A stretch of DNA of 64,000 nucleotides from a virus. The position numbers were made by a program, and so were the translations under genes. This document shows positions 1 to 64,000 of this stretch, piece by piece. Within the stretch, counting starts at the first letter, position 1. Each line of letters opens with the position of its first letter. The notes under the pieces were generated by a model that was not told the DNA's origin, searched no databases, and worked only from the letters and a program-made list of their open reading frames with translations. Where the stretch lies: the IMG/VR virus record IMGVR_UViG_3300027769_000918, positions 27,482 to 91,481 of that record; one strand, written 5' to 3'.

Positions 1-118
1 ACACAGCTCCAGCTAGATACGATGTTAAAAATCTTTTACCAAATTTAGTTAAAAGGTTGGAGTTTCGGCATATCTCTTTGCCGTTCTCATAAAAGACGTA
101 TTCTCCTGTTATATGCAT
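1..118 (-). CDS. minor tail protein, 5' part only (runs off the window)
   Basis: ATG at 118 directly after the stop of the upstream gene; reads MHITGEYVFYENGKEICRNSNLLTKFGKRFLTSYLAG; lies downstream of the tail hub. Confidence 0.6.
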   Translation of the reverse strand, partial: MHITGEYVFYENGKEICRNSNLLTKFGKRFLTSYLAGAV

Positions 119-119
119 T

Positions 120-467
120 TTATCCTCCCTTTCCATAAACACCAATTACTCCATCGCCGACATGGTTTTTAACATTAAAAATAAATCTTGCTTGCGGTAC
201 ACCCTTTTGATCATAATATATTTCTGACTTTACTAAAGTTATATCTTCTAGGTTTGGCGCCGCTAATTTTGTTTTTTCTTTATCATCATCTTCATCATCT
301 TCACCTATTATTGGTGAAAATGTGAACTTGCTGTTTGGAAGGCTGCCGCCTGGTGTATCGTCAAAATCATATGTAAATGGATTAATGATGTCCACATGCT
401 CTTTTTTAAGAACCTTTACAAGAGGATCATCTTCAAATAATTTTAACTTAGGGTTATTTTTTGCCAT
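120..467 (-). CDS. hypothetical tail-region protein
   Basis: 115 aa ORF in the tail operon; TGGTAGAAT extended -10 at 474-482 ends 7 nt before the ATG. Confidence 0.6.
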   Translation of the reverse strand: MAKNNPKLKLFEDDPLVKVLKKEHVDIINPFTYDFDDTPGGSLPNSKFTFSPIIGEDDEDDDKEKTKLAAPNLEDITLVKSEIYYDQKGVPQARFIFNVKNHVGDGVIGVYGKGG

Positions 468-484
468 GTTAACATTCTACCATT

Positions 485-3400
485 TCAATTGACATAAATC
501 GACCTACACAAAAGCTTTGTTGATGGGCCATTTACCCAGTCATGATTGATGTCTAATACTACGTATTTGCCAGCCGTGAATCCCGCTGGGATTGAGGTAT
601 CTTCTGAAGAATATAGACTTGCAATTGGGTATGATACTTCAACCACATCTCCTATTTGAATAAGTGGATTTGGAACTATTTCCATTTCCAAGATACTCTG
701 CTGTTTTGACCACTGAGTTTTCATCCAGTCTGATAGGGCTTTTGCCTCTGATTCTTTTTGTATCCAATTTGAATCAAATGCAAATTGCTCTTCCTTGTCT
801 ATTGCTGTTAGGGTAGGATCTAAATATTCATATGGGTCTGACTTAACAATGCTGTCTCCAATAACTTTAAAAAACTTTGTTTCTCCGTCGCTTAACATTG
901 TATATGTGCCTGAGTTGTTCATTACAAATGCTTCCATGCTGAACGAGTCTATGTTTGACCCTACTATAGTAGCATACGGATTTAAAGTAATTACTGGATA
1001 TCTTGGTATGGCTGGAGTGTTATCCCCAGATGTTATTCTTGAAGATATCTTTATTATTTCTCTTGCCACTGGACCAAATTCTTCCATGTACCCTATGTCT
1101 TCTACTACAGAGCCTTTAGACATAACAAAATTAGAAAACTGTTTTACCAAAAATGAATTCTGTCCTAGGTAGTTTTTATATGGGTTGTACAATTCTTTAG
1201 TTATAAATTCTGAATCTGATATTGGAGACGTGTACATATAGTCATATCTGGCTGTTCCTAATCCAGAAACTAAGCCTGCTCTATTTGTTATTGGGAGGGG
1301 AGACTTATCAATAGCAATAATTTCTGTATTATCTATCATTAATTTAATAGACATAAAGGCCTCATTTGTACTAGAGAGAGACTTATTTGCTTTTACCTGA
1401 ATGCTATACATTTTCCCGCCCTGAATGCTTTGAAATTGATTTGCATCAGTTTGTGTGTCTTGCAATACGGTTGCAACACCATTTACAACTTTAATAACCT
1501 TAACACATCTTTCTTTTAAATCTCTTGCAACCGCACTTTGGGGTGGCTCAACATGAACAATGTACCCAGTTGTATGTGCTTCATTAAGGCAAAATGCTAT
1601 ACCTCCAACACATATCTGGTTCCCGCTTACTGTTCCATCTGAGTTTCTTGCTAGAGGAAAGTACATGCTTGTGCTTACAACAAAGTTGTCGTAGCCTGAT
1701 CTTAATGTTTTTGCTGTTGTGCTAGATATTGTGTATTTAGTTGGAGAAGATGATGTTGGAGTTGCCGTAACTAAAGAATTGACTGTTAGCATTGACCTTG
1801 GAGCTTTTAGTTGGCTTGCATCAGAAGACTCTAGCGATATGAGGCTGTTATTTAATGTTGAAGTTTTTGCATCTTTATCATAAACATATGTGGTCCATCT
1901 TGATTTTATGGCAGCAAGATTAACTTCATGATTTGCTGGGGCGGACAAAAGCCCAAAAGCATTTCTTGTTTTAATTCTAAACTCACCTGTTGGCTTAAAT
2001 GTTCCTGGCTGAGAAAGACCTTGATATTTTGCAATATCAACATCAGATGTAATCCATTGTTCTGCAGTGTTTGACTGTCCAACTAGTTGATATATATACT
2101 TTATAGCATCATACTCAATAATTTCTTTGTTTACTAAAAGATAACCTGACTTTTGATAAAATACATGGTCTACTGCTGACTCATATACTGAAACTGGCTC
2201 AGTAAATATTGATCCTCCTGCACCAGTCGATGCGCCTAGATCTTTAATTAATGCGGCTGCACCAAGTTTAATTATTCCAGACTCGTAAACTGGATCTGCA
2301 GAAAAGTTATATTGAGAAGTTAGCTGTGGAGTATATCTTACTTTAATTGCTTTTGCTGAAGGCACTGTTGTTTTTTTAAGATTTACAATGTTTGGAAGAT
2401 TCTCTCCTATTTTTTCGTATCTAAATTTAAAAGAAGACGCTTTGTTTGAAAAGATATACTCTCTTGTATAAAATTGCAAAACATCATATTCGTCAAAGAC
2501 TGCAATCATTTGTGTGTCATTGCATATGTCTTGTATGTGCTGCCACATTGTTTTTGTGCTATCTGTATAATAAAATAATGGAGTTACTGTTGAAGAGTCT
2601 GTTCCAGTAGAGTTAAAGTTATAATTGGTAAATCCTACGCTATCAAGAAGTCTTCTAATTATTGCTTGAGAAGAGTAGTCTCTCATCAAAATATCTGGAG
2701 CCATTATTTTTTGAAGATAGCCTGCACCATCAAGAGCGGTTATGCTTACATCTCCATGTTCTGTTATTGAAAAATCTTCTGTTCCATAAAAAACTCCATA
2801 GGGGATTGAGTCTGAATTTTGAATTTTAATAAATGGTTCAATTATAATATTTTTATAAAGATTAATTTTATTTTTATCAAATGAGAATGTTTTATCATAC
2901 GCAAGACCTGTTCTATCATAGCAATTTAAATCTAATGATAAAGAGTTTGCTGTCACCATTCCAACTGGAGTTATGCCATCAGAAGAATTAGAGGACTGTT
3001 TTCTAACATCAAATGTAACCACTCTGTCTGATACATCTTTTACATACTTGGCAGCTATTTCAATTACCCCAATATACTCATTAGCAACACTTACTGATGT
3101 AACCTCAACCTTAATCTCAGAAATTCCTATTGGCTCTGATGGACTTGCAAACTTTGTTGTGCTCCAAGATGTTCCGTTGTAGTACAAATTAACTACACCA
3201 TTATCTGGAACAGCAGCATTTGTAGATATTGTTGATTCAACGCCTGATAAGTTTTTAATCTTTACTGTCCATGCAGTGGGCTTGCTATGTGATGTTTCAA
3301 ATTTAATTACAATTTTATTTGATGCTGCAGTTTTTGCTGCAGGATAAGATACGGTTAATAGACATCCCGATAAGGAGTTCCCTAAAGCTCTTTTGCTAAC

Positions 3401-3739
3401 CCAGTATTTATATTGAACTTTATCCCCTGGATAGTATAGTCTGTATGATTGATTTGTTGATGTTGAATATACTGTAGGGTATTGATTAATCTGAGAATTC
3501 ATAATAAAATATTTTATTCCCGCCGTTTTAGGGCGGCGTGGATCAATAATTGTTTTTACTGGGAAAAGCTTTTGAAATGGAAGCGAGTCTCCCGTAGAAG
3601 TTGTAACGTCTGTTGAGCTTGTAATAGAGCATCCATCAATTAGCTCATTCATATTATACTCAATCCAGCAGCCTGGTACCGATGTATACGATACTGATTT
3701 GTTTATAGCATCAAGTGCCGTAGTGTATCCAGATAACAT
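485..3739 (-). CDS. tail hub / baseplate-tip protein
   Basis: 1084 aa, follows the distal tail gene; C-terminal 'NPLIQIGDVVEV...YVVLDINH' resembles siphovirus hub proteins. Confidence 0.7.
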   Translation of the reverse strand: MLSGYTTALDAINKSVSYTSVPGCWIEYNMNELIDGCSITSSTDVTTSTGDSLPFQKLFPVKTIIDPRRPKTAGIKYFIMNSQINQYPTVYSTSTNQSYRLYYPGDKVQYKYWVSKRALGNSLSGCLLTVSYPAAKTAASNKIVIKFETSHSKPTAWTVKIKNLSGVESTISTNAAVPDNGVVNLYYNGTSWSTTKFASPSEPIGISEIKVEVTSVSVANEYIGVIEIAAKYVKDVSDRVVTFDVRKQSSNSSDGITPVGMVTANSLSLDLNCYDRTGLAYDKTFSFDKNKINLYKNIIIEPFIKIQNSDSIPYGVFYGTEDFSITEHGDVSITALDGAGYLQKIMAPDILMRDYSSQAIIRRLLDSVGFTNYNFNSTGTDSSTVTPLFYYTDSTKTMWQHIQDICNDTQMIAVFDEYDVLQFYTREYIFSNKASSFKFRYEKIGENLPNIVNLKKTTVPSAKAIKVRYTPQLTSQYNFSADPVYESGIIKLGAAALIKDLGASTGAGGSIFTEPVSVYESAVDHVFYQKSGYLLVNKEIIEYDAIKYIYQLVGQSNTAEQWITSDVDIAKYQGLSQPGTFKPTGEFRIKTRNAFGLLSAPANHEVNLAAIKSRWTTYVYDKDAKTSTLNNSLISLESSDASQLKAPRSMLTVNSLVTATPTSSSPTKYTISSTTAKTLRSGYDNFVVSTSMYFPLARNSDGTVSGNQICVGGIAFCLNEAHTTGYIVHVEPPQSAVARDLKERCVKVIKVVNGVATVLQDTQTDANQFQSIQGGKMYSIQVKANKSLSSTNEAFMSIKLMIDNTEIIAIDKSPLPITNRAGLVSGLGTARYDYMYTSPISDSEFITKELYNPYKNYLGQNSFLVKQFSNFVMSKGSVVEDIGYMEEFGPVAREIIKISSRITSGDNTPAIPRYPVITLNPYATIVGSNIDSFSMEAFVMNNSGTYTMLSDGETKFFKVIGDSIVKSDPYEYLDPTLTAIDKEEQFAFDSNWIQKESEAKALSDWMKTQWSKQQSILEMEIVPNPLIQIGDVVEVSYPIASLYSSEDTSIPAGFTAGKYVVLDINHDWVNGPSTKLLCRSIYVN

Positions 3740-4197
3740 TATACCTCTTCCAGGCCGATACTAACATCCCAAAATTCTTGTGGAGCATCAGAAGTTTTTT
3801 CTCTAACATTTCTCTTTACAAGAGTGTGACTACAATTTGTAAAAACAACTGTAACAATTTCATCTCTTGCGGAAACTGCATTGTATGATATTTTAATCTT
3901 AAATGATCCCGTTCCTTTGTTTGAATAAAATGATTTAAGATCTACTGCTCCGTATCCATTATCTAATGTCATTGTGCTGTAAGAGGGAAGCATTGTCCAT
4001 GAAGTGCTTATGGTTTTTTTGTCTGCAGTAAACTGTTTACGCATTGTTCCATTTGCCATTCTTTGTTGCTTCTCAATTCTATTTGTATCAATGCTAATTG
4101 GTTCACGATTATGCTCAGTTAATTTTGTCCAAACTGGGGTGTCATTTGTTGAAGTGTCTATGTAAAGAACTGAGCCAACTGGTAGCGTGACTGCCAT
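3739..4197 (-). CDS. distal tail (Dit-like) minor tail protein
   Basis: 152 aa directly after the tape measure; 'RMANGTMRK...KKTISTSWTMLP' motif typical of post-tape-measure proteins. Confidence 0.7.
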   Translation of the reverse strand: MAVTLPVGSVLYIDTSTNDTPVWTKLTEHNREPISIDTNRIEKQQRMANGTMRKQFTADKKTISTSWTMLPSYSTMTLDNGYGAVDLKSFYSNKGTGSFKIKISYNAVSARDEIVTVVFTNCSHTLVKRNVREKTSDAPQEFWDVSIGLEEV

Positions 4198-7100
4198 TAG
4201 ATTAACCTACTTTCGCCAGATTGTGATTTAATTAATTTAGCATCTTTTCCAATTGCTTGAACAGTTGCTTGTGTAACTTTTCTAATAAATGCATCTGCAT
4301 CTTCACCTGGAGCCTGATTAAATGTCTGATAGACAATTGTTGATTCGCTGCTTGAGGATCCTGGAAGTAGTCCAGTTAATGCCTTTGCTCCTGCAGGAAT
4401 ATTAAAACTTGGGCTTGCAAATGGAATACTAGAAAGATTTGGAATAACCATATTATTATACAATAATTCTGGGCCCATGTCACCAACAATAGTAGGAATC
4501 TTTGGATCAATGTCCATTAATCCTTTTCCAGCTTTTATCGCTGGCATGGTCCATCCACCTGGAGCATTCCAGTTTGCACCATTTCTATTTACAGAAAGAA
4601 CCCATTTTGTTCCATTGCTATCTGTAAATGTATTTTTTGATTTGTCTGCAGAAGCAGTATTTGCTTCTGTAAGATTTTTAAATTGCGGTGGTCTTGTTCC
4701 CGCTAATGGTTTAGTTATAGTTCTTCCTCCTGCACCATTTGTAGTAACAGTTGGAAGATTTCCGTTTGCTCCGCCCTTAAATGCTTTATCTAATATTGTT
4801 GCTAAGTTTTTATCTCCAACAATAAATGTGTCAGTTGTAAATGCTTTGCTTGACATTGCCGCTGCTGTGGCTGCAGGATTTGTTGCTGGCACCCATCCAC
4901 CTTTTCCTGGATATGCTCCGTTGGCAGCTGGAAGATTTGCACCTGCAGCTTTTGTTGGAGAAACTAAACCAGCAGATAGGTACTTTCCTAATTCTGTTTT
5001 TAAGAAATCCGTCTCGGTCATGCCTGGGTTTTCTGTTTTCCATTTAGCTAAGTTTAACTGGTATGCTGATTGAGCATTATTTAAACCATCAATTGTTCCA
5101 ATTAGTCCTGCAATCTTCTTATCAAGCGAAGCTAGGCCTGTCCCTGCAAGTGCTGCAGCATCTGCAAGCTTTTCATTAGCACTTTGTATTTTTTTAATTT
5201 CTGCAAGTGGTCCTGCATTTGCTTTATCTGCCGCAGCTTGAATTGCTCTAGTTTGCCCAAGATTCTGTATGTTGTTAACAGCGCCTTCATATCTTAATCT
5301 AGCCTGTGCTGCTTGTGCTGTATTCCCTGTAGACTCTGCAAATTGAAGTTCAAGTCTTGCAGATTCCATTTCACGATTAAGATCTGCATCTTCTTTTGCG
5401 GCGTTTAATGCTTTTATTCTTGCGTCAGCAAGCTTATTTGTTTTATCAATTTGATCTTGAAGCTCTTTTAGTCTCTTCTTAGAATCTATTTGAGCCTGTA
5501 CACTTTGTCCAGCGGCCTTCTTTGCAAGGTCATCTCTTTGTTTTTTAAGAGCACCTAAATCTTTATATTCCTGTTCAAGCAATCCACCCTTGCCTTTATT
5601 AGCAGCAATAACTTTTTCACTTATAATATTACCTATGTTGTAGAGTGCTGCAGTTTGCTCTGCATTTAATTTTGAAAGATCTCCAGCAAGACCCATTGCC
5701 TGCAATCTAAGCTTTTGCCATACGCTAACAACTGTATCTGATGTACTTGCAAGCTCTTTAATTGCTGGATTTGCTTTTGCCATTTCATTAATAGTATCTC
5801 TTGTAAGCTTAGTTTGTCTAAACTGGCTAGCATTTAAATAATCCATCATCTTAATTTCTGCTTGAATTTTACTTATAGCTTCAGTTTTATTGGTTTTGTC
5901 TTTTCTTGCGGCTTCTTCGCTCTTTCTAACAATCTCGTCTACGCCAGCGTCTATTGCAGTTAATGCTGTGTTTAATGCAGCAGCTTGCGCTTGAGCTTCT
6001 CCTAGCCTTGCTGCTGTATCAAATGACTTAAGAGAGCCTCCTGCTGCCGTTTTGGCATCTGTTATAGCATTAAAATCTTGGTTTCCAACTGTTGATGCTG
6101 CAGCCATTCCTGCATTTTTTGAAAGAGACATCATTGCATAAATTTTCTTAGTTGCATCTTCTGCAGACATTCCAGCAGCCATTAGTTGTGTTTTTAATCT
6201 TACAGCAACATCGCCTAACTCAGCTTTCTTTGTTGAATTAATTAATTTGATTTGCTCAGAGAATGCACTTTTAACTTCATCTTTTAATTTTTTATATTCA
6301 GTAATAGTCATCTTAATTGGAATACCAGCCTGTGTCATACTTTCGTATGCAAGCTTGTTTGCCTCCATTAAGTCTTTTGATCTTTGAATGCTATCTTTAA
6401 TTTTTTGATTATAGTCTGTGTATTTAAGTCCAGCTTTTTGTGCCGCTTCTGCTGTAAGGCCAAAACCTAATGCATTTAGCTTTAAATTTTCTTGATGCTT
6501 TTTCCATGCAGTATATCCAACTGTTAATGCAGTTGTAACTCCAGTTATAGCTAATCCTAGAGGTGTGACAGAAGCAAGAACTCTTCCAAATATTGGGCCA
6601 AGCTTTGACATAACTGCGCCAGCTGAAGATCCAGCCTTGCCCATTGCCATAAGGTTTCCTGATGTCTGAGCTAATGGCTTAACTGTAGATGTTGCACCTT
6701 GTGGTAGTTTGCTAGTTATGCCTCTTGTCATTCCACTCATTGCACCCATTGGCAGTAAGAATGGAAGTATATTTGATACGTTAGATATTGCAGCTCCTGG
6801 AGTTCCGCCAACTTTATTTCCCAGCATATTTCCAAGAATTGGAATTCCCATTGCAGCTAATAATCCTGCGACTAATCCTCCGCCTGCATATCCTTTAACT
6901 GGCCCGCCGTCTGCATAACCATCAAGAACCATTCCTCCATTAGCATATCCTTGTGGTCCACCCTTACCAACATATCCGCCAGTTGCGTAGCCTCTTCTCC
7001 ACTTCTTAGTAAGCATTGCGCTATTGTAGTCTGTAGAAACACGCTTTCTTCCAACTGGCATAAATCTTCCAAGCCAGTTGCTTCCTTCTTCCCTTATGGA

Positions 7101-10100
7101 TTTTTTAAACATTTTTGTTCCGCCAGTTGTTATTGATTGTTTTGACCCGTCATATCCTGTAACAACAGCTGTTGTTTTTCCTTTTTTACCTGAAGCTGAT
7201 GTAGGGCTTGTATAGATAAATGGCTTATCCCCAGAAGCGGCCTTTGCTTCTGCTGCATTCATTGTAGGAGGTTTTTGGCCATCTGTGTACTGATCAAAAC
7301 TATGTGGTCTAAAACCTGAAGGAGTATTTGCTAAAATCATAGCTTGTCTAAATCCAGGTCTTAACTCGGCTGGTAAAGAACGCATTGTATCTTTTCTTGC
7401 CCAGTCGTATACCTGAGCAAGGGTGTCATCATGATAAACTCTTCCATCCTGCAATCCCTTTGCAGCATCAAGTAGTCTTCTCTTAAATAACATTTGTGTT
7501 TGCTTATCCATTGGTGGAAGATATTTAAACAGCTTTGAGTTTCTAGCTGCAAGCGCTCTTATTAACTCTGATTTTGTAAGACCTCTTTTGCCCATTCTAA
7601 GAGCTTGGTTTTCTTCGTTATAAAGTCCTAGCTTGTTTGAATCTATAACATCAACCTTATGATCTGGTAAAGCTTTTGCAAAAGATTCAGTTCCTTTTGG
7701 AAGATGTGGACCAAAATCTGAAAGCAATTCATGTGCCCTATACTCCATTGGCATGCTTGCATGAGCGCCAACTGTTTTGCTTGATGAGCTAATTCCTAAA
7801 TCATTTAACTTGTCTAATAGTGGTACTCCAAGCTTATCTACAGCGGATTTTCTTAATACATATTCTCCCTCTGTAAGCCATGCTGGAACTGTATCTGTGC
7901 CACTTGGGCCTCCGCCTGCCATATAAACAGGTCCGCCAGTTGCCATTCTTTTTGGCATAGTTGTTGCTATGCTATATGGCGCACCGTATGTTTTTACACC
8001 TAAACCTTGAGCAATTCTATTAAGAAGACCTCTTGTTCTTCCTGGACGAGAAAGCTCTTTCATATTTGATTTTCCAGCGCCGTCTACAACTGGTTGGTTT
8101 AGCAGTGGAACGGAAGTTAAATTAATACTTCTTCCTTGTTGTCCTGCAATATCAACTGCAGCGCCAGCTATCATGCTTTCAACCTGTGCATTAAGAGCCA
8201 TAATTTTTGCTCTTGCTTGGTCAACCTGAATTTTACCAGCTTGCATTTCTGCAACAATTGCTGCAGATTGTTTTGCAGCATTTGCAGTTAAGTTTGTCAT
8301 TGTTGGAAGTAGTGCTTCATAAGAATCAGAAAGTTCTCTAGTAATTAAACCAGTTCTTGAAACTTCTGTCTTTAATGCTTTAATTTCTGTTTCTGATTGC
8401 ATTGCTAATGCACCAGTCATTGCATGCCACTTTGCTGCTTCTTCTGCAACAACTCCAGTCGACACTCCCTTTATAGAAGTTAGTCCTTCAACCGCAGGGA
8501 GATCTCCAGACATATACATCTGTGGATTGTTGCTAATTTTTTGATTTACTCTAGGAGCTCCTGGGACAACTCCAAAAATTGTTTGAGCAGCTCTTTGTTC
8601 TGCTGTCATTCCAGCTACAGGATTCATGTGTGACATTGAGCGTGTATCTGTTGGGCTTAATAGTGGATGATTTGGATTTACCTGTCTTCCGCCGCCAGCA
8701 ACAAGATTTCCAGCCATTGTAGTAAATGCTGGTGCTACCGATATTGCTCCTGATTTTGCTTTTTGTTCAAGTATTGTAAATTCAGCAATCAGACCATCTA
8801 TTGCATTTTTAAGAACTGTTGCTGCTTTTGCATCGCTATAGAATGTAGCTTCTACAAGAGATCCCGCTTTTTGTGCTGCAAGAATTTCTGGAGTAAGCAT
8901 TTTCCAGCCTTCTCCACCTTTAAACAATGCTCTAAAGTGTGAGGCTCCCTTAATAATATATCCAAAGAAGTTTGCAAGCACACCAGTCAACATAATAATT
9001 GGTCCCATGACCGCAGTAAGTCCTGTAACAAATGTTAAAATTGTTTTTACTGGGCCAGGTAGGTTGTTAACAAATTTAACTACGCTATCTGTAACGTTAA
9101 TAAAAAATGTTTGTACTTTAAGAAATTCTTCTCCAATGCCAGCAAGGCTTGCTTTTAAAGACTCCACGGCTCTCTTGTACTTACCAGAAGCTGACTCTGT
9201 AACAAGACTTAATTCTCGGCTAGCTACATTTGCTAAGTCTTGTGAGCTTGCCTTCATTAAATCCATTACCTGTAATGTTTGGCTTCCTTGTTTTCCTAGA
9301 TTCTCAAACAAAGCATTCATTCTTGCAAATTGAAATTTACCAAATAGTTGCTCTATTGCTTGTTGCTTTTGAAGTGGATTTAAAGCATCAAGAGCAGACT
9401 GTAGCTCAAGAATCATTCCAGTTAGATCTCCAGCATTATCATTAACAATATTTTTAAGACTTATTCCCATACCTGCAAATTGTTCTTGTGCAACTTTTGT
9501 TGGGTTAATCAATGATGCAAGTGCTGACTTTAAAGCATTAGCGCCTTCTGATGCATTAATTCCGCCTTCTTTCATTGCCGTCATGTATAATGCTAAATCT
9601 TTTACGCTTCCACCAAGACCTTGTACTACTGGTCCTGCTTTTGGAATAGCTTCTATTAAATCTGCAAGGCTTGTTGATGTCTGGTTTTCAACCGAGTTAA
9701 GGAAGTTAATTGATTCAGATAATTGTTCTGTGTTTTGTTTAAATGCGGTTTGAATTGCAAGCGTTGCTTTCATTGCATCTTGTCTATCAACTTCACCAAG
9801 GACTGCAAGTCTTGTTGTTTCTTTTACGGAGTTAATAAGATCATTTCCAGTTTTTCCAGTTGCTGCTACATCCGCTGCAAGCTGAATTGTTTCTTTAAAT
9901 GATGTACCGTATGCTTTTGCTAATTCTCTTGCAGTTGAAGATACTTCGTTTCTAATTTTTGCAAGATCTGCGGAAGAGCTTGCAGCAACTCCTCCGTATA
10001 CTTTTGTAAGTCTTGTAAGCTCTGCATCTGCTTCTCTAAATGATTTTGCTGCTGCTGCGCCTAGTGCAACTAAAGGAACTGTAAGTCCTACTGTTAACTG

Positions 10101-10652
10101 GCGGCCAGCCCACTGAGTATTTTTACCCCAATTAATTAATTGAACTCCACCATCTTGAATAACCTTGTTCATGATCTGAAGCTCTTGTCTTGCAAGAGAA
10201 GTCTTATTTTTTACAGCATCTAGACCTTGAGGTATGTGAACATTGTATTGCATTAAGCCTTGAGCATTTTTGCCCAACGGCTGGATGATTGCATTTTGTA
10301 AAGCAACTTGCTGCTTAGCAAGATCTCTAATTAATCCGCCAGATGTTCTTGTGTGATCCTGAAATGTTCTAAAATAATCACGGAGTTTAAGTTTTCCAGT
10401 GTCTAGATTTCTTCCAAACTTCTCTACATCAGATGTTAGTGTTACAAAGTGCGTAGAGAATTGACCTGTTCTTCTTAGGTTTTCCGCAAAAGATCTGTTC
10501 ATAACTGCAACTTGATTTGCAAGTTTTGCATCAGATGCAATTATTTGTGCTTGTAATTTAGATAAAGAGGCTGATACCCTATTGACATCTGCAATAAGAT
10601 TTGAAAAATCTGCATTAGCAACTATATTGGTTACTATGTTCTCATCAGCCAT
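4197..10652 (-). CDS. tail tape measure protein
   Basis: 2151 aa, Ala-rich and helical; TP901-like TMP core, 'GPSGTDTVPAWLTEGEYV' and repeated Y/F-A-x-GG motifs; follows the tail chaperones. Confidence 0.95.
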   Translation of the reverse strand: MADENIVTNIVANADFSNLIADVNRVSASLSKLQAQIIASDAKLANQVAVMNRSFAENLRRTGQFSTHFVTLTSDVEKFGRNLDTGKLKLRDYFRTFQDHTRTSGGLIRDLAKQQVALQNAIIQPLGKNAQGLMQYNVHIPQGLDAVKNKTSLARQELQIMNKVIQDGGVQLINWGKNTQWAGRQLTVGLTVPLVALGAAAAKSFREADAELTRLTKVYGGVAASSSADLAKIRNEVSSTARELAKAYGTSFKETIQLAADVAATGKTGNDLINSVKETTRLAVLGEVDRQDAMKATLAIQTAFKQNTEQLSESINFLNSVENQTSTSLADLIEAIPKAGPVVQGLGGSVKDLALYMTAMKEGGINASEGANALKSALASLINPTKVAQEQFAGMGISLKNIVNDNAGDLTGMILELQSALDALNPLQKQQAIEQLFGKFQFARMNALFENLGKQGSQTLQVMDLMKASSQDLANVASRELSLVTESASGKYKRAVESLKASLAGIGEEFLKVQTFFINVTDSVVKFVNNLPGPVKTILTFVTGLTAVMGPIIMLTGVLANFFGYIIKGASHFRALFKGGEGWKMLTPEILAAQKAGSLVEATFYSDAKAATVLKNAIDGLIAEFTILEQKAKSGAISVAPAFTTMAGNLVAGGGRQVNPNHPLLSPTDTRSMSHMNPVAGMTAEQRAAQTIFGVVPGAPRVNQKISNNPQMYMSGDLPAVEGLTSIKGVSTGVVAEEAAKWHAMTGALAMQSETEIKALKTEVSRTGLITRELSDSYEALLPTMTNLTANAAKQSAAIVAEMQAGKIQVDQARAKIMALNAQVESMIAGAAVDIAGQQGRSINLTSVPLLNQPVVDGAGKSNMKELSRPGRTRGLLNRIAQGLGVKTYGAPYSIATTMPKRMATGGPVYMAGGGPSGTDTVPAWLTEGEYVLRKSAVDKLGVPLLDKLNDLGISSSSKTVGAHASMPMEYRAHELLSDFGPHLPKGTESFAKALPDHKVDVIDSNKLGLYNEENQALRMGKRGLTKSELIRALAARNSKLFKYLPPMDKQTQMLFKRRLLDAAKGLQDGRVYHDDTLAQVYDWARKDTMRSLPAELRPGFRQAMILANTPSGFRPHSFDQYTDGQKPPTMNAAEAKAASGDKPFIYTSPTSASGKKGKTTAVVTGYDGSKQSITTGGTKMFKKSIREEGSNWLGRFMPVGRKRVSTDYNSAMLTKKWRRGYATGGYVGKGGPQGYANGGMVLDGYADGGPVKGYAGGGLVAGLLAAMGIPILGNMLGNKVGGTPGAAISNVSNILPFLLPMGAMSGMTRGITSKLPQGATSTVKPLAQTSGNLMAMGKAGSSAGAVMSKLGPIFGRVLASVTPLGLAITGVTTALTVGYTAWKKHQENLKLNALGFGLTAEAAQKAGLKYTDYNQKIKDSIQRSKDLMEANKLAYESMTQAGIPIKMTITEYKKLKDEVKSAFSEQIKLINSTKKAELGDVAVRLKTQLMAAGMSAEDATKKIYAMMSLSKNAGMAAASTVGNQDFNAITDAKTAAGGSLKSFDTAARLGEAQAQAAALNTALTAIDAGVDEIVRKSEEAARKDKTNKTEAISKIQAEIKMMDYLNASQFRQTKLTRDTINEMAKANPAIKELASTSDTVVSVWQKLRLQAMGLAGDLSKLNAEQTAALYNIGNIISEKVIAANKGKGGLLEQEYKDLGALKKQRDDLAKKAAGQSVQAQIDSKKRLKELQDQIDKTNKLADARIKALNAAKEDADLNREMESARLELQFAESTGNTAQAAQARLRYEGAVNNIQNLGQTRAIQAAADKANAGPLAEIKKIQSANEKLADAAALAGTGLASLDKKIAGLIGTIDGLNNAQSAYQLNLAKWKTENPGMTETDFLKTELGKYLSAGLVSPTKAAGANLPAANGAYPGKGGWVPATNPAATAAAMSSKAFTTDTFIVGDKNLATILDKAFKGGANGNLPTVTTNGAGGRTITKPLAGTRPPQFKNLTEANTASADKSKNTFTDSNGTKWVLSVNRNGANWNAPGGWTMPAIKAGKGLMDIDPKIPTIVGDMGPELLYNNMVIPNLSSIPFASPSFNIPAGAKALTGLLPGSSSSESTIVYQTFNQAPGEDADAFIRKVTQATVQAIGKDAKLIKSQSGESRLI

Positions 10653-10662
10653 TTATCAGTAT

Positions 10663-11031
10663 TTACTCCTTAACATATCCTAATCCTGCTCCGATTCCGA
10701 ATCCTGCTTCTGCTGCAAATTCTCCTTGTAGTGAAACTACATCATCTGAACTTGCTGTTATTCCTAAAGCCCTTCTTCGAACATCTTCAAAGGTAGAACC
10801 GTTTTCTTTTTCTTCTTCGCCCTCTAAGTTTATACCTTTAAGTCCTGCAGTAAACTTTCTGCTTTCTGTTTCCTTTTTAGATATAGACTTTAGAGTTTGA
10901 ATAAGTTCTGGCATTGAAAGATTTGCTTCTAGCTCATCATAATTCCGCCAATGTCCTAGAAGAAAAACTTCTCCTTCTAAGGCAGCTAGATCTAGTTCAT
11001 CCCAGCTAGAACCGCCGCCTGAGTTAAATTT
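10663..11031 (-). CDS. tail assembly chaperone GT extension (-1 frameshift product)
   Basis: Frame stays open from the slippery site (KFNSGGGSSWDELDLAALEGEVFLLGHWRNYDELEANLSMPELIQ...) into the called 83 aa ORF. Confidence 0.8.
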   Translation of the reverse strand, partial: KFNSGGGSSWDELDLAALEGEVFLLGHWRNYDELEANLSMPELIQTLKSISKKETESRKFTAGLKGINLEGEEEKENGSTFEDVRRRALGITASSDDVVSLQGEFAAEAGFGIGAGLGYVKE

Positions 11032-11330
11032 GCTGACTCATCATCCATCTTAATTCCACCACATACTTCGAGTATGCGATTGATAGTAGGAATGTCAAGA
11101 GCTTCTTCTAAAGCGTCTCTATCTTTTACAAGATCTGGAACTTGCTTTTCTAGTGCAACTCCACAAGCCTCAATTAGTAGGTCTAGCGATTCACCTTGAT
11201 CGGTGACTGATGCAGTCTTTTGAATAACTGCCATAAACTTTCTTAGCTCTTTAATTGATAAAGGCTTCAACGTAACTGTTGTGCCATTTTGCAGCTTGAT
11301 TTCTTCTGTGCTATATATTGTAGTAGCCAA
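10992..11330 (-). CDS. tail assembly chaperone G
   Basis: Between tail tube and tape measure; probable TTG start at 11330 behind AGGAGG. Confidence 0.85.
   Translation of the reverse strand: MATTIYSTEEIKLQNGTTVTLKPLSIKELRKFMAVIQKTASVTDQGESLDLLIEACGVALEKQVPDLVKDRDALEEALDIPTINRILEVCGGIKMDDESANLTQAAVLAGMN
11025..11031 (-). other. programmed -1 frameshift slippery heptamer A AAT TTA
   Basis: X XXY YYZ heptamer in frame with chaperone G; the -1 frame has TGA TGA stops just upstream and is open downstream. Confidence 0.8.
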
Positions 11331-11391
11331 TGTGTATCCTCCTAGGATTGTCTTAATTATTATAACATAAAGCATTTACCAGTACAACAAT

Positions 11392-11415
11392 AAAGCCCCC
11401 ATAAATGGGGGCTTT
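11392..11415 (-). terminator. intrinsic terminator after the tail tube gene
   Basis: AAAGCCCCCAT-TT-ATGGGGGCTTT hairpin followed by a T-rich tail. Confidence 0.8.
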
Positions 11416-11431
11416 ATCTACTTAATTTTAA

Positions 11432-12118
11432 TTAAGCTGGTGTCCAAGTACGGTCAATAATCTTACCGTATTCTGAACCTGTGTAACCTGCGTCTGGAAG
11501 CAAACGGAATGTTACTGGGAATGATGTTGGTGTATTACGTGCAAGTGAGAATTGTGACTGTTGTACAGACAATACACGACGTGCATAGTAAATACGCTCT
11601 GTTGTGGCTGAAGTGTCAGTTGGAGCTTGTCCAATTGCTACTAGCTGGCGCTCTGTTGGTGCAATACCAAGAGAACCTGCTTCTAGTCCAAGTGTCTTAC
11701 CTGCGTTTGTAAGAGTTCCTTGTCCTTGTCCGAAAACTACTAGAACGTTCTCTAGTGTTCCTTCTGCCATTTCTGTTGCGATCATAACTTCCATCGCAGA
11801 CTTGAAAAGCTTTGCTGTATCAAGTAACTGGTCAACAGTTACTGAATCGTAAGTTGGGTTATAAGTGATCTGAAGACCATTGTTTGTATAACCTACGTTA
11901 CGGTAAGCGTTATCTGTTACAGCTTGTGCTGCGTCAAGAGTTGTACGGTATGATGTTGCAGAGTTAAATCCTGGAACACCGTCCTTCTTTCCAGCTGTTG
12001 CAGTCTTTGCAACTCCTGGCTCTTGGTTTTCAACATAACCTGTTACAGTTGAATCTGAATTCGAGATGTAAAGCGGTGAAGCTCCCACAAGAATATTTTT
12101 GGCTGAGTTAAATGCCAT
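11432..12118 (-). CDS. major tail (tube) protein
   Basis: 228 aa; 'NILVGASPL...VGYTNNGLQITYNPTY...VDQLLD' is an actinophage-type tail tube; strong AGGAGGT RBS. Confidence 0.85.
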   Translation of the reverse strand: MAFNSAKNILVGASPLYISNSDSTVTGYVENQEPGVAKTATAGKKDGVPGFNSATSYRTTLDAAQAVTDNAYRNVGYTNNGLQITYNPTYDSVTVDQLLDTAKLFKSAMEVMIATEMAEGTLENVLVVFGQGQGTLTNAGKTLGLEAGSLGIAPTERQLVAIGQAPTDTSATTERIYYARRVLSVQQSQFSLARNTPTSFPVTFRLLPDAGYTGSEYGKIIDRTWTPA

Positions 12119-12232
12119 AGTGTCTTACCTCCTGTTTTAAAAATATATATATATTGTTAAACTTTGAAATCTTGGCTGGCTAGGCCCTTCCCTCTATATC
12201 CAATTTTAGTGTATAATGCCCCAAAAGGCAAA

Positions 12233-12742
12233 CTATAGGAATCTGCCGTTTGAATCTACATGCCTTGCATATTTTACTTCAAGTATCACATCGGCTGACA
12301 GGAAGCCTGCTAGCTCCTCTGAAGGGGCTGTAGGAGAGATGTCTGCAACAAATATGCTATAAAACTTAAACTTCTGGGATATACCTGAATACAGGTTTGT
12401 GTCTCTTGCAGACTCATCCATTCTTCTATATAGGTCAGTCATTAAATTTCTGATCTGATTAATCTCAGATATATCTGTAGAGTATATAGTAAATAGAATT
12501 TGCTCGCAGCATATTACCCAGTTGTCCTCGTAAGACATACCTACCTTATCGTAGACTATATGTTTTTTCCCGCTCAAAAATTGATTCATTTCTGGTTGCT
12601 GTTGTACTGGGATAATAGGAATTAATTCTTCTCCTAGATTATCGCTGTAGTAATCTGATGCTTGAAATAAACTATTTGATTTTAGTTGGCTCCATAAGTG
12701 CTTGCGAAGATCTAGCATTACGTCATAGTTATAGTCTGTCAT
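12233..12742 (-). CDS. tail terminator protein
   Basis: 169 aa immediately upstream of the tail tube gene (synteny). Confidence 0.6.
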   Translation of the reverse strand: MTDYNYDVMLDLRKHLWSQLKSNSLFQASDYYSDNLGEELIPIIPVQQQPEMNQFLSGKKHIVYDKVGMSYEDNWVICCEQILFTIYSTDISEINQIRNLMTDLYRRMDESARDTNLYSGISQKFKFYSIFVADISPTAPSEELAGFLSADVILEVKYARHVDSNGRFL

Positions 12743-13521
12743 ACGGCACCTCCAAATGCTGCTACAAGGGCAGTTTCTGCCTGCATATTTACTGTATTTG
12801 GAGAAAATGAATATTTAACTTTTCTTATGTCTCCAGGGAGCTTTAAAGCCTTTGTCATAGAAGAATTAAAAATCTGCTGAAACCTTGAATTTTTTATTGA
12901 AAGGTTTACTAGATTTCCAGTAAAAAATTGTGCATAAGCAATCTTAAATCTTCCCGTTGCTTTTCCGCCTCCAGGTCTCTTTACCGTGACTGGCATCCCC
13001 TTTGGCATTCTAACAACAAAACCGTCTATCTCAAATACTAAACGTTCAGCACTTCTTGGTCGTATAACAACTGGGTTTCCTGCTTCCATAACGGAGGCTT
13101 TATTTGTAAATACGTGTCTGGACTTTCCAAAGTTTGTTGGGACCATGGATTTAGATGGCTTGAACTCAGAAACAATTTTAAATGAAAGTCCACTTACTCC
13201 AGACATCTTTAAATTAAAAAGTCTTGAAGACGGAACACCTACCTTTTTCCATTCATAGACATGGTGAAGAGTTTTTGGATTGATTCTTGCTTGAGAATCT
13301 ACATAATTTCCAAAATCTTTTTCTATTTGGTTAAATAGAATTGTTTGGAACTTTGATTGAAATTGTTTGTTAGTTGTTACTTTTGAAACAACAGAAGCTT
13401 GATAATAAATTGCAGCAGAAATTTGTGCAACAGTGCTATCCTTTAAAACGGTGCCCTTAGCCCCAGACATGCTCTTGTGCAATCCGCTAGCTGCTTGAAC
13501 TAATACCGCACTAGTATCCAA
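12739..13521 (-). CDS. neck / tail completion protein
   Basis: 260 aa in the head-tail block (synteny). Confidence 0.5.
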   Translation of the reverse strand: MDTSAVLVQAASGLHKSMSGAKGTVLKDSTVAQISAAIYYQASVVSKVTTNKQFQSKFQTILFNQIEKDFGNYVDSQARINPKTLHHVYEWKKVGVPSSRLFNLKMSGVSGLSFKIVSEFKPSKSMVPTNFGKSRHVFTNKASVMEAGNPVVIRPRSAERLVFEIDGFVVRMPKGMPVTVKRPGGGKATGRFKIAYAQFFTGNLVNLSIKNSRFQQIFNSSMTKALKLPGDIRKVKYSFSPNTVNMQAETALVAAFGGAV

Positions 13522-13939
13522 TTGTCTGGTTCTCCGATCTCTTTACAGAGGTATTGTATCCTACTACTGTGCCGAATGGATCTGTCATTGGTGTCGATCC
13601 CATTACTTCAAAAACAGTTGGAGTATCTGTTGGAAAATTAGCTTCTACCCAAATAGCGGTACCGCTTGAATCAAGAATGTTTGTTATTTTTTCACGAAGA
13701 CTAACTTTGCCAGTTGTTCTAATTTGCAAAATCTGATCGTTTACATATCTATTACTTAACACTTGCTTGTCGCCAGTTCTTGTTGAAGCAGAATTAGATA
13801 TCACGCCTTTTGCATGGCAAGCCATGCTTCTGTCGTACTGCCATTCTCTTTTAAGGGCGCCTGTATTTGGATCTTGATAGTCTACTTGCTTATACACATC
13901 CATCTTCATAGTTAAAACTGAATCTATGACGTTAAACAT
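13511..13939 (-). CDS. head closure (stopper) protein
   Basis: 142 aa, beta-rich, follows the adaptor. Confidence 0.6.
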   Translation of the reverse strand: MFNVIDSVLTMKMDVYKQVDYQDPNTGALKREWQYDRSMACHAKGVISNSASTRTGDKQVLSNRYVNDQILQIRTTGKVSLREKITNILDSSGTAIWVEANFPTDTPTVFEVMGSTPMTDPFGTVVGYNTSVKRSENQTIGY

Positions 13940-14919
13940 TAGATAACTACCATTTGATTAATTACATAAGGCAGTAATATTTGATCAACATATACGTTAC
14001 CAGTGCCTCTGTAAGTTTCAGAGTTATATTCAAACTTCCAGTCAAATGTTGATATACTCTTCATATATTTGTCTCTCCAGACTTTGTCTTTTGAGAAATA
14101 GTCTTTCATAAGTTCAATTGCTGCAAGTTCAACTTCATCTGGCACTTGTTCCCAGCCATACCTGCCTGCAACACGGTATACGTTATCTTTTCCAAATGCC
14201 CCGTTGCCCATGTCATTTATAGATGGAGGAACCATTCCGTTTGCCACATAGACTGTATTATCAATCATGTTTGCACGATTTACTCTTACTCCAAAACCGC
14301 TTTCAGAAATAATAGTGCTATAGCTCCAATTATTAACGTTATTAATTGTATCAACTAATAATACGTCATTTTGATAAAGTTCATGTAGATCTGCTAGCTT
14401 AAATGGTAACGGAAGAACATCTGCTCCTGCCCCATATACTGTCTGAACGTCATCATAAAGGCTAAATACTTGGCCTGTATAATTTTCAATTATTTTTCTT
14501 GCATACCTTTCGGCTTCCGCAATTTCAAAATAAGATCTATAATTTGGATCAGATGGGTCTGAACCAAGTTTTAAAACATCTCCTGCTTGTGTAATATCAA
14601 CATATGGAGTTACTACAAAAAGTTTATGCTCTTTTGTAATAGCTGTTCCTTCAACAGAATATTCCCAAACAAGCTTAAGTTGTTTATTTCTATTTGTTAG
14701 TGAATGCGAAGGGTAAACTTCATAGACACCAATATCTGTTTCTAACTTTGTTGGAGTTAATGTTGTAACAAGTGTGCCTGGATTAATAGCAGGTGTTACT
14801 GCTGGGTCTTCCGTTATGTCGTATACTTTGACAGTTGGAAGACTATCAGCATCTTTTGGGGAGCCTTTCCAATAAACCTTGTGCTTTACTGGTGAGTTTG
14901 TACCTACTAATATCTCCAT
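13939..14919 (-). CDS. head-tail adaptor with an N-terminal extra domain
   Basis: C-terminal 'YARKIIENYTGQ...GRYGWEQVPDEVELAAIEL' is typical of gp6/gp15-like adaptors. Confidence 0.75.
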   Translation of the reverse strand: MEILVGTNSPVKHKVYWKGSPKDADSLPTVKVYDITEDPAVTPAINPGTLVTTLTPTKLETDIGVYEVYPSHSLTNRNKQLKLVWEYSVEGTAITKEHKLFVVTPYVDITQAGDVLKLGSDPSDPNYRSYFEIAEAERYARKIIENYTGQVFSLYDDVQTVYGAGADVLPLPFKLADLHELYQNDVLLVDTINNVNNWSYSTIISESGFGVRVNRANMIDNTVYVANGMVPPSINDMGNGAFGKDNVYRVAGRYGWEQVPDEVELAAIELMKDYFSKDKVWRDKYMKSISTFDWKFEYNSETYRGTGNVYVDQILLPYVINQMVVI

Positions 14920-14929
14920 TTAATAAAGG

Positions 14930-15337
14930 TTAAGCGTAGTAATCCTGAACTTCTTTAGGGGTTGCTATGCGGAAACCTTCCTCCTTGTCAAAAATTTTCT
15001 GAGCATCTTCTTCTGTCATTGCAACAAAAGGGTGCTCTTTTGTAAATGTATATCCAACTATATCGTATCTGTAATTCTCTCTTGTCATTCTGACTAGAAC
15101 TGTGTCCTCTGCCTTTTCTGACTTTGGATCAAATCTAGGAAGAATTTCTTCTGTTTCAGCAAACTCTTCAGCCGCCTCTTCAACATCCTTAATTGTCTTT
15201 TGATATACAGACCATGTTACGCCCTCTTCGGCAAGTGCGGCAATAACGTCTGCCTTATTCTTAATTCCATCAGTATCAACTGCAAAGTCCTCTGCAATTT
15301 TTCTGAGTTCTGCAACTTTTAATGTCTCAAATGACAT
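14930..15337 (-). CDS. small protein with an N-terminal HeH/Rho-N-like motif
   Basis: 'LKVAELRKIAEDFAV...KADVIAAL' helix-extension-helix pattern; follows the capsid gene. Confidence 0.55.
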   Translation of the reverse strand: MSFETLKVAELRKIAEDFAVDTDGIKNKADVIAALAEEGVTWSVYQKTIKDVEEAAEEFAETEEILPRFDPKSEKAEDTVLVRMTRENYRYDIVGYTFTKEHPFVAMTEEDAQKIFDKEEGFRIATPKEVQDYYA

Positions 15338-15387
15338 ATATTCTCCTTTGTTAGGTCCTTTAATTATAGCATTGTTAAATTAAAATG

Positions 15388-15418
15388 AAAAGCCCCCAAA
15401 ATTAATTGGGGGCCTTTC
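15388..15418 (-). terminator. intrinsic terminator after the major capsid gene
   Basis: GCCCCCAA...TTGGGGGC hairpin followed by TTTTCATTTT on the minus strand. Confidence 0.8.
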
Positions 15419-15433
15419 TAGGGTTAATTCTAA

Positions 15434-16483
15434 TTAAGAAGCAACCTTAACGTTCTTTACGACTACCCAAGCGTCAGCTTGTTCGATTTGGACGCCAACA
15501 CGTGTGTACATTGTGTACTCGATTGAGTCCTTACGTGGCCAGAAGAAACGGTAAACAGTTACATCACGCTTGATACCAATAACTACGTTATTTGGGAATG
15601 TCAAGTGGATATCTCCGTGTGAACCAGTTTGTCCTGAGTAATCTCCAGCTTGTGTCTCTGGAAGAAGTGGAACTTCAACAATCGGAATACCGAATGCGAA
15701 TGGTGCCACATATCCTGCAGGTCCACCTAGTGGTGCAACTCCACCACGAATAACGCTTGAAGCGATATCTTGTGGAATTGTTTGGTTTGTTCCAATGCTG
15801 TTAGCATATAGGAAGTCCTGAATCAAGTTTGATCCAGCAAGGAAGCGAAGGTCTCCACGACGTTGCTTGTACTTACGTGGCATAGCCTTAAGTGCCTTGT
15901 TGAATACTTCACGAGAAACTCCAGCACCGTTTGCGTCTACGACACGTCCTGATGCCTTTGCCTTCTTTACAACGCCATCAAATGACTTGTAAAGTGCGTC
16001 TCCTGTTAGGGATGTGTTTCCGTTAAGGATAACATCTTCGATGTCATTTCCTGCTTGTGTTGCCATCAAGCGGGCAATGTGATCTTCTAGGTCTGCACCT
16101 TCAATGTTGTCTTCTAGAGACTCTGTTGAAAGCTCCCAGTCCATACGAAGCTTCTTTGTTGTCAAAGAGATCTTTGAGAAAGTTACTGCACTGTTTTCAC
16201 CAGTGTTTTCTCCTTCTGATGCGAGACGCATAAGCTTCTCGCCGATTGACATGCGGTCAATCTCTGCTGTGTCTGCCTTAAGTCTAACTGTACGGGCAAC
16301 CTTACCGATTACGGTTGCGTCGAACATATAGTCTAGGAAGCGAGCAGATTGTTCTGGGTTAAGTAGTCCACCGTTTCCGTTTTCGGAAGCTCTGTGTACT
16401 CCTGTTCCACCAGTTGTTGAGCCAAATCCAGTTGATACTGTTGCACCAGCTGCGGCTGCTTTTTCTAATAGTTCATTGCTCAT
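15434..16483 (-). CDS. major capsid protein (HK97 fold)
   Basis: 349 aa; 'GGLLNPEQSARFLDYM...ELSTESLEDNIEG' motifs; follows the protease; strongly biased codons. Confidence 0.92.
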   Translation of the reverse strand: MSNELLEKAAAAGATVSTGFGSTTGGTGVHRASENGNGGLLNPEQSARFLDYMFDATVIGKVARTVRLKADTAEIDRMSIGEKLMRLASEGENTGENSAVTFSKISLTTKKLRMDWELSTESLEDNIEGADLEDHIARLMATQAGNDIEDVILNGNTSLTGDALYKSFDGVVKKAKASGRVVDANGAGVSREVFNKALKAMPRKYKQRRGDLRFLAGSNLIQDFLYANSIGTNQTIPQDIASSVIRGGVAPLGGPAGYVAPFAFGIPIVEVPLLPETQAGDYSGQTGSHGDIHLTFPNNVVIGIKRDVTVYRFFWPRKDSIEYTMYTRVGVQIEQADAWVVVKNVKVAS

Positions 16484-16498
16484 ATTATTTCACCTACC

Positions 16499-17839
16499 TT
16501 AGTTAAATATTTCGTTCACGGAACCGAGGAAAGAACCGTTCCATTTAGATTTCTTGATTGTTACTTCCTCTGATCGGCCAAGATCAGAAGACTTCTTAAT
16601 TGCAGTCTCGGACTCTACTGCATCGACACGCTTTTGTACACCATCAATCGTGTTCTTGATATCATTTACAGCGCTTGAAAGCACTGTGTGTTGTTCTGCC
16701 AACTCTGAAATTCTAGCATCTACGCTCTTGCTGAAAGCCTCAACAGTCTCTTGGATTGTTGTTACTTGTGCTGCATTAACTTCTGATGCCTTGTTTAGAG
16801 TTTCTGAAAAAAAGCCTTTTAGATCGCCTAACATCTTTGCAAAATCAGGTTCATCAACCTTATCTTCTGATACGTCGGCTGCTTTTTCCAGAGTCTCGGC
16901 AGTTGTGTCTTCTGCAACTGCATCTTCTGCAGGAGCATCTTCGACTGCAGGTGCTGCATCTGCTGCAACTTCTGCTGTCTCTTCTACGGTTGCTTCTGGT
17001 GCTGCTTCAACAGCTGCATCTTCAACAACTACGTTTTCTGTATTTTCTGACACTTCATTACCTCCTTCTGCGTTTGCCTGTTTTGCTATTTGTGTATCAG
17101 GCAACGTAAATCTTGAATGCTTATATGCATCAAGAATCTTATCAATCTCTTTTGACTTATTAACATCTGAACTTTCAACCCAACCAATTAGTTGTGCTGG
17201 CTTTCCAGATACTGGCGAGTCGTATGTTTTTTCTGTTGAGATAAAAACAGAATTGCTTTCTTCGCAATAAAAAATGTTTTCTGTTACAACTTCAGTTGCA
17301 ATTCCTTTAAATATTAATTGACCATTTACCTTTTGAATAGACAACACGTTGCAAAGTTCATTTGCTGGAGAATCAACAATTGATAGTTCAATTAAATCAT
17401 AATCTTTAATAAATCTTACTGTCTTGCCATTTGCTTTATTAACTTCATTGTCTGACTCATTAATCTTTCCGCCAATTGAAAATCCAGAAAGAGTTCCGTC
17501 TAAAACTTTTTCCCATGTGTCTTGTGCGCCCTTTGAGATGTAAGCATCTACATAGACACCGTTGTAAAATTCTTTTGATTTTGGATCATAGTATGTTTCT
17601 GGCTTAAATGAAACAACTTTCCCAACTGCTGTTGAGTTATGCATTTCACGGAGATTTCCTCTAAAACCTTCAAATGCTTTTAAGCTTGCTTCTGCTGTAA
17701 CAACGTCGCCTGTTTGATCTACATTGTCTAATGTAGCAAATCCAGACACCGTTCTTTTTTCACGGTTAACCTTAGTAAAGGGAACCGATAGACTGATGTT
17801 GTCGCCATGACTGGACCACAAAGACTTTTCAATATTCAT
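16499..17839 (-). CDS. prohead protease fused to a scaffold
   Basis: HK97-type protease motifs (REMH, GFSIGG, ELSIVDSPAN) plus an acidic linker and coiled-coil C-terminus. Confidence 0.9.
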   Translation of the reverse strand: MNIEKSLWSSHGDNISLSVPFTKVNREKRTVSGFATLDNVDQTGDVVTAEASLKAFEGFRGNLREMHNSTAVGKVVSFKPETYYDPKSKEFYNGVYVDAYISKGAQDTWEKVLDGTLSGFSIGGKINESDNEVNKANGKTVRFIKDYDLIELSIVDSPANELCNVLSIQKVNGQLIFKGIATEVVTENIFYCEESNSVFISTEKTYDSPVSGKPAQLIGWVESSDVNKSKEIDKILDAYKHSRFTLPDTQIAKQANAEGGNEVSENTENVVVEDAAVEAAPEATVEETAEVAADAAPAVEDAPAEDAVAEDTTAETLEKAADVSEDKVDEPDFAKMLGDLKGFFSETLNKASEVNAAQVTTIQETVEAFSKSVDARISELAEQHTVLSSAVNDIKNTIDGVQKRVDAVESETAIKKSSDLGRSEEVTIKKSKWNGSFLGSVNEIFN

Positions 17840-17892
17840 ATGCTTAATTTTAGCGACTTATATATAAAAAGGCAAATAGTGGTTGAGCAGGT

Positions 17893-19464
17893 TTACTCAA
17901 CTTGTCTTCCATCGCCCTTTGCATTTCTGCCTTCTCCTGAAACGTCTGGGGAAGTTGCTTGACGATCTTGTGACCTTTGTCTGGTATTTCCAGCTTGGGC
18001 TCTGATTTCTGCTGCTTGGGCTTGAAGGTCTACAACCTTATCTCCCCCATCAATTGGAATCATACCCTTTCTAATTCTAACTTCATTAGGTGTTATTACC
18101 TGCATTCTTAAATAACGCTCATCAATTTTAGACTGAGTATCTTCGTCTGTTAATGTTAATTCGTTAAATTTTAATACTAGCGCATCTGTCTTTTCGTCAA
18201 AAATATTGTTAATTTTCTTCTCTAAAATCATTTGGGCTGGTCGGCAAACCTGTTCTTTAAATGTCTTATCTGCATCACGAGCAACTGCCAAGTTTACTCC
18301 TTCTGGGGTGCCAATTTTATTAATTGGTACACGGTGAGCTAGTAAGATTTCGTCTCTATTTGATTTACGATACTTTTCAAACGACCCTTCTTGATTGCCC
18401 GCCTCAATCGGTTCCATTTTAAATTCAACCTTTGAGTCTGGAGTATCTGAAGGAAGTGGGACGTAAAGAGATCTATGGTTTTTCCCTTTTAACCCAACCT
18501 GAAAAAACTCTAGCAATTTTCTTTCTGATTCTGGAGAAAGCTTGGCCCCTTTTACTGTAATAATATATCTTGGAACCGCCTTGTTTTCAAAATAGTCAAG
18601 GTTATATTTTCCAGAAAATTCGTTTCCAACTAGGGCAACCTGTGCTGCAACAATGTCTGGTATTCCATAATAGTTGTTCATGGGGGTATACTTTTTTAAA
18701 TGAATAATTTCATTTGGTCTATCTTCTTGTCCTGCAATAGGATTTTCTGTTTCTGAGTCTCCAAAGTTATTGAAGAACACGGCCTTACCATATAGCAATT
18801 GAACAAAGCCATCTCTAAGCCTGCGTACACGCATTGTCTTTGCTGGTATATGTCCTATGTATCCAATGTTTCCGCCAGTGGTTCTACCAACTTCAATATA
18901 ACCGTTACCTGTTGCTTCTAAATCTGTGTACACCTTTATTAATGTTTGAGTAAAAGTATCTTCTTCGTTTGTAGTATCTAACCAGGCATGTAAATCTTGA
19001 CGCAATTTGTTTAGCTTTTTGCGGGCTCGCTCTAATTGCTTTTCATCTGTTATAGAATCAAACGCATCATTTGTCTTTTTTGTTTCAACAAAATCGTAGC
19101 CCAGCCCTACAATATTTGCAACCTTTGCATTGATTGCTGCATAGTTATATGTTGAAACTTCATAAATTTTAGAAAGATATTCTTGATTGTATGGGGGCTC
19201 AATAAGATCAAACATGGCATATCCACTGATAGCCTGTGCAAGAAGATTTTGTTGTGTTCCAACACCTTCAATACCTGTAAATGCTTTTGAAAACTCTCTA
19301 TTAATTTTTCTTTTAAATGCTGGTCCAAGACCTCTTACTTTTCTTAGGTCGTCTCCGCTTATAGCAAATGGGTCATTTGTTGGCTGTTCTTTTTTGAAAG
19401 AAAACCAATCTGCTGTATTTGATATATCAATGGTGTTACCGTCTTCTTCTTGAAACTCAATCAT
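17893..19464 (-). CDS. portal protein
   Basis: 523 aa; 'DLEATGNGYIEV', 'YYGIPD', 'ILLAHRVP', 'ITPNEVR' portal motifs. Confidence 0.93.
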   Translation of the reverse strand: MIEFQEEDGNTIDISNTADWFSFKKEQPTNDPFAISGDDLRKVRGLGPAFKRKINREFSKAFTGIEGVGTQQNLLAQAISGYAMFDLIEPPYNQEYLSKIYEVSTYNYAAINAKVANIVGLGYDFVETKKTNDAFDSITDEKQLERARKKLNKLRQDLHAWLDTTNEEDTFTQTLIKVYTDLEATGNGYIEVGRTTGGNIGYIGHIPAKTMRVRRLRDGFVQLLYGKAVFFNNFGDSETENPIAGQEDRPNEIIHLKKYTPMNNYYGIPDIVAAQVALVGNEFSGKYNLDYFENKAVPRYIITVKGAKLSPESERKLLEFFQVGLKGKNHRSLYVPLPSDTPDSKVEFKMEPIEAGNQEGSFEKYRKSNRDEILLAHRVPINKIGTPEGVNLAVARDADKTFKEQVCRPAQMILEKKINNIFDEKTDALVLKFNELTLTDEDTQSKIDERYLRMQVITPNEVRIRKGMIPIDGGDKVVDLQAQAAEIRAQAGNTRQRSQDRQATSPDVSGEGRNAKGDGRQVE

Positions 19465-19802
19465 TTCATGCCACCCATCTTTTTCATTTCATCTTTATAG
19501 TTTCCAATATCCATAGGGTCTGGAATTAGTCCCCAGTTAAGTCTTTGTTTTTGATATTCAAACTCTTCGTCGTCAATTTTTCTTCTTGCAGAAAGAAATT
19601 TAGGCCCGCCTTCATATATACCGAATGTGCGAACTTCTCTAGCCAAAGCATCGATTCTGGATCTATTGCCTTTTTTTGACGTGACTGAAAGAAAATTCCC
19701 ATCGTCGTCTCCAATCCATCTGCCGTCAGGCATTTCCCAGACGTATATGCCTAATGTGCTTTCTTCGTCAAGGACTTTATATTTAGTGTTATTAATATCC
19801 AT
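19461..19802 (-). CDS. hypothetical protein upstream of portal
   Basis: 113 aa, overlaps the portal start (ATGA); own extended -10 at about 19811-19819. Confidence 0.65.
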   Translation of the reverse strand: MDINNTKYKVLDEESTLGIYVWEMPDGRWIGDDDGNFLSVTSKKGNRSRIDALAREVRTFGIYEGGPKFLSARRKIDDEEFEYQKQRLNWGLIPDPMDIGNYKDEMKKMGGMK

Positions 19803-19868
19803 AGGTCTTTATTTTACCATTATTGTCTACTCAAGTCCAGCTTTTTGTCAAGCAGTGTGACAAAAAAG

Positions 19869-21686
19869 CTAAATATTGGCAGACTGATATTCAGTATTGT
19901 TAATTAAATAGGCAGTTGAGTCATTCCCTAAGACAGATTCCGATATAGAAAAAGAGGTATCTGAAACAGAAAGTACATACTGCCTAGTATAGAGCTGATA
20001 ATGAACTGTAGCCTGCGATGAATTTAAAGCCTCTGGGTATATTGCTATATTGCTATATACATTTGCTCCGCCTGATTTTGACCCGTCTTGGTTATAGTTA
20101 AACCTGGTATTGCTTGTTGCCTGTGAATTAAGCACAAGAATAATATGGTGGGGCATTCCATTTGTTAAAAATGAGGATATATTTGTAGAAGAGGTGTGAT
20201 CTACTCCATTAACATATATTGCAGATATCCCAGACTTTGTAATGGATCCCAAAGAATTCCATTCAAATATTTTTGTATTACTTGAATAAAGAACATTCTG
20301 TCCAGATACTGGGGTAAATATCATTTCTACAGTTCTGTAAGGGTTTGCTGAATCTAAGTTAATTCCTCCGCCATCAAGCATTCTTAAACCATTGTAGTCG
20401 TTATAGGAAATAATTGGGTGGTTATACCTTGATAGAGAATAGTCTTTATCTGAATATATTTTGTCGCTTGAGTTATCTGCATAGAAATCAAGGTTTGAAA
20501 AAAAGTCTAGTGACAGGGATCTAAAAATAGGCAAATCTGTAGATGTGTTAGATGAAGACATTGTGACTTTTAAATAAAGCAGTCCGCTGGTTATGCCGTC
20601 ATTTTTATTAAAATATGGAACTGGGCTATTATTCTTACATGCTTGCCATGTTATGTTATCTCTACTTACTTGAACAACAATGTTTTCAACATCATCATCC
20701 CATGATATTTGTGAACTGGTAACGTCTAGAGATGAAGGTATAATTATTGTTTCAGTAAATGTAAAAGTTTTTGTTGCTGCCTCAGATGTCTCTAGGAAAG
20801 TTATGTAATCTCCACTTGTTGAAACTACAACATTTTCATCTGCAATCTGATCCCATGTTTTTGTGCCTGGGTAGTAGTACCTTGCAACGGGACGAATTTT
20901 TGAATGATTTAAACTAAACAAATATCCGCCGTCTGGGTAAACTATCTGCGAGTAATCTAGTTCTTTTATTCCTTGCTGGTAATGCAATGCTATTTTTGAA
21001 TTAGACAAATTGTATCTATAAAAAGCAACAGAATCTATAACAAAATAATTATTTGTTGGGGCAGGGCCAGTAATAAATGCAGTGCTTGTGTTTGTAAATA
21101 ATACATTGTTTAATTGTCTTGATGCAACCATTAAACCATTAAAATAAAGAGACAGAGAATTTTTATTATAGGATGCTACTATATGCATTGCTTTATTATT
21201 TGAAGCTTTATATCTTAATATATTAGAATAAACCTTAAATACAACATCTCCATTTTGATAGTATATGCCAATTTCGGAATCTGTGTCTGCAACTATTGGT
21301 ACAGCAGAACTACTTGCATTTGGTAGTTTTACCCATGCTTCTATTGAAAATGGGTTGTCTGAATAGTATTTATTTGCAAGTCCTGGCGTATCGTAGAAAA
21401 TAGTTGTTTCATTAGAAATTAATGTTCCGTATATTCCGCCTGCTACAAGTGGCATTATTTTGGATCCAGATATTCCAGAAACAGCTCCATTATTATTGTT
21501 ACCTGAATAATCTAATACCGCTTGTCCAGATATGGATTCATATGAAGTAAATGCATCTCTTACTGCTTGATATGTAGGGTATGAAGAAATTAACTGGTTA
21601 TAATAATCTATTGTGCCAGACTTTACTTCATCCAAAGTATAATATGAAAGGGGGAAGTCTGCCAGTACTGTTCTGTAGTAAGACAT
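19869..21686 (-). CDS. LamG / concanavalin-like virion protein
   Basis: 'VLADFPLSYYTLDE', 'FSIEAWVK', 'HIVASY', 'IDSVAFY' LamG signature. Confidence 0.75.
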   Translation of the reverse strand: MSYYRTVLADFPLSYYTLDEVKSGTIDYYNQLISSYPTYQAVRDAFTSYESISGQAVLDYSGNNNNGAVSGISGSKIMPLVAGGIYGTLISNETTIFYDTPGLANKYYSDNPFSIEAWVKLPNASSSAVPIVADTDSEIGIYYQNGDVVFKVYSNILRYKASNNKAMHIVASYNKNSLSLYFNGLMVASRQLNNVLFTNTSTAFITGPAPTNNYFVIDSVAFYRYNLSNSKIALHYQQGIKELDYSQIVYPDGGYLFSLNHSKIRPVARYYYPGTKTWDQIADENVVVSTSGDYITFLETSEAATKTFTFTETIIIPSSLDVTSSQISWDDDVENIVVQVSRDNITWQACKNNSPVPYFNKNDGITSGLLYLKVTMSSSNTSTDLPIFRSLSLDFFSNLDFYADNSSDKIYSDKDYSLSRYNHPIISYNDYNGLRMLDGGGINLDSANPYRTVEMIFTPVSGQNVLYSSNTKIFEWNSLGSITKSGISAIYVNGVDHTSSTNISSFLTNGMPHHIILVLNSQATSNTRFNYNQDGSKSGGANVYSNIAIYPEALNSSQATVHYQLYTRQYVLSVSDTSFSISESVLGNDSTAYLINNTEYQSANI

Positions 21687-21708
21687 TATTTAACCCCCAA
21701 TCATATTA

Positions 21709-21906
21709 TTAAAGTGCTGCTATTTGTGTTTGCTTTTCAGCAATTGCTGCATTAAGTGCTGCTACTGTTTCTGAAACAGGCTCTGCTTTTGCATTTTCTG
21801 CAATAAGCTGTACCTCTAATGAATACATTGCGTACTCTAGGTTTCTAATTTCAGATTGCTTGATTGCAGCTTTTTCATCATCTGTTAGTATTGTATATGT
21901 TGCCAT
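21709..21906 (-). CDS. small coiled-coil protein
   Basis: 65 aa, GGAGGA RBS. Confidence 0.6.
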   Translation of the reverse strand: MATYTILTDDEKAAIKQSEIRNLEYAMYSLEVQLIAENAKAEPVSETVAALNAAIAEKQTQIAAL

Positions 21907-21919
21907 TTTATCCTCCTTG

Positions 21920-22132
21920 TTAATTTAATGAAGCTTTTAAATTGAGTAGTGCCTCAATTTGCAACATTAATTCTGATTTTTGTATACCATAATATTCTAT
22001 AGCCGAGATTGTTACTTGGCCCTCGTCTTCCCCTACGGGGAGAGAAATAACAGCATTTATCTTATCTATTCTACCATTTATAAAATTAATTTGATCTTGT
22101 ATTATTCTAGCCTTATCGTTGACAGTAATCAT
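21920..22132 (-). CDS. small coiled-coil protein
   Basis: Probable start at the TAATG overlap (MITVNDK...); similar layout to 21709..21906. Confidence 0.55.
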   Translation of the reverse strand: MITVNDKARIIQDQINFINGRIDKINAVISLPVGEDEGQVTISAIEYYGIQKSELMLQIEALLNLKASLN

Positions 22133-23724
22133 TATACCCAACCACTCCAAGGTCCATAGTAAGTCAACCCGTCTTTTCCAGTAACGTATCCTCTAACTCT
22201 TAGGTATCTTGCAGATGTTGTAAAGGTTAAATCCCCGTCTATGGTTCCAACTCTATAGTTCCAAGCGGTGTTAAATCCGAGGGAGCTGTCATAAACATTT
22301 CTAGTTGACGTTGTATATGTTTTTGTTCCAGAAGCTGTTGTTGATCCTCCTGAAGTTGAGTTTACTGTTCTGATGATCCATTCATAGTTAACATTCCCAT
22401 TATAGTCTCCAGATGCCGATACGTTATCCCATCCCCAGTTTATTTGAGAGCTAGCGTTTCTTCTATCAAAAATAATATATCCTATTGAATTAACAGTTGG
22501 TGTTATATATGGAACTGGGCCAACTTCATTTGATGAAACTCTACTTGAAGTTCCTCCGCCATTTGTTGCGTCTGCAAAAGCTTTGTAATAAAATCCTGCA
22601 TCACTTGATGGAATTGTGTATGAAAGATTTGCCCCTGTTGTGTTACTTGCAACTGTTGTTTCACTAAATATAACGTTTGCCGTTCCACGAATAATTCTAA
22701 AATCATAAGATGTTGGAGAATTTGTAAAACCAGAAACCTGTGCGGTAATTGTAGACCCTTGCGTAACTGAACTTGCTGTCCAGCTTACAGAACCAGCAAC
22801 TGGGGCTGGTTGAACTAGCGTTCCAGCTCCACCAGTATATCCAGAATATTTTGTTGTACAAGATATTCCAGTGCCAGATGCTCCGTAGCCCTGTGATCCA
22901 CCTGATGTTTTTGGATAAACAGTAATAGTGTTTGTATTTGTATTTCCTGGGTTATAAGAATAAGAGGTGCTTGTTGTGTTTGTAGTGTAGCTTCCATTTA
23001 TGTATATATCATAAGATGAAGCTCCAGAAGCTGCTGACCATGATGCGGAGTGTATGTAGTTTGTGTTTATTGATCTAATAAAAACAGCAACACTGCCCGC
23101 AGTTCCACTTCCAGATGTGAATGTTTGAGAGCCTGGGTTTATTGTTACAGATCCGTTTGTTGTATATCCATCATAAGATGTTGCACTAGATCCTGCAGTC
23201 CAACTACCAGAATATGTTAAATTTGATACGTTAACAGTAACTGAACCTGGTGCTGTAGGGGTAACTGTTGCATCGGAACTTGAAACAGAAGAAAGCACTG
23301 GAAGTATTAATGTTCCTGTAGTTAAATTTAGCGGTGTTGTTCCTCTATTATTTGAAGCAAAAACCTTTACTCCTATAATCTTATCAATATCAGATACTGT
23401 TGTTTGATATAGATTACCTGTTGCGCCTGGTATATCAACTCCGCTTCTTGTCCATTGATAAGAATATGATGTTGGAATATAAGCGTCATCTGAATTCCAT
23501 GTTCCAGTTGACACTTGATAGATACATCCTAGTCTTCCACTTAAACCAGAATTAACTGTTATAGAGGGGCCTATTGAATTTTGTGGGAACTCTGGATAAT
23601 ATAAAATCCAGGAGGATCCGTTATATATCCATCCTTGTCTTGCTGAAGACCATGCTGATCCATTATAAATTTTTAATGATCTTTGATTATACCAGGCGTC
23701 ATTGGCATATGCTCTTATACTCAT
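22132..23724 (-). CDS. Ig/FN3-like repeat fibre protein
   Basis: Ser/Thr-rich beta domains: 'PTSYSYQWTRSG', 'SWSAASGASSYDIY', C-terminal 'YGPWSGW'. Confidence 0.65.
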   Translation of the reverse strand: MSIRAYANDAWYNQRSLKIYNGSAWSSARQGWIYNGSSWILYYPEFPQNSIGPSITVNSGLSGRLGCIYQVSTGTWNSDDAYIPTSYSYQWTRSGVDIPGATGNLYQTTVSDIDKIIGVKVFASNNRGTTPLNLTTGTLILPVLSSVSSSDATVTPTAPGSVTVNVSNLTYSGSWTAGSSATSYDGYTTNGSVTINPGSQTFTSGSGTAGSVAVFIRSINTNYIHSASWSAASGASSYDIYINGSYTTNTTSTSYSYNPGNTNTNTITVYPKTSGGSQGYGASGTGISCTTKYSGYTGGAGTLVQPAPVAGSVSWTASSVTQGSTITAQVSGFTNSPTSYDFRIIRGTANVIFSETTVASNTTGANLSYTIPSSDAGFYYKAFADATNGGGTSSRVSSNEVGPVPYITPTVNSIGYIIFDRRNASSQINWGWDNVSASGDYNGNVNYEWIIRTVNSTSGGSTTASGTKTYTTSTRNVYDSSLGFNTAWNYRVGTIDGDLTFTTSARYLRVRGYVTGKDGLTYYGPWSGWV

Positions 23725-23732
23725 TTGCGCTC

Positions 23733-24956
<1,224 letters not shown>

Positions 24957-24958
24957 TT

Positions 24959-26026
24959 TTAAATTATACCACTTTCACGGTTCTGAGCGGCATGATAAAA
25001 GCCTAAGTTATCATGCAATCTTTGATCGTCACATAAAGAAATAGCTATTTCACCTTGCTTTGAAGCCTCTTCATAATTGCCTAAATTATAGTTAGCTAGG
25101 GCAAGTAAATCATGTGGCTTCCAGCCCCAGGCCTCTGATTCACAAAAATATCCTAAAAACTTTTCTTTTATATCTAAGGCTAGCGATGCATATTCTTTTA
25201 CCTTGTGCCAGTCCGATATCTCGTAAAAATGTTGAGCTAGATCTACAAAAGGCTCTCTTCTTTCTGGGCATTCTGCAATAGCAAGTCTTAACCAATACTC
25301 TTTGTTTTCTGGCTCACACTTTGCAATATATCTCATAGACTCGCATCTTTCTGGTTTCCAGAAAGCTGAGGGTAGCGATAAGTGTCTTTTAAATTCATCT
25401 GCAGACTCTTTATATCTGGCGTAATAAAATAGTTCTCTTGCATAATAATGTGCACATCTGTCGCTTGTTGGATCTTCCTGTGCTGCCATTTGCAATAAAG
25501 GAAGATACTGTCCTCTAGATTTGTTATTGTCTGGATGATGGTAAATTTTAATATCTACATTTTGTCTTACTTCTTCTATTCCATAAAATGCAACAGATTC
25601 ATGAATTGGATATTTCCATCTATGTCCGTGTCTTGAATGAATTCTTAATGCATCAAATTCAACACCTGGATTCCCATTTGCATCAAATGAAGTAACTAGT
25701 CTATGTATTGGTCTTGTTACTGTAGAAGGAAGTTTTTCTAATTCTTCCCTCCAACCTTCTGATAAAACCTCATCCATATCTAAAGATATACAGTAGTCTA
25801 TATCTGATGGAATTAATGCAAGAGCTGCATTTCTAGCATCATCAAATCGCCAGGGGGCCACAGATATAGAGTGAACTTCTATACCTAAATGTGATGCTAT
25901 TTCTTTTGTTTTATCGGTTGATCCTGTATCTGCAATTAATAAATAATCCGCATCTTGTGCAGATTCATACCAACGCTTAACAAATTGCTCTTCATTTAAA
26001 GCAACTGTATATACTGCTATTTTCAT
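24959..26026 (-). CDS. GT2 glycosyltransferase with a TPR-like C-terminus
   Basis: Probable start [13 protein letters not shown]; 'DTGSTD', 'FDDARN', 'SLDMDE', 'IHE' GT2 motifs; lies between two collagen genes. Confidence 0.85.
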
Positions 26027-26043
26027 TAGTCTCCGACTTTTAT

Positions 26044-28413
26044 TTAGCCAATTATGGTGATGACACCTGTCATAGGAGCATGGAACTGACAAATATAGTA
26101 TAGCGTAGAAGGAGCGGTTGCGTCAACAGTAAATGTAATTCCACCGACATCATCTCCATTATTTGTAACACCAGTATTATAGGCATCTGTAATACCTGTA
26201 GTTTGTGAAGTTTTAATCCAGAACGGGTGACCTGAAGCGTTTACAGTAAAGAAATAAGTTTGTCCTCTTACTAAAGTTAAAGATTTATTATTTGTTCCGT
26301 CAACAGTGTAAGCTCCTGTGCCTAAATTTGTTACTTGAAAATTTTGAACTATGCTTATTCCTGTAGGACCTGTAGGACCCCCCGAAGGTCCCGTTGCTCC
26401 TGTTGGTCCCGTAGGGCCTTGAAGTCCTGCACCTGTTGCGCCTGTTGCACCTGTTGCGCCTGCTGGTCCTGTTGCTCCTGCTGCGCCTGTTGGTCCTGTT
26501 GCGCCTTGTATACTAGATCCGTTTGCACCAGTAGGTCCTGTTGCTCCTGCTACGCCTGTTGGTCCTGTTGCGCCTACTGACCCTGTTGGACCTGTAGGGC
26601 CTTGAATGCTTCCTACATTTGTCCAGCTTGTTCCAGTCCATACGTATAACTGTCCAACTACCAAATACCCATCACCCAGAGATCCTGATGGACGTGCTGC
26701 TATAAGTGCTGCTTCTGTTGGATATGAGCCTAATATTCTTACAGATGTTCCATCGGCTCCTGTTGGTCCTGTTGCGCCTGTTATGCTTAATCCTGTTGGG
26801 CCTGTAGGGCCTGCTACTGTGCTTGCTGCTCCAGTAGCGCCTGTTGCGCCTGTTGCGCCTGTTGCGCCTTGTGTTAAAACAAAATTTAAAACTAAATCTG
26901 TATTAGTTCCTGAATTAGTTATAGATGGAACTCCTAATGGCCCTGTGCCAGTTACTGTTCCTAGTGTAATAGTTGTTGGGCCTGCTGGTCCTGTTGCACC
27001 TGTAGGGCCTTGCTTAAGAGTAAAATCTAAAATTGCTGCGCCGCTAGTTCCACTATTTCCAACTAATGCATTACCTGTTGGTCCTGTTGATGTTACTGTT
27101 CCTATTGAAACTGTTGCTGGATTTCCTGTTGGGCCTGTAGGACCTAGTGGTCCCTGTTGTAGAACAAAATCAAACACTCCGACACTGCTAGTTCCTGAAT
27201 TTGTTACAGATGGTGTTCCAGTTGGTCCTGTTGATGTTATTGTTCCTATTGAAATAGTTGCTGGACCAGTTGCTCCAGTCGGACCTTGAAATTGTCCTGC
27301 ATCTAACCAGGTTGTTCCATCCCAAACATACAAATGTAAATCCGCTAAAACAATCCATGAATCACCCGATGTGTTTCCAGATGCTGGGAGAGCAGAAACT
27401 GTAGATTTTGTTCCTTTAATATTAATTGATCTACCCGCTGCACCTGTTGCGCCTGTTGAACCTGTTGAGCCCGTAGGTCCTGTTGCACCTGTTGAGCCTG
27501 TAGGTCCTTTGTATGTTCCACCATTTTGCCATGCGGTTCCATTATAAATATATATTTCTTGTGTTGAAGAAATAATATACGCTGCACCTAGTGCTGCATT
27601 TACTGGTAAATCAGATACCTGTGCTACTACGGTTTCAAGCCTTAATCCTTGTCCTTGTGCACCTGTTGCACCTGTTGCGCCTGTTGCGCCTGCTGAGCCT
27701 GTCGCACCTGTTGGTCCTACTGCTCCATTTGTGCCAGACGTGCCAGATGTTCCTGGATTTCCAGTTACAGCAAACACCCAATCAGAATAAGTTCCTGTTC
27801 CATTTTTTGCATCTACTGCAACAGTTATACTTACATTTTTTACAACCTGTGTAATAATTCCTTCAACATATGTTGTTAAAGCAAGAGGATTAATAACACG
27901 AACACGCTGTCCTGCTGTATATGCACCGCTATTATTTACATAAAATACTTTTGATCCTGTGGTGACTGGATTTGTTGTTATTGATGTTACATCTGAATAT
28001 CCAGCTCCTGATGCTCCAGTAGTTCCTCCGCCAGTTCCTCCTCCTGAAAGAGTTCCTGAAAGATCTACTCCAGATATTGTTAAAGAATAACAATTTGGTG
28101 TTGTTGTAACTGCTGCAATTGATTCTCCAGCATTTAAAATTAATGAATGCTCTAGTTTAAGAGTTGTATTATTTTGAACATTGACATTTCCATAAAGGGT
28201 ATATTGGTCTAAACTTGATCTATTTACGTTGTATAGGTTAAGGACCTGGTCTCCATTTTCACCTAGCAAGAATATGCTAAATGGCAGTGTAGAGCCACTA
28301 AAATTAGTTACCGTAAACTCTTTAATAATTATAGTTGATACAGCTGTGTATATTTTAGCTGGTGATGCTGGGATTAATGTTGGCCCTGCAAATCTAATTG
28401 GAGCATATGACAT
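26044..28413 (-). CDS. collagen-like fibre with an N-terminal adaptor domain and a C-terminal cupredoxin-like domain
   Basis: G-x-T repeats; C-terminal 'GHPFWI...[13 protein letters not shown]'. Confidence 0.75.
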
Positions 28414-28427
28414 ACTTTAAATCCCCC

Positions 28428-29144
28428 TTAGACTATAGACCACTTAGATATTAGATCTTTTTCAACAGTTTCATATTCTGCAAACTGCAAAGCTCTATCG
28501 TAAATTAAGAATTCTCCAATTTTAAAATTGCCAAAAGATGAAACATATCTGCCAATTGCTTGTCCAGTCATTGAAGCTACTGGTCCACCTGTTACTGCAC
28601 GTGAAACTTCAACTCTATTTCTTCTTACAATTCTTTGATTATTTGATGAGTCAAAAACAATTGTATAAATTTCTGTTGTGCCTGATGCTGCTGCGGTAAC
28701 AATAGAACCTTGGTCGTCATTATAGAATCCAACCCTGTGTGTATTACTTGTTAAATTTCCTGCAAAAAGATTTGTTCTTGTGCCTGTGTTAGTTCCACCA
28801 AATAACCATGTATTAGCGTTTGCTGGTTTTGAAGCTACATAAATAATAGTAAATGATCTTCCAGCAATATATGCCAGGGTTTGATCTGAGAATGTCATAA
28901 AATCATCTGTGCCATCAAATTGAAGAGCTCCTAAGCCGCCTAATCCAGTTGCCTGAAAGAGAGGCTTATTTGCTTGAGTTGCTTGAACCATGTGGCGTTG
29001 TGCGCCTGATTTATCATTCCATGCCTGAACAAAATTAGATCCATCTCTAATTACTGTGCCAGGAAGTGCTGCGTCTAGATGCAGTCTTAAGCCTAATGTT
29101 GTAAATCTAGCTCTACGAAAATTTGAACGCTGGTTAGGTAGCAA
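28428..29144 (-). CDS. LamG-like lectin domain protein
   Basis: 'LHLDAA...VQAWNDKSG...FDGTDD...IGEFLIYDRAL...LISKW'; TTG start. Confidence 0.7.
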   Translation of the reverse strand: MLPNQRSNFRRARFTTLGLRLHLDAALPGTVIRDGSNFVQAWNDKSGAQRHMVQATQANKPLFQATGLGGLGALQFDGTDDFMTFSDQTLAYIAGRSFTIIYVASKPANANTWLFGGTNTGTRTNLFAGNLTSNTHRVGFYNDDQGSIVTAAASGTTEIYTIVFDSSNNQRIVRRNRVEVSRAVTGGPVASMTGQAIGRYVSSFGNFKIGEFLIYDRALQFAEYETVEKDLISKWSIV

Positions 29145-29588
29145 TTATTTTTCCTCTGTTCCACCATAAACCACAGGCTTCTCTGGCCATGTAATCTCTG
29201 ATACATTTGAATATTCTTTTAATAGATTAAGCTTTTCTCTATACTTTACCCACGCTTCTTTATCTTTTGCAGATAAATCTGACTTAGTTTCAAGTCCTTC
29301 TGTAGATATTAATTCAAAATCAATATGCGCCAGCAAAATATCTTTTTGATCATCTTCAGATATAGGTTGCACTTCAACATTATAAACTTTTTTGCTTCTA
29401 ATGTATGGTGTGCATGGAACTAATTTTTCAGTATTTGAGTCATAGTCTAAATCTGTAACTACTGGATATAGGTCGTTTTCTTTTATAAAGTCCCCATAGT
29501 CGCCGCTAGAAGGAAATGAAGTATTAGGAAATAATACTGTTATTTCACCAACATTGATGACTTCGTTATCCTTGACTATTGCGTACAT
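29145..29588 (-). CDS. tail fibre assembly chaperone-like protein
   Basis: C-terminal 'AWVKYREKL...ITWPEKP'. Confidence 0.65.
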   Translation of the reverse strand: MYAIVKDNEVINVGEITVLFPNTSFPSSGDYGDFIKENDLYPVVTDLDYDSNTEKLVPCTPYIRSKKVYNVEVQPISEDDQKDILLAHIDFELISTEGLETKSDLSAKDKEAWVKYREKLNLLKEYSNVSEITWPEKPVVYGGTEEK

Positions 29589-29606
29589 GGGTTCCCCTTT
29601 TAATTA

Positions 29607-30044
29607 TTAAATAAATAGATCAGCGAATGCGTATCCGCCGTAAACGGTTGTTCCACCGTCTTTTGTGTAGAAGTTCAAAAGTGTTGTATTTGTAGATAGA
29701 AGTGGTGCTACGTTTGCAGCTCCGCCACCATCCCACTTAACAACTCCTGGCCATGTAATTGTATATGAACCGCCAGCCTTAATCTCAACTTGCCAAAAAG
29801 CAGCTTTCGCTGTTGATGGAAAGCCAGTGAATGCTACTGTCATATTACCGTTTGCAATCATCTTAAATACACCAGCTTCTGACAAATTGCATGTAGCTGT
29901 TCCTCCAGCGTTGATTGTTCCTTTATCAGAAAATTCAACTGGGATGTTAAAGTATGTAAAACCTTGGCCATTAATTGGGGCCTGAAGGTATGTGTATGTC
30001 CACAAAGATGGTGTAACAGCTTGTGGGCTCATTGATACTGGCAT
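29607..30044 (-). CDS. fibre-associated beta protein
   Basis: 'TITWPGVVKW...FYTKDGGTTVYG' motif seen in phage fibre domains. Confidence 0.55.
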   Translation of the reverse strand: MPVSMSPQAVTPSLWTYTYLQAPINGQGFTYFNIPVEFSDKGTINAGGTATCNLSEAGVFKMIANGNMTVAFTGFPSTAKAAFWQVEIKAGGSYTITWPGVVKWDGGGAANVAPLLSTNTTLLNFYTKDGGTTVYGGYAFADLFI

Positions 30045-30071
30045 TTTATTCTCCTTTTATTTCTTTAATTA

Positions 30072-31004
30072 TTAAGCTTTTACGTAATAAGTAATCTTAC
30101 AGATTCCTGAGCCGCCAGTGTTACCTTGTCCTGCGCCACCACCTGAACCTGTATTTGGTTGAGCGTTTGCACCTGTTGATCCGTAGTATTCTCCGCCACC
30201 ATTGCCACCTCCGCATGCGCCTGCTCCACCGACTCCTCTTGCAGAACCTCCGCCTCCTCCAGCAATTCCATAGAGTCCTTCTCCACCGTTTCCACCTAAT
30301 GAATATCTACCGCTGTCTCCGTGTGCACAGCCTTGGCCTCCGCTTGAAGAACCTTCTGAAGGATATCTAGTTCCTCCGTGGTATCCAGCATAGCCACCGC
30401 TGTTTTGAAAACGTACGTCAGCATTATGCCCACCTTGGTTTGCTCCGCCTCCGCCGCCTCCGCCGCCCCATGATGTTTGCCATGCGCCTTGGCCTCCGCC
30501 ACCAGAACCTATTCCTGTAATATTATCTGCTCCTGGCCCGCATGAACCAGATTGTCCATCTCCTTGAGTTGAACCTCCACCGTAAGCTACCATATAAAAT
30601 GGTTGGCCAGATGTTCCAAATGTTGAATTTCCGCCTTGTGCATTACAAGTACCACCGCTTGCAATTCCAATTGAAATTCCAGTTCCTACTGGTACTGATG
30701 ATATATTAAGAGTTCTTCTTAAAAGTTGTCCTGCTCCACCACCACCGTGGCCTGTTGAGCTGCTTGTACATCCCCCACCTCCACCGCCACCAACAAGAAT
30801 TACATCTACCATTGGAGCTGAGTTAGCAGGTCTTGTCCATGACCCACCAGAAAGTATATCTACGCTGTATGCATTGTAAAATCCTGATAAATTAGCAGCA
30901 ATTAAAGGAACAGCAACTGCTGTTGCCAATGTTTGAGTTACGTTTTTAATTTCTGTGTCTAGCCCTGGTACATAAATTTGATTAATAGTTCCGTAAGTTG
31001 CCAT
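30072..31004 (-). CDS. glycine-rich fibre-tip protein
   Basis: 'VDVILVGGGGGGG...GGSGICKITY' glycine-rich domain. Confidence 0.7.
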   Translation of the reverse strand: MATYGTINQIYVPGLDTEIKNVTQTLATAVAVPLIAANLSGFYNAYSVDILSGGSWTRPANSAPMVDVILVGGGGGGGCTSSSTGHGGGGAGQLLRRTLNISSVPVGTGISIGIASGGTCNAQGGNSTFGTSGQPFYMVAYGGGSTQGDGQSGSCGPGADNITGIGSGGGGQGAWQTSWGGGGGGGGANQGGHNADVRFQNSGGYAGYHGGTRYPSEGSSSGGQGCAHGDSGRYSLGGNGGEGLYGIAGGGGGSARGVGGAGACGGGNGGGEYYGSTGANAQPNTGSGGGAGQGNTGGSGICKITYYVKA

Positions 31005-31006
31005 TA

Positions 31007-31255
31007 TTATTTTACCTCGATTTCATATGTTGAATCTTCTAGTCTATCCTCTGGATTTGTTGGAATTACAGAAGCAGGAGCAATAAATTTATTTCCTTCT
31101 AATCTCCACATAATCCCTGGTTGTGGATCATACTCTGTAATTTCCATTCTTTCAAGTTGTCCAAAGTCTGGGTGGTTTGCAATAAAACTTTCTTCATCAC
31201 AAACAATAACATTACCAATTACATTATCTATTAATAGAGCCCAGTGTCTTGCCAT
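31007..31255 (-). CDS. small fibre-associated protein
   Basis: 'WALLIDNVIGNVIV...PGIMWRLEGNKFIAP', a family often found beside Gly-rich fibre genes. Confidence 0.55.
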   Translation of the reverse strand: MARHWALLIDNVIGNVIVCDEESFIANHPDFGQLERMEITEYDPQPGIMWRLEGNKFIAPASVIPTNPEDRLEDSTYEIEVK

Positions 31256-31257
31256 TA

Positions 31258-31551
31258 TTATTCTCCCTCTGCTTCATTTGGAGATGGCTTAAGTTCAGTT
31301 GTAAATGCATCTGCTGGAGCAACGTTCTCTTCTGCTGGAGCATTTGCTATAAATGGAAGAACCTTATTCCACTCTTCTGTTTCTCTATTGTAAGTCCAGG
31401 AAGGTGCTGGCTTATCATCGTAATCCCAGTCTGTGTAATCAAACCAAAGTAGATCTTTTAGATCTTCGTTTTCTTGAATTGATTCAACACTTCTTAAGTT
31501 TAAAAGGTTATAAATTGTTCCGTCTTCATTAATAAATACGTAATCTCTCAT
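31258..31551 (-). CDS. small fibre-associated protein
   Basis: 'YVFINEDGTIYN...WTYN', related in pattern to 31007..31255. Confidence 0.55.
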   Translation of the reverse strand: MRDYVFINEDGTIYNLLNLRSVESIQENEDLKDLLWFDYTDWDYDDKPAPSWTYNRETEEWNKVLPFIANAPAEENVAPADAFTTELKPSPNEAEGE

Positions 31552-31553
31552 AA

Positions 31554-32546
31554 TTATGCCTTAACGTAGTATGTAATAATAGCTACGCCGCTTCCTCCTT
31601 TATTACCGACACCATTTGATGTACAATTTCCTCCGCCACCTGAGCCAGTTCCGTCACGTCCTGCTCCACCAGCATTGTCTACTGTTCCATGACCTCCTGC
31701 GCCTCCGCCTGCTGATCCTGCTCCTGCGTGACCTCCGCCGCCTCCGCCTGCAATTCCATACATGCCTGGTCCACCCATTCCTCCGCCGAATGTCCATGTG
31801 GTCCAGCTGTGGTTTGTTCCTGTACCTCCGCCAGATGCTCCAGGCCCAAAACCAAATCCTCCAGGGTATCCTGGTGATCCTGTTCCATTACTTCCAGCAT
31901 GCGTTCTTGCTTGGAATCCTGGTCCGCCTGCTCCGCCTCCGCCTCCGCCAGCTCCTCTTTGCCACCAACCCATTGATCCTCCGCCTCCGCCTGAACCTCC
32001 ACCGTTAACATTTCCCATGCCAGCACCCATTGAACCAGAGTTTCCATTATTGCCTTGATTATTTGCTTGGCCTCCGCCGCCTCCTCCGTAAGCTATGCAA
32101 TAAAATGGTTGTCCGTTTACACCAAATGTTGAGTTTGAGCCATTGTTTCCGTTTGCGTTTGTGCTGCCAATTGCTGGTCCGCCCGCTCCAATTCCAACTG
32201 CAATTGTTCCGCCAACTGGAATAGATGAAACGTCTAACCATCTTTCAATTAGTTGTCCCGCTCCGCCTCCGCCTGAACCAACGTTATCCCATGAAACAGC
32301 AACTCCGCCTCCGCCGCCTCCGCCAACTAAAACCAATTTAATAACTGGTCCAGTATTGGCTGGTCTTGTCCAGTTACTGGAAGAATAAATTCTTTGTTCT
32401 AATGGTAGATACATAGAAGATACTCCACCTGCAGCAATTGCTTCTGCGGTAATACCAGCCTGTAACCCTTGTGTTACTGCAGCAGTAATTGTGGTTGTTA
32501 AGCCTGGCAAATAAGTTGACTGCGAGGTGCTAGAAACTTCTGACAT
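31554..32546 (-). CDS. glycine-rich fibre-tip protein (paralogue of 30072..31004)
   Basis: Shares 'YxPGL', 'WTRPAN', 'GQPFY..AYGGG' and the C-terminal 'ITYYVKA'. Confidence 0.75.
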   Translation of the reverse strand: MSEVSSTSQSTYLPGLTTTITAAVTQGLQAGITAEAIAAGGVSSMYLPLEQRIYSSSNWTRPANTGPVIKLVLVGGGGGGGVAVSWDNVGSGGGGAGQLIERWLDVSSIPVGGTIAVGIGAGGPAIGSTNANGNNGSNSTFGVNGQPFYCIAYGGGGGGQANNQGNNGNSGSMGAGMGNVNGGGSGGGGGSMGWWQRGAGGGGGGAGGPGFQARTHAGSNGTGSPGYPGGFGFGPGASGGGTGTNHSWTTWTFGGGMGGPGMYGIAGGGGGGHAGAGSAGGGAGGHGTVDNAGGAGRDGTGSGGGGNCTSNGVGNKGGSGVAIITYYVKA

Positions 32547-32563
32547 GTTATTACTCCCTTAAA

Positions 32564-32884
32564 TTATGATGATGTTATTTTTACGCCAGATATAAACATT
32601 GTAATTGCATTGTTATTTGATGCTGTTACAAGAATACTTTCTGCTGTGTTAAGAACTTGCTTAATGTCTAATGTCATAAATGTTTGTGGTGGAAGACTTA
32701 GCTGATAAGCCAAAAATGTTCCTGCCATTTTTACGTTAAATGTTTGTGCTGCTAACGTAATATTTTGTACTGTGATTGATGTTACTACATCTGTCTCTGC
32801 CGCTGGAACAGTCCAAACTCCTACTTCTGAAGTTGTAAGTGTTCCTGCATAAAAACGTGCTGGTAAGCTAACTGTTGTTGGCAT
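32564..32884 (-). CDS. small beta-sandwich adaptor ('xTVP' family)
   Basis: 'VWTVPAAETDVVTSITVQN...LDIKQVL...FISGV'; paralogue of 48073..48402. Confidence 0.6.
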   Translation of the reverse strand: MPTTVSLPARFYAGTLTTSEVGVWTVPAAETDVVTSITVQNITLAAQTFNVKMAGTFLAYQLSLPPQTFMTLDIKQVLNTAESILVTASNNNAITMFISGVKITSS

Positions 32885-32885
32885 T

Positions 32886-33218
32886 TTATATTACTCCCAT
32901 ATTCTGATAAATTGTAAAGTTGTTTAATTCATTTGCAACAGCTGCTACCTGTGTCGCTCCTGCTGCAGCTACTGCTGCTACTTGTGTGCTTCCTGCAGAG
33001 GCAACTGTTGTTACAGCACCAGTTACTGCAGTTGAGATGTCATTAAGTTTTGTATTTGTAGCTGCCAAAACATCGTTGACTCCCAAAAGATTTCCCATTG
33101 ACTCAATAGCTTTTGCTAAATAAACCAATTCTTGTGCGCCCAGGGAAGATCCACTAAGGGCTGCGACCTTAGTCTTAAAAAGATCGACTTGTGCTGTTAA
33201 GCTTGCATAATCTGGCAT
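32886..33218 (-). CDS. helical fibre anchor protein
   Basis: N-terminus 'MPDYASLTAQV' is paralogous to 34529..35191. Confidence 0.55.
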   Translation of the reverse strand: MPDYASLTAQVDLFKTKVAALSGSSLGAQELVYLAKAIESMGNLLGVNDVLAATNTKLNDISTAVTGAVTTVASAGSTQVAAVAAAGATQVAAVANELNNFTIYQNMGVI

Positions 33219-33255
33219 TATTGATCACCTCTTTGTATAGTATAGCATAATAACA

Positions 33256-33633
33256 TTATAAGGTAGGCTCCTCTGGCCACACTACTTCTGGCCCAGTTAC
33301 TGTGTCTGGCATATCTCTGAGTGCTTGCCTGTAAGTTTCCCACTCATTCTTTTTTTCATCTGACAAGTTTGAATTTAAAAGCTGTGTCCAATCAGACTTG
33401 ATCAATCTTTGATCTCTTTCGTCTCGAACATATCTTAATGTACTTTGAAGGGTTAGCCCATCTCTGTAATCAGACAATTCCTGCTCTGTCATAGGAGTTG
33501 GAATATTATTTTTTAATTGATAAAGTAGTCCTTCAATTTCATCAACTTCGTGCCATCCAAGGCCTGGGGATTCTTCTGAGTTTACAAACTCTTCTTGAAA
33601 ACCTTCTTCTGAAAATTTAATAAAATATGACAT
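33256..33633 (-). CDS. tail fibre assembly chaperone
   Basis: 'RDERDQRLIKSDWTQL...WETYRQALRDMP...WPEEP' signature; probable start at the TAATG overlap. Confidence 0.85.
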   Translation of the reverse strand: MSYFIKFSEEGFQEEFVNSEESPGLGWHEVDEIEGLLYQLKNNIPTPMTEQELSDYRDGLTLQSTLRYVRDERDQRLIKSDWTQLLNSNLSDEKKNEWETYRQALRDMPDTVTGPEVVWPEEPTL

Positions 33634-34529
33634 TATCTGTCTCCCAATAAAGCTGCTCTGTTCCAAATACGCCATGAATTTATGACGTTGAATTCATTAT
33701 TAAAATCATTATAAGTTGCTGCTGCTTCAGTTAATCTAAGGTCTGGTTGAATCCAGTAGTCTCCAAACGTTTGCTCTAAAGAATAAAACTTATTAATGTC
33801 GTAAACGTTATTTGAACGCCAGTAGTACATACTATTTGCTTGAGTAACAGCAACAGATGATGACGCTGGAATAGTTACGTTCCATGACCATGTGTAGTAA
33901 GAGTTTCCGCCTGTTCTATTTACTGGAACAGTCCATGACATTCCGTTTGCTGTAGAATAAAGTTTTCCGCTTGAATAAGATGGTGTTCCAATTGCTACTC
34001 CTGATCCTTCATATCCTGATGACCAATAATTTGAGTAATGCCCCCACATTGTAATTGTTTTATTAAGAGTTGGGTGAAAATTTCTTAAGAATATTGTTCT
34101 GAATCTCATTGGGTTATAGTTAGACCCGTTATTCCATTGAGAATAAGTTATTTCCCCTCCCACTACAGAGTTTTTAGCATATTCAATTACACCGTTTTCT
34201 TGGTTTGAACTATAGCTTAATGTATTTTGTCTGCTGTTTGTTCCGAGAGACATCCAGAATGCTCTTTCACAATCCGCCTGTGTGCTATTTGTTAAATAGT
34301 TTGTGTATGTTGTCCATGCTTCGCCAGATGACCAGGTGTATGCCCAGCCTTGCGCTCTATTTGTTGTGGAAGTAATTGTCGGAATGTGATAAGGATATCT
34401 AGTTCCGTCTGTGACTTCTCTCATGGTATTATCAATACCAGTTTTAATACCTAACGAAGCTGGTGTAAGATTAAGAGATGCTGCTGTTACTCCAAGTGTT
34501 GGGAGCCATACGTCTGAAAAATTTGGCAT
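33633..34529 (-). CDS. putative receptor-binding / fibre-tip protein
   Basis: Rich in aromatic residues, Asn, Ser and Thr; directly upstream of the fibre chaperone. Confidence 0.5.
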   Translation of the reverse strand: MPNFSDVWLPTLGVTAASLNLTPASLGIKTGIDNTMREVTDGTRYPYHIPTITSTTNRAQGWAYTWSSGEAWTTYTNYLTNSTQADCERAFWMSLGTNSRQNTLSYSSNQENGVIEYAKNSVVGGEITYSQWNNGSNYNPMRFRTIFLRNFHPTLNKTITMWGHYSNYWSSGYEGSGVAIGTPSYSSGKLYSTANGMSWTVPVNRTGGNSYYTWSWNVTIPASSSVAVTQANSMYYWRSNNVYDINKFYSLEQTFGDYWIQPDLRLTEAAATYNDFNNEFNVINSWRIWNRAALLGDR

Positions 34530-35191
34530 TAGGTTAGTGTCCATCCTCTCACGGCATCTGAATAAACTAATGTCATTCTAGCTCCGTTAATATTAACTAC
34601 AAGATTTTCTGCAAGTCCTTGGATCCGTTGAGAGTTTCTTCCAACTGTCCAATTTGTTGTTGCTGCCGCTCCAGTCATATCAATTAATTGAACTTGATAG
34701 CCTAGTGTTGGGTTTAATGGAAGTGTAATTGTAATTCCACCAGCATTAACAAATATTCTTTCATTATTTAAAGCTGTATAGTTAGATGTAATTATCTTCC
34801 ATGAGGAAGGTACTGTTGATAATGAAGTCTGAAGAGCAGAAACTGTTGATTGAAGTGTTGTATATTGAGCACCGTTAGTAGAAACAAAGCCTTCAATGTT
34901 TGTAACTTTTCCTTCAAGCACAGATATATCTGATTCTGCTTCTGTTAATCTTGTACCATTTGTTGAAGCAGCAAATGCTGTAATTGCTGCATCTTTAGCT
35001 GTATTAATTGTTGCAATTCCGTCAACAACAGAGTTATTGATATCTGCAACGCCTAAAGTATTAGCTATTGCATTTAATGCCGCTCCAACTAATTGAAGTT
35101 CATTCGCATCAAGTGAATCACTTGTCATTAAAGCAGAAGCTGCTGTTTTAAACTGAGTTATCTGAGTACTTAAGGATGAGTAGTCTGGCAT
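34529..35191 (-). CDS. fibre protein (coiled coil plus C-terminal beta domain)
   Basis: 'ITITLPLNPTLG...LVYSDAVRGW' fibre domain. Confidence 0.6.
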   Translation of the reverse strand: MPDYSSLSTQITQFKTAASALMTSDSLDANELQLVGAALNAIANTLGVADINNSVVDGIATINTAKDAAITAFAASTNGTRLTEAESDISVLEGKVTNIEGFVSTNGAQYTTLQSTVSALQTSLSTVPSSWKIITSNYTALNNERIFVNAGGITITLPLNPTLGYQVQLIDMTGAAATTNWTVGRNSQRIQGLAENLVVNINGARMTLVYSDAVRGWTLT

Positions 35192-35194
35192 TTT

Positions 35195-38100
35195 TTAGGC
35201 CTGCGCTTCCGTCCATGCAAGTACTGCTGATATATTTGCTGGTGCTGAACCGAGATTCGTAGCAACAATTGTAAGAATATCTGGGGCATTAGGGAAACCT
35301 GGTGCGGCTGTGCTGCCGTCTCCATTTAGAATAGAGTTACCTAGATCTCTTGCTTTTGAAAGGTCAATACGTGTTACAGAGTAGTTTGTACCTCCACCAT
35401 TATCTGTGTAGAAAGCGAAGATACGGTCTCCACCAGAAACGGTGTTTGTAGGAGAAAGAACTGGTGATCCAGTTGTTCCTGTTCCATCATGATAGATAAT
35501 TTGAGCAAGTGATCCAGATCCTACTCTTGAATCTGACCAAGCAGTTGGAATATTAACTCCGTTGAGAGACTGTGCATTCAAAATTCCTTCTACAAGGAAT
35601 TGTCCCTGTGCTAGCAAGTTAATACTGTATAGTTTTAGCTGCATGTTATTTGAAAGTTCACGCAGACCAAAGTTACGTCCTGTACCGTTATCAACAGAAG
35701 GTGCTACTCTAAGGGAAATTAATGGACGTGCCTGTTGGGTAGCGCCAAAGGTTTGCACTACAGCACCATTAGGGCTAACTGCTGAAGATGCTTCATCTAC
35801 TTGGGCAAGTGCATATGAAATTGTATTTGAAGTTGTATTGCTTACTTGGAATGTTCCGTTATAGAAGCTTGATGTAGTTGCTGTAGCACCTGCACCTACT
35901 GCTTGGAATGGAATATTGACCGATGCACGACTAAACAAAATTGTTGTACTAGTTGTACCAGTAATTGTCCATGTTCCATTAAACACGCTGTCTACTCCAG
36001 TAACAACTACAGTTTGTCCATTTCTATGTCTATGTGCAACAGAAGTTGTAAGTTCTGCTACGTTTGCAGTCAATCTCTTATATGTAATTGTAGATACATC
36101 GTTTACACCCGAAATTGTTGCATTAAATCCTGGAAGCAATGAGTGAGGTGCTGATGTTGTAATTGTTGCAACTCCAGATGTTCTTACTCTTGAAACAATT
36201 GTTGCTGAAACAGATCCAGAACCACCGACCTGCAAGTAACGCTGCATACCAGCTGTAAAGATGAAGGAAGCGTCATCATCGAAGCCTCCGTCCATAATTA
36301 CTGAAGATCCCCAGTGGCTCATAACAGGAGCACACTCTTGAGAAATAACTTGAACTGATACCTGAGCAGATCCTGAGCCTCCAGGAATTGTTGCGTCTGG
36401 TCTAAATGTTGCAGCTTGATATGTGCCATTTAAGCTATAGGCTGCACCTGAATAATATGTTACATAAGGTTGTCTACGAATAATATTCATAGCATAACCC
36501 TTTGCTGTTTGGCTATATGCTCCAATAGATGTGTACTTTGCAATCTCTACATAGCTTTCATCTTGGATTCTAATATAACCGTCTGATGGCCAGTAGTCTA
36601 CGTTATCAACATACATTACTGTATCTTGTGGAAGAAGGTTTGATCCTCTTACTGCGGTGCCACCTGCTACCAACTTTGAAAACTTTGTTGGCTCATTAAT
36701 AGCTTCATATCTTGCAGGCAAGTTACCTGATCTTTGATATGCTGCAAAATTATTGTTGTTATTTGAAATTTCATGACACCATGTAATCTTACCGCCTTGA
36801 CCTCTAAATCCATATCTAATTGTTCCAGCTCCATACCATGAATAATCAATGTATGTCATCTGCATCTTTGATGGATCAAACTTGTGTCCTGAAGGGCCAG
36901 TTCCGTCAAACTTATCTAAGTTCCACTCTGATTGAGGCACCTTAATAATCTGTACCTTACGAACCTTAACGCTTGATTGAGATGCACCACGATACGCTGG
37001 AGCAATTGTCATAGATGTATCTGATGCAATTTGAAGAACTCTGTAGGTTTGACCACGAATTACAATCTTGTCTCCTGAAACAAGTTGTTTCCTAAAAATT
37101 GTATCTGTTCCTGTTACGGTTGAATTAAATCTTGTTACCGCAATATTTCCTCTTAATGTATTAGTTGCCCATTGGCGACATGCAAAGATTCCTGATCCGT
37201 CATACTCAAAGAAAAATCCATCTTGCTCAGAATATAAACCAGCTCTTGTTGATGCACCCTTCCATTGATATGCTGTAACAAATACATTTACTCCGCCTGG
37301 AATTTGATCAATTGCTGATAGTGTATTTGTAAATACCACTATGTACTTAAATGTTGTAGCATCAATAATTGATGTCACAAGGTGAATTCCATTAAACGGA
37401 TTATATGTACCTGAAACTTCAACTCCGTCAATCTTTACATATGCTCCTGGTTGTAAATTGTGAGAAGCATTTGTTGTTACTGTAATTTGTTGAGATCCTG
37501 GAACAAGACCTGTTGAAGCAATATATTCTGCCTGAAATGTTGGGGTAAACTTTGTTCCAGTAGAGAACTGAATTGACTTACCTGACTGATATCTAAAGTA
37601 TCTACGTGTTTGACGCATTGTTTGTGTTCCACAGACGTTATTACCTGTAGAAAGAATAACTCCACCGTCATGTGGTCTGTGGTTTACATAACCTTCAGGC
37701 TTTGCATAAACACCCTGATCATTTGTATTAATTGGGTTGTTAATTTGTCCTGCTGCCATAAATGACATTGAGTTTGGTGTATCTACTGTGTCAATAAAGA
37801 AGCTTCCGTAAAAGTTGCTTCCTTCTTTTTGTGTAATAAGAATTGGTGTGCCTGGAAGAAGTCCGTGTGGCTTTGGTGAAACAATTGTAATTCTTGATGG
37901 AGTTGCTTGGTCTGATACTGCAGCAAATGCTCCTAGGTTTCCAACAACTCCACCCATAATGTGAGCGTTATCAAAAATACCTCCGCCATAAATAGATGTT
38001 AATGTTCCATCTATAATGTTTCCATTTACTCTTCCTTTTGCTGTGTAAGTAAATGTAGTTGATCCTGTTGGGGTACATAAAAATGTTCCATCTGCTGAGT

Positions 38101-38680
38101 CTGTTGTTGTTTCTTGAACAGAAATTACATCTCCTGCAGAAAGTCCGTGTGGCGAGTTGCATGTTACTGTAATTGTTGAAAATGGTGCTACGTTATCGCC
38201 TGTTACTGATAATAAATCTAATGCATTTCCTCCAGACGACCTTCCGTAGAATCCTGGGTAGTTCTGAATCATTGTAAGTGTTTCCCACTTGGAGTTCTGA
38301 ATACCGTATTCAAAGTCTGTATCAATAAGAGATTTAGGGTTTGCTGTGCGAAGTTTACCTACAGCATCAACCATATAATCTGCTGGTTCAAATCTTTCAT
38401 TATTCTCATCGTAAACAATTTGGAAACTGTCTGTTGGAAGCATGTCTGCTGTATTGTACTTTAAAACAAGTGTTGTAGATCCATGTGCGGCATCTGTAGT
38501 ATTATCTAGGGTGTGGCTGTAGAGACCGAGTGCTGGGTCTGCAAAATTATAAACAATCTTGTTTGCTGTTACGTTAGTAATTAACAAAAGCTTTTCTCTA
38601 CGAATTAGCTGAGGAAGCTTTAGAGTTCCTGTTAGTGGTGCAAACTCAATTTGTGTTAGGTTTAAAATTTTTCTTGCCAT
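35195..38680 (-). CDS. large multidomain virion protein
   Basis: 1161 aa; N-terminal 'LLLITNVT..IYNFADP' and repeated 'T...PHGL..G' beta modules. Confidence 0.65.
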   Translation of the reverse strand: MARKILNLTQIEFAPLTGTLKLPQLIRREKLLLITNVTANKIVYNFADPALGLYSHTLDNTTDAAHGSTTLVLKYNTADMLPTDSFQIVYDENNERFEPADYMVDAVGKLRTANPKSLIDTDFEYGIQNSKWETLTMIQNYPGFYGRSSGGNALDLLSVTGDNVAPFSTITVTCNSPHGLSAGDVISVQETTTDSADGTFLCTPTGSTTFTYTAKGRVNGNIIDGTLTSIYGGGIFDNAHIMGGVVGNLGAFAAVSDQATPSRITIVSPKPHGLLPGTPILITQKEGSNFYGSFFIDTVDTPNSMSFMAAGQINNPINTNDQGVYAKPEGYVNHRPHDGGVILSTGNNVCGTQTMRQTRRYFRYQSGKSIQFSTGTKFTPTFQAEYIASTGLVPGSQQITVTTNASHNLQPGAYVKIDGVEVSGTYNPFNGIHLVTSIIDATTFKYIVVFTNTLSAIDQIPGGVNVFVTAYQWKGASTRAGLYSEQDGFFFEYDGSGIFACRQWATNTLRGNIAVTRFNSTVTGTDTIFRKQLVSGDKIVIRGQTYRVLQIASDTSMTIAPAYRGASQSSVKVRKVQIIKVPQSEWNLDKFDGTGPSGHKFDPSKMQMTYIDYSWYGAGTIRYGFRGQGGKITWCHEISNNNNNFAAYQRSGNLPARYEAINEPTKFSKLVAGGTAVRGSNLLPQDTVMYVDNVDYWPSDGYIRIQDESYVEIAKYTSIGAYSQTAKGYAMNIIRRQPYVTYYSGAAYSLNGTYQAATFRPDATIPGGSGSAQVSVQVISQECAPVMSHWGSSVIMDGGFDDDASFIFTAGMQRYLQVGGSGSVSATIVSRVRTSGVATITTSAPHSLLPGFNATISGVNDVSTITYKRLTANVAELTTSVAHRHRNGQTVVVTGVDSVFNGTWTITGTTSTTILFSRASVNIPFQAVGAGATATTSSFYNGTFQVSNTTSNTISYALAQVDEASSAVSPNGAVVQTFGATQQARPLISLRVAPSVDNGTGRNFGLRELSNNMQLKLYSINLLAQGQFLVEGILNAQSLNGVNIPTAWSDSRVGSGSLAQIIYHDGTGTTGSPVLSPTNTVSGGDRIFAFYTDNGGGTNYSVTRIDLSKARDLGNSILNGDGSTAAPGFPNAPDILTIVATNLGSAPANISAVLAWTEAQA

Positions 38681-38692
38681 AGTTTTTGTCTC

Positions 38693-39313
38693 CTAGAATA
38701 TCATGCTTGTTGCTAAAAGTGTTGCATTGTTTTGTGATACATTTGTTAAGAACTCGTACTTTGGATAGTATACACCAAGATTTAATATCTGGTCTGCCTT
38801 CCAGCTATTAAGTTCAGTTATTACATTTTGTACTGCTGTTTCTCCAGCTGGACCAGTTGCTCCAGTTGGGCCAGTAATACCTTGTACACCAGCTGTTCCT
38901 ACAGGTCCCTTTAAGTTTCCTTGAAGTACCCATGTAGTATTTGTAGAATTATATTGGAAGTAGTCTCCAGTTGTCGTGTTTAAATATGTGTCTAGTCCTA
39001 GCTTGCTTGCTGGATTTTGTGATGTTGGGTTATTGATTCCTGTAAATGTATAAGAACCTCTTTGTCCCGCCACACCTTGTGATCCCGCTGCACCTGCTGC
39101 ACCAGTTGGTCCTGCTGGAATTTGAAAATTAAATATTGCTGCTGATGCTGTTCCACCATTTGTAATTGATGCTGCAGTTCCTGCTGAAACAGTTGTGACT
39201 GTTCCTACAGAAATAGTTGCGGCAGAACCTGTAGGTCCTGTTGCACCTTGGGGTCCTGGTCTTGAACCAGCGACGGTAACCCATGAGCTACCATTCCATC
39301 TTTTTAATGACAT
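38693..39313 (-). CDS. short collagen-like protein
   Basis: G-x-y runs with an 'ATISVGTVTT' spacer domain. Confidence 0.65.
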   Translation of the reverse strand: MSLKRWNGSSWVTVAGSRPGPQGATGPTGSAATISVGTVTTVSAGTAASITNGGTASAAIFNFQIPAGPTGAAGAAGSQGVAGQRGSYTFTGINNPTSQNPASKLGLDTYLNTTTGDYFQYNSTNTTWVLQGNLKGPVGTAGVQGITGPTGATGPAGETAVQNVITELNSWKADQILNLGVYYPKYEFLTNVSQNNATLLATSMIF

Positions 39314-39349
39314 TTTATGACCCTCCTATCCTAAAGTATACCAGAATGC

Positions 39350-42040
39350 TTATTCAAATCCCATCCAGGCTAGAGCTTTTAAATCTTCAAATACTGTTGA
39401 ATTTGAAGAAATAATATTATTTATGTTAGATGCGGTTACTATTGCTAGCCACTGCCCTTGACTTCTTACATACGCTAGTCCACTTGATGCGTCTGAAGCA
39501 ACATAGCCATTTGGGGCATTGGGTGGAAAATCTGCAACTGTTGCATAATTAGTAAATGTTAAATCTTTATAGTAACTTGGAGATTCATTTTCATTTATAT
39601 CTACCCATAATTGAACATTGTCTGGATTAGGGGGAGTAGCTCCAAATTCTACAATTGCCCCATCAAATTCATCTGTGTCAATCCATAGCTCTCCTTCGTA
39701 AGAAGGTGTACCTGGCTCATCTGCACTATAGATTAATTCTTGAATTGGTTCAACATTATCAACCCAAAATTCGTACTGAGCTGGATCTGGTGCAACACCG
39801 CCAGTAAAGAACTGATTGAACGGCGTATCGATATCATCAACATCAATCCAAAGATCTCCGTTTGCTGTTGCTCCCGTTGGTGGTGCAACCAAGCCAACAA
39901 AGAATGTGCTTGGTGGTGCAGTTACGTCTGTTGGAATTAGAGTTAATCCGCCGCCCCCTCCGCCAGAGCCTTGTATATCTTGCCAAAGAAGTCCATCCCA
40001 AACCTTTAGCTTGTCTAGAGGCTTATTGTAATAAATTTGTCCGTGTACTGGAGACTCAGGCGGAGAGTCTAATCCAATAATTACACCATTAGTATAAGTA
40101 TTCTTAGATGTCCATGTATTTGTTGTAGACAAAGAAAGATCTGAAGAGACATATTGCCAAGATGATGTTGATGCTTGCCATACCTTTAATGCTCGTGTTG
40201 TGCCGCTTCTAAACTCATCTGTATCAAACCAAAACGCTCCATCTGCTGGAGATGCTGGAGCAGATGCAGACATAATTGCTTTTGAAGGAGGAATAATTGT
40301 TTCTAAAATTAAATTATTTGTTGTGTCATCATATGTTGCTGTAATATTAGGATTTAATCCGTGTGTAAACAATGGAGCAATATAGTCTTGAGCTTGCTCT
40401 TGTGTCAATTGAGCAGTTACTGCTAGGTTAATTCGATTGGCAACATCGTCATATGTTGCTGTTACATTTGAGTGTCCTGCGTGTGTAAATAAGCTAGCTA
40501 CTGAGTCTTGTGCCGCTTCAGTAAATCCTGGAAGGTTTGCAGTAGTTATTTCAAAGTTTAATTTACCTGTTGGATCATCATATGTTACAGCAAGTCCAGT
40601 TGATTCTGTGTTACCAGAAACCATGCCACCAACGACATCTTGAATTCTTTCATCTGTATCAGCAAGTGCTAAATACGTGCTTGCAGCAGTAGTTATATCT
40701 AACTTAGTGGCAAGGGCGGTTGTTATTGTTGTTGCAAAACTAGCATCATTTCCTAAAGCATCTGCAATTTCTTTTAATGTATCCAACACTGCTGGAGCAG
40801 AAGCAACTAAGTCAGCAATCTTTTGATTTACATATGCCTGATCAGCAATTACAGATGTATTTACTGCTAGAGTTATTGTATTAGCAACATCATCATAAGT
40901 CTTCGTTATTCCATTGCCCGCCGTTAATGATGTGGCAATTGCATCCATAACCTCTTCATCGTCATAGTTTGCGCTTAAACTTAATGTAGCATTAGTATCA
41001 TTATATGAGACAGTTATGTTGTAGTGGGTTCCATCTGTAATTAGCTTTGCAGCTACATCTTGGACTCTTTCATCAATATCTAATTGTGATTGTGGAACAA
41101 AGCCATTTTCATCAAGCTCTGCAACTCCGTCTGCATTTCCTAGAATAGAAAGAGGGATATATGTTGTAGATGCTGTATTGCTTAGTCCAGATACTGCTGT
41201 ATCTACATATGACTTTGAAGCCATTGTGTTTGTATTAGTCCATAGGCCTGTTGTTGCGTTATATATTAAAACTTCGCCTGTAGCAGGAGCAGTAATTGAA
41301 ACATTATGTAGCTCTTCTAGTTCAAATCCATTTTGAACCTTAACAAAGATTTCTCCTTGGTTTGCATGTGCCCGTGTAACTATACCAATAAATACTAAGT
41401 GATTTGGAGCCTTTGGTTTATTTACTAATCCATATATTAGTGTTCCTGTAGGTCCAAGCCAAACTGGATCTCCATCTGCCGCTGTTGAAGTATCTAAGCC
41501 ATCAAGTAGGCCTTCTGTGACAACAAACCCATTTCCATTTGTAGACAAGTTTTGAGCAATAAGACCCATGGTCTTTGAAGATGCTGACTCTGTTGCATAG
41601 CCAGCTTTTGATACAACAATGTTTGTTCCATTAGCAGAACTTACATATACTGGCTGTCCTTTTGTTAGTGCTTCTGATGCACATACTGTATGCTTTAATA
41701 CAGATGTGTAATTTGCTGATGGAGCATTTGAAACAGTTAAAACAAGTTTATTTGCTATGTCATTATAACTAACAGTTAAATTAGAATGATCAGCATGGTC
41801 TAAGAGAGCTGCCGCTAAATCTTGAACCTCTTCGCCATCTAGAAAGTTTAGCTCTAGCTGTTTTACTTTATAATCAAGAGAAGCTGGGTCGGTAGAGTTG
41901 TTAACACCAACTTTTGTCTCAAGGGCTTCAATGGCATCATTTGCATTAGCGTGTTGGGCAGCATGGGATACGGTTTGTACTGAATCCGTAGATTGCGGAT
42001 TTACAAAGTCATCCTTGGAGGTTGGAAATGAGGTTGCCAT
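39350..42040 (-). CDS. long fibre shaft protein
   Basis: 896 aa; repeated 'E..QD......ITxTYDD.AN' units and C-terminal 'P...GxLWID' repeats. Confidence 0.7.
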   Translation of the reverse strand: MATSFPTSKDDFVNPQSTDSVQTVSHAAQHANANDAIEALETKVGVNNSTDPASLDYKVKQLELNFLDGEEVQDLAAALLDHADHSNLTVSYNDIANKLVLTVSNAPSANYTSVLKHTVCASEALTKGQPVYVSSANGTNIVVSKAGYATESASSKTMGLIAQNLSTNGNGFVVTEGLLDGLDTSTAADGDPVWLGPTGTLIYGLVNKPKAPNHLVFIGIVTRAHANQGEIFVKVQNGFELEELHNVSITAPATGEVLIYNATTGLWTNTNTMASKSYVDTAVSGLSNTASTTYIPLSILGNADGVAELDENGFVPQSQLDIDERVQDVAAKLITDGTHYNITVSYNDTNATLSLSANYDDEEVMDAIATSLTAGNGITKTYDDVANTITLAVNTSVIADQAYVNQKIADLVASAPAVLDTLKEIADALGNDASFATTITTALATKLDITTAASTYLALADTDERIQDVVGGMVSGNTESTGLAVTYDDPTGKLNFEITTANLPGFTEAAQDSVASLFTHAGHSNVTATYDDVANRINLAVTAQLTQEQAQDYIAPLFTHGLNPNITATYDDTTNNLILETIIPPSKAIMSASAPASPADGAFWFDTDEFRSGTTRALKVWQASTSSWQYVSSDLSLSTTNTWTSKNTYTNGVIIGLDSPPESPVHGQIYYNKPLDKLKVWDGLLWQDIQGSGGGGGGLTLIPTDVTAPPSTFFVGLVAPPTGATANGDLWIDVDDIDTPFNQFFTGGVAPDPAQYEFWVDNVEPIQELIYSADEPGTPSYEGELWIDTDEFDGAIVEFGATPPNPDNVQLWVDINENESPSYYKDLTFTNYATVADFPPNAPNGYVASDASSGLAYVRSQGQWLAIVTASNINNIISSNSTVFEDLKALAWMGFE

Positions 42041-42061
42041 ATATTATATTATACCCCCTGA

Positions 42062-42802
42062 TTAGTTATAGTTCTTGCGGTTCCAATACTTCTTTTTGTA
42101 GTAGCCGTCAGAACCTTTTGAGTGGCTTTTAATGTCAACCGTATAACGAGCTTCAAGTATTTTACTAATTTTCATAACCCAAGAATCTCTTTTGTATGGG
42201 AGCAGTTGAGCTATTGGAGTTCCTTTTGGAATAACCCCTTCAAAATCTTCTTTTAAAAAAAACGGAATATTACCAGATGGAACCCAACCATCGCTATCAA
42301 TAACTCCCGACAGTGTTGTAAATGGTAGATCAAGTCTATTAAAAGGATGTGTTACAAGTACAGAATATCCTCTTGGAACCTTCCACCCCCACTTTCCGCT
42401 CCAAACAAAATGATTTTGCATATGTCCAGGTGGCCTTGGTATAGTAGATCCACTTGAACCTTTTCTTTCATTTACCAGTCTGCTAAAAATTTGATTATCT
42501 TTAAGGGCATGGTTATGCAAAGTTCTTTTTTTATTAGGCTCAAAAGAACCATCTTGTTTTATTTTTCCATCTTCAATAACAACAAAGCCATCTTCTCTTG
42601 ATATTTTTAAATCATCAATAGTTGTTAAGGCGTAGCCAGTCAGCATTACATCAAGAAATGGTACACATGTTTTTAATCCTGCAGACTTTTTATCATCATA
42701 TACTTCTCCATCTTTATACCATTGAGGTATATGATTTTTCATGGGAGAGGGCTCAAGCATGTCTACCATATCTGGATAGGCTACGAATTTAATTTTTTTC
42801 AT
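42062..42802 (-). CDS. hypothetical beta-fold protein (DUF6065 / dUTPase-like fold)
   Basis: 'KTCVPFLD', 'PRGYSVLVTHPFNR', 'GVIDSD', 'IPKGTPIAQLLP' motifs; function uncertain. Confidence 0.55.
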   Translation of the reverse strand: MKKIKFVAYPDMVDMLEPSPMKNHIPQWYKDGEVYDDKKSAGLKTCVPFLDVMLTGYALTTIDDLKISREDGFVVIEDGKIKQDGSFEPNKKRTLHNHALKDNQIFSRLVNERKGSSGSTIPRPPGHMQNHFVWSGKWGWKVPRGYSVLVTHPFNRLDLPFTTLSGVIDSDGWVPSGNIPFFLKEDFEGVIPKGTPIAQLLPYKRDSWVMKISKILEARYTVDIKSHSKGSDGYYKKKYWNRKNYN

Positions 42803-42810
42803 TTATCCTC

Positions 42811-43083
42811 TTATGCTGGTGGTGTAAATGTTGTTCCGTCGTATGCCCAGTCGGTGCCTATTGCTACTTGTGAAATAAGCTCACCTTCTACACGATCTGG
42901 AAATGTTATATCTGTAATGTCAACAATTGTTGGATTACTCAAAATAATAGCCCACATTCTTTCGTCTGTAGCTAAAGTCTGAACAACTTTACCATCAATA
43001 ACATAAGCTAGTTTTTTAATGTTTTCTGCTGGCATTGCAACAGGAACATTTTGTGTGGCTAGCCACTCTTCATATACTGTCAT
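42811..43083 (-). CDS. small fibre-associated protein
   Basis: Probable start MTVYEE behind GGAGG; 'AYVIDGKVV...IILSNPTIVDIT...WAYDGTTF'. Confidence 0.6.
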   Translation of the reverse strand: MTVYEEWLATQNVPVAMPAENIKKLAYVIDGKVVQTLATDERMWAIILSNPTIVDITDITFPDRVEGELISQVAIGTDWAYDGTTFTPPA

Positions 43084-43322
43084 ATTATTTCCTCCTCTAT
43101 CTTTGTTTGTCCCCATTTTCCAATAGGGCATTCTGCATTTGGTAACTTTGTTTTTGCCGTCATAAGGCAACCACATTTTTTGCACTGGCTAGTAGTTTTT
43201 ATAAAAAAAGTACAACCTTTACAAATCTCAAGTCTTTGTTCTGCCGTTAATGTATCTACACGTCCTATTTTTTTATTATATAGGTCCCATGGCCTAGCTG
43301 GCCTTTCAAACGGATCAACCAT
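43080..43322 (-). CDS. Cys-rich DUF6171-like protein
   Basis: 'RLEICKGC...QCKKCGCLM..K......CPIGKW'. Confidence 0.7.
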   Translation of the reverse strand: MVDPFERPARPWDLYNKKIGRVDTLTAEQRLEICKGCTFFIKTTSQCKKCGCLMTAKTKLPNAECPIGKWGQTKIEEEII

Positions 43323-43713
43323 TTTTATTCCATTCCTCTAGTGGCACTGGCTCTATTTCTTTAATTTCAAAGAAATCTTTTTCGTCTTCATTATATATCC
43401 AATTTTTTGAATTTAAATCTAATTTATTTTTTTGCTCATGATTAATTTCAATAAAAATTGGTCCCATTTTAAGCAAATTACCAAACTTTGGGTTTGTTGT
43501 CATAATGTCTTCTACTATCATAGATGTTGGGTCTAATATGGCAAGGTGCATTCCTAGCTTAGACTGATCTGGAATAAACTCATGATCTTTTGGAACCTTA
43601 TACCCTATTTTTAAATTGTTTCTTAAATACTTATTGGCATGTGTTTTTATATATACACTAACATCTCTAAAATAGTCTTTAAGGCTTTGAATAAAGCTAA
43701 GTTTGTTATTCAT
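43315..43713 (-). CDS. hypothetical protein
   Basis: 132 aa; C-terminal half resembles 42811..43083. Confidence 0.5.
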   Translation of the reverse strand: MNNKLSFIQSLKDYFRDVSVYIKTHANKYLRNNLKIGYKVPKDHEFIPDQSKLGMHLAILDPTSMIVEDIMTTNPKFGNLLKMGPIFIEINHEQKNKLDLNSKNWIYNEDEKDFFEIKEIEPVPLEEWNKNG

Positions 43714-44940
43714 TTAATTTACCCTAAATTCATCTATTGTATATCCTTGGCTTGCATTTGAAGCTCTTGAAATTATACCATGGTCTTTTGACTTTTGTCC
43801 AGTATTTACGGCAGTTAGATTTGATCCTATCTGTGAAGAATAATTAGTATCTGAATAGGCTTGCGCTGTAACATTATTGCCATCCGTAGTAACTTTAATT
43901 CCAGCAATCTGCGAAGATGAATTGCTTGTTGAGGACATAACTGTTTCTGATCCATTTTCTTTTTTAATTAATTCTATTTTGTGCTGATCTGCACAGTTGC
44001 AATTATATGTATAAGATGAGGCACATCCACATGCTGCGCTAGGTCCATAGGAATACCCATTACAGTACTGGCACTGATTGTATGCTCCACATACTGTACA
44101 AGAAGTATATCCTGTACAAGTAAATTGCTCTGAATATCCTGAACAAACTTGGCACTGCCCATATGTGCTACATTGTTGGCAGCTACCATAAACTGCACAA
44201 TATGAGCCAGAGCACTCGCTGTAAGATGAGCATACTGTGCAAGTTCCATAGGAGAAACATAGCGTCTGTGAACAAAATTGTGGTTGACCGCAAACGACTC
44301 CGCCTTTGTATGAATTATAAACATATGCGGCACAGCAAAAATTACCATAGAATGTATAGTACTCTGTACAACAACTAGTTGTCGTATAGGCAGTGCAGCA
44401 TGTATAGTAAAATGGAACATTTACTACGCAGCACTCATAAGTTGAATAAGCTGTGCAACATGTTGTTGTTGAATATGATGAGCACACAGTAACATATCCG
44501 TATGTATTACAGCATTGTGTTTGTGTATAAGAAGCGCATCCGCAGCTTGAGTCTGATCCATATGCATATGAACTACAATAAGAACAACTATTATATTGCC
44601 CACAAGCAGAACATGTTTGACAAATATTTGTTGTATTTTTTACTACTGCCCAATAATTTCCAGAGTCTGTAATCCAAAAAGCTGGACCTACTCCAGATGC
44701 TGGATTTTTTGCTTTAATAACTGCATTTGTAGATGAAAATGTTGTTGAAATTAATGAACCAATTGCAACTGAAGTTCCTTTTCCTGCAGCAATAGTCCAG
44801 CCAGAGATAACCTGTTTCCATTTGGCAGATGTTGTTCCTGCATTTACAAGAGTCAGTCTGCTAAAATCTTCTACAAGTGAAAGCAAGGCTTTTAGTCTTG
44901 AGACGGATGCACTATGTCTTCTTCTGGGTCCTCTTGGCAT
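43714..44940 (-). CDS. fibre-tip protein with a long Cys/Tyr-rich insert
   Basis: About 40 Cys within about 210 central residues, flanked by beta-domain halves. Confidence 0.7.
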   Translation of the reverse strand: MPRGPRRRHSASVSRLKALLSLVEDFSRLTLVNAGTTSAKWKQVISGWTIAAGKGTSVAIGSLISTTFSSTNAVIKAKNPASGVGPAFWITDSGNYWAVVKNTTNICQTCSACGQYNSCSYCSSYAYGSDSSCGCASYTQTQCCNTYGYVTVCSSYSTTTCCTAYSTYECCVVNVPFYYTCCTAYTTTSCCTEYYTFYGNFCCAAYVYNSYKGGVVCGQPQFCSQTLCFSYGTCTVCSSYSECSGSYCAVYGSCQQCSTYGQCQVCSGYSEQFTCTGYTSCTVCGAYNQCQYCNGYSYGPSAACGCASSYTYNCNCADQHKIELIKKENGSETVMSSTSNSSSQIAGIKVTTDGNNVTAQAYSDTNYSSQIGSNLTAVNTGQKSKDHGIISRASNASQGYTIDEFRVN

Positions 44941-46130
44941 TATGCAGTTGTATCTCCTGTAACTAGCCAGGAATTAGCTGACCTCTTTTCAAGCATAATA
45001 GTACTCCATTGAACTCTTGATTTAAACTGAGCGTCTGTTCCATTCATGGTTACTGCCGCATCTTTTGTAATTGTAACTTGGCCTGTTCCTACTTGTCTTA
45101 CTTCAACCATTGATCCAACTGGCCAGCCAGCATCTTGTGTGTCATTTGGAATTGTAATTGTTGTAGCTACGCTACATTCTATTAGCTTATTTTTGTCTGT
45201 TGAGGAGTTAATTGTTCTTGTTAGCTGAGGCTCTGCTATATAAGAAATTAAAGCTTTTGTATTATCTGAAGTATTGTCAACATTTGCTAATCCAACATCG
45301 CCTTTAACTAATCCTGAAGGCTGATTAATAATTGGAGAGTTTAATGTTTTGTTAGTAAGCTCTTCTGTACCCGATAGAGTTACAAAATCTGCATCTGTTA
45401 TGGCAGCATTAAATTGTGCTTTAGTGCCAGTTAGAGTGTTTGAAGTTAAATCTATGGTTTTATTAGAAAGAGTATCTGTGCTTGAGGCAGTTATTTTTGT
45501 GCCTAAAGCTGTTGTTACTGTTGCGGCATATGAGGCATCGTCATTTATTGCTGCTGCTAATTCGTTTAATGTGTTTAAAGCGTCAGGTGCTGTATCAACA
45601 AGATTTGATATTGCTGTGCTAATTGCGGTATTTCTATTTGTTACTTCGGCGCTTATAGCTGATGAGATTTCTGTATCTCTTGCAATTGAAGCAGGTATTT
45701 GTGACTCTGGAACAAAACCATCTGAGTCTAGTTCTGCCACTCCATCAACCTGTCCCAATAAACTTAATGGAATATAAGTTGTTGCAGATGTACTGCTTAG
45801 TCCAGATACGGCGGTATCTACGTATGTCTTGTTAGCAATAGTATTGTCAACAGCTATTGTTAATGTATTTGCAGAATCATTATAGCTTTTTGTAATTCCT
45901 GTTCCTGCAGTAATTGCTTCTTCTACAAAATCTTGAGCAAGCTCTTTTAGTTCACTTGGGATAACATTTAAATAAGGCAGCACATTCCATCTAGAGGTTT
46001 CATTTGAAGCAATTCCAACCTTAAACCTATTTACTGTTATATCAAAGCCAAATTCTCCAACTTGTAATATTGGATTATTGGTTGACCAGTTAGTAGAGGT
46101 GTCTCTTCTTACTTGTAATCTAATTGCCAT
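44940..46130 (-). CDS. fibre protein with an Mtd-N / hyaluronidase-like N-terminus
   Basis: 'QVRRDTSTNWSTNNPILQVGEFG...FKVG...WNVLPY'; 'LNTLNELAAAINDD'; C-terminal 'WLVTGD'. Confidence 0.75.
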   Translation of the reverse strand: MAIRLQVRRDTSTNWSTNNPILQVGEFGFDITVNRFKVGIASNETSRWNVLPYLNVIPSELKELAQDFVEEAITAGTGITKSYNDSANTLTIAVDNTIANKTYVDTAVSGLSSTSATTYIPLSLLGQVDGVAELDSDGFVPESQIPASIARDTEISSAISAEVTNRNTAISTAISNLVDTAPDALNTLNELAAAINDDASYAATVTTALGTKITASSTDTLSNKTIDLTSNTLTGTKAQFNAAITDADFVTLSGTEELTNKTLNSPIINQPSGLVKGDVGLANVDNTSDNTKALISYIAEPQLTRTINSSTDKNKLIECSVATTITIPNDTQDAGWPVGSMVEVRQVGTGQVTITKDAAVTMNGTDAQFKSRVQWSTIMLEKRSANSWLVTGDTTA

Positions 46131-46187
46131 GATGTCTCCTAGTGTAAGGTATATATAGATTATACCCTAGTCTTGTCTATTAAAAGG

Positions 46188-46538
46188 TTATTGTTGAAAT
46201 AGGTGTTCGTCGTAAATAGTAGCTTCTGATATGCTAGCTGGTGGTTCATATTCACCGCTTTCATTCTTTGTCCACATTGGCTTTACTTCTGAACTAATAA
46301 TATCTCCCGTAACGTCTGATGAAAATACTGTTGAATTTATTCTAAGGACTTTATTTCCCAGCATTTCTTCTACAAAATATACAAGGGACGCTTCTTCCCA
46401 TTGACCGTCAACATATTTTTTTGCCATTAACGTTTCTGGGTCAACAGAGTCTTCTACTGGAATAGAATTTGCAACAAAATTTGATGAATTTACATATGCA
46501 AAAGCTACCCCGTCTTTTAGTTGTATCCAATTAGTCAT
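46188..46538 (-). CDS. small fibre-associated protein
   Basis: 116 aa at the end of the four-paralogue cassette. Confidence 0.5.
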   Translation of the reverse strand: MTNWIQLKDGVAFAYVNSSNFVANSIPVEDSVDPETLMAKKYVDGQWEEASLVYFVEEMLGNKVLRINSTVFSSDVTGDIISSEVKPMWTKNESGEYEPPASISEATIYDEHLFQQ

Positions 46539-46550
46539 TTTTTTCTCCTT

Positions 46551-46928
46551 TTAGTAATATTCTACTACTTGCCATCGACAAGCACCTGTTGCTGTCAATG
46601 TTGTTGAATTTGTCAAACTTACTCCATACTCTGCTGATGTTAAAGAGGTAGATCCACCAGAGAGACTTCGTGTTCCTATAAAATTTGGAAAAGAACCCCC
46701 GCCCATTGCTCCATTAGCTGCTGTAGCTACAGAGCCCCCTGAAGGCGTTAATGTACCACTTTCTGAACTATTTGTTGCTACGGTTCCAGCTGATCCTGTT
46801 GAAAATGATGTAACAAAAGACTTTAAAGTGTTTACAGATGAAATTGTTATTGCTCCTGATGAAGCTGTTGTGCCACGCTGAATAGATTTAATTGCTGAAG
46901 AAACTGTTGGGTAAGATTTAATTGTCAT
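46551..46928 (-). CDS. 'IKSIQRG' family protein, paralogue 4
   Basis: Conserved IKSIQRG ... GACRWQVVEY. Confidence 0.7.
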   Translation of the reverse strand: MTIKSYPTVSSAIKSIQRGTTASSGAITISSVNTLKSFVTSFSTGSAGTVATNSSESGTLTPSGGSVATAANGAMGGGSFPNFIGTRSLSGGSTSLTSAEYGVSLTNSTTLTATGACRWQVVEYY

Positions 46929-47314
46929 TATGAATACTCAACTACTTCCCACCGACAGGCTCCAGTAACCGATATTGTTGTAGAGTTAACTATATATGCA
47001 CCGTACTCTTGAGTTGTAACAGATGTACTTCCTCCACTAAATGATCTTGTTCCAGAATAGTTTGCAAATGTTCCTCCTCCAGCAACTGCTCCACCACCAC
47101 CACCTGGACCAACAACGCTTCCTCCAGACGGGCTTAAAGTGCCAGACTCATTTCCTGTAATCTGAGCGGACCCAGCGGATGAGGTTGAAAATGATCTAAT
47201 AAAAGATTTATTAATATCTATAGATGTAATTGTTATATTGCCTGCGCTAGCGGACGAACCTCTTTGAATAGATTTAATTACGGAAATAGTTTCTGGAAAT
47301 AAAGATGTTGCCAT
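46928..47314 (-). CDS. 'IKSIQRG' family protein, paralogue 3
   Basis: Start MATSLFP at the TAATG overlap. Confidence 0.7.
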   Translation of the reverse strand: MATSLFPETISVIKSIQRGSSASAGNITITSIDINKSFIRSFSTSSAGSAQITGNESGTLSPSGGSVVGPGGGGGAVAGGGTFANYSGTRSFSGGSTSVTTQEYGAYIVNSTTISVTGACRWEVVEYS

Positions 47315-47691
47315 TATAAATACTCCACAACTTGCCAAATACAAGCCCCTGTTACAGTTATTGTTGTTGAGTTTACTAGATACGCACCATATTTAGCAAC
47401 TGCTAAAGATGTTGTACCTCCAGAAAGACTTCGTGTTCCAGAATAAGTTGGAAAAGATCCAGACTGATTCCAATTTCCGCCTGGTGCTCCTACTGCTCCT
47501 CCGCTTGGAGTATATGTTCCACTTGTATTAGCTGACCCAGCAACTGTTCCTGCTGCACCGTTTGAAAAAGATGTAGCAAATGCTTTATTTATATTAACTG
47601 ATGAAATAGTAATATTTCCTGCAGATGCGGCGGTTCCTCTTTGAATGGATTTGATTGGTGAAGAAACTGATGGATATATTCTAGATCCCAT
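47314..47691 (-). CDS. 'IKSIQRG' family protein, paralogue 2
   Basis: Start MGSRIYP at the TAATG overlap. Confidence 0.7.
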   Translation of the reverse strand: MGSRIYPSVSSPIKSIQRGTAASAGNITISSVNINKAFATSFSNGAAGTVAGSANTSGTYTPSGGAVGAPGGNWNQSGSFPTYSGTRSLSGGTTSLAVAKYGAYLVNSTTITVTGACIWQVVEYL

Positions 47692-48071
47692 TATGCATAC
47701 TCCACAACTTCCCACCGACATGCTCCAGTTAAAGTTATTGTGGTGGAGTTTAATAGAAATGCTCCGTAAGCAGAAGAGACTAAAGAAGTTGTGCCGCCGC
47801 TAAATCCTCTGGTGCCAACTAAATTTGGCCAGCTTCCGCTTCCTGGATTAAAAGATTGAGAGTATTGACCAAAATTACCACCTTGCGGAGTATATGTGCC
47901 AGATGTGTTGCTGTTAGTTGCAATTGAACCTGCTGATCCAGTTGAAAATGAATTTATAAATGATTTAGATATATCAATTTGCGATATAGTTACGTTTCCA
48001 GCAGAGGCAGATGAGCCTCTTTGAACGGATTTAATAATTGAAGCTGTTGCTGGAAATGTGCTATATGCCAT
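47691..48071 (-). CDS. 'IKSIQRG' family protein, paralogue 1
   Basis: IKSVQRG ... GACRWEVVEY. Confidence 0.7.
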   Translation of the reverse strand: MAYSTFPATASIIKSVQRGSSASAGNVTISQIDISKSFINSFSTGSAGSIATNSNTSGTYTPQGGNFGQYSQSFNPGSGSWPNLVGTRGFSGGTTSLVSSAYGAFLLNSTTITLTGACRWEVVEYA

Positions 48072-48072
48072 A

Positions 48073-48402
48073 TTAAGATATTTCGACTCCGCTTAAATGT
48101 GCGGTTAACGCTGAGTTAGCGGATGCCCATCCTATTACTGTTTGTGTGCCAGAGCCACCAAGAACTTGCTTGAGGTCAAATGATGCAATGCTATTTGCGG
48201 GAACAGATACCGATGTGGCAAATGCTACCTGTGTGCCAGATCCATCTGGAAGTGTTAAATTAAATGATGCTGCAGCGCCAGAAATATTACTTATAATAAT
48301 GTTTGTAAGAACTGTTGTTGTTGCAGAAGGCACTGTATATAAAACAGTTGTATTTGTAGTATTTAATGTTGTTCTTGCTAGTAACTTTGATATTGTTGCC
48401 AT
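48073..48402 (-). CDS. small beta-sandwich adaptor ('xTVP' family)
   Basis: 'LYTVPSATTTVLTNIIISN...FDLKQVL...HLSGVEI'. Confidence 0.6.
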   Translation of the reverse strand: MATISKLLARTTLNTTNTTVLYTVPSATTTVLTNIIISNISGAAASFNLTLPDGSGTQVAFATSVSVPANSIASFDLKQVLGGSGTQTVIGWASANSALTAHLSGVEIS

Positions 48403-48451
48403 ATTTTTTCTCCTATTAGTTAGAGATAATATTTTTTAATATTATATCTTT

Positions 48452-49642
48452 TTACCATGCTTCCATGATATTCATTAGATTTGGTCCTTCTACATCTAAA
48501 GCTGACCACGACGCAGAAGTTCCATTAGTTTTTAAATATTTACCCTCATTGCCTGTTTGAGTAGGTAAAGCGTCTACTGTAGCCCAGGATTCTACTGTGC
48601 CATCTGTAGTTAAAAATTTACCGCTATTTAGTGTTTGAGTTGGCAAAGTATATTGTGCAACTGTAGCCCAAGACTTAGAAGATCCATCTGTGGTTAAAAA
48701 TTTACCAGAATTTCCAGTTTGCGAAGGAAGAGATGGCTCTTTAGTTCCTAATGCTGTAGTAATTGTTGAAGCAAATGAAGCATCGTCATTAATTGCAGCT
48801 GCTAGTTCATTTAATGTGTTTAGTGTTTCTGGGGCGGCGTCTAATATGTTTGAAACTGCTGTTGCTACATAAGATTCTGTTGCAAAATCTCCATCTGTTA
48901 ATGCGGCATTAAATTCAGCCAAGGTCCCGCTGAGTGTGTTTCCTCCTACTGTTATATTGAATCTTGTTCCGCCTGCATTTGTTACTAAACCAGACACATA
49001 TCCAATTCCAGAGTTTGCTATTGATATTACACCGAGTGAGCTAATATTTATTCTTCCGCCTCTATCTAGACCTGCTTGATAGATTGGTATATTGTTTTGT
49101 CCAGCCAAGCCTTCTATGTTATCTACTCCATAAATTGATGTAATGCCTGTTCCAAGGCCAATTGTTTTGTTTGTTAAAGTTTGAGCAACTGTATTTCTTG
49201 TAACTTCTGGTGGAATTTGAGAATCTGGAATTAAAGCATTTGAATCAAGTTCTGCAACACCATCTATTTGCCCCATTAAACTTAAAGGGATATAAACCTG
49301 AGTGCTTGCACTTTGCAATCCTGATATTGCTGTGTCAACATATGTTTTATCTGCAATATCACTGTTAACAGCAATAGTAATTGTATTTGCTGTATCGTTA
49401 TAAGTTTTAGTAATACCTGTACCCGCCGTAATTGCTAAATCTACTGCGTCTTGAGCAAGCTCAGTTAGTTCAGATGGTAGGACATTTATAAATGGAAGCG
49501 CTGGCCATAGGGAAGAGCCATTTCCAACTTTAATTTTATTTAAAGTTTTATCAATTCCAATTTCACCATCTTTTAATATGTAGGTAGCAGAAGCCCATTG
49601 AGTAGAAGTTCCTCTTTTATGCTTGACTATACTGGTTGTCAT
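48452..49642 (-). CDS. fibre protein with an Mtd-N-like N-terminus
   Basis: 'KRGTSTQW...ILKDGEIG...KVGNG..W..LPF'; three 'LPxQTGNxGKFLTTDG..SW' repeats. Confidence 0.75.
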   Translation of the reverse strand: MTTSIVKHKRGTSTQWASATYILKDGEIGIDKTLNKIKVGNGSSLWPALPFINVLPSELTELAQDAVDLAITAGTGITKTYNDTANTITIAVNSDIADKTYVDTAISGLQSASTQVYIPLSLMGQIDGVAELDSNALIPDSQIPPEVTRNTVAQTLTNKTIGLGTGITSIYGVDNIEGLAGQNNIPIYQAGLDRGGRINISSLGVISIANSGIGYVSGLVTNAGGTRFNITVGGNTLSGTLAEFNAALTDGDFATESYVATAVSNILDAAPETLNTLNELAAAINDDASFASTITTALGTKEPSLPSQTGNSGKFLTTDGSSKSWATVAQYTLPTQTLNSGKFLTTDGTVESWATVDALPTQTGNEGKYLKTNGTSASWSALDVEGPNLMNIMEAW

Positions 49643-49944
49643 AGTGCACCTGCATCAATATCTTTTGTCTCATCATATTGAGATTGTGAAGTTCCGCCGT
49701 CAAATATAGTTAAGGTTGGGTTATAATTACCTGCATACACAGTATGAATATCTCCATCGTATGTGTGTATATGATTTTCTAATAAGTATTGTGGTCCGCT
49801 TGAACCAACTGCAATCCATGCCGCTCCAGAATAAACTCTGAGTTCTTCGGCTACTGTATTATAATATATATCTCCAACTCTACCTACTGCTGGATCTGAT
49901 GATAATTCTGCGGCATTAAGGGGAACTAATCTTTTTACAGACAT
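49639..49944 (-). CDS. small fibre-associated protein
   Basis: 'GDIYYNT....RVYSG..W' motif. Confidence 0.55.
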   Translation of the reverse strand: MSVKRLVPLNAAELSSDPAVGRVGDIYYNTVAEELRVYSGAAWIAVGSSGPQYLLENHIHTYDGDIHTVYAGNYNPTLTIFDGGTSQSQYDETKDIDAGAL

Positions 49945-49954
49945 TTAAATCTCC

Positions 49955-51346
49955 TTAACCAGTAATTACGACTCTATATGCTCCACTTGCTGGTGCTGTT
50001 GCAAATCTTAATGTAATAGTATTTAATCCTGTACGCTCTACATCTGTTTCAACTAAAGCTTTTGCTCCAGATGTCTCAAACACGTTAACTGTTACATCTT
50101 CTGTTCCTAAATTGTGAGTTACAATTAAAGCAACTAATGAATCAGGGTTAGCAAGATCTGCTGCATACTTTCTTGTAATTGCATGATAGTTAGCGCCATC
50201 ATTTGTTAATGTCCACTTGTCAGATGTTTCATTCCAAAGAATTTCAACGTCTGCCGAATCTCCACGCTCTACACGAATTCCAGCATCTGTGGTTGGAGCT
50301 CCAGTAAAGTCGGTATTAAGATTAATCTTATTATCAACAATGTTTACCTGTGTAGTATTAACTGAGTTAATTGTTCCAGTTACATTAAGGTTTCCGCCAA
50401 CATTTAAGTTGTTGGTAATTGTTACATCATCTGGCAAACCAATTGTTACAGAGCTACCTTCTCCTGATGTAGGAGATACGGTTACTTCATTTGCTGTCCC
50501 TTGAATATTAGCAACATAATCACCAGTTGTCTGTGTTCCAAGGTTTACATTCTTAACACTTACTGCACCGTCTGTTACGGTAAAATCTGCTGTTGCAAAA
50601 GAAGCAACACCACGATTTGTAGTTGTTGCAATTTCTGCATCTACTGTTAAAGTTCCTGCTGTATCATCGTATGTTACATCAATGCCTTCGCCTGCAACAA
50701 TTTGTGAAGATACAATATCTTGTACACGCTCAGCATTTAATGTTACTGCGCCTTGTGTTACTGTAAAGTCTGTGGCATCAAAACTTGCAACACCTTTATT
50801 TGTAGAAGTTGCATCTTCTGCTGATACTGTAATTGTGTTATCTGTTACAAGAACATCAATTCCTTCTCCGCCATTAACCTCTAATGTTTCTGTTAATAAA
50901 TTTATTGAAGTTGAATCTGCACCATCGCCTGATACTGTTAATGTTGTTGCAACATCTACTGTGCCAGCTGCTGTCAAACGACCTTGTGCATCTACTGTAA
51001 AAGTAGGAATTTGTGTTTGTGATCCATATGAACCAGCTGTTACTGCTGTGTTATCAAGATCAATTGTTACTGTTCCAGCGGAATCGCTGTATGTTGATGT
51101 TAAACCAACTCCGCCGACGATTGCGCTACCAAGTATGTCTTGAATAACTTCTTGGGAGCCAGACATTGGCATCCATGGACCGTTAGGAGAGGCAAGTCCA
51201 TTGTAGTAGTACATTGTATTATTTGATGAGTCATAATAAATCTGACCTAGTACTGGGCTTGATGGTGCTGAAGCTAAATTCTGAATTCTTGCATTGAGCA
51301 ACTCATTCTTGTTGAGGTCAATGTTGGTTACAAATAATCTTGCCAT
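49955..51346 (-). CDS. fibre / appendage protein
   Basis: 'GQIYYD', 'VTAGSYGS..QIPTFTVDAQGRLTAA', C-terminal 'THNLGT...YRVVITG'. Confidence 0.7.
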   Translation of the reverse strand: MARLFVTNIDLNKNELLNARIQNLASAPSSPVLGQIYYDSSNNTMYYYNGLASPNGPWMPMSGSQEVIQDILGSAIVGGVGLTSTYSDSAGTVTIDLDNTAVTAGSYGSQTQIPTFTVDAQGRLTAAGTVDVATTLTVSGDGADSTSINLLTETLEVNGGEGIDVLVTDNTITVSAEDATSTNKGVASFDATDFTVTQGAVTLNAERVQDIVSSQIVAGEGIDVTYDDTAGTLTVDAEIATTTNRGVASFATADFTVTDGAVSVKNVNLGTQTTGDYVANIQGTANEVTVSPTSGEGSSVTIGLPDDVTITNNLNVGGNLNVTGTINSVNTTQVNIVDNKINLNTDFTGAPTTDAGIRVERGDSADVEILWNETSDKWTLTNDGANYHAITRKYAADLANPDSLVALIVTHNLGTEDVTVNVFETSGAKALVETDVERTGLNTITLRFATAPASGAYRVVITG

Positions 51347-51359
51347 GTTTTACTCTCCT

Positions 51360-51803
51360 TTAGGACAGGTACGCTGTCCCTGAAAATGGTTGTGCCATCG
51401 TCAGTGTTATTTGGTTAATACTATTATAGTCTATTCCCGTTTCTAATATGTCGCCTGCGCTGTTTTTGATAGTAACGTTTGGGTTGTATCCTAGATTATG
51501 GGTTATTTGAAGCGAATACACTCCTCCGACTGGTCCTGTGATTTGATTAATGTTCCATGGGTAGGTTAGAGTTCCAGTACTTAGTAGATAATTTGGAGAA
51601 CCTTCCCAGGTAAGATCGTTTGTCTTTGGTCCATAAAATCTTGTTGTTACCTTATCGTAATAAAAATCGCCTTCAAGTCCTATATTATTAGATGGGGCAC
51701 CATTTCCATTTAGAATGGTTTTTCCTCTAGGGCCTTGGGGGCCAGATGTTGAAATGACTACATCATTTTTGATCTCTGTTACTATTACTCTTTCTACGCT
51801 CAT
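51360..51803 (-). CDS. short collagen-motif virion protein
   Basis: 'GPQGPRG..ILNGNGAP....G..GDFY', C-terminal 'THNLG...FSGTAYL'. Confidence 0.6.
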   Translation of the reverse strand: MSVERVIVTEIKNDVVISTSGPQGPRGKTILNGNGAPSNNIGLEGDFYYDKVTTRFYGPKTNDLTWEGSPNYLLSTGTLTYPWNINQITGPVGGVYSLQITHNLGYNPNVTIKNSAGDILETGIDYNSINQITLTMAQPFSGTAYLS

Positions 51804-52147
51804 ATTGTCACCGACCTACTTAGAGTTATATAGCCTTCAAGAAGCTTTGTTCTATTTCCATTTGAATCTGTTACCATAATGTCGTAAGAAGATTTTGGAT
51901 AAAAAAGACTATTTGTTTGCGCTGCGTTCATGGTTATTGTTAGTTTGCCTGCTGGCTGATCTATAACTATTCCGCTAGTTGGTGAAGATAGGGTAAATGC
52001 TAATTTGGATCCGCCTTTTGTATCACGAACTTGCATTTTGGCTGAAGCAGAAGTTAGCGCAATTGGAAGTCCACTATCGTCTTTATATTCGACAATAAAT
52101 GAAAATGTAGTGTTTTGGTCAATTTCAAAATTTTTCTGCGCTGACAT
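51800..52147 (-). CDS. BppU-N-like baseplate / appendage attachment protein
   Basis: 'IDQNTTF...AKMQVR...YDI......KLLEGYIT'. Confidence 0.55.
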   Translation of the reverse strand: MSAQKNFEIDQNTTFSFIVEYKDDSGLPIALTSASAKMQVRDTKGGSKLAFTLSSPTSGIVIDQPAGKLTITMNAAQTNSLFYPKSSYDIMVTDSNGNRTKLLEGYITLSRSVTI

Positions 52148-52218
52148 AATATCTCCTAAAATAGGAAAACTCCTGTACTTATTTTAGCACAGGAGCGTCC
52201 CTAATTCGTTATTAAATT

Positions 52219-52458
52219 TTACTTTGGAGCCTTAAAACCAAACTCTTGGTTGCTTGGGCTTAGAGCCTTAAGGATTACTGGTGCAACTGCTGCTACTCCA
52301 CCTAGAAGAAGGTCTCTTGGGTTTGTATTGCCAGTCATGTACAAAGCGATTGCTGCTGAAAGAAATGCACGAGCATATGTTCCAAGAGCTGCTAAGATCT
52401 GTTCTGTCATTGTTACCTTTCCATCTTTGTTTAAATCCAACTTGTTGAATTTAGCCAT
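52219..52458 (-). CDS. putative holin
   Basis: 79 aa with two hydrophobic segments and 'LKALSP...FG' C-terminus. Confidence 0.55.
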   Translation of the reverse strand: MAKFNKLDLNKDGKVTMTEQILAALGTYARAFLSAAIALYMTGNTNPRDLLLGGVAAVAPVILKALSPSNQEFGFKAPK

Positions 52459-52529
52459 TTTATCATCTCCATTTTGGGCGGTGTGCCCAGAATTTTGGGG
52501 AATATCCCCAATACTATAATTCTACCATA

Positions 52530-54464
52530 CTAGGCAGATATGTCTACTATCTCGCAATTTCCATCTGATGTACATGCAAGAGTAGCATTTGTTGAAGTTC
52601 CGTCTTCTGTTTCATAGAATGACAAATCTTCCCAGCGAATGTCTTTAGGCATTTTTGCAACAAGTGCATCATATTCGGCCTTGTCAACTTCCTGATATGG
52701 GGCCTGCTTATAAGTGTGATCTGAGTGAGGAAGGAATGAAATTCCAGATACCTCATCAAAATGCTTATACACCCAAGCTCCGACTTCCATCCACTCTTCT
52801 TCTTTTACAGATACAGTAATTGATGGCTTGTGCTCACACCATGCACGTTGATAAACTAACCAAGTGTTAAGGTGGTCTAGCGCTGTTAAATCATTTCTAA
52901 CGATTGCACCTTCTGGTGCTTTAACTGGAAATGAAAATACGTATGTGTCATTTGGTTTCATTACATCATCTTCTACTGGAATTCCAACTTCCTTTAAAAA
53001 TGTAGAGATTGGATCTCCTTTTGAACCACGAACTGTACGAATATAATACGGTGAATGCCAAGGATGCATTCCTGAAGATACCCCGACCAATTGGGAAACT
53101 GTACCTGAAGGCTTTACGCATGTAATAGCTGCAGACTCAGGAATCCCAATTTTCCCAGCCTCTTCTTTATTCATTTCTCTTGCGTACTCACGAAGTCCAG
53201 CTAGTGTTGTTTCAAGCTTATCTAGCCCTTGCTTTCCAGAAAAGAACTTATGTCCAAATTGTCCAGTTAATGAAACTCCAAGCAGGCGTTCTTCTTCTGT
53301 ATTATCTTTCCAAATTTTTCTTAAATACTTAAAGTCTGTTAATGTTGATTGCCATGTTCCCAAAATTGTAGCCAAGCGAACTTTATTTGAAACATCTTCA
53401 ACTGTATCCTTTTCACGTAATACGACTTCTGAAAGATTACAAAACTGGTAAGGACGTAAAATAATCTCTGAGCATGGGTTAGTTCCGTAGTGAATATCTG
53501 GATCTCTTCTTCCATACTTGGCTGCTTGGGCTTGAGCTGCGGCCACATTGTATATACCTCGTTCTCCTGATTTTGAGTCATAAAGATTTTTCCATTCTGC
53601 TATAAATTGTTCCATCTCTGGCTTGCGTGAATAAGCAACAGAGTTATTAGAAAGTGCACGTTGAGTGTTGTTTTCCCACCAATTACCAGATTTTGCTGCA
53701 GCCATCTCAATATCATTAATATTAGAAAGAGAAATCATTGCTGAGCGTCTTACTCCACCAACTACTACAACTTCTCCAATCTTGCACATAATGTCGTGTG
53801 CCTCAATTGGCTTAAGTTGACGGCCTGCTGCATTTTTAAATTTTGCAATTGTAAAATCAAAAAGGTTTACAAGTGGTTGTGGTCCTGATGAACGTCCACC
53901 CATTGTTTTAAGACGTGCACCTGCAGGACGGACCTTGGAAACATCAATAGCTGGAATGTGTCCAGTCCAGAGCAATGCTAATAACTCACGGTATGCTTTT
54001 GCCCAGCCTTGCTTTGAATCTTCTACAACAATTACTGTATCTGACTTCTCAAATGAATCTGGGACGGCAGGAAGTTTATTAACATACTTATATTCAACAG
54101 AGAATCCTACGCCTGTTCCACACATAAGAATATACATGGTTTCGTCAAATGAACGTGGAGAGTCTACTGGAACAAATGAACAGTTATATCCTGCTACATT
54201 GTCTCTTTCTAATGCTGCTCCAGATGTCATTACAGAGCGCATAGACGGCATTACATTTCTTTGGAATACACCGTCTTTTAATTCCGCTACAAGCTTCTCA
54301 TCTGGAATATAATTATGATTTTCTTTTAAATGATTTAACATAAAAGCAAAGTATCTATCAACTGTTTCGCCCCATGTTTCACGTCTATTCTCTTCTGGAA
54401 TCCATCTTGCATATCGAGATAACGCAATAAAATTTTCATATGGGTTAGCAATAGTCTTTGACAT
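52530..54464 (-). CDS. nrdJ: class II (adenosylcobalamin-dependent) ribonucleotide reductase
   Basis: 'YNCSF', 'GTGVGF', 'VVVGGVRRSAMISL', 'GTNPCSEI', 'TCVKPSGTVSQL' and a C-terminal Cys pair; no small subunit adjacent. Confidence 0.9.
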   Translation of the reverse strand: MSKTIANPYENFIALSRYARWIPEENRRETWGETVDRYFAFMLNHLKENHNYIPDEKLVAELKDGVFQRNVMPSMRSVMTSGAALERDNVAGYNCSFVPVDSPRSFDETMYILMCGTGVGFSVEYKYVNKLPAVPDSFEKSDTVIVVEDSKQGWAKAYRELLALLWTGHIPAIDVSKVRPAGARLKTMGGRSSGPQPLVNLFDFTIAKFKNAAGRQLKPIEAHDIMCKIGEVVVVGGVRRSAMISLSNINDIEMAAAKSGNWWENNTQRALSNNSVAYSRKPEMEQFIAEWKNLYDSKSGERGIYNVAAAQAQAAKYGRRDPDIHYGTNPCSEIILRPYQFCNLSEVVLREKDTVEDVSNKVRLATILGTWQSTLTDFKYLRKIWKDNTEEERLLGVSLTGQFGHKFFSGKQGLDKLETTLAGLREYAREMNKEEAGKIGIPESAAITCVKPSGTVSQLVGVSSGMHPWHSPYYIRTVRGSKGDPISTFLKEVGIPVEDDVMKPNDTYVFSFPVKAPEGAIVRNDLTALDHLNTWLVYQRAWCEHKPSITVSVKEEEWMEVGAWVYKHFDEVSGISFLPHSDHTYKQAPYQEVDKAEYDALVAKMPKDIRWEDLSFYETEDGTSTNATLACTSDGNCEIVDISA

Positions 54465-54551
54465 TTATAATACCTTTTTCTCCGCCCTGCGGTTTAATTT
54501 ATTTTGAGTGAAGATCCTATTCTACCAAACAAGTGTTTATAGGGGAAGGGG

Positions 54552-55553
54552 TTAAGAAAACTTTTTAGATAAACGATCAAATGCATTCTTAGTCAACTGG
54601 TCCCAGTTATATTCTTTATGTATAGAATTAGCTTGTGCAAAATAATAACCAGAATATGCTTTAAAATTAATTACTGCTTCATACATTTGATCTTCTAAAT
54701 GTTTTGGATCTGGCTTAAACATTTTTCCAATGTAATCGTCTCCTACAGATTTTGGTAAAGTCTCACCTGTAAGTTTAGATTTTAATTTAAGCGGTCCTAA
54801 ATATTTTTCATAATGGCACCAGTCATACGTTGATATTACTGGCATGCCTGTAGCAAGTCCTTGAAGAGGTATAAACCCAAAACCTTCTCCCCAGGTTGGG
54901 TATAACAAAATGTGGTGGCTGTGATATAAACTTAAGAGTTGTTCTTCTGGATACTCATCTGTTATTATTTTAATATTTGAATAAATTGCATCTGGTGTTA
55001 CAAATTCATTATTTTTGTTATACATTCTAGTAGTGTTTGAATTATGACATTTTAATGTAAGTTGATAATCTGGATTATTTCCAAAAAGTTTTGCAAAAGT
55101 TTCTACTGCTAGCTGTCCGTCTTTTCTAGGTGACGGCTCTCCTATGTGTAAAAATTTTATTGGCTGCCCTTCATTAACAACTCTACGCTTAGGAACCCAA
55201 AAATCTTCAATACCGTGTGGATAAACATATATTGGCTTTGTTATTCCATTATCTTTAAATACTTTAGCACACCAATCTGAAGTTGTCCAAACTTCGTCAC
55301 AATGATTAAATCTTTCAACCCAGTCTGGGCGCATAGAAGTAGATTCCCATGGAGTATAACCTATTTGGTATTGCCCCTTATGCATTTTAAAATGTTGAGG
55401 TTGTGTAAAATTAATTTGTATATCTGCTTTTGGATTTGCATATGTAACAAAATATCCTAAATTATTTAAAGACTTAACTATATTTTTCCCAGCGTAACCA
55501 AAGCCAACAGCTGGGTTTAACCCTGCTTTAATCGTATAATAAGATATATTCAT
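54552..55553 (-). CDS. GT4-family glycosyltransferase
   Basis: 'GYTPWES', 'RKDG', 'PTWGEGFGFIPLQGLATGMPVI'. Confidence 0.85.
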   Translation of the reverse strand: MNISYYTIKAGLNPAVGFGYAGKNIVKSLNNLGYFVTYANPKADIQINFTQPQHFKMHKGQYQIGYTPWESTSMRPDWVERFNHCDEVWTTSDWCAKVFKDNGITKPIYVYPHGIEDFWVPKRRVVNEGQPIKFLHIGEPSPRKDGQLAVETFAKLFGNNPDYQLTLKCHNSNTTRMYNKNNEFVTPDAIYSNIKIITDEYPEEQLLSLYHSHHILLYPTWGEGFGFIPLQGLATGMPVISTYDWCHYEKYLGPLKLKSKLTGETLPKSVGDDYIGKMFKPDPKHLEDQMYEAVINFKAYSGYYFAQANSIHKEYNWDQLTKNAFDRLSKKFS

Positions 55554-55632
55554 GTTTTCTTTCTGGTTGACTGGCTTGACAGGCTTACATAATCAATGTT
55601 ATGATTATAGTTCGTTATCTCTAGAGGAGGAA

Positions 55633-56190
55633 ATGCCAATGGAGAAAATAAAACAACAGGTAAGTGATTTGGCTCATAACTTGGTCACAATTGTAATGAT
55701 AACATTATTTTTGTTTCCTGTACAGCCTGCAAATGCCTTAGTAGTAAAACCTTTAGTGAAAACTGAAGCCCAATTAAAGCAAGAAGTCTTAGATAGTTTT
55801 AGTAAAGAGATTTACAAGCCATCTGAGATGCTTACAGATCAAGAGTTGTTAACACTTCTTAAGACTGTAGGATTCGAAGGATCGGGCCTTAAAAAAGCTT
55901 GGTCAATAGCAAAGCGTGAATCTAACGGAAGACCGCTTGCATATAACGGGAACAAGAATACTGGAGACAATTCTTACGGAATATTCCAGATAAACATGAT
56001 CGGAAACTTAGGTCCTGAAAGACTTGAGAAATTCGACCTAAAGAGTAACAAAGAGTTATTCGACCCAGTAACAAACGCAGAGATAACGTATTATATGACC
56101 AATGGCGGTATAGATTGGTCAGCTTGGAAGGGTATGACCCCAAAAGCGCAGGAATGGCTATTGCAATTCCCGACTGATCAGAAAAAGTAG
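55633..56190 (+). CDS. secreted lytic transglycosylase (SLT / lysozyme-like)
   Basis: GGAGG RBS before ATG 55633; signal-peptide-like N-terminus ending AxA; 'AKRESNG', 'SYGIFQINM', 'LFDPVTNA', 'WSAW'. Confidence 0.8.
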   Translation: MPMEKIKQQVSDLAHNLVTIVMITLFLFPVQPANALVVKPLVKTEAQLKQEVLDSFSKEIYKPSEMLTDQELLTLLKTVGFEGSGLKKAWSIAKRESNGRPLAYNGNKNTGDNSYGIFQINMIGNLGPERLEKFDLKSNKELFDPVTNAEITYYMTNGGIDWSAWKGMTPKAQEWLLQFPTDQKK

Positions 56191-56195
56191 GTCAA

Positions 56196-56402
56196 ATGCA
56201 GATACAATATGTATCTAAGTACATAGCCTTATCAGAAGAGGGCCTTGTTCCTAGACTTGAATGTCCGATGGATCAAGGCTCTCTCCTATGTAATCAAGAC
56301 TTAGAGGATAATATTTATTTATATTGCCTATCTTGTGAATATAAAAACAATATAGGTTTAGAGGTATATCGAAGAATAGTAAATGAGGTAAACAATGTCT
56401 GA
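56196..56402 (+). CDS. small zinc-finger protein
   Basis: 'ECPMD...YCLSC'. Confidence 0.55.
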   Translation: MQIQYVSKYIALSEEGLVPRLECPMDQGSLLCNQDLEDNIYLYCLSCEYKNNIGLEVYRRIVNEVNNV

Positions 56403-56568
56403 ATGTAAATGTGGAAACTGTAATTGTGGTCAAGGATTACAAATTACAACAGAAAGTGCGTCGGCGGCAGAAGAGATACAATATGAGTCTTCTGGATTTA
56501 ATACATACGAATGGAAGATGCCTGTAATCTTCCCTAATACAGATGGAGGTATAAATAAAAATGGATGA
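56395..56568 (+). CDS. 57 aa protein with a CxCxxCxC N-terminus (not in ORF track)
   Basis: GAGG RBS; MSECKCGNCNCGQG...; fills the gap between its neighbours. Confidence 0.5.
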   Translation: MSECKCGNCNCGQGLQITTESASAAEEIQYESSGFNTYEWKMPVIFPNTDGGINKNG

Positions 56569-56806
56569 ATCACAATTGCCTGATGGTGCAATAATTAAAG
56601 ATGCTGGAACTATTGAAGATAATCTTCCAATGGTCACATACATAATGCTACATAGAATTTATGACCTTTTGTCTTTAATTGCTGATAAAGTTGTCGGTGG
56701 AGAAGAAGTATCAAAGATGGTTGGCTACCATGAAAAGGGATTCTTGCTTGGACCTGAACCTGCATATACACCAATTGAGGTAAAGGATGAAATTGATGGC
56801 CTATAG
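56561..56806 (+). CDS. hypothetical protein
   Basis: 81 aa, GGAGG RBS. Confidence 0.6.
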   Translation: MDESQLPDGAIIKDAGTIEDNLPMVTYIMLHRIYDLLSLIADKVVGGEEVSKMVGYHEKGFLLGPEPAYTPIEVKDEIDGL

Positions 56807-57107
56807 TCAAGAACAAATGGATTTTGCCCATAAAGTCGTTGTTAGACTTATGGAAATTTTAAAGGTATGTCCTAATGTTGATGACAAGTATCGTTGCCAC
56901 ACCCCTACACAAAAACCACATCAGAGGTGTGTAGACTTAATGGTACTTCTTGCTGAAATAACAAACCTGCCTGAATATCTTGTGTATCTTGGAAACAATG
57001 AAGAGACTAAAGTAGATCCATATGGATGGATTCTTGCTTATCCTCCAGCTGAAGCAATTGTTCAAGGTGAATTAAATAATGATACAAAAGTAGTTGACTT
57101 AGAATAA
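56787..57107 (+). CDS. hypothetical protein
   Basis: 106 aa, last gene of the plus-strand operon. Confidence 0.55.
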   Translation: MKLMAYSQEQMDFAHKVVVRLMEILKVCPNVDDKYRCHTPTQKPHQRCVDLMVLLAEITNLPEYLVYLGNNEETKVDPYGWILAYPPAEAIVQGELNNDTKVVDLE

Positions 57108-57122
57108 AACATATTCTACAAT
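57094..57122 (+). promoter_or_regulatory. sigma-A-type promoter
   Basis: TTGACT-17 bp-TACAAT. Confidence 0.7.
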
Positions 57123-57128
57123 AAAGAT

Positions 57129-57226
57129 GTGTAGGTTAGAGACACCACCATGTCTCCCTATATAATGTGTAGCAATACACTAGAAAAGCCCATTCGGATC
57201 CGCCTCTGAATGGGATTTTTTCTTTT
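57129..57226 (+). ncRNA. candidate ~100 nt three-hairpin small RNA
   Basis: Own promoter, three stem-loops (loops CCACCA, GCAA, TCCGCC), ends in a U-tract; no credible ORF. Confidence 0.55.
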
Positions 57227-57446
57227 ATAAATATATAATACATATAATACGGACAATATAGACATATAGTGCAAAAAGTGCGAAAAAAGTGCGCCGAAAA
57301 TAGAAGCCTCATATAGGGATATGCGATCATTTAAGAAATATGCCGTATAAGCCCTCTATGAGGGTTTTAAAGCCCTAACGGGTCATATTTGGTATCTCCG
57401 ATACAATAGCCCTTAAAAGGGCGGGAGAAAAAAGCTAGGGATTTTC

Positions 57447-57527
57447 TTATATAGCCAGAATAACCAGAGAATAATATATTGCCAAGATAGATAGTAATGA
57501 CCAGATGAATATCTTAGAACTGTTCAT
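57447..57527 (-). CDS. 26 aa hydrophobic micro-peptide
   Basis: MNSSKIFIWSLLSILAIYYSLVILAI; overlaps the stop of the upstream gene. Confidence 0.4.
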   Translation of the reverse strand: MNSSKIFIWSLLSILAIYYSLVILAI

Positions 57528-57657
57528 TGTCTATATCTTCATTTAGGTCAAAATCAAAGATATCTTGATTTCCCGCCCAATTTAAAAATTTAGACATAGC
57601 AAGACCTGAAAAGACTGCTGTCGCAGTTAACATAATTAAAGCCCAGATTTTTTTCAT
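57514..57657 (-). CDS. 47 aa membrane micro-protein
   Basis: MKKIWALIMLTATAVFSGLAM... with an acidic tail; ATGA overlap. Confidence 0.5.
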   Translation of the reverse strand: MKKIWALIMLTATAVFSGLAMSKFLNWAGNQDIFDFDLNEDIDNEQF

Positions 57658-57731
57658 TTGATGTCTTTCCAAAATGCTATTAACAGAACCAATATAGGTC
57701 CAAATATAACTGTTGCTTGGATCCAGTTCAC
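57654..57731 (-). CDS. 25 aa membrane micro-peptide
   Basis: GTG start after the AGGATT motif; MNWIQATVIFGPILVLLIAFWKDIK. Confidence 0.5.
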   Translation of the reverse strand: MNWIQATVIFGPILVLLIAFWKDIK

Positions 57732-57752
57732 ATTAATCCTAGTTGACTAGTA

Positions 57753-57920
57753 TTATTGATTAAGTCCAGCTGCTGCATCTCTTGCTTCTTTGGTATGTGC
57801 ATAATCACCAGAGCATACAATGCAGTATTGAGACAATAGACCTTCTGAGTCCATTGTTACTCCCCATTTGTCTTGATCACAATCAGGACACTTAGGTAAA
57901 TTCGTTGATATGTTATTCAT
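57753..57920 (-). CDS. 55 aa zinc-ribbon protein
   Basis: CPDC...CIVC; TGGTATAAT ends 7 nt upstream (leaderless). Confidence 0.55.
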   Translation of the reverse strand: MNNISTNLPKCPDCDQDKWGVTMDSEGLLSQYCIVCSGDYAHTKEARDAAAGLNQ

Positions 57921-57944
57921 ATTGTTATTATACCACCTTTCAAG

Positions 57945-58019
57945 TAGGGATACTGGGATTTGAACCCAGAGTCGTTTGTATATAAGACAAATGCTTTAAC
58001 CAGATTAAGCTATATCCCC
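57945..58019 (-). tRNA. tRNA-Ile (anticodon UAU)
   Basis: GGGGATA acceptor stem, GCTT/AAGC D-arm, TTTGT-CTTATAT-ACAAA anticodon arm, CTGGG-TTCAAAT-CCCAG T-arm, discriminator A; CCA not encoded. Confidence 0.9.
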
Positions 58020-58068
58020 TAGGGACTAGCGTATTCGGTTCCCGCCCTGTCTTATAAACATATTAATC

Positions 58069-58224
58069 CTAGTCGACTACAATATCTGTAGAGTTAGTTA
58101 AAGTTTTCTCAATAGATAATTGAGATGCTTGGCCTTGATCAATTTTACCCAAAGCTTCTTCTTCTGTTTCTGCAATTACCGCCACTTTTACATTTATTTC
58201 GTATACATACAATTTTGATGACAT
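58069..58224 (-). CDS. 51 aa hypothetical protein
   Basis: MSSKLYVYEINVKVAVIAETEEEA...; its RBS and its stop codon both lie in copies of the GTCGACTAGGATTAAT repeat. Confidence 0.55.
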   Translation of the reverse strand: MSSKLYVYEINVKVAVIAETEEEALGKIDQGQASQLSIEKTLTNSTDIVVD

Positions 58225-58289
58225 ATTAATCCTAGTCGACTGCTTTTATAGATTTTATTAAATGTTAATAAAATTTTTTTTCTGAAATA

Positions 58290-58487
58290 TTAGCAATCAA
58301 CGTGCATTACTAATTTGTGTTTTACATGCCAGAGGATTGGTGCATTCTTTGCGATCCATTCTTTGCATGCTGCACACTTTACTGGATATATAGCTTTTAA
58401 AGGCTTCCAGTCATCCTGTATTGGTAATTTCATTCCTCTTGCTACATTAACCTTACGATTTGTAGTCTCGTGTTTGAATCTTGCCAT
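58290..58487 (-). CDS. small zinc-binding protein
   Basis: Probable start MARFKH; CAAC ... HVDC. Confidence 0.5.
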   Translation of the reverse strand: MARFKHETTNRKVNVARGMKLPIQDDWKPLKAIYPVKCAACKEWIAKNAPILWHVKHKLVMHVDC

Positions 58488-58976
58488 TCCGCCAAACTTT
58501 CTATCCGCCAGGACTGCCTGAAGGCAGTCAGTCCAATCACAATAAATAAAAGATATAGTATTTAGTGGATAACTTCCAGAATTTAAGCATACAACCCCTA
58601 TACCCCTTTTATAGAAAAAGAGAACCCCGAAATGGTCAGTGTATAAATCCGCCATTCATCGGTTGAACCATAAGGCCGTAGCTTTTATCTGAAAGATATT
58701 GTAAAATACAACTTCCGTCATCATCGCACTTGGAGTTTAACCCCTTGATATTATCTCCGAAAACTGTCCAAGGGATCCAGTATAACATTTGATATTTTCG
58801 AAAGTCAATAGTTTTTGAAATTTGACAAAATGTTAATAATTTTTTAATTTGTACGATACACACCTTTGGGGATGTCCGATTTGTCCGATAGTGCGCCCAT
58901 AAATAGGCTAAATGTGATGTAAAACACTAATTACTTTTCTAAAATGTCCGATTTGACCGAGTTGCGACTTGATAAA

Positions 58977-58998
58977 TGTCAGACCCCCCTGCTAGAGT
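58977..58998 (+). promoter_or_regulatory. early promoter P1, TGTCAG-N10-TAGAGT
   Basis: RecA-NDp/PafBC-type consensus, upstream of the ORF at 59050. Confidence 0.75.
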
Positions 58999-59049
58999 TA
59001 TACTATAAAGAAAATCAAGAAAGGTTCTTGATAAAGAAAGGAAAACAAA

Positions 59050-59256
59050 ATGTTTTCACTAAGTTATAAAGTCCAATACTCGGACACCGAGTTCTCTACT
59101 TGTCTAGGTGTTCTAATGAATACCGAACAAGATGCTAATGAGTATCTTGACCTACTAGCCCTAAGAGGCACTATCTTAGAAACTAATCTAAGAGAGTTAG
59201 AAAATTACAAGCCTAGCACTCGCAAGGTTTATGCTACTACTAGAAGTTGGGAGTAA
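59050..59256 (+). CDS. early hypothetical protein
   Basis: 68 aa, GAAAGGA RBS. Confidence 0.65.
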   Translation: MFSLSYKVQYSDTEFSTCLGVLMNTEQDANEYLDLLALRGTILETNLRELENYKPSTRKVYATTRSWE

Positions 59257-59261
59257 TACTA

Positions 59262-59375
59262 ATGAACGATTACTATGATGACATCTATCTAGACATCTAT
59301 CTAGAGTTTGGTGCGGATAGCGTATCCGACCCCGTCTATGCTGAGCAATTAGCAAAAGATAAGGGTGTGAGGTAA
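59262..59375 (+). CDS. 37 aa acidic early peptide
   Basis: MNDYYDDIYLDIYLEFG...; GGGAG RBS. Confidence 0.5.
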   Translation: MNDYYDDIYLDIYLEFGADSVSDPVYAEQLAKDKGVR

Positions 59376-59381
59376 CTCACA
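59366..59381. promoter_or_regulatory. CRP/GlxR-type box
   Basis: TGTGA-GGTAAC-TCACA. Confidence 0.7.
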
Positions 59382-59409
59382 CCGACACACCTAGCCCTAT
59401 GCTAGGTAA

Positions 59410-59431
59410 TGTCAGCCCAATAGGCTACAAT
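59410..59431 (+). promoter_or_regulatory. early promoter P2, TGTCAG-N10-TACAAT
   Basis: Exact spacing; upstream of the ORF at 59467. Confidence 0.8.
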
Positions 59432-59466
59432 TTCTACTATAACTACTAACGAAAGAAGAACAGATA

Positions 59467-59640
59467 ATGACTATCACTTACTCAATTTGGCAAGGCTCTC
59501 GCCTACTATCTATTGACAATGTAGCCCACGAAATAAAGGCTATTGACCACCTAATCGCAACACTAAACGCTAGCGAATTAGGTAAGAAAACTAAGTTTTC
59601 TGCTAATGTAATGACTATCAAGACAGGAGATAATAAGTAA
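59467..59640 (+). CDS. 57 aa early protein
   Basis: MTITYSIWQGSRLL...; first gene of a TAATG-coupled chain. Confidence 0.6.
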   Translation: MTITYSIWQGSRLLSIDNVAHEIKAIDHLIATLNASELGKKTKFSANVMTIKTGDNK

Positions 59641-59813
59641 TGATGACTAAATGGGATACTATCCAAGCAGATGTAAGCGACGCTTATGTTTATCTTGATG
59701 AAGAAGAAATGTATAACAAGGCACTAGAAGAAGGTGCTATTGACCTACTAGATGTTGATGATTTTGATGAAGATGAATTAAGCAAATCACTTACACTAGA
59801 TTGGAATGACTAA
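59640..59813 (+). CDS. 57 aa highly acidic early protein
   Basis: MMTKWDTIQADV...DVDDFDEDELSKSLTLDWND. Confidence 0.6.
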   Translation: MMTKWDTIQADVSDAYVYLDEEEMYNKALEEGAIDLLDVDDFDEDELSKSLTLDWND

Positions 59814-59968
59814 TGATTACAGATGGACTAGAGTTATACATAACTACCGACTACGGAATAGAGTTAGATAGTTTTCTAGGGGCTATCTACCTACCTTGGC
59901 ACACTATCGCTATTGCTACCGCCCTACTAATTGCCTACAAGATTTACAAGAGAAAGAAGAATAAGTAA
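59813..59968 (+). CDS. 51 aa membrane protein
   Basis: Hydrophobic segment followed by KIYKRKKNK. Confidence 0.55.
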   Translation: MITDGLELYITTDYGIELDSFLGAIYLPWHTIAIATALLIAYKIYKRKKNK

Positions 59969-60078
59969 TGACTACTAATCGCCTACTAACTACCGCCGTC
60001 CAATTACTACTAGCGGGCGTAACTATTCCGCTACTAATTGCCGTAATAAAAGACATAAAAGAAAACGGGTTAAACTAA
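59968..60078 (+). CDS. 36 aa membrane peptide
   Basis: MTTNRLLTTAVQLLLAGVTIPLLIAVIKDIKENGLN. Confidence 0.55.
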   Translation: MTTNRLLTTAVQLLLAGVTIPLLIAVIKDIKENGLN

Positions 60079-60272
60079 TGAAATCACAATTAGAAAAAGA
60101 TTTAGAAATAAAAGAAAGCTTTATAGATTTACTAAATGACATTTATCCAACTGTAAAAATCGGTTACTCAACTTTTACACCCGCCGAAATCTTAGAGTGT
60201 TGCGATCCCGTTGCGTTTGCGATTGGGCTAGTAGAGCACGAAGATTATTTAGCAGAATTAGAAAATGAATAA
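60078..60272 (+). CDS. acidic early protein
   Basis: 64 aa, TAATG-coupled. Confidence 0.65.
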   Translation: MKSQLEKDLEIKESFIDLLNDIYPTVKIGYSTFTPAEILECCDPVAFAIGLVEHEDYLAELENE

Positions 60273-60409
60273 ATAAAAACGGCGTGTCGGCTTGACAAAG
60301 TCGACAATGCCCGCAAGGGTGCGGCGTCGGGCGTGTCGTTACGACATTGTTATAAAATCCCTCGAATTTTGCGGCGTGTCGATTTGACAGACAATTCGGA
60401 CATTTTGCG

Positions 60410-60425
60410 TGTGATGTTTATCACA
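60410..60425. promoter_or_regulatory. CRP/GlxR-type box
   Basis: TGTGA-TGTTTA-TCACA. Confidence 0.7.
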
Positions 60426-60472
60426 AAGCCCACGCTCCAAATACTGAGACAAACCCTTGCCAAATTGGAAAA

Positions 60473-60494
60473 TGTCAGTGCGTTCGTGTATAAT
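60473..60494 (+). promoter_or_regulatory. early promoter P3, TGTCAGTG-N8-TATAAT
   Basis: Matches the TGTCRgtg-N8-TAnnnT core. Confidence 0.8.
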
Positions 60495-60529
60495 TCCATA
60501 CATAACAACAAACGAAAGAAGGTCTGCCA

Positions 60530-60736
60530 ATGGCTACCAAACTATACACAATCGAAAGCCTACTTGTAGGAAAAAACTATCGCTCAAATACTCGCCACTT
60601 TTCAGGTGAGATTATTTCTGCTGAACACCGCCCAGAAATTTGGTATGGCGAAAATACTGAAGCCTACCTAATCGAAATAAATGCGGGTGGCTTGCGAAAT
60701 AAATTCGCAACAATCGCAGTAAAGGTTGGTGAATAA
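60530..60736 (+). CDS. early hypothetical protein
   Basis: 68 aa, GAAGG RBS. Confidence 0.65.
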   Translation: MATKLYTIESLLVGKNYRSNTRHFSGEIISAEHRPEIWYGENTEAYLIEINAGGLRNKFATIAVKVGE

Positions 60737-60738
60737 TA

Positions 60739-60864
60739 ATGGGATACATCGAAATTTTTCGTATGGACAACGAGGGTGCTGGCTGGGTAGATTTATCCGA
60801 AGCCACTCCCGATGAATTATTTAACATCGAATTAGGATTATTAGAGGAAGGTGCGTTCGAATGA
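60739..60864 (+). CDS. 41 aa acidic early peptide
   Basis: MGYIEIFRMDNEGAGWVDLSEATPDELF... Confidence 0.55.
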   Translation: MGYIEIFRMDNEGAGWVDLSEATPDELFNIELGLLEEGAFE

Positions 60865-60983
60865 ACTTAGATGAATTCAAAAAGCACGTTATCGCACAAC
60901 GTGAAGCAAGCAAGGCAGAAGCCTTGTCAGTGCTATCTGCTACAATTACCAAAACAAACGAAAGGGAAAACCTAAATGGCTAA
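60861..60983 (+). CDS. 40 aa early peptide
   Basis: ATGA overlap, GAAGG RBS; contains promoter P4. Confidence 0.45.
   Translation: MNLDEFKKHVIAQREASKAEALSVLSATITKTNERENLNG
60925..60946 (+). promoter_or_regulatory. early promoter P4, TGTCAGTG-N8-TACAAT
   Basis: Full consensus match, upstream of the ORF at 60976. Confidence 0.75.
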
Positions 60984-61140
60984 AGTAAAAGAATACATAG
61001 AAATAATCGCAGCAAATTGCGATGAATGCGGTGGTGCTGGTTTCTTATTTTGGGGAACTGAAAATAACTACGATGTAGAGCCTTGTTCTTGCGTAGATGA
61101 AATTTCTGATGAACTAACACTAGATTGGGTAAATAACTAA
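60976..61140 (+). CDS. 54 aa zinc-finger early protein
   Basis: CDECGGAG...PCSC; C-terminus ELTLDWVNN. Confidence 0.6.
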   Translation: MAKVKEYIEIIAANCDECGGAGFLFWGTENNYDVEPCSCVDEISDELTLDWVNN

Positions 61141-61343
61141 TGTATAAACTAACTTGTGCCTATGATAGCAACGCTCCTCATTGGTCTGCTGAATACGAAA
61201 ACGAATTTGGTGCGTGGGAAAACTTTTTCTTGTTCACCGATTGGGGAATGGCTGACGAATACTCAACTGTAAATCTTTATACGCCAACAGGCAAATGCTA
61301 TACAAAAGTTTTTTATCGCAGTGGAATGGTGGCAGTAAAATGA
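61140..61343 (+). CDS. early hypothetical protein
   Basis: 67 aa, TAATG-coupled. Confidence 0.6.
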   Translation: MYKLTCAYDSNAPHWSAEYENEFGAWENFFLFTDWGMADEYSTVNLYTPTGKCYTKVFYRSGMVAVK

Positions 61344-61531
61344 TGACTCGTAAAGATTATGTCGCAACGGCAGAAATTCTAAATTATCTTAGCAACAAGG
61401 TTCACCCTGCTGTTTTTTCTAAAACTGTTCACGATTTCGCAGAAATGTTTGCGAAAGATAATGAGCGATTTGATGTAAAACGATTTCACGAAGCGAGTAA
61501 TTATAATGTTCCAAACTTCACTTCGAGATAA
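61340..61531 (+). CDS. early hypothetical protein
   Basis: MMTRKDYV...FAKDNERFDVKRF, a recurrent phage small-protein pattern. Confidence 0.65.
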   Translation: MMTRKDYVATAEILNYLSNKVHPAVFSKTVHDFAEMFAKDNERFDVKRFHEASNYNVPNFTSR

Positions 61532-61637
61532 AGTAAAACGCATTCAGGAATTGCGTCGCAGTAATGCGGCGCAACCTGTTCGCAATAAAAAAAAATACAC
61601 ACGCAAGATCAAACATAAAAATAAAAACGAAAGTTAA
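61506..61637 (+). CDS. 43 aa highly basic peptide
   Basis: ...IQELRRSNAAQPVRNKKKYTRKIKHK. Confidence 0.55.
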   Translation: MFQTSLRDKVKRIQELRRSNAAQPVRNKKKYTRKIKHKNKNES

Positions 61638-61731
61638 TTTGTCGACAAAGCCCGCACATAGCTGCGGTGTCGGGCGTGTCGTTAAGACTGTGATTTAAAA
61701 CACCCTGGAATTTTGCGTGTCGATTAGAAAA

Positions 61732-61753
61732 TGTCAGTGGCCCATGGTATTAT
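61732..61753 (+). promoter_or_regulatory. early promoter P5, TGTCAGTG-N8-TATTAT
   Basis: Consensus match upstream of ATG 61779. Confidence 0.75.
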
Positions 61754-61778
61754 TCTCTTACTAACGAAAGGTCAACTA

Positions 61779-62498
61779 ATGAAATTAAAGCGTTCTAATG
61801 ATAGAAAGGTGGCTAACCTTGTCACAAAAAATGGAAAGCAAGCCGCAATTGCTAACACGTTCGGATTACCCGCAGGAAAAGATTTCTCATGTCCTGGCGC
61901 TACGTCTATCTGCGAGACTGTTTGCTATGCAGGCAAATTGGAAAAACTCTTCAAGGGAGTAAAAACTAATCTTCTTCACAATTGGGAATTGTTACGCAAT
62001 GCAGACATGGAGACCATGTATCAATTGCTTAATGAAATGATTATTGACTTTAAAGCCGATTGTGTAAAGAAAGACGCCCCTATGTTATTCCGTATCCACT
62101 GGGACGGAGATTTCTTTAATGATTTCTATACTTATGCCTGGAAGAATGTGATCAATGAGCACACCGATGTTCAATTCTGGGTTTATACACGTGTAAAGTC
62201 TGCAGCGCTTATTCTTAAGGATGTATCTAATCTATCTCTTTATTATTCTACCGATGATGAGAATAAAGAAACGGGCCACGAGTTAAAAAAGAATTCTGGT
62301 ATCCGCCTTGCTTATCTAGGGAAGACATTTGCCGTAACCGAAAACACAATGAAAGAATTAACTGGCAAGCCTGGCGCTAAGTGTCCAGAGAATATGAAAA
62401 GCATTCCGCTTATTAGCAATGCAGGGTCCGCATGTGTGTCATGTGGCCTATGTGTTTATGGTAAAGCAGATATTAGATTTTCTGCGAGTAAAAAATGA
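61779..62498 (+). CDS. gene product 88-like Cys-motif protein
   Basis: 'FGLPAG..SCPGATSICETVCYA', 'FRIHWDGDF', 'FWVYTR', C-terminal CP...CxxCxxC; GAAAGG RBS. Confidence 0.7.
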   Translation: MKLKRSNDRKVANLVTKNGKQAAIANTFGLPAGKDFSCPGATSICETVCYAGKLEKLFKGVKTNLLHNWELLRNADMETMYQLLNEMIIDFKADCVKKDAPMLFRIHWDGDFFNDFYTYAWKNVINEHTDVQFWVYTRVKSAALILKDVSNLSLYYSTDDENKETGHELKKNSGIRLAYLGKTFAVTENTMKELTGKPGAKCPENMKSIPLISNAGSACVSCGLCVYGKADIRFSASKK

Positions 62499-62599
62499 TT
62501 GTAGATATTCTTGGAGCTATAATTGCTATTATTTTAATTAGTGTAATCACTGTACCTATACCGTTAGGAATGTGGATGATATTTAGAGCTAACAAATAG
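62495..62599 (+). CDS. 34 aa membrane peptide
   Basis: MIVDILGAIIAIILISVITVPIPLGMWMIFRANK; ATGA overlap. Confidence 0.45.
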   Translation: MIVDILGAIIAIILISVITVPIPLGMWMIFRANK

Positions 62600-62646
62600 C
62601 GGCGTGTTGACTTGACAAGATCAAGTTAGCCCGCAACATTGCGGGG

Positions 62647-62676
62647 TTATCCACAGGCTTACGACAGTTATCCACA
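62647..62676 (+). promoter_or_regulatory. two DnaA boxes
   Basis: TTATCCACA at 62647-62655 and 62668-62676. Confidence 0.7.
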
Positions 62677-62688
62677 ACCCCTCAAAAA

Positions 62689-62704
62689 TGTGAGTATTAT
62701 CACA
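62689..62704. promoter_or_regulatory. CRP/GlxR-type box
   Basis: TGTGA-GTATTA-TCACA. Confidence 0.7.
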
Positions 62705-62737
62705 AAAGCTGCGACACGCCGAGGGTGGATTAGCAAA

Positions 62738-62759
62738 TGTCGGTGGCTTAGTGTAAAAT
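62738..62759 (+). promoter_or_regulatory. early promoter P6, TGTCGGTG-N8-TAAAAT
   Basis: Consensus match upstream of the ORF at 62789. Confidence 0.8.
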
Positions 62760-62788
62760 ACCATTATTCCAACAACGAAAGGTAAGTT

Positions 62789-63013
62789 ATGTCTAATCTA
62801 ATGAAAGTTCCACACACAGTTGTATTCGAGGCAATTATTGACTTGGATAAAATTCCTGCAAGTTTATTGCCTGCGCTAATTGCTCTTGATAAAACTGCAA
62901 TTGAACAAATGTGTAAGGAAGCAACACTACACGCATTACACGAGTCTAATGTGTTACAAACTGCTAATGAGTTTAATACTTGGGCTGAAATGACTATCAA
63001 GGAAGGTAACTAA
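62789..63013 (+). CDS. early hypothetical protein
   Basis: 74 aa, GAAAGG RBS. Confidence 0.65.
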   Translation: MSNLMKVPHTVVFEAIIDLDKIPASLLPALIALDKTAIEQMCKEATLHALHESNVLQTANEFNTWAEMTIKEGN

Positions 63014-63015
63014 CA

Positions 63016-63282
63016 ATGGGATACAATACTGCGCTTGACCTTGCTAATGAATTAGATTTAGAAGTAGCAATAGGTTATCACTTACAGGGTAATCATTACC
63101 CGCCCGTTCCACTATCTATGGTAGAACCTTGCATCGAAGCAATTGACGCCTACTATGACGAGGACTATAACAAGTTGATCGAAATGCCTGAAGGCGTGTA
63201 TTATCGTGGAGATAAATTCGCACCCGCATCTGCCATTATTGAACAACACCACTTGGAAGCGTGGCTACCTGAAGAATTGTGA
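63016..63282 (+). CDS. early hypothetical protein
   Basis: 88 aa, 'HLQGNHYPPVP...HHLEAWL'. Confidence 0.7.
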   Translation: MGYNTALDLANELDLEVAIGYHLQGNHYPPVPLSMVEPCIEAIDAYYDEDYNKLIEMPEGVYYRGDKFAPASAIIEQHHLEAWLPEEL

Positions 63283-63293
63283 TTTTTATCACA
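63278..63293. promoter_or_regulatory. CRP/GlxR-type box
   Basis: TGTGA-TTTTTA-TCACA. Confidence 0.7.
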
Positions 63294-63311
63294 CGGGCAG
63301 GGGCTACTAAA

Positions 63312-63333
63312 TGTCAGTAGCCTCTGCTATAAT
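63312..63333 (+). promoter_or_regulatory. early promoter P7, TGTCAG-N10-TATAAT
   Basis: Consensus match upstream of the ORF at 63360. Confidence 0.8.
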
Positions 63334-63359
63334 CAGACACTAAACAGAAAGGAAGCAAA

Positions 63360-63533
63360 ATGACACTAGGAAACAAAACCTATCAGGTCGGTGATTTATT
63401 CACCACTCTAAAGTCAAAAGAAACAGGAGTAATCAAAGAGATTATTCCTAACGCATCTGGCTCGGTGCGAGTTCGTCTGGAAACAGACAACGGAGAACGC
63501 TGGACAACAGTTCTTGCCGATAGCCTAGCGTAA
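63360..63533 (+). CDS. 57 aa small beta-barrel-like early protein
   Basis: MTLGNKTYQVGDLFTT...TGVIKEI...; GAAAGGA RBS. Confidence 0.6.
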   Translation: MTLGNKTYQVGDLFTTLKSKETGVIKEIIPNASGSVRVRLETDNGERWTTVLADSLA

Positions 63534-63550
63534 TAAAACGGCAGGGGGGT

Positions 63551-63572
63551 TGTCAGACCCCCCTGCTATAAT
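63551..63572 (+). promoter_or_regulatory. early promoter P8, TGTCAG-N10-TATAAT
   Basis: Consensus match upstream of the ORF at 63612. Confidence 0.8.
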
Positions 63573-63611
63573 ACTCATACCAACAACCAACCAACGAAAG
63601 GTAATAAATAA

Positions 63612-64000
63612 ATGAGCAGACAAATCACAGTAAAGGTAGCAACAAGCAAAGTAATCAAGGCACTAGAGGCTCGTCTAGCAACGCTAGAAAACGATTACAA
63701 CACACAGACCGCAAAGGAAGCAAAGTTCGGCAAAGCGCAAGAAGCGTGGCGCAAGGAAATTGCTAAGTGGGCTATTGCTAACTTCTCAAAGGCTGAGAAC
63801 CTTCGCACAAACTATCGTCAATGGAACAACACTCTCAATGTTGATTTTGACATCATCACAAAGGAAGGAAACTTCCCTGCTGAACCTGAAAAGGATTTTG
63901 AGGTTATCCATCAGCACCAGTATCGTGAGATGAAAGAGGACATCACAAATGCCCTAACAATTCTCAAGATGACAGATGAGGAAACAGTAAATGCTTCTAC
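63612..64000 (+). CDS. early hypothetical protein (runs off the window)
   Basis: MSRQITVKVATSKVIKALE...; open to the window end; GAAAGG RBS. Confidence 0.7.
   Translation, partial: MSRQITVKVATSKVIKALEARLATLENDYNTQTAKEAKFGKAQEAWRKEIAKWAIANFSKAENLRTNYRQWNNTLNVDFDIITKEGNFPAEPEKDFEVIHQHQYREMKEDITNALTILKMTDEETVNAS

What the first reader, a model, noticed from the sequence alone, without database searches (positions are those of the whole stretch)
58977..63572. All eight early promoters match the actinobacterial PafBC / RecA-NDp DNA-damage promoter (TGTCRG-N10-TAnnnT)
Seen: TGTC(A/G)G followed by exactly 10 nt and a TAnnnT -10 box at 58977, 59410, 60473, 60925, 61732, 62738, 63312 and 63551. Each lies about 25-50 nt before a start codon with a GAAAG-type RBS, and four continue as TGTCRGTG. 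I did not notice the motif at late-gene promoters. Established: tTGTCRgtg-N8-TAnnnT is the LexA-independent RecA-NDp promoter of mycobacteria. It is recognised at about -26 by the WYL-domain activator PafBC, which is switched on by single-stranded nucleic acid and reprograms sigma-A RNA polymerase. Inference: the phage places its early, host-takeover programme under the host DNA-damage activator, perhaps triggered by its own injected DNA ends. Alternatively it encodes its own WYL-type activator outside this window. I do not know of this being described as a phage early-transcription strategy.
Basis: partly seen in the sequence, partly recalled or inferred. Interest (0 to 1): 0.92.

Follow-up and report, generated by a model that had tools for sequence, protein, structure and literature searches.

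The report
Lake phage promoters copy PafBC promoters
An uncultured freshwater phage of actinobacteria drives a block of small genes from eight promoters built like the host promoters that PafBC, the single-stranded-DNA alarm activator, switches on, so the phage probably plugs into its host's DNA-damage switch; nothing has been tested at the bench.

Summary
TGTCRG-N10-TAnnnT occurs 8 times in the window, all on the + strand within 58977-63572. Shuffles give 1.04, and there are no other copies in the 91.5-kb contig.

The contig is an IMG/VR phage fragment, 38% GC and about 71% complete. All 80 fetched relatives (from more than 578 hits) carry 6-19 co-oriented copies. Five complete relatives of 110-116 kb carry 15-24, nearly all in one 10-13 kb block. 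An unconditioned alignment conserves only ATGTCAG and the -10.

The geometry equals the published PafBC ChIP motif. The five complete relatives encode WhiB but no WYL protein, sigma factor or integrase.

26 of 30 recA loci carry TGTCAGTGG..CTGCTAccTT followed directly by a LexA box. The motif also precedes a DUF6504-dnaE2-like operon. Host and phage sites share features that were not in the search pattern.

My reading is that these are sigma-A promoters with a PafBC-type -26 box, probably bound by host PafBC. Their timing ("early"), the trigger and the host identity remain inferred.

This scan made the same finding on at least 41 other genomes, and follow-ups agreed. I found no paper describing it.

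The parts
58977..58998 (+). Promoter P1: TGTCAG box, 10 nt, TAGAGT; variant TGTCAGACCCC. Drives the 68-aa ORF 59050-59256 and a following small ORF.
   Evidence: 29.1 bits
59410..59431 (+). Promoter P2 (TGTCAGCCC..TACAAT). Drives five small ORFs in 59467-60272. A CRP-like box lies 52.5 bp before its -10.
60473..60494 (+). Promoter P3 (TGTCAGTG..TGTATAAT). Drives ORFs in 60530-60983.
60925..60946 (+). Promoter P4 (TGTCAGTG..TGCTACAAT), lying inside the end of a 40-aa ORF. Drives ORFs in 60976-61637.
61732..61753 (+). Promoter P5 (TGTCAGTGG..TGGTATTAT). Drives the 239-aa GP88-family gene 61779-62498 and a 34-aa ORF. Its box and -10 are the only conserved islands in 36 distinct orthologous upstream regions.
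   Evidence: 31.5 bits
62738..62759 (+). Promoter P6 (TGTCGGTGG..TGTAAAAT), the only site with G at the R position. Drives ORFs 62789-63013 and 63016-63282.
63312..63333 (+). Promoter P7 (TGTCAGTAG..TGCTATAAT). Drives the 57-aa ORF 63360-63533. The box lies in the loop of a 13-bp hairpin at 63296-63328.
   Evidence: -22.6 kcal/mol, z -6.1
63551..63572 (+). Promoter P8 (TGTCAGACCCCCC..TGCTATAAT). Drives the ORF from 63612 that runs off the contig. The box lies in the loop of a 12-bp G/C hairpin at 63540-63567.
   Evidence: -25.3 kcal/mol, z -6.0
59050..64000 (+). Rightward block of about 25 small genes, only one of them over 130 aa, cut by the contig end. In complete relatives the block is 10-13 kb with 15-24 such promoters.

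Best explanation
The eight sites are promoters read by the host's primary-sigma RNA polymerase. Each has a near-consensus extended -10 (TGnTAtAAT), no conserved -35, and an AAATGTCAG box whose TGTCAG lies at about -28 to -23. This is the architecture of actinobacterial PafBC-dependent (RecA-NDp) DNA-damage promoters. The most likely mechanism is that host PafBC, activated by single-stranded DNA, binds the box and recruits or re-positions sigma-A polymerase ("sigma adaptation"). The rightward small-gene block would then be switched on or boosted by the host's own DNA-damage alarm. The host is an actinobacterium, probably a low-GC freshwater lineage such as acI/Nanopelagicales. Shown: the motif, its restriction to one gene block, its conservation, its identity with host recA and dnaE2-type promoters, pafBC in the candidate hosts, and the lack of any WYL protein or sigma factor in the phage. 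Inferred: PafBC binding, the timing of expression, the trigger, and the exact host.
For: (1) There are 8 sites against 1.04 expected, all co-oriented in 4.6 kb, with none elsewhere in 91 kb. (2) All 80 fetched relatives have 6-19 copies, almost all on the + strand. Five complete relatives (portal 74-79% identical) have 15-24, nearly all in one 10-13 kb block. (3) A logo of 732 unique sites reads AAATGTCAG-t-SS-nnn-cTGc-TAtAAT, with no -35 information. An unconditioned alignment of 36 orthologous upstream regions conserves only ATGTCAG and the -10. (4) The published PafBC motif is tGTCgg(N10)tA(N3)T with a -26 element and no -35 (PMC8635444). (5) In the order around MAG G006, 31 of 31 genomes have tandem WYL genes. 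One pair tested shows WYL+WCX and HTH_PafC+WYL+WCX next to tatC, and the first gene matches PafB/PafBC chains in PDB entries 7p5x, 9fnd and 6sj9 at E about 1e-39 to 1e-33. (6) 26 of 30 recA loci there, plus a second Actinomycetota MAG, carry the motif about 155 nt before recA; 17 of the 19 distinct variants are followed directly by TCGAAC-N4-GTTCG. The motif also precedes a DUF6504 gene followed by a second Pol III alpha (dnaE2-like) gene; the Pol III alpha gene was confirmed in two of three genomes. (7) Features outside the search pattern are shared. A at the R position: host 16/19, phage 86%. [not G][GG/CC] after the box: host 17/19, phage 74%. TG at +13/14: host 14/19, phage 61%. Across five whole host genomes, 17 of 52 hits have the [ACT][GG/CC] extension against about 9% expected (p about 1e-6). 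(8) Evidence for an actinobacterial host: WhiB in all five complete relatives, the portal 58% identical to Streptomyces Stanwilliamsviridae, a GP88 family gene, and Shine-Dalgarno-led genes. (9) The phage has no WYL protein, no sigma-70 region 2, and no tyrosine or serine recombinase. (10) The minus-strand block uses extended -10 promoters without the box, so the box marks one regulatory class.
Against: The host is not identified directly. Related phage contigs are binned into MAGs of Bacteroidota, a cyanobacterium, Victivallaceae and Methylococcus as well as Actinomycetota. The phage -10 is near consensus with a TG extension, so these promoters might fire without any activator. The loose 22-nt pattern is not enriched genome-wide in host genomes over its reversed control, so the host regulon is small. 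Streptomyces relatives have 0-1 sites, so this is a lineage-specific trait and not a family habit. PafBC is inactive without single-stranded DNA, which sits awkwardly with immediate-early expression.
Confidence: 0.6

Rival explanations
1. A phage-encoded factor, not PafBC, reads the box. The factor would lack a WYL domain, would be made from earlier promoters or carried in the virion, and would redirect sigma-A polymerase as T4 MotA/AsiA does at middle promoters.
For: The box sits where the T4 MotA box sits relative to the -10 (general knowledge; the comparison is made in PMC8635444). Most genes in the block have no known family. Box-less extended -10 promoters exist elsewhere in the genome and could come first.
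Against: It would be a coincidence that the same box, the same spacing and the same flanking preferences mark recA and dnaE2-like promoters of actinobacteria. No WYL protein or sigma factor is found in five complete relatives.
Confidence: 0.13
2. The promoters are constitutive extended -10 promoters. In this reading the box does not mainly activate them. It serves to soak up PafBC (15-24 high-affinity sites per genome copy) and blunt the host DNA-damage response, or it acts as an operator for shut-off.
For: The TGnTAtAAT -10 is near consensus. The phage also has box-less promoters of the same -10 type. There are many sites per genome.
Against: The fixed 10-nt spacing to the -10 and the strict co-orientation are what activation geometry requires; a pure decoy does not need them.
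Confidence: 0.12
3. Another host component reads the box in both host and phage. This could be a different transcription factor, or sigma-A region 4 itself in this lineage.
For: PafBC binding has been shown only in mycobacteria. The candidate hosts also carry a third WYL protein of about 735 aa.
Against: The motif equals the mycobacterial PafBC ChIP motif. pafBC orthologues are universal in the candidate order. The motif marks classic PafBC regulon genes there.
Confidence: 0.08
4. The motif is a by-product of something else. It could be chance, or the loop of terminator hairpins between gene cassettes.
For: At P7 and P8 the box lies in the loop of very stable hairpins. About 7% of sites in relatives do the same (45 of 653 at -15 kcal/mol or below, against 5 in controls).
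Against: Most sites have no hairpin. The counts are far above shuffles. The box and -10 are conserved while their flanks drift.
Confidence: 0.02

Closest known systems
PafBC-dependent (RecA-NDp, recA P1-type) promoters of Mycobacterium and other Actinobacteria; 'sigma adaptation' (Mueller et al. 2021, PMC8635444; Schilling et al. 2025, PMC11804915)
   Same: The TGTCRG box centres at about -26, lies exactly 10 nt before a TAnnnT -10, and has no -35. The continuation is often TG(G). The same box is found here at recA and dnaE2-like genes of candidate hosts.
   Different: The sites are on a lytic-looking phage, 15-24 per genome, all in one block of small genes. The -10 is near consensus with a TG extension, whereas host sites have weak -10s. 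An A-rich tract precedes the box. Dependence on PafBC is untested.
T4 middle promoters (MotA box plus sigma-70 -10; MotA/AsiA sigma appropriation)
   Same: A phage promoter class in which an activator box closer than -35 replaces the -35 element and is combined with a host-type -10.
   Different: The T4 box sequence differs and is read by phage-made proteins. Here the box is the host's own, and no phage WYL protein or sigma factor is found. MotA and AsiA homologues were not searched.
LexA/SOS-coupled phage genes and other WYL regulators that sense single-stranded DNA (DriD, CapW, BrxR)
   Same: Mobile-element or defence genes are tied to a host DNA-damage or single-stranded-DNA signal.
   Different: Those systems work by repressor cleavage or by WYL proteins encoded next to their targets. 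Here a phage without an integrase appears to borrow a host activator through promoter mimicry.
Clustered early promoters of large lytic phages (SPO1 host-takeover module, T5 early region)
   Same: Many closely spaced, co-oriented strong promoters in front of short genes of unknown function.
   Different: Those are ordinary -35/-10 promoters of the host primary sigma factor, without an activator box.

Membership tests
PafBC-dependent (RecA-NDp) promoter class | Upstream element TGTC(A/G)G centred near -26 | tested here: met
   Present at all eight sites. ATGTCAG is conserved in unconditioned orthologue alignments.
PafBC-dependent (RecA-NDp) promoter class | Exactly 10 nt between the box and a TAnnnT -10 | tested here: met
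   The published motif is tGTCgg(N10)tA(N3)T.
PafBC-dependent (RecA-NDp) promoter class | No conserved -35 hexamer | tested here: met
   Information content is at most 0.16 bit at positions -7 to -4 of the expected -35 hexamer; the rise at -3 to -1 is the A-rich tract preceding the box (732 sites). Canonical promoter matches in the region are not above shuffles.
PafBC-dependent (RecA-NDp) promoter class | Host encodes PafB and PafC | tested here: inconclusive
   31 of 31 genomes of the candidate host order have tandem pafB-pafC orthologues, but the phage's host is inferred and not shown.
PafBC-dependent (RecA-NDp) promoter class | The same motif marks DNA-damage genes (recA, dnaE2) of the host lineage | tested here: met
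   Found at 26 of 30 recA loci plus G007, and at DUF6504-dnaE2-like operons. Absent at recA of Bacteroidota and cyanobacterial MAGs.
PafBC-dependent (RecA-NDp) promoter class | Transcription starts about 7 nt after the -10 | not testable with these tools
PafBC-dependent (RecA-NDp) promoter class | Activity depends on PafBC and is induced by DNA damage or single-stranded DNA | not testable with these tools
   This needs bench work.
T4-type sigma appropriation (MotA/AsiA) middle promoters | A phage-encoded activator and co-activator that read the box | not tested
   Only WYL and sigma-70 region 2 were searched, and both are absent. MotA and AsiA families were not searched.
Actinophage (phage of Actinomycetota) | WhiB-like gene, structural genes related to known actinophages | tested here: met
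   WhiB is present in 5 of 5 complete relatives but not on this 71%-complete contig. The portal is 58% identical to Streptomyces phages.

The most novel reading that the evidence does not exclude
The phage uses the host's single-stranded-DNA alarm as its ignition key. Single-stranded DNA made by injection, by host nuclease attack on the incoming genome, or by the first rounds of phage replication activates PafBC. PafBC then fires 15-24 phage promoters at once. The multi-copy boxes also draw PafBC away from host repair genes. A defence or repair signal would thus be turned into the phage's own start signal in one of the most abundant groups of lake bacteria.
Probability: 0.3. Interest if true: 0.9.

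Novelty: new variant of a known kind. Interest (0 to 1): 0.78.

Why it matters
PafBC and sigma adaptation are known only as a cellular DNA-damage response, studied in mycobacteria. If this reading is right, a very widespread group of lake phages has copied that promoter type wholesale: more than 578 related contigs in IMG/VR. That would be a new way for a lytic phage to control a gene block, by mimicking an activator-dependent host promoter and not by bringing its own sigma factor, polymerase or appropriator. It would also give a promoter-based clue to the hosts of uncultured phages. It extends the PafBC regulon and motif to streamlined freshwater actinobacteria. And it supplies dozens of natural promoter variants for dissecting how PafBC recognises the box.

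Tried and rejected
2. Host assignment by binning failed. Related phage contigs sit in MAGs of at least six unrelated taxa.
3. Nucleotide searches of cultured phages gave only one short gene match or none.
4. The idea that the whole Streptomyces-phage family uses the motif is rejected. BillNye, Starbow and Ankus have 0-1 hits.
5. Genome-wide enrichment of the loose pattern in host genomes is not seen. Only the extended form and the gene context are informative.
6. A phage-encoded WYL activator, sigma factor or integrase is absent.
7. A hairpin over the box is not a general feature. My first pair-count measure showed no excess over controls. Only strong hairpins are enriched, and they cover about 7% of sites.
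8. A canonical -35 is not conserved.
9. Locus L188 comes from unpublished genome G041 and was left out.
Full report
**Observation**

The pattern TGTCRG-N10-TAnnnT matches eight times in the 64-kb window. 100 dinucleotide-preserving shuffles gave a mean of 1.04 and a maximum of 4. The window is the last 64 kb of a 91,481-bp IMG/VR virus contig with 38% GC. IMG/VR classes it as linear and CheckV estimates it at 71% complete. The rest of the contig has no match.

A weight matrix built from relatives scores the eight sites at 24-31.5 bits. The next best position in 91 kb scores 11.8, which is the level seen in shuffled sequence. Four sites continue as TGTCRGTG. Each lies 25-51 nt before a start codon preceded by GAAAG(G).

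**The phage**

Nearly all large genes lie on the minus strand.
- Structural genes include portal, virion and fibre proteins.
- Replication and nucleotide genes include Pol III alpha, DnaB, DnaG, RecA, a Cas4-like nuclease, GMP reductase and a class II ribonucleotide reductase.

The rightward block starting near 58.9 kb holds about 25 small genes. Only a GP88-family gene (61779-62498) exceeds 130 aa, and the block runs off the contig end.

The portal is 58% identical to those of Streptomyces Stanwilliamsviridae phages. Three such phages have 0-1 motif hits, so the trait is specific to this lineage.

**Conservation**

The GP88-like protein has more than 578 relatives in IMG/VR, and the 80 kept are 87-98% identical. 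All 80 fetched loci carry 6-19 copies of the motif, almost all co-oriented with the gene.

Five complete relatives of 110-116 kb were examined in more detail.
- Their portals are 74-79% identical to this one.
- They carry 15-24 sites each, nearly all within one 10-13 kb block.

A logo of 732 unique sites reads AAATGTCAG, then t, then two G/C positions, three free positions, cTGc, and TAtAAT. It carries no information where a -35 would lie.

That logo was conditioned on the search pattern, so I also aligned the 160 nt upstream of the GP88 gene from 36 distinct relatives without any conditioning. Only ATGTCAG and the -10 stand out as conserved islands. Canonical -35/-10 matches in the region are not above shuffles.

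The minus-strand block has about ten consensus extended -10 promoters without the box. The box therefore defines one promoter class of the phage, not all of them.

**Comparison with PafBC promoters**

The published in vivo PafBC motif is tGTCgg(N10)tA(N3)T. It has a PafBC-specific element at -26, a normal sigma-A -10 and no -35 (PMC8635444). If transcription starts about 7 nt after the -10, TGTCAG here lies at -28 to -23. The geometry is identical.

**Is there an actinobacterial host with PafBC?**

All five complete relatives encode a WhiB-like protein above the Pfam cut-off. Of 14 control genomes only Corynebacterium has one. This contig lacks it, which fits the missing 29%. Late genes use clear Shine-Dalgarno sites.

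Binning gives no answer. Related phage contigs sit in MAGs labelled Chitinophagales, Bacteroidia, cyanobacterium, Victivallaceae, Methylococcus, and two Actinomycetota.

One of those Actinomycetota MAGs (G006, 1.3 Mb) gave access to its order. The 31 genomes sampled are 1.2-2.2 Mb, and many are closed at 1.2-1.5 Mb. The findings in that order are:
- All 31 genomes have two adjacent WYL genes of 300-350 aa.
- In one genome the pair reads WYL+WCX and HTH_PafC+WYL+WCX, followed by tatC. The first gene matches PafB or PafBC chains in PDB entries 7p5x, 9fnd and 6sj9, at E from 3.5e-39 to 1.2e-32. These are true pafB-pafC.
- In 26 of 30 recA loci of the order, and in the second Actinomycetota MAG, the motif lies about 155 nt before the recA start. 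17 of the 19 distinct variants are followed directly by TCGAAC-N4-GTTCG, the actinobacterial LexA box.
- In three genomes the motif precedes a DUF6504 gene. In the two checked, a second Pol III alpha (dnaE2-like) gene follows it.
- Other hits precede a DEDDh exonuclease, two DNA methylases, a LysM protein and a DUF3263 protein.

In a phylum-wide sample, 8 of 28 recA loci have the motif 75-110 nt before the RecA domain. The recA loci of the Bacteroidota and cyanobacterial MAGs have none.

**Features shared beyond the search pattern**

| Feature | Host recA sites (19 distinct) | Phage sites (527 unique) |
|---|---|---|
| A at the R position | 16 of 19 | 86% |
| [not G][GG or CC] right after the box | 17 of 19 | 74% |
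| TG at +13/+14 | 14 of 19 | 61% |

Among all 52 loose-pattern hits in five host genomes, 17 have the [ACT][GG/CC] extension. About 9% would be expected from base composition (binomial p about 1e-6). The loose pattern itself is not enriched genome-wide over its reversed control, so the host regulon is small.

**What the phage lacks**

There is no WYL domain in this contig or in the five complete relatives. There is no sigma-70 region 2 and no tyrosine or serine recombinase. A prophage-induction reading is also unlikely.

**Mechanism**

The best-supported reading is that these are sigma-A promoters with a PafBC-type -26 box that host PafBC binds. PafBC is activated by single-stranded DNA (PMC11804915, from its abstract as listed). 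The block would then be turned on or boosted when single-stranded DNA appears.

Three cautions apply.
- The -10 is near consensus with a TG extension, so basal activity without PafBC is plausible.
- "Early" is inferred only from gene size and layout. Because PafBC needs single-stranded DNA, the block could equally be switched on after replication or nuclease attack begins.
- The host is inferred.

Rivals are a phage-encoded factor without a WYL domain, a decoy or operator role for the box, and another host factor.

**Literature**

Searches for PafBC with phage, mycobacteriophage or prophage, and for RecA-NDp, found no description of phage promoters of this type. One paper on pafBC and mycobacteriophage resistance (Rafique et al. 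2025, cited in PMC12848934) was not available to read.

**Earlier notes of this scan**

The same finding was made on at least 41 other genomes, and several follow-ups reached the same reading. A note that a relative encodes WhiB was the lead I tested.

**Side observations on the same stretch**
- There are four perfect TGTGA-N6-TCACA boxes, with centres 42.5, 52.5, 57.5 and 71.5 bp before the -10 of P7, P2, P6 and P3.
- There are six GCGTGTCG boxes in three G+C-rich intergenic cassettes.
- Two TTATCCACA boxes lie 21 bp apart.
- At P7 and P8 very stable hairpins carry the box in their loop. Strong hairpins of this kind occur at about 7% of sites in relatives.

Noticed in passing
window 59366-59381, 60410-60425, 62689-62704, 63278-63293: Four perfect CRP/GlxR-type palindromes TGTGA-N6-TCACA (0.06 expected). 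Their centres lie 52.5, 71.5, 57.5 and 42.5 bp before the first T of the -10 of P2, P3, P6 and P7. They may be a second, cAMP-type input into the same promoters.
   Followed up: partly
window 60282-60381, 61674-61722, 62712-62719: Six GCGTGTCG boxes (0.24 expected in the whole window) lie in three homologous G+C-rich intergenic cassettes. The cassettes sit between transcription units, upstream of P3, P5 and P6.
   Followed up: partly
window 62647-62655 and 62668-62676: Two perfect DnaA-box 9-mers TTATCCACA lie 21 bp apart in the cassette upstream of P6. The count in the window alone is not significant (3 against 0.84 expected), but notes on relatives report the same pairs.
   Followed up: partly
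window 63540-63567 and 63296-63328: Very stable hairpins (-25.3 and -22.6 kcal/mol, z about -6) have the TGTCAG box in the loop and the promoter spacer as the right arm. This looks like terminator-promoter overlap. Strong hairpins occur at about 7% of sites in relatives.
   Followed up: yes
window 57094-57214: A TTGACT-17-TACAAT promoter is followed about 70 nt later by a 10-bp hairpin with a T-run, and there is no ORF between them.
   Followed up: no
window 57944-58019 (- strand): A tRNA-Ile gene with anticodon TAT lies just left of the divergent promoter region.
   Followed up: no
G000:C1 minus strand, e.g. window 43780, 24971, 23694, 15371, 11367: A second promoter class in the replication and virion block: consensus extended -10 (TGnTA[T/C]AAT) without the TGTCAG box and without a clear -35.
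   Followed up: partly
L142, L156 (G035:C1:11870, G033:C1:900695): In the candidate host order the PafBC-type motif also sits 7 and 18 nt before the starts of a D12 adenine methylase gene and a C5 cytosine methylase gene. The first would be a leaderless transcript. This suggests that damage-inducible DNA methylases belong to the regulon.
   Followed up: no
L195-L197 (G005:C1:21353-21526 and equivalents): All five complete relatives encode a WhiB-like protein on the minus strand, roughly 10-18 kb beyond the promoter block. That part is missing from this contig.
   Followed up: partly
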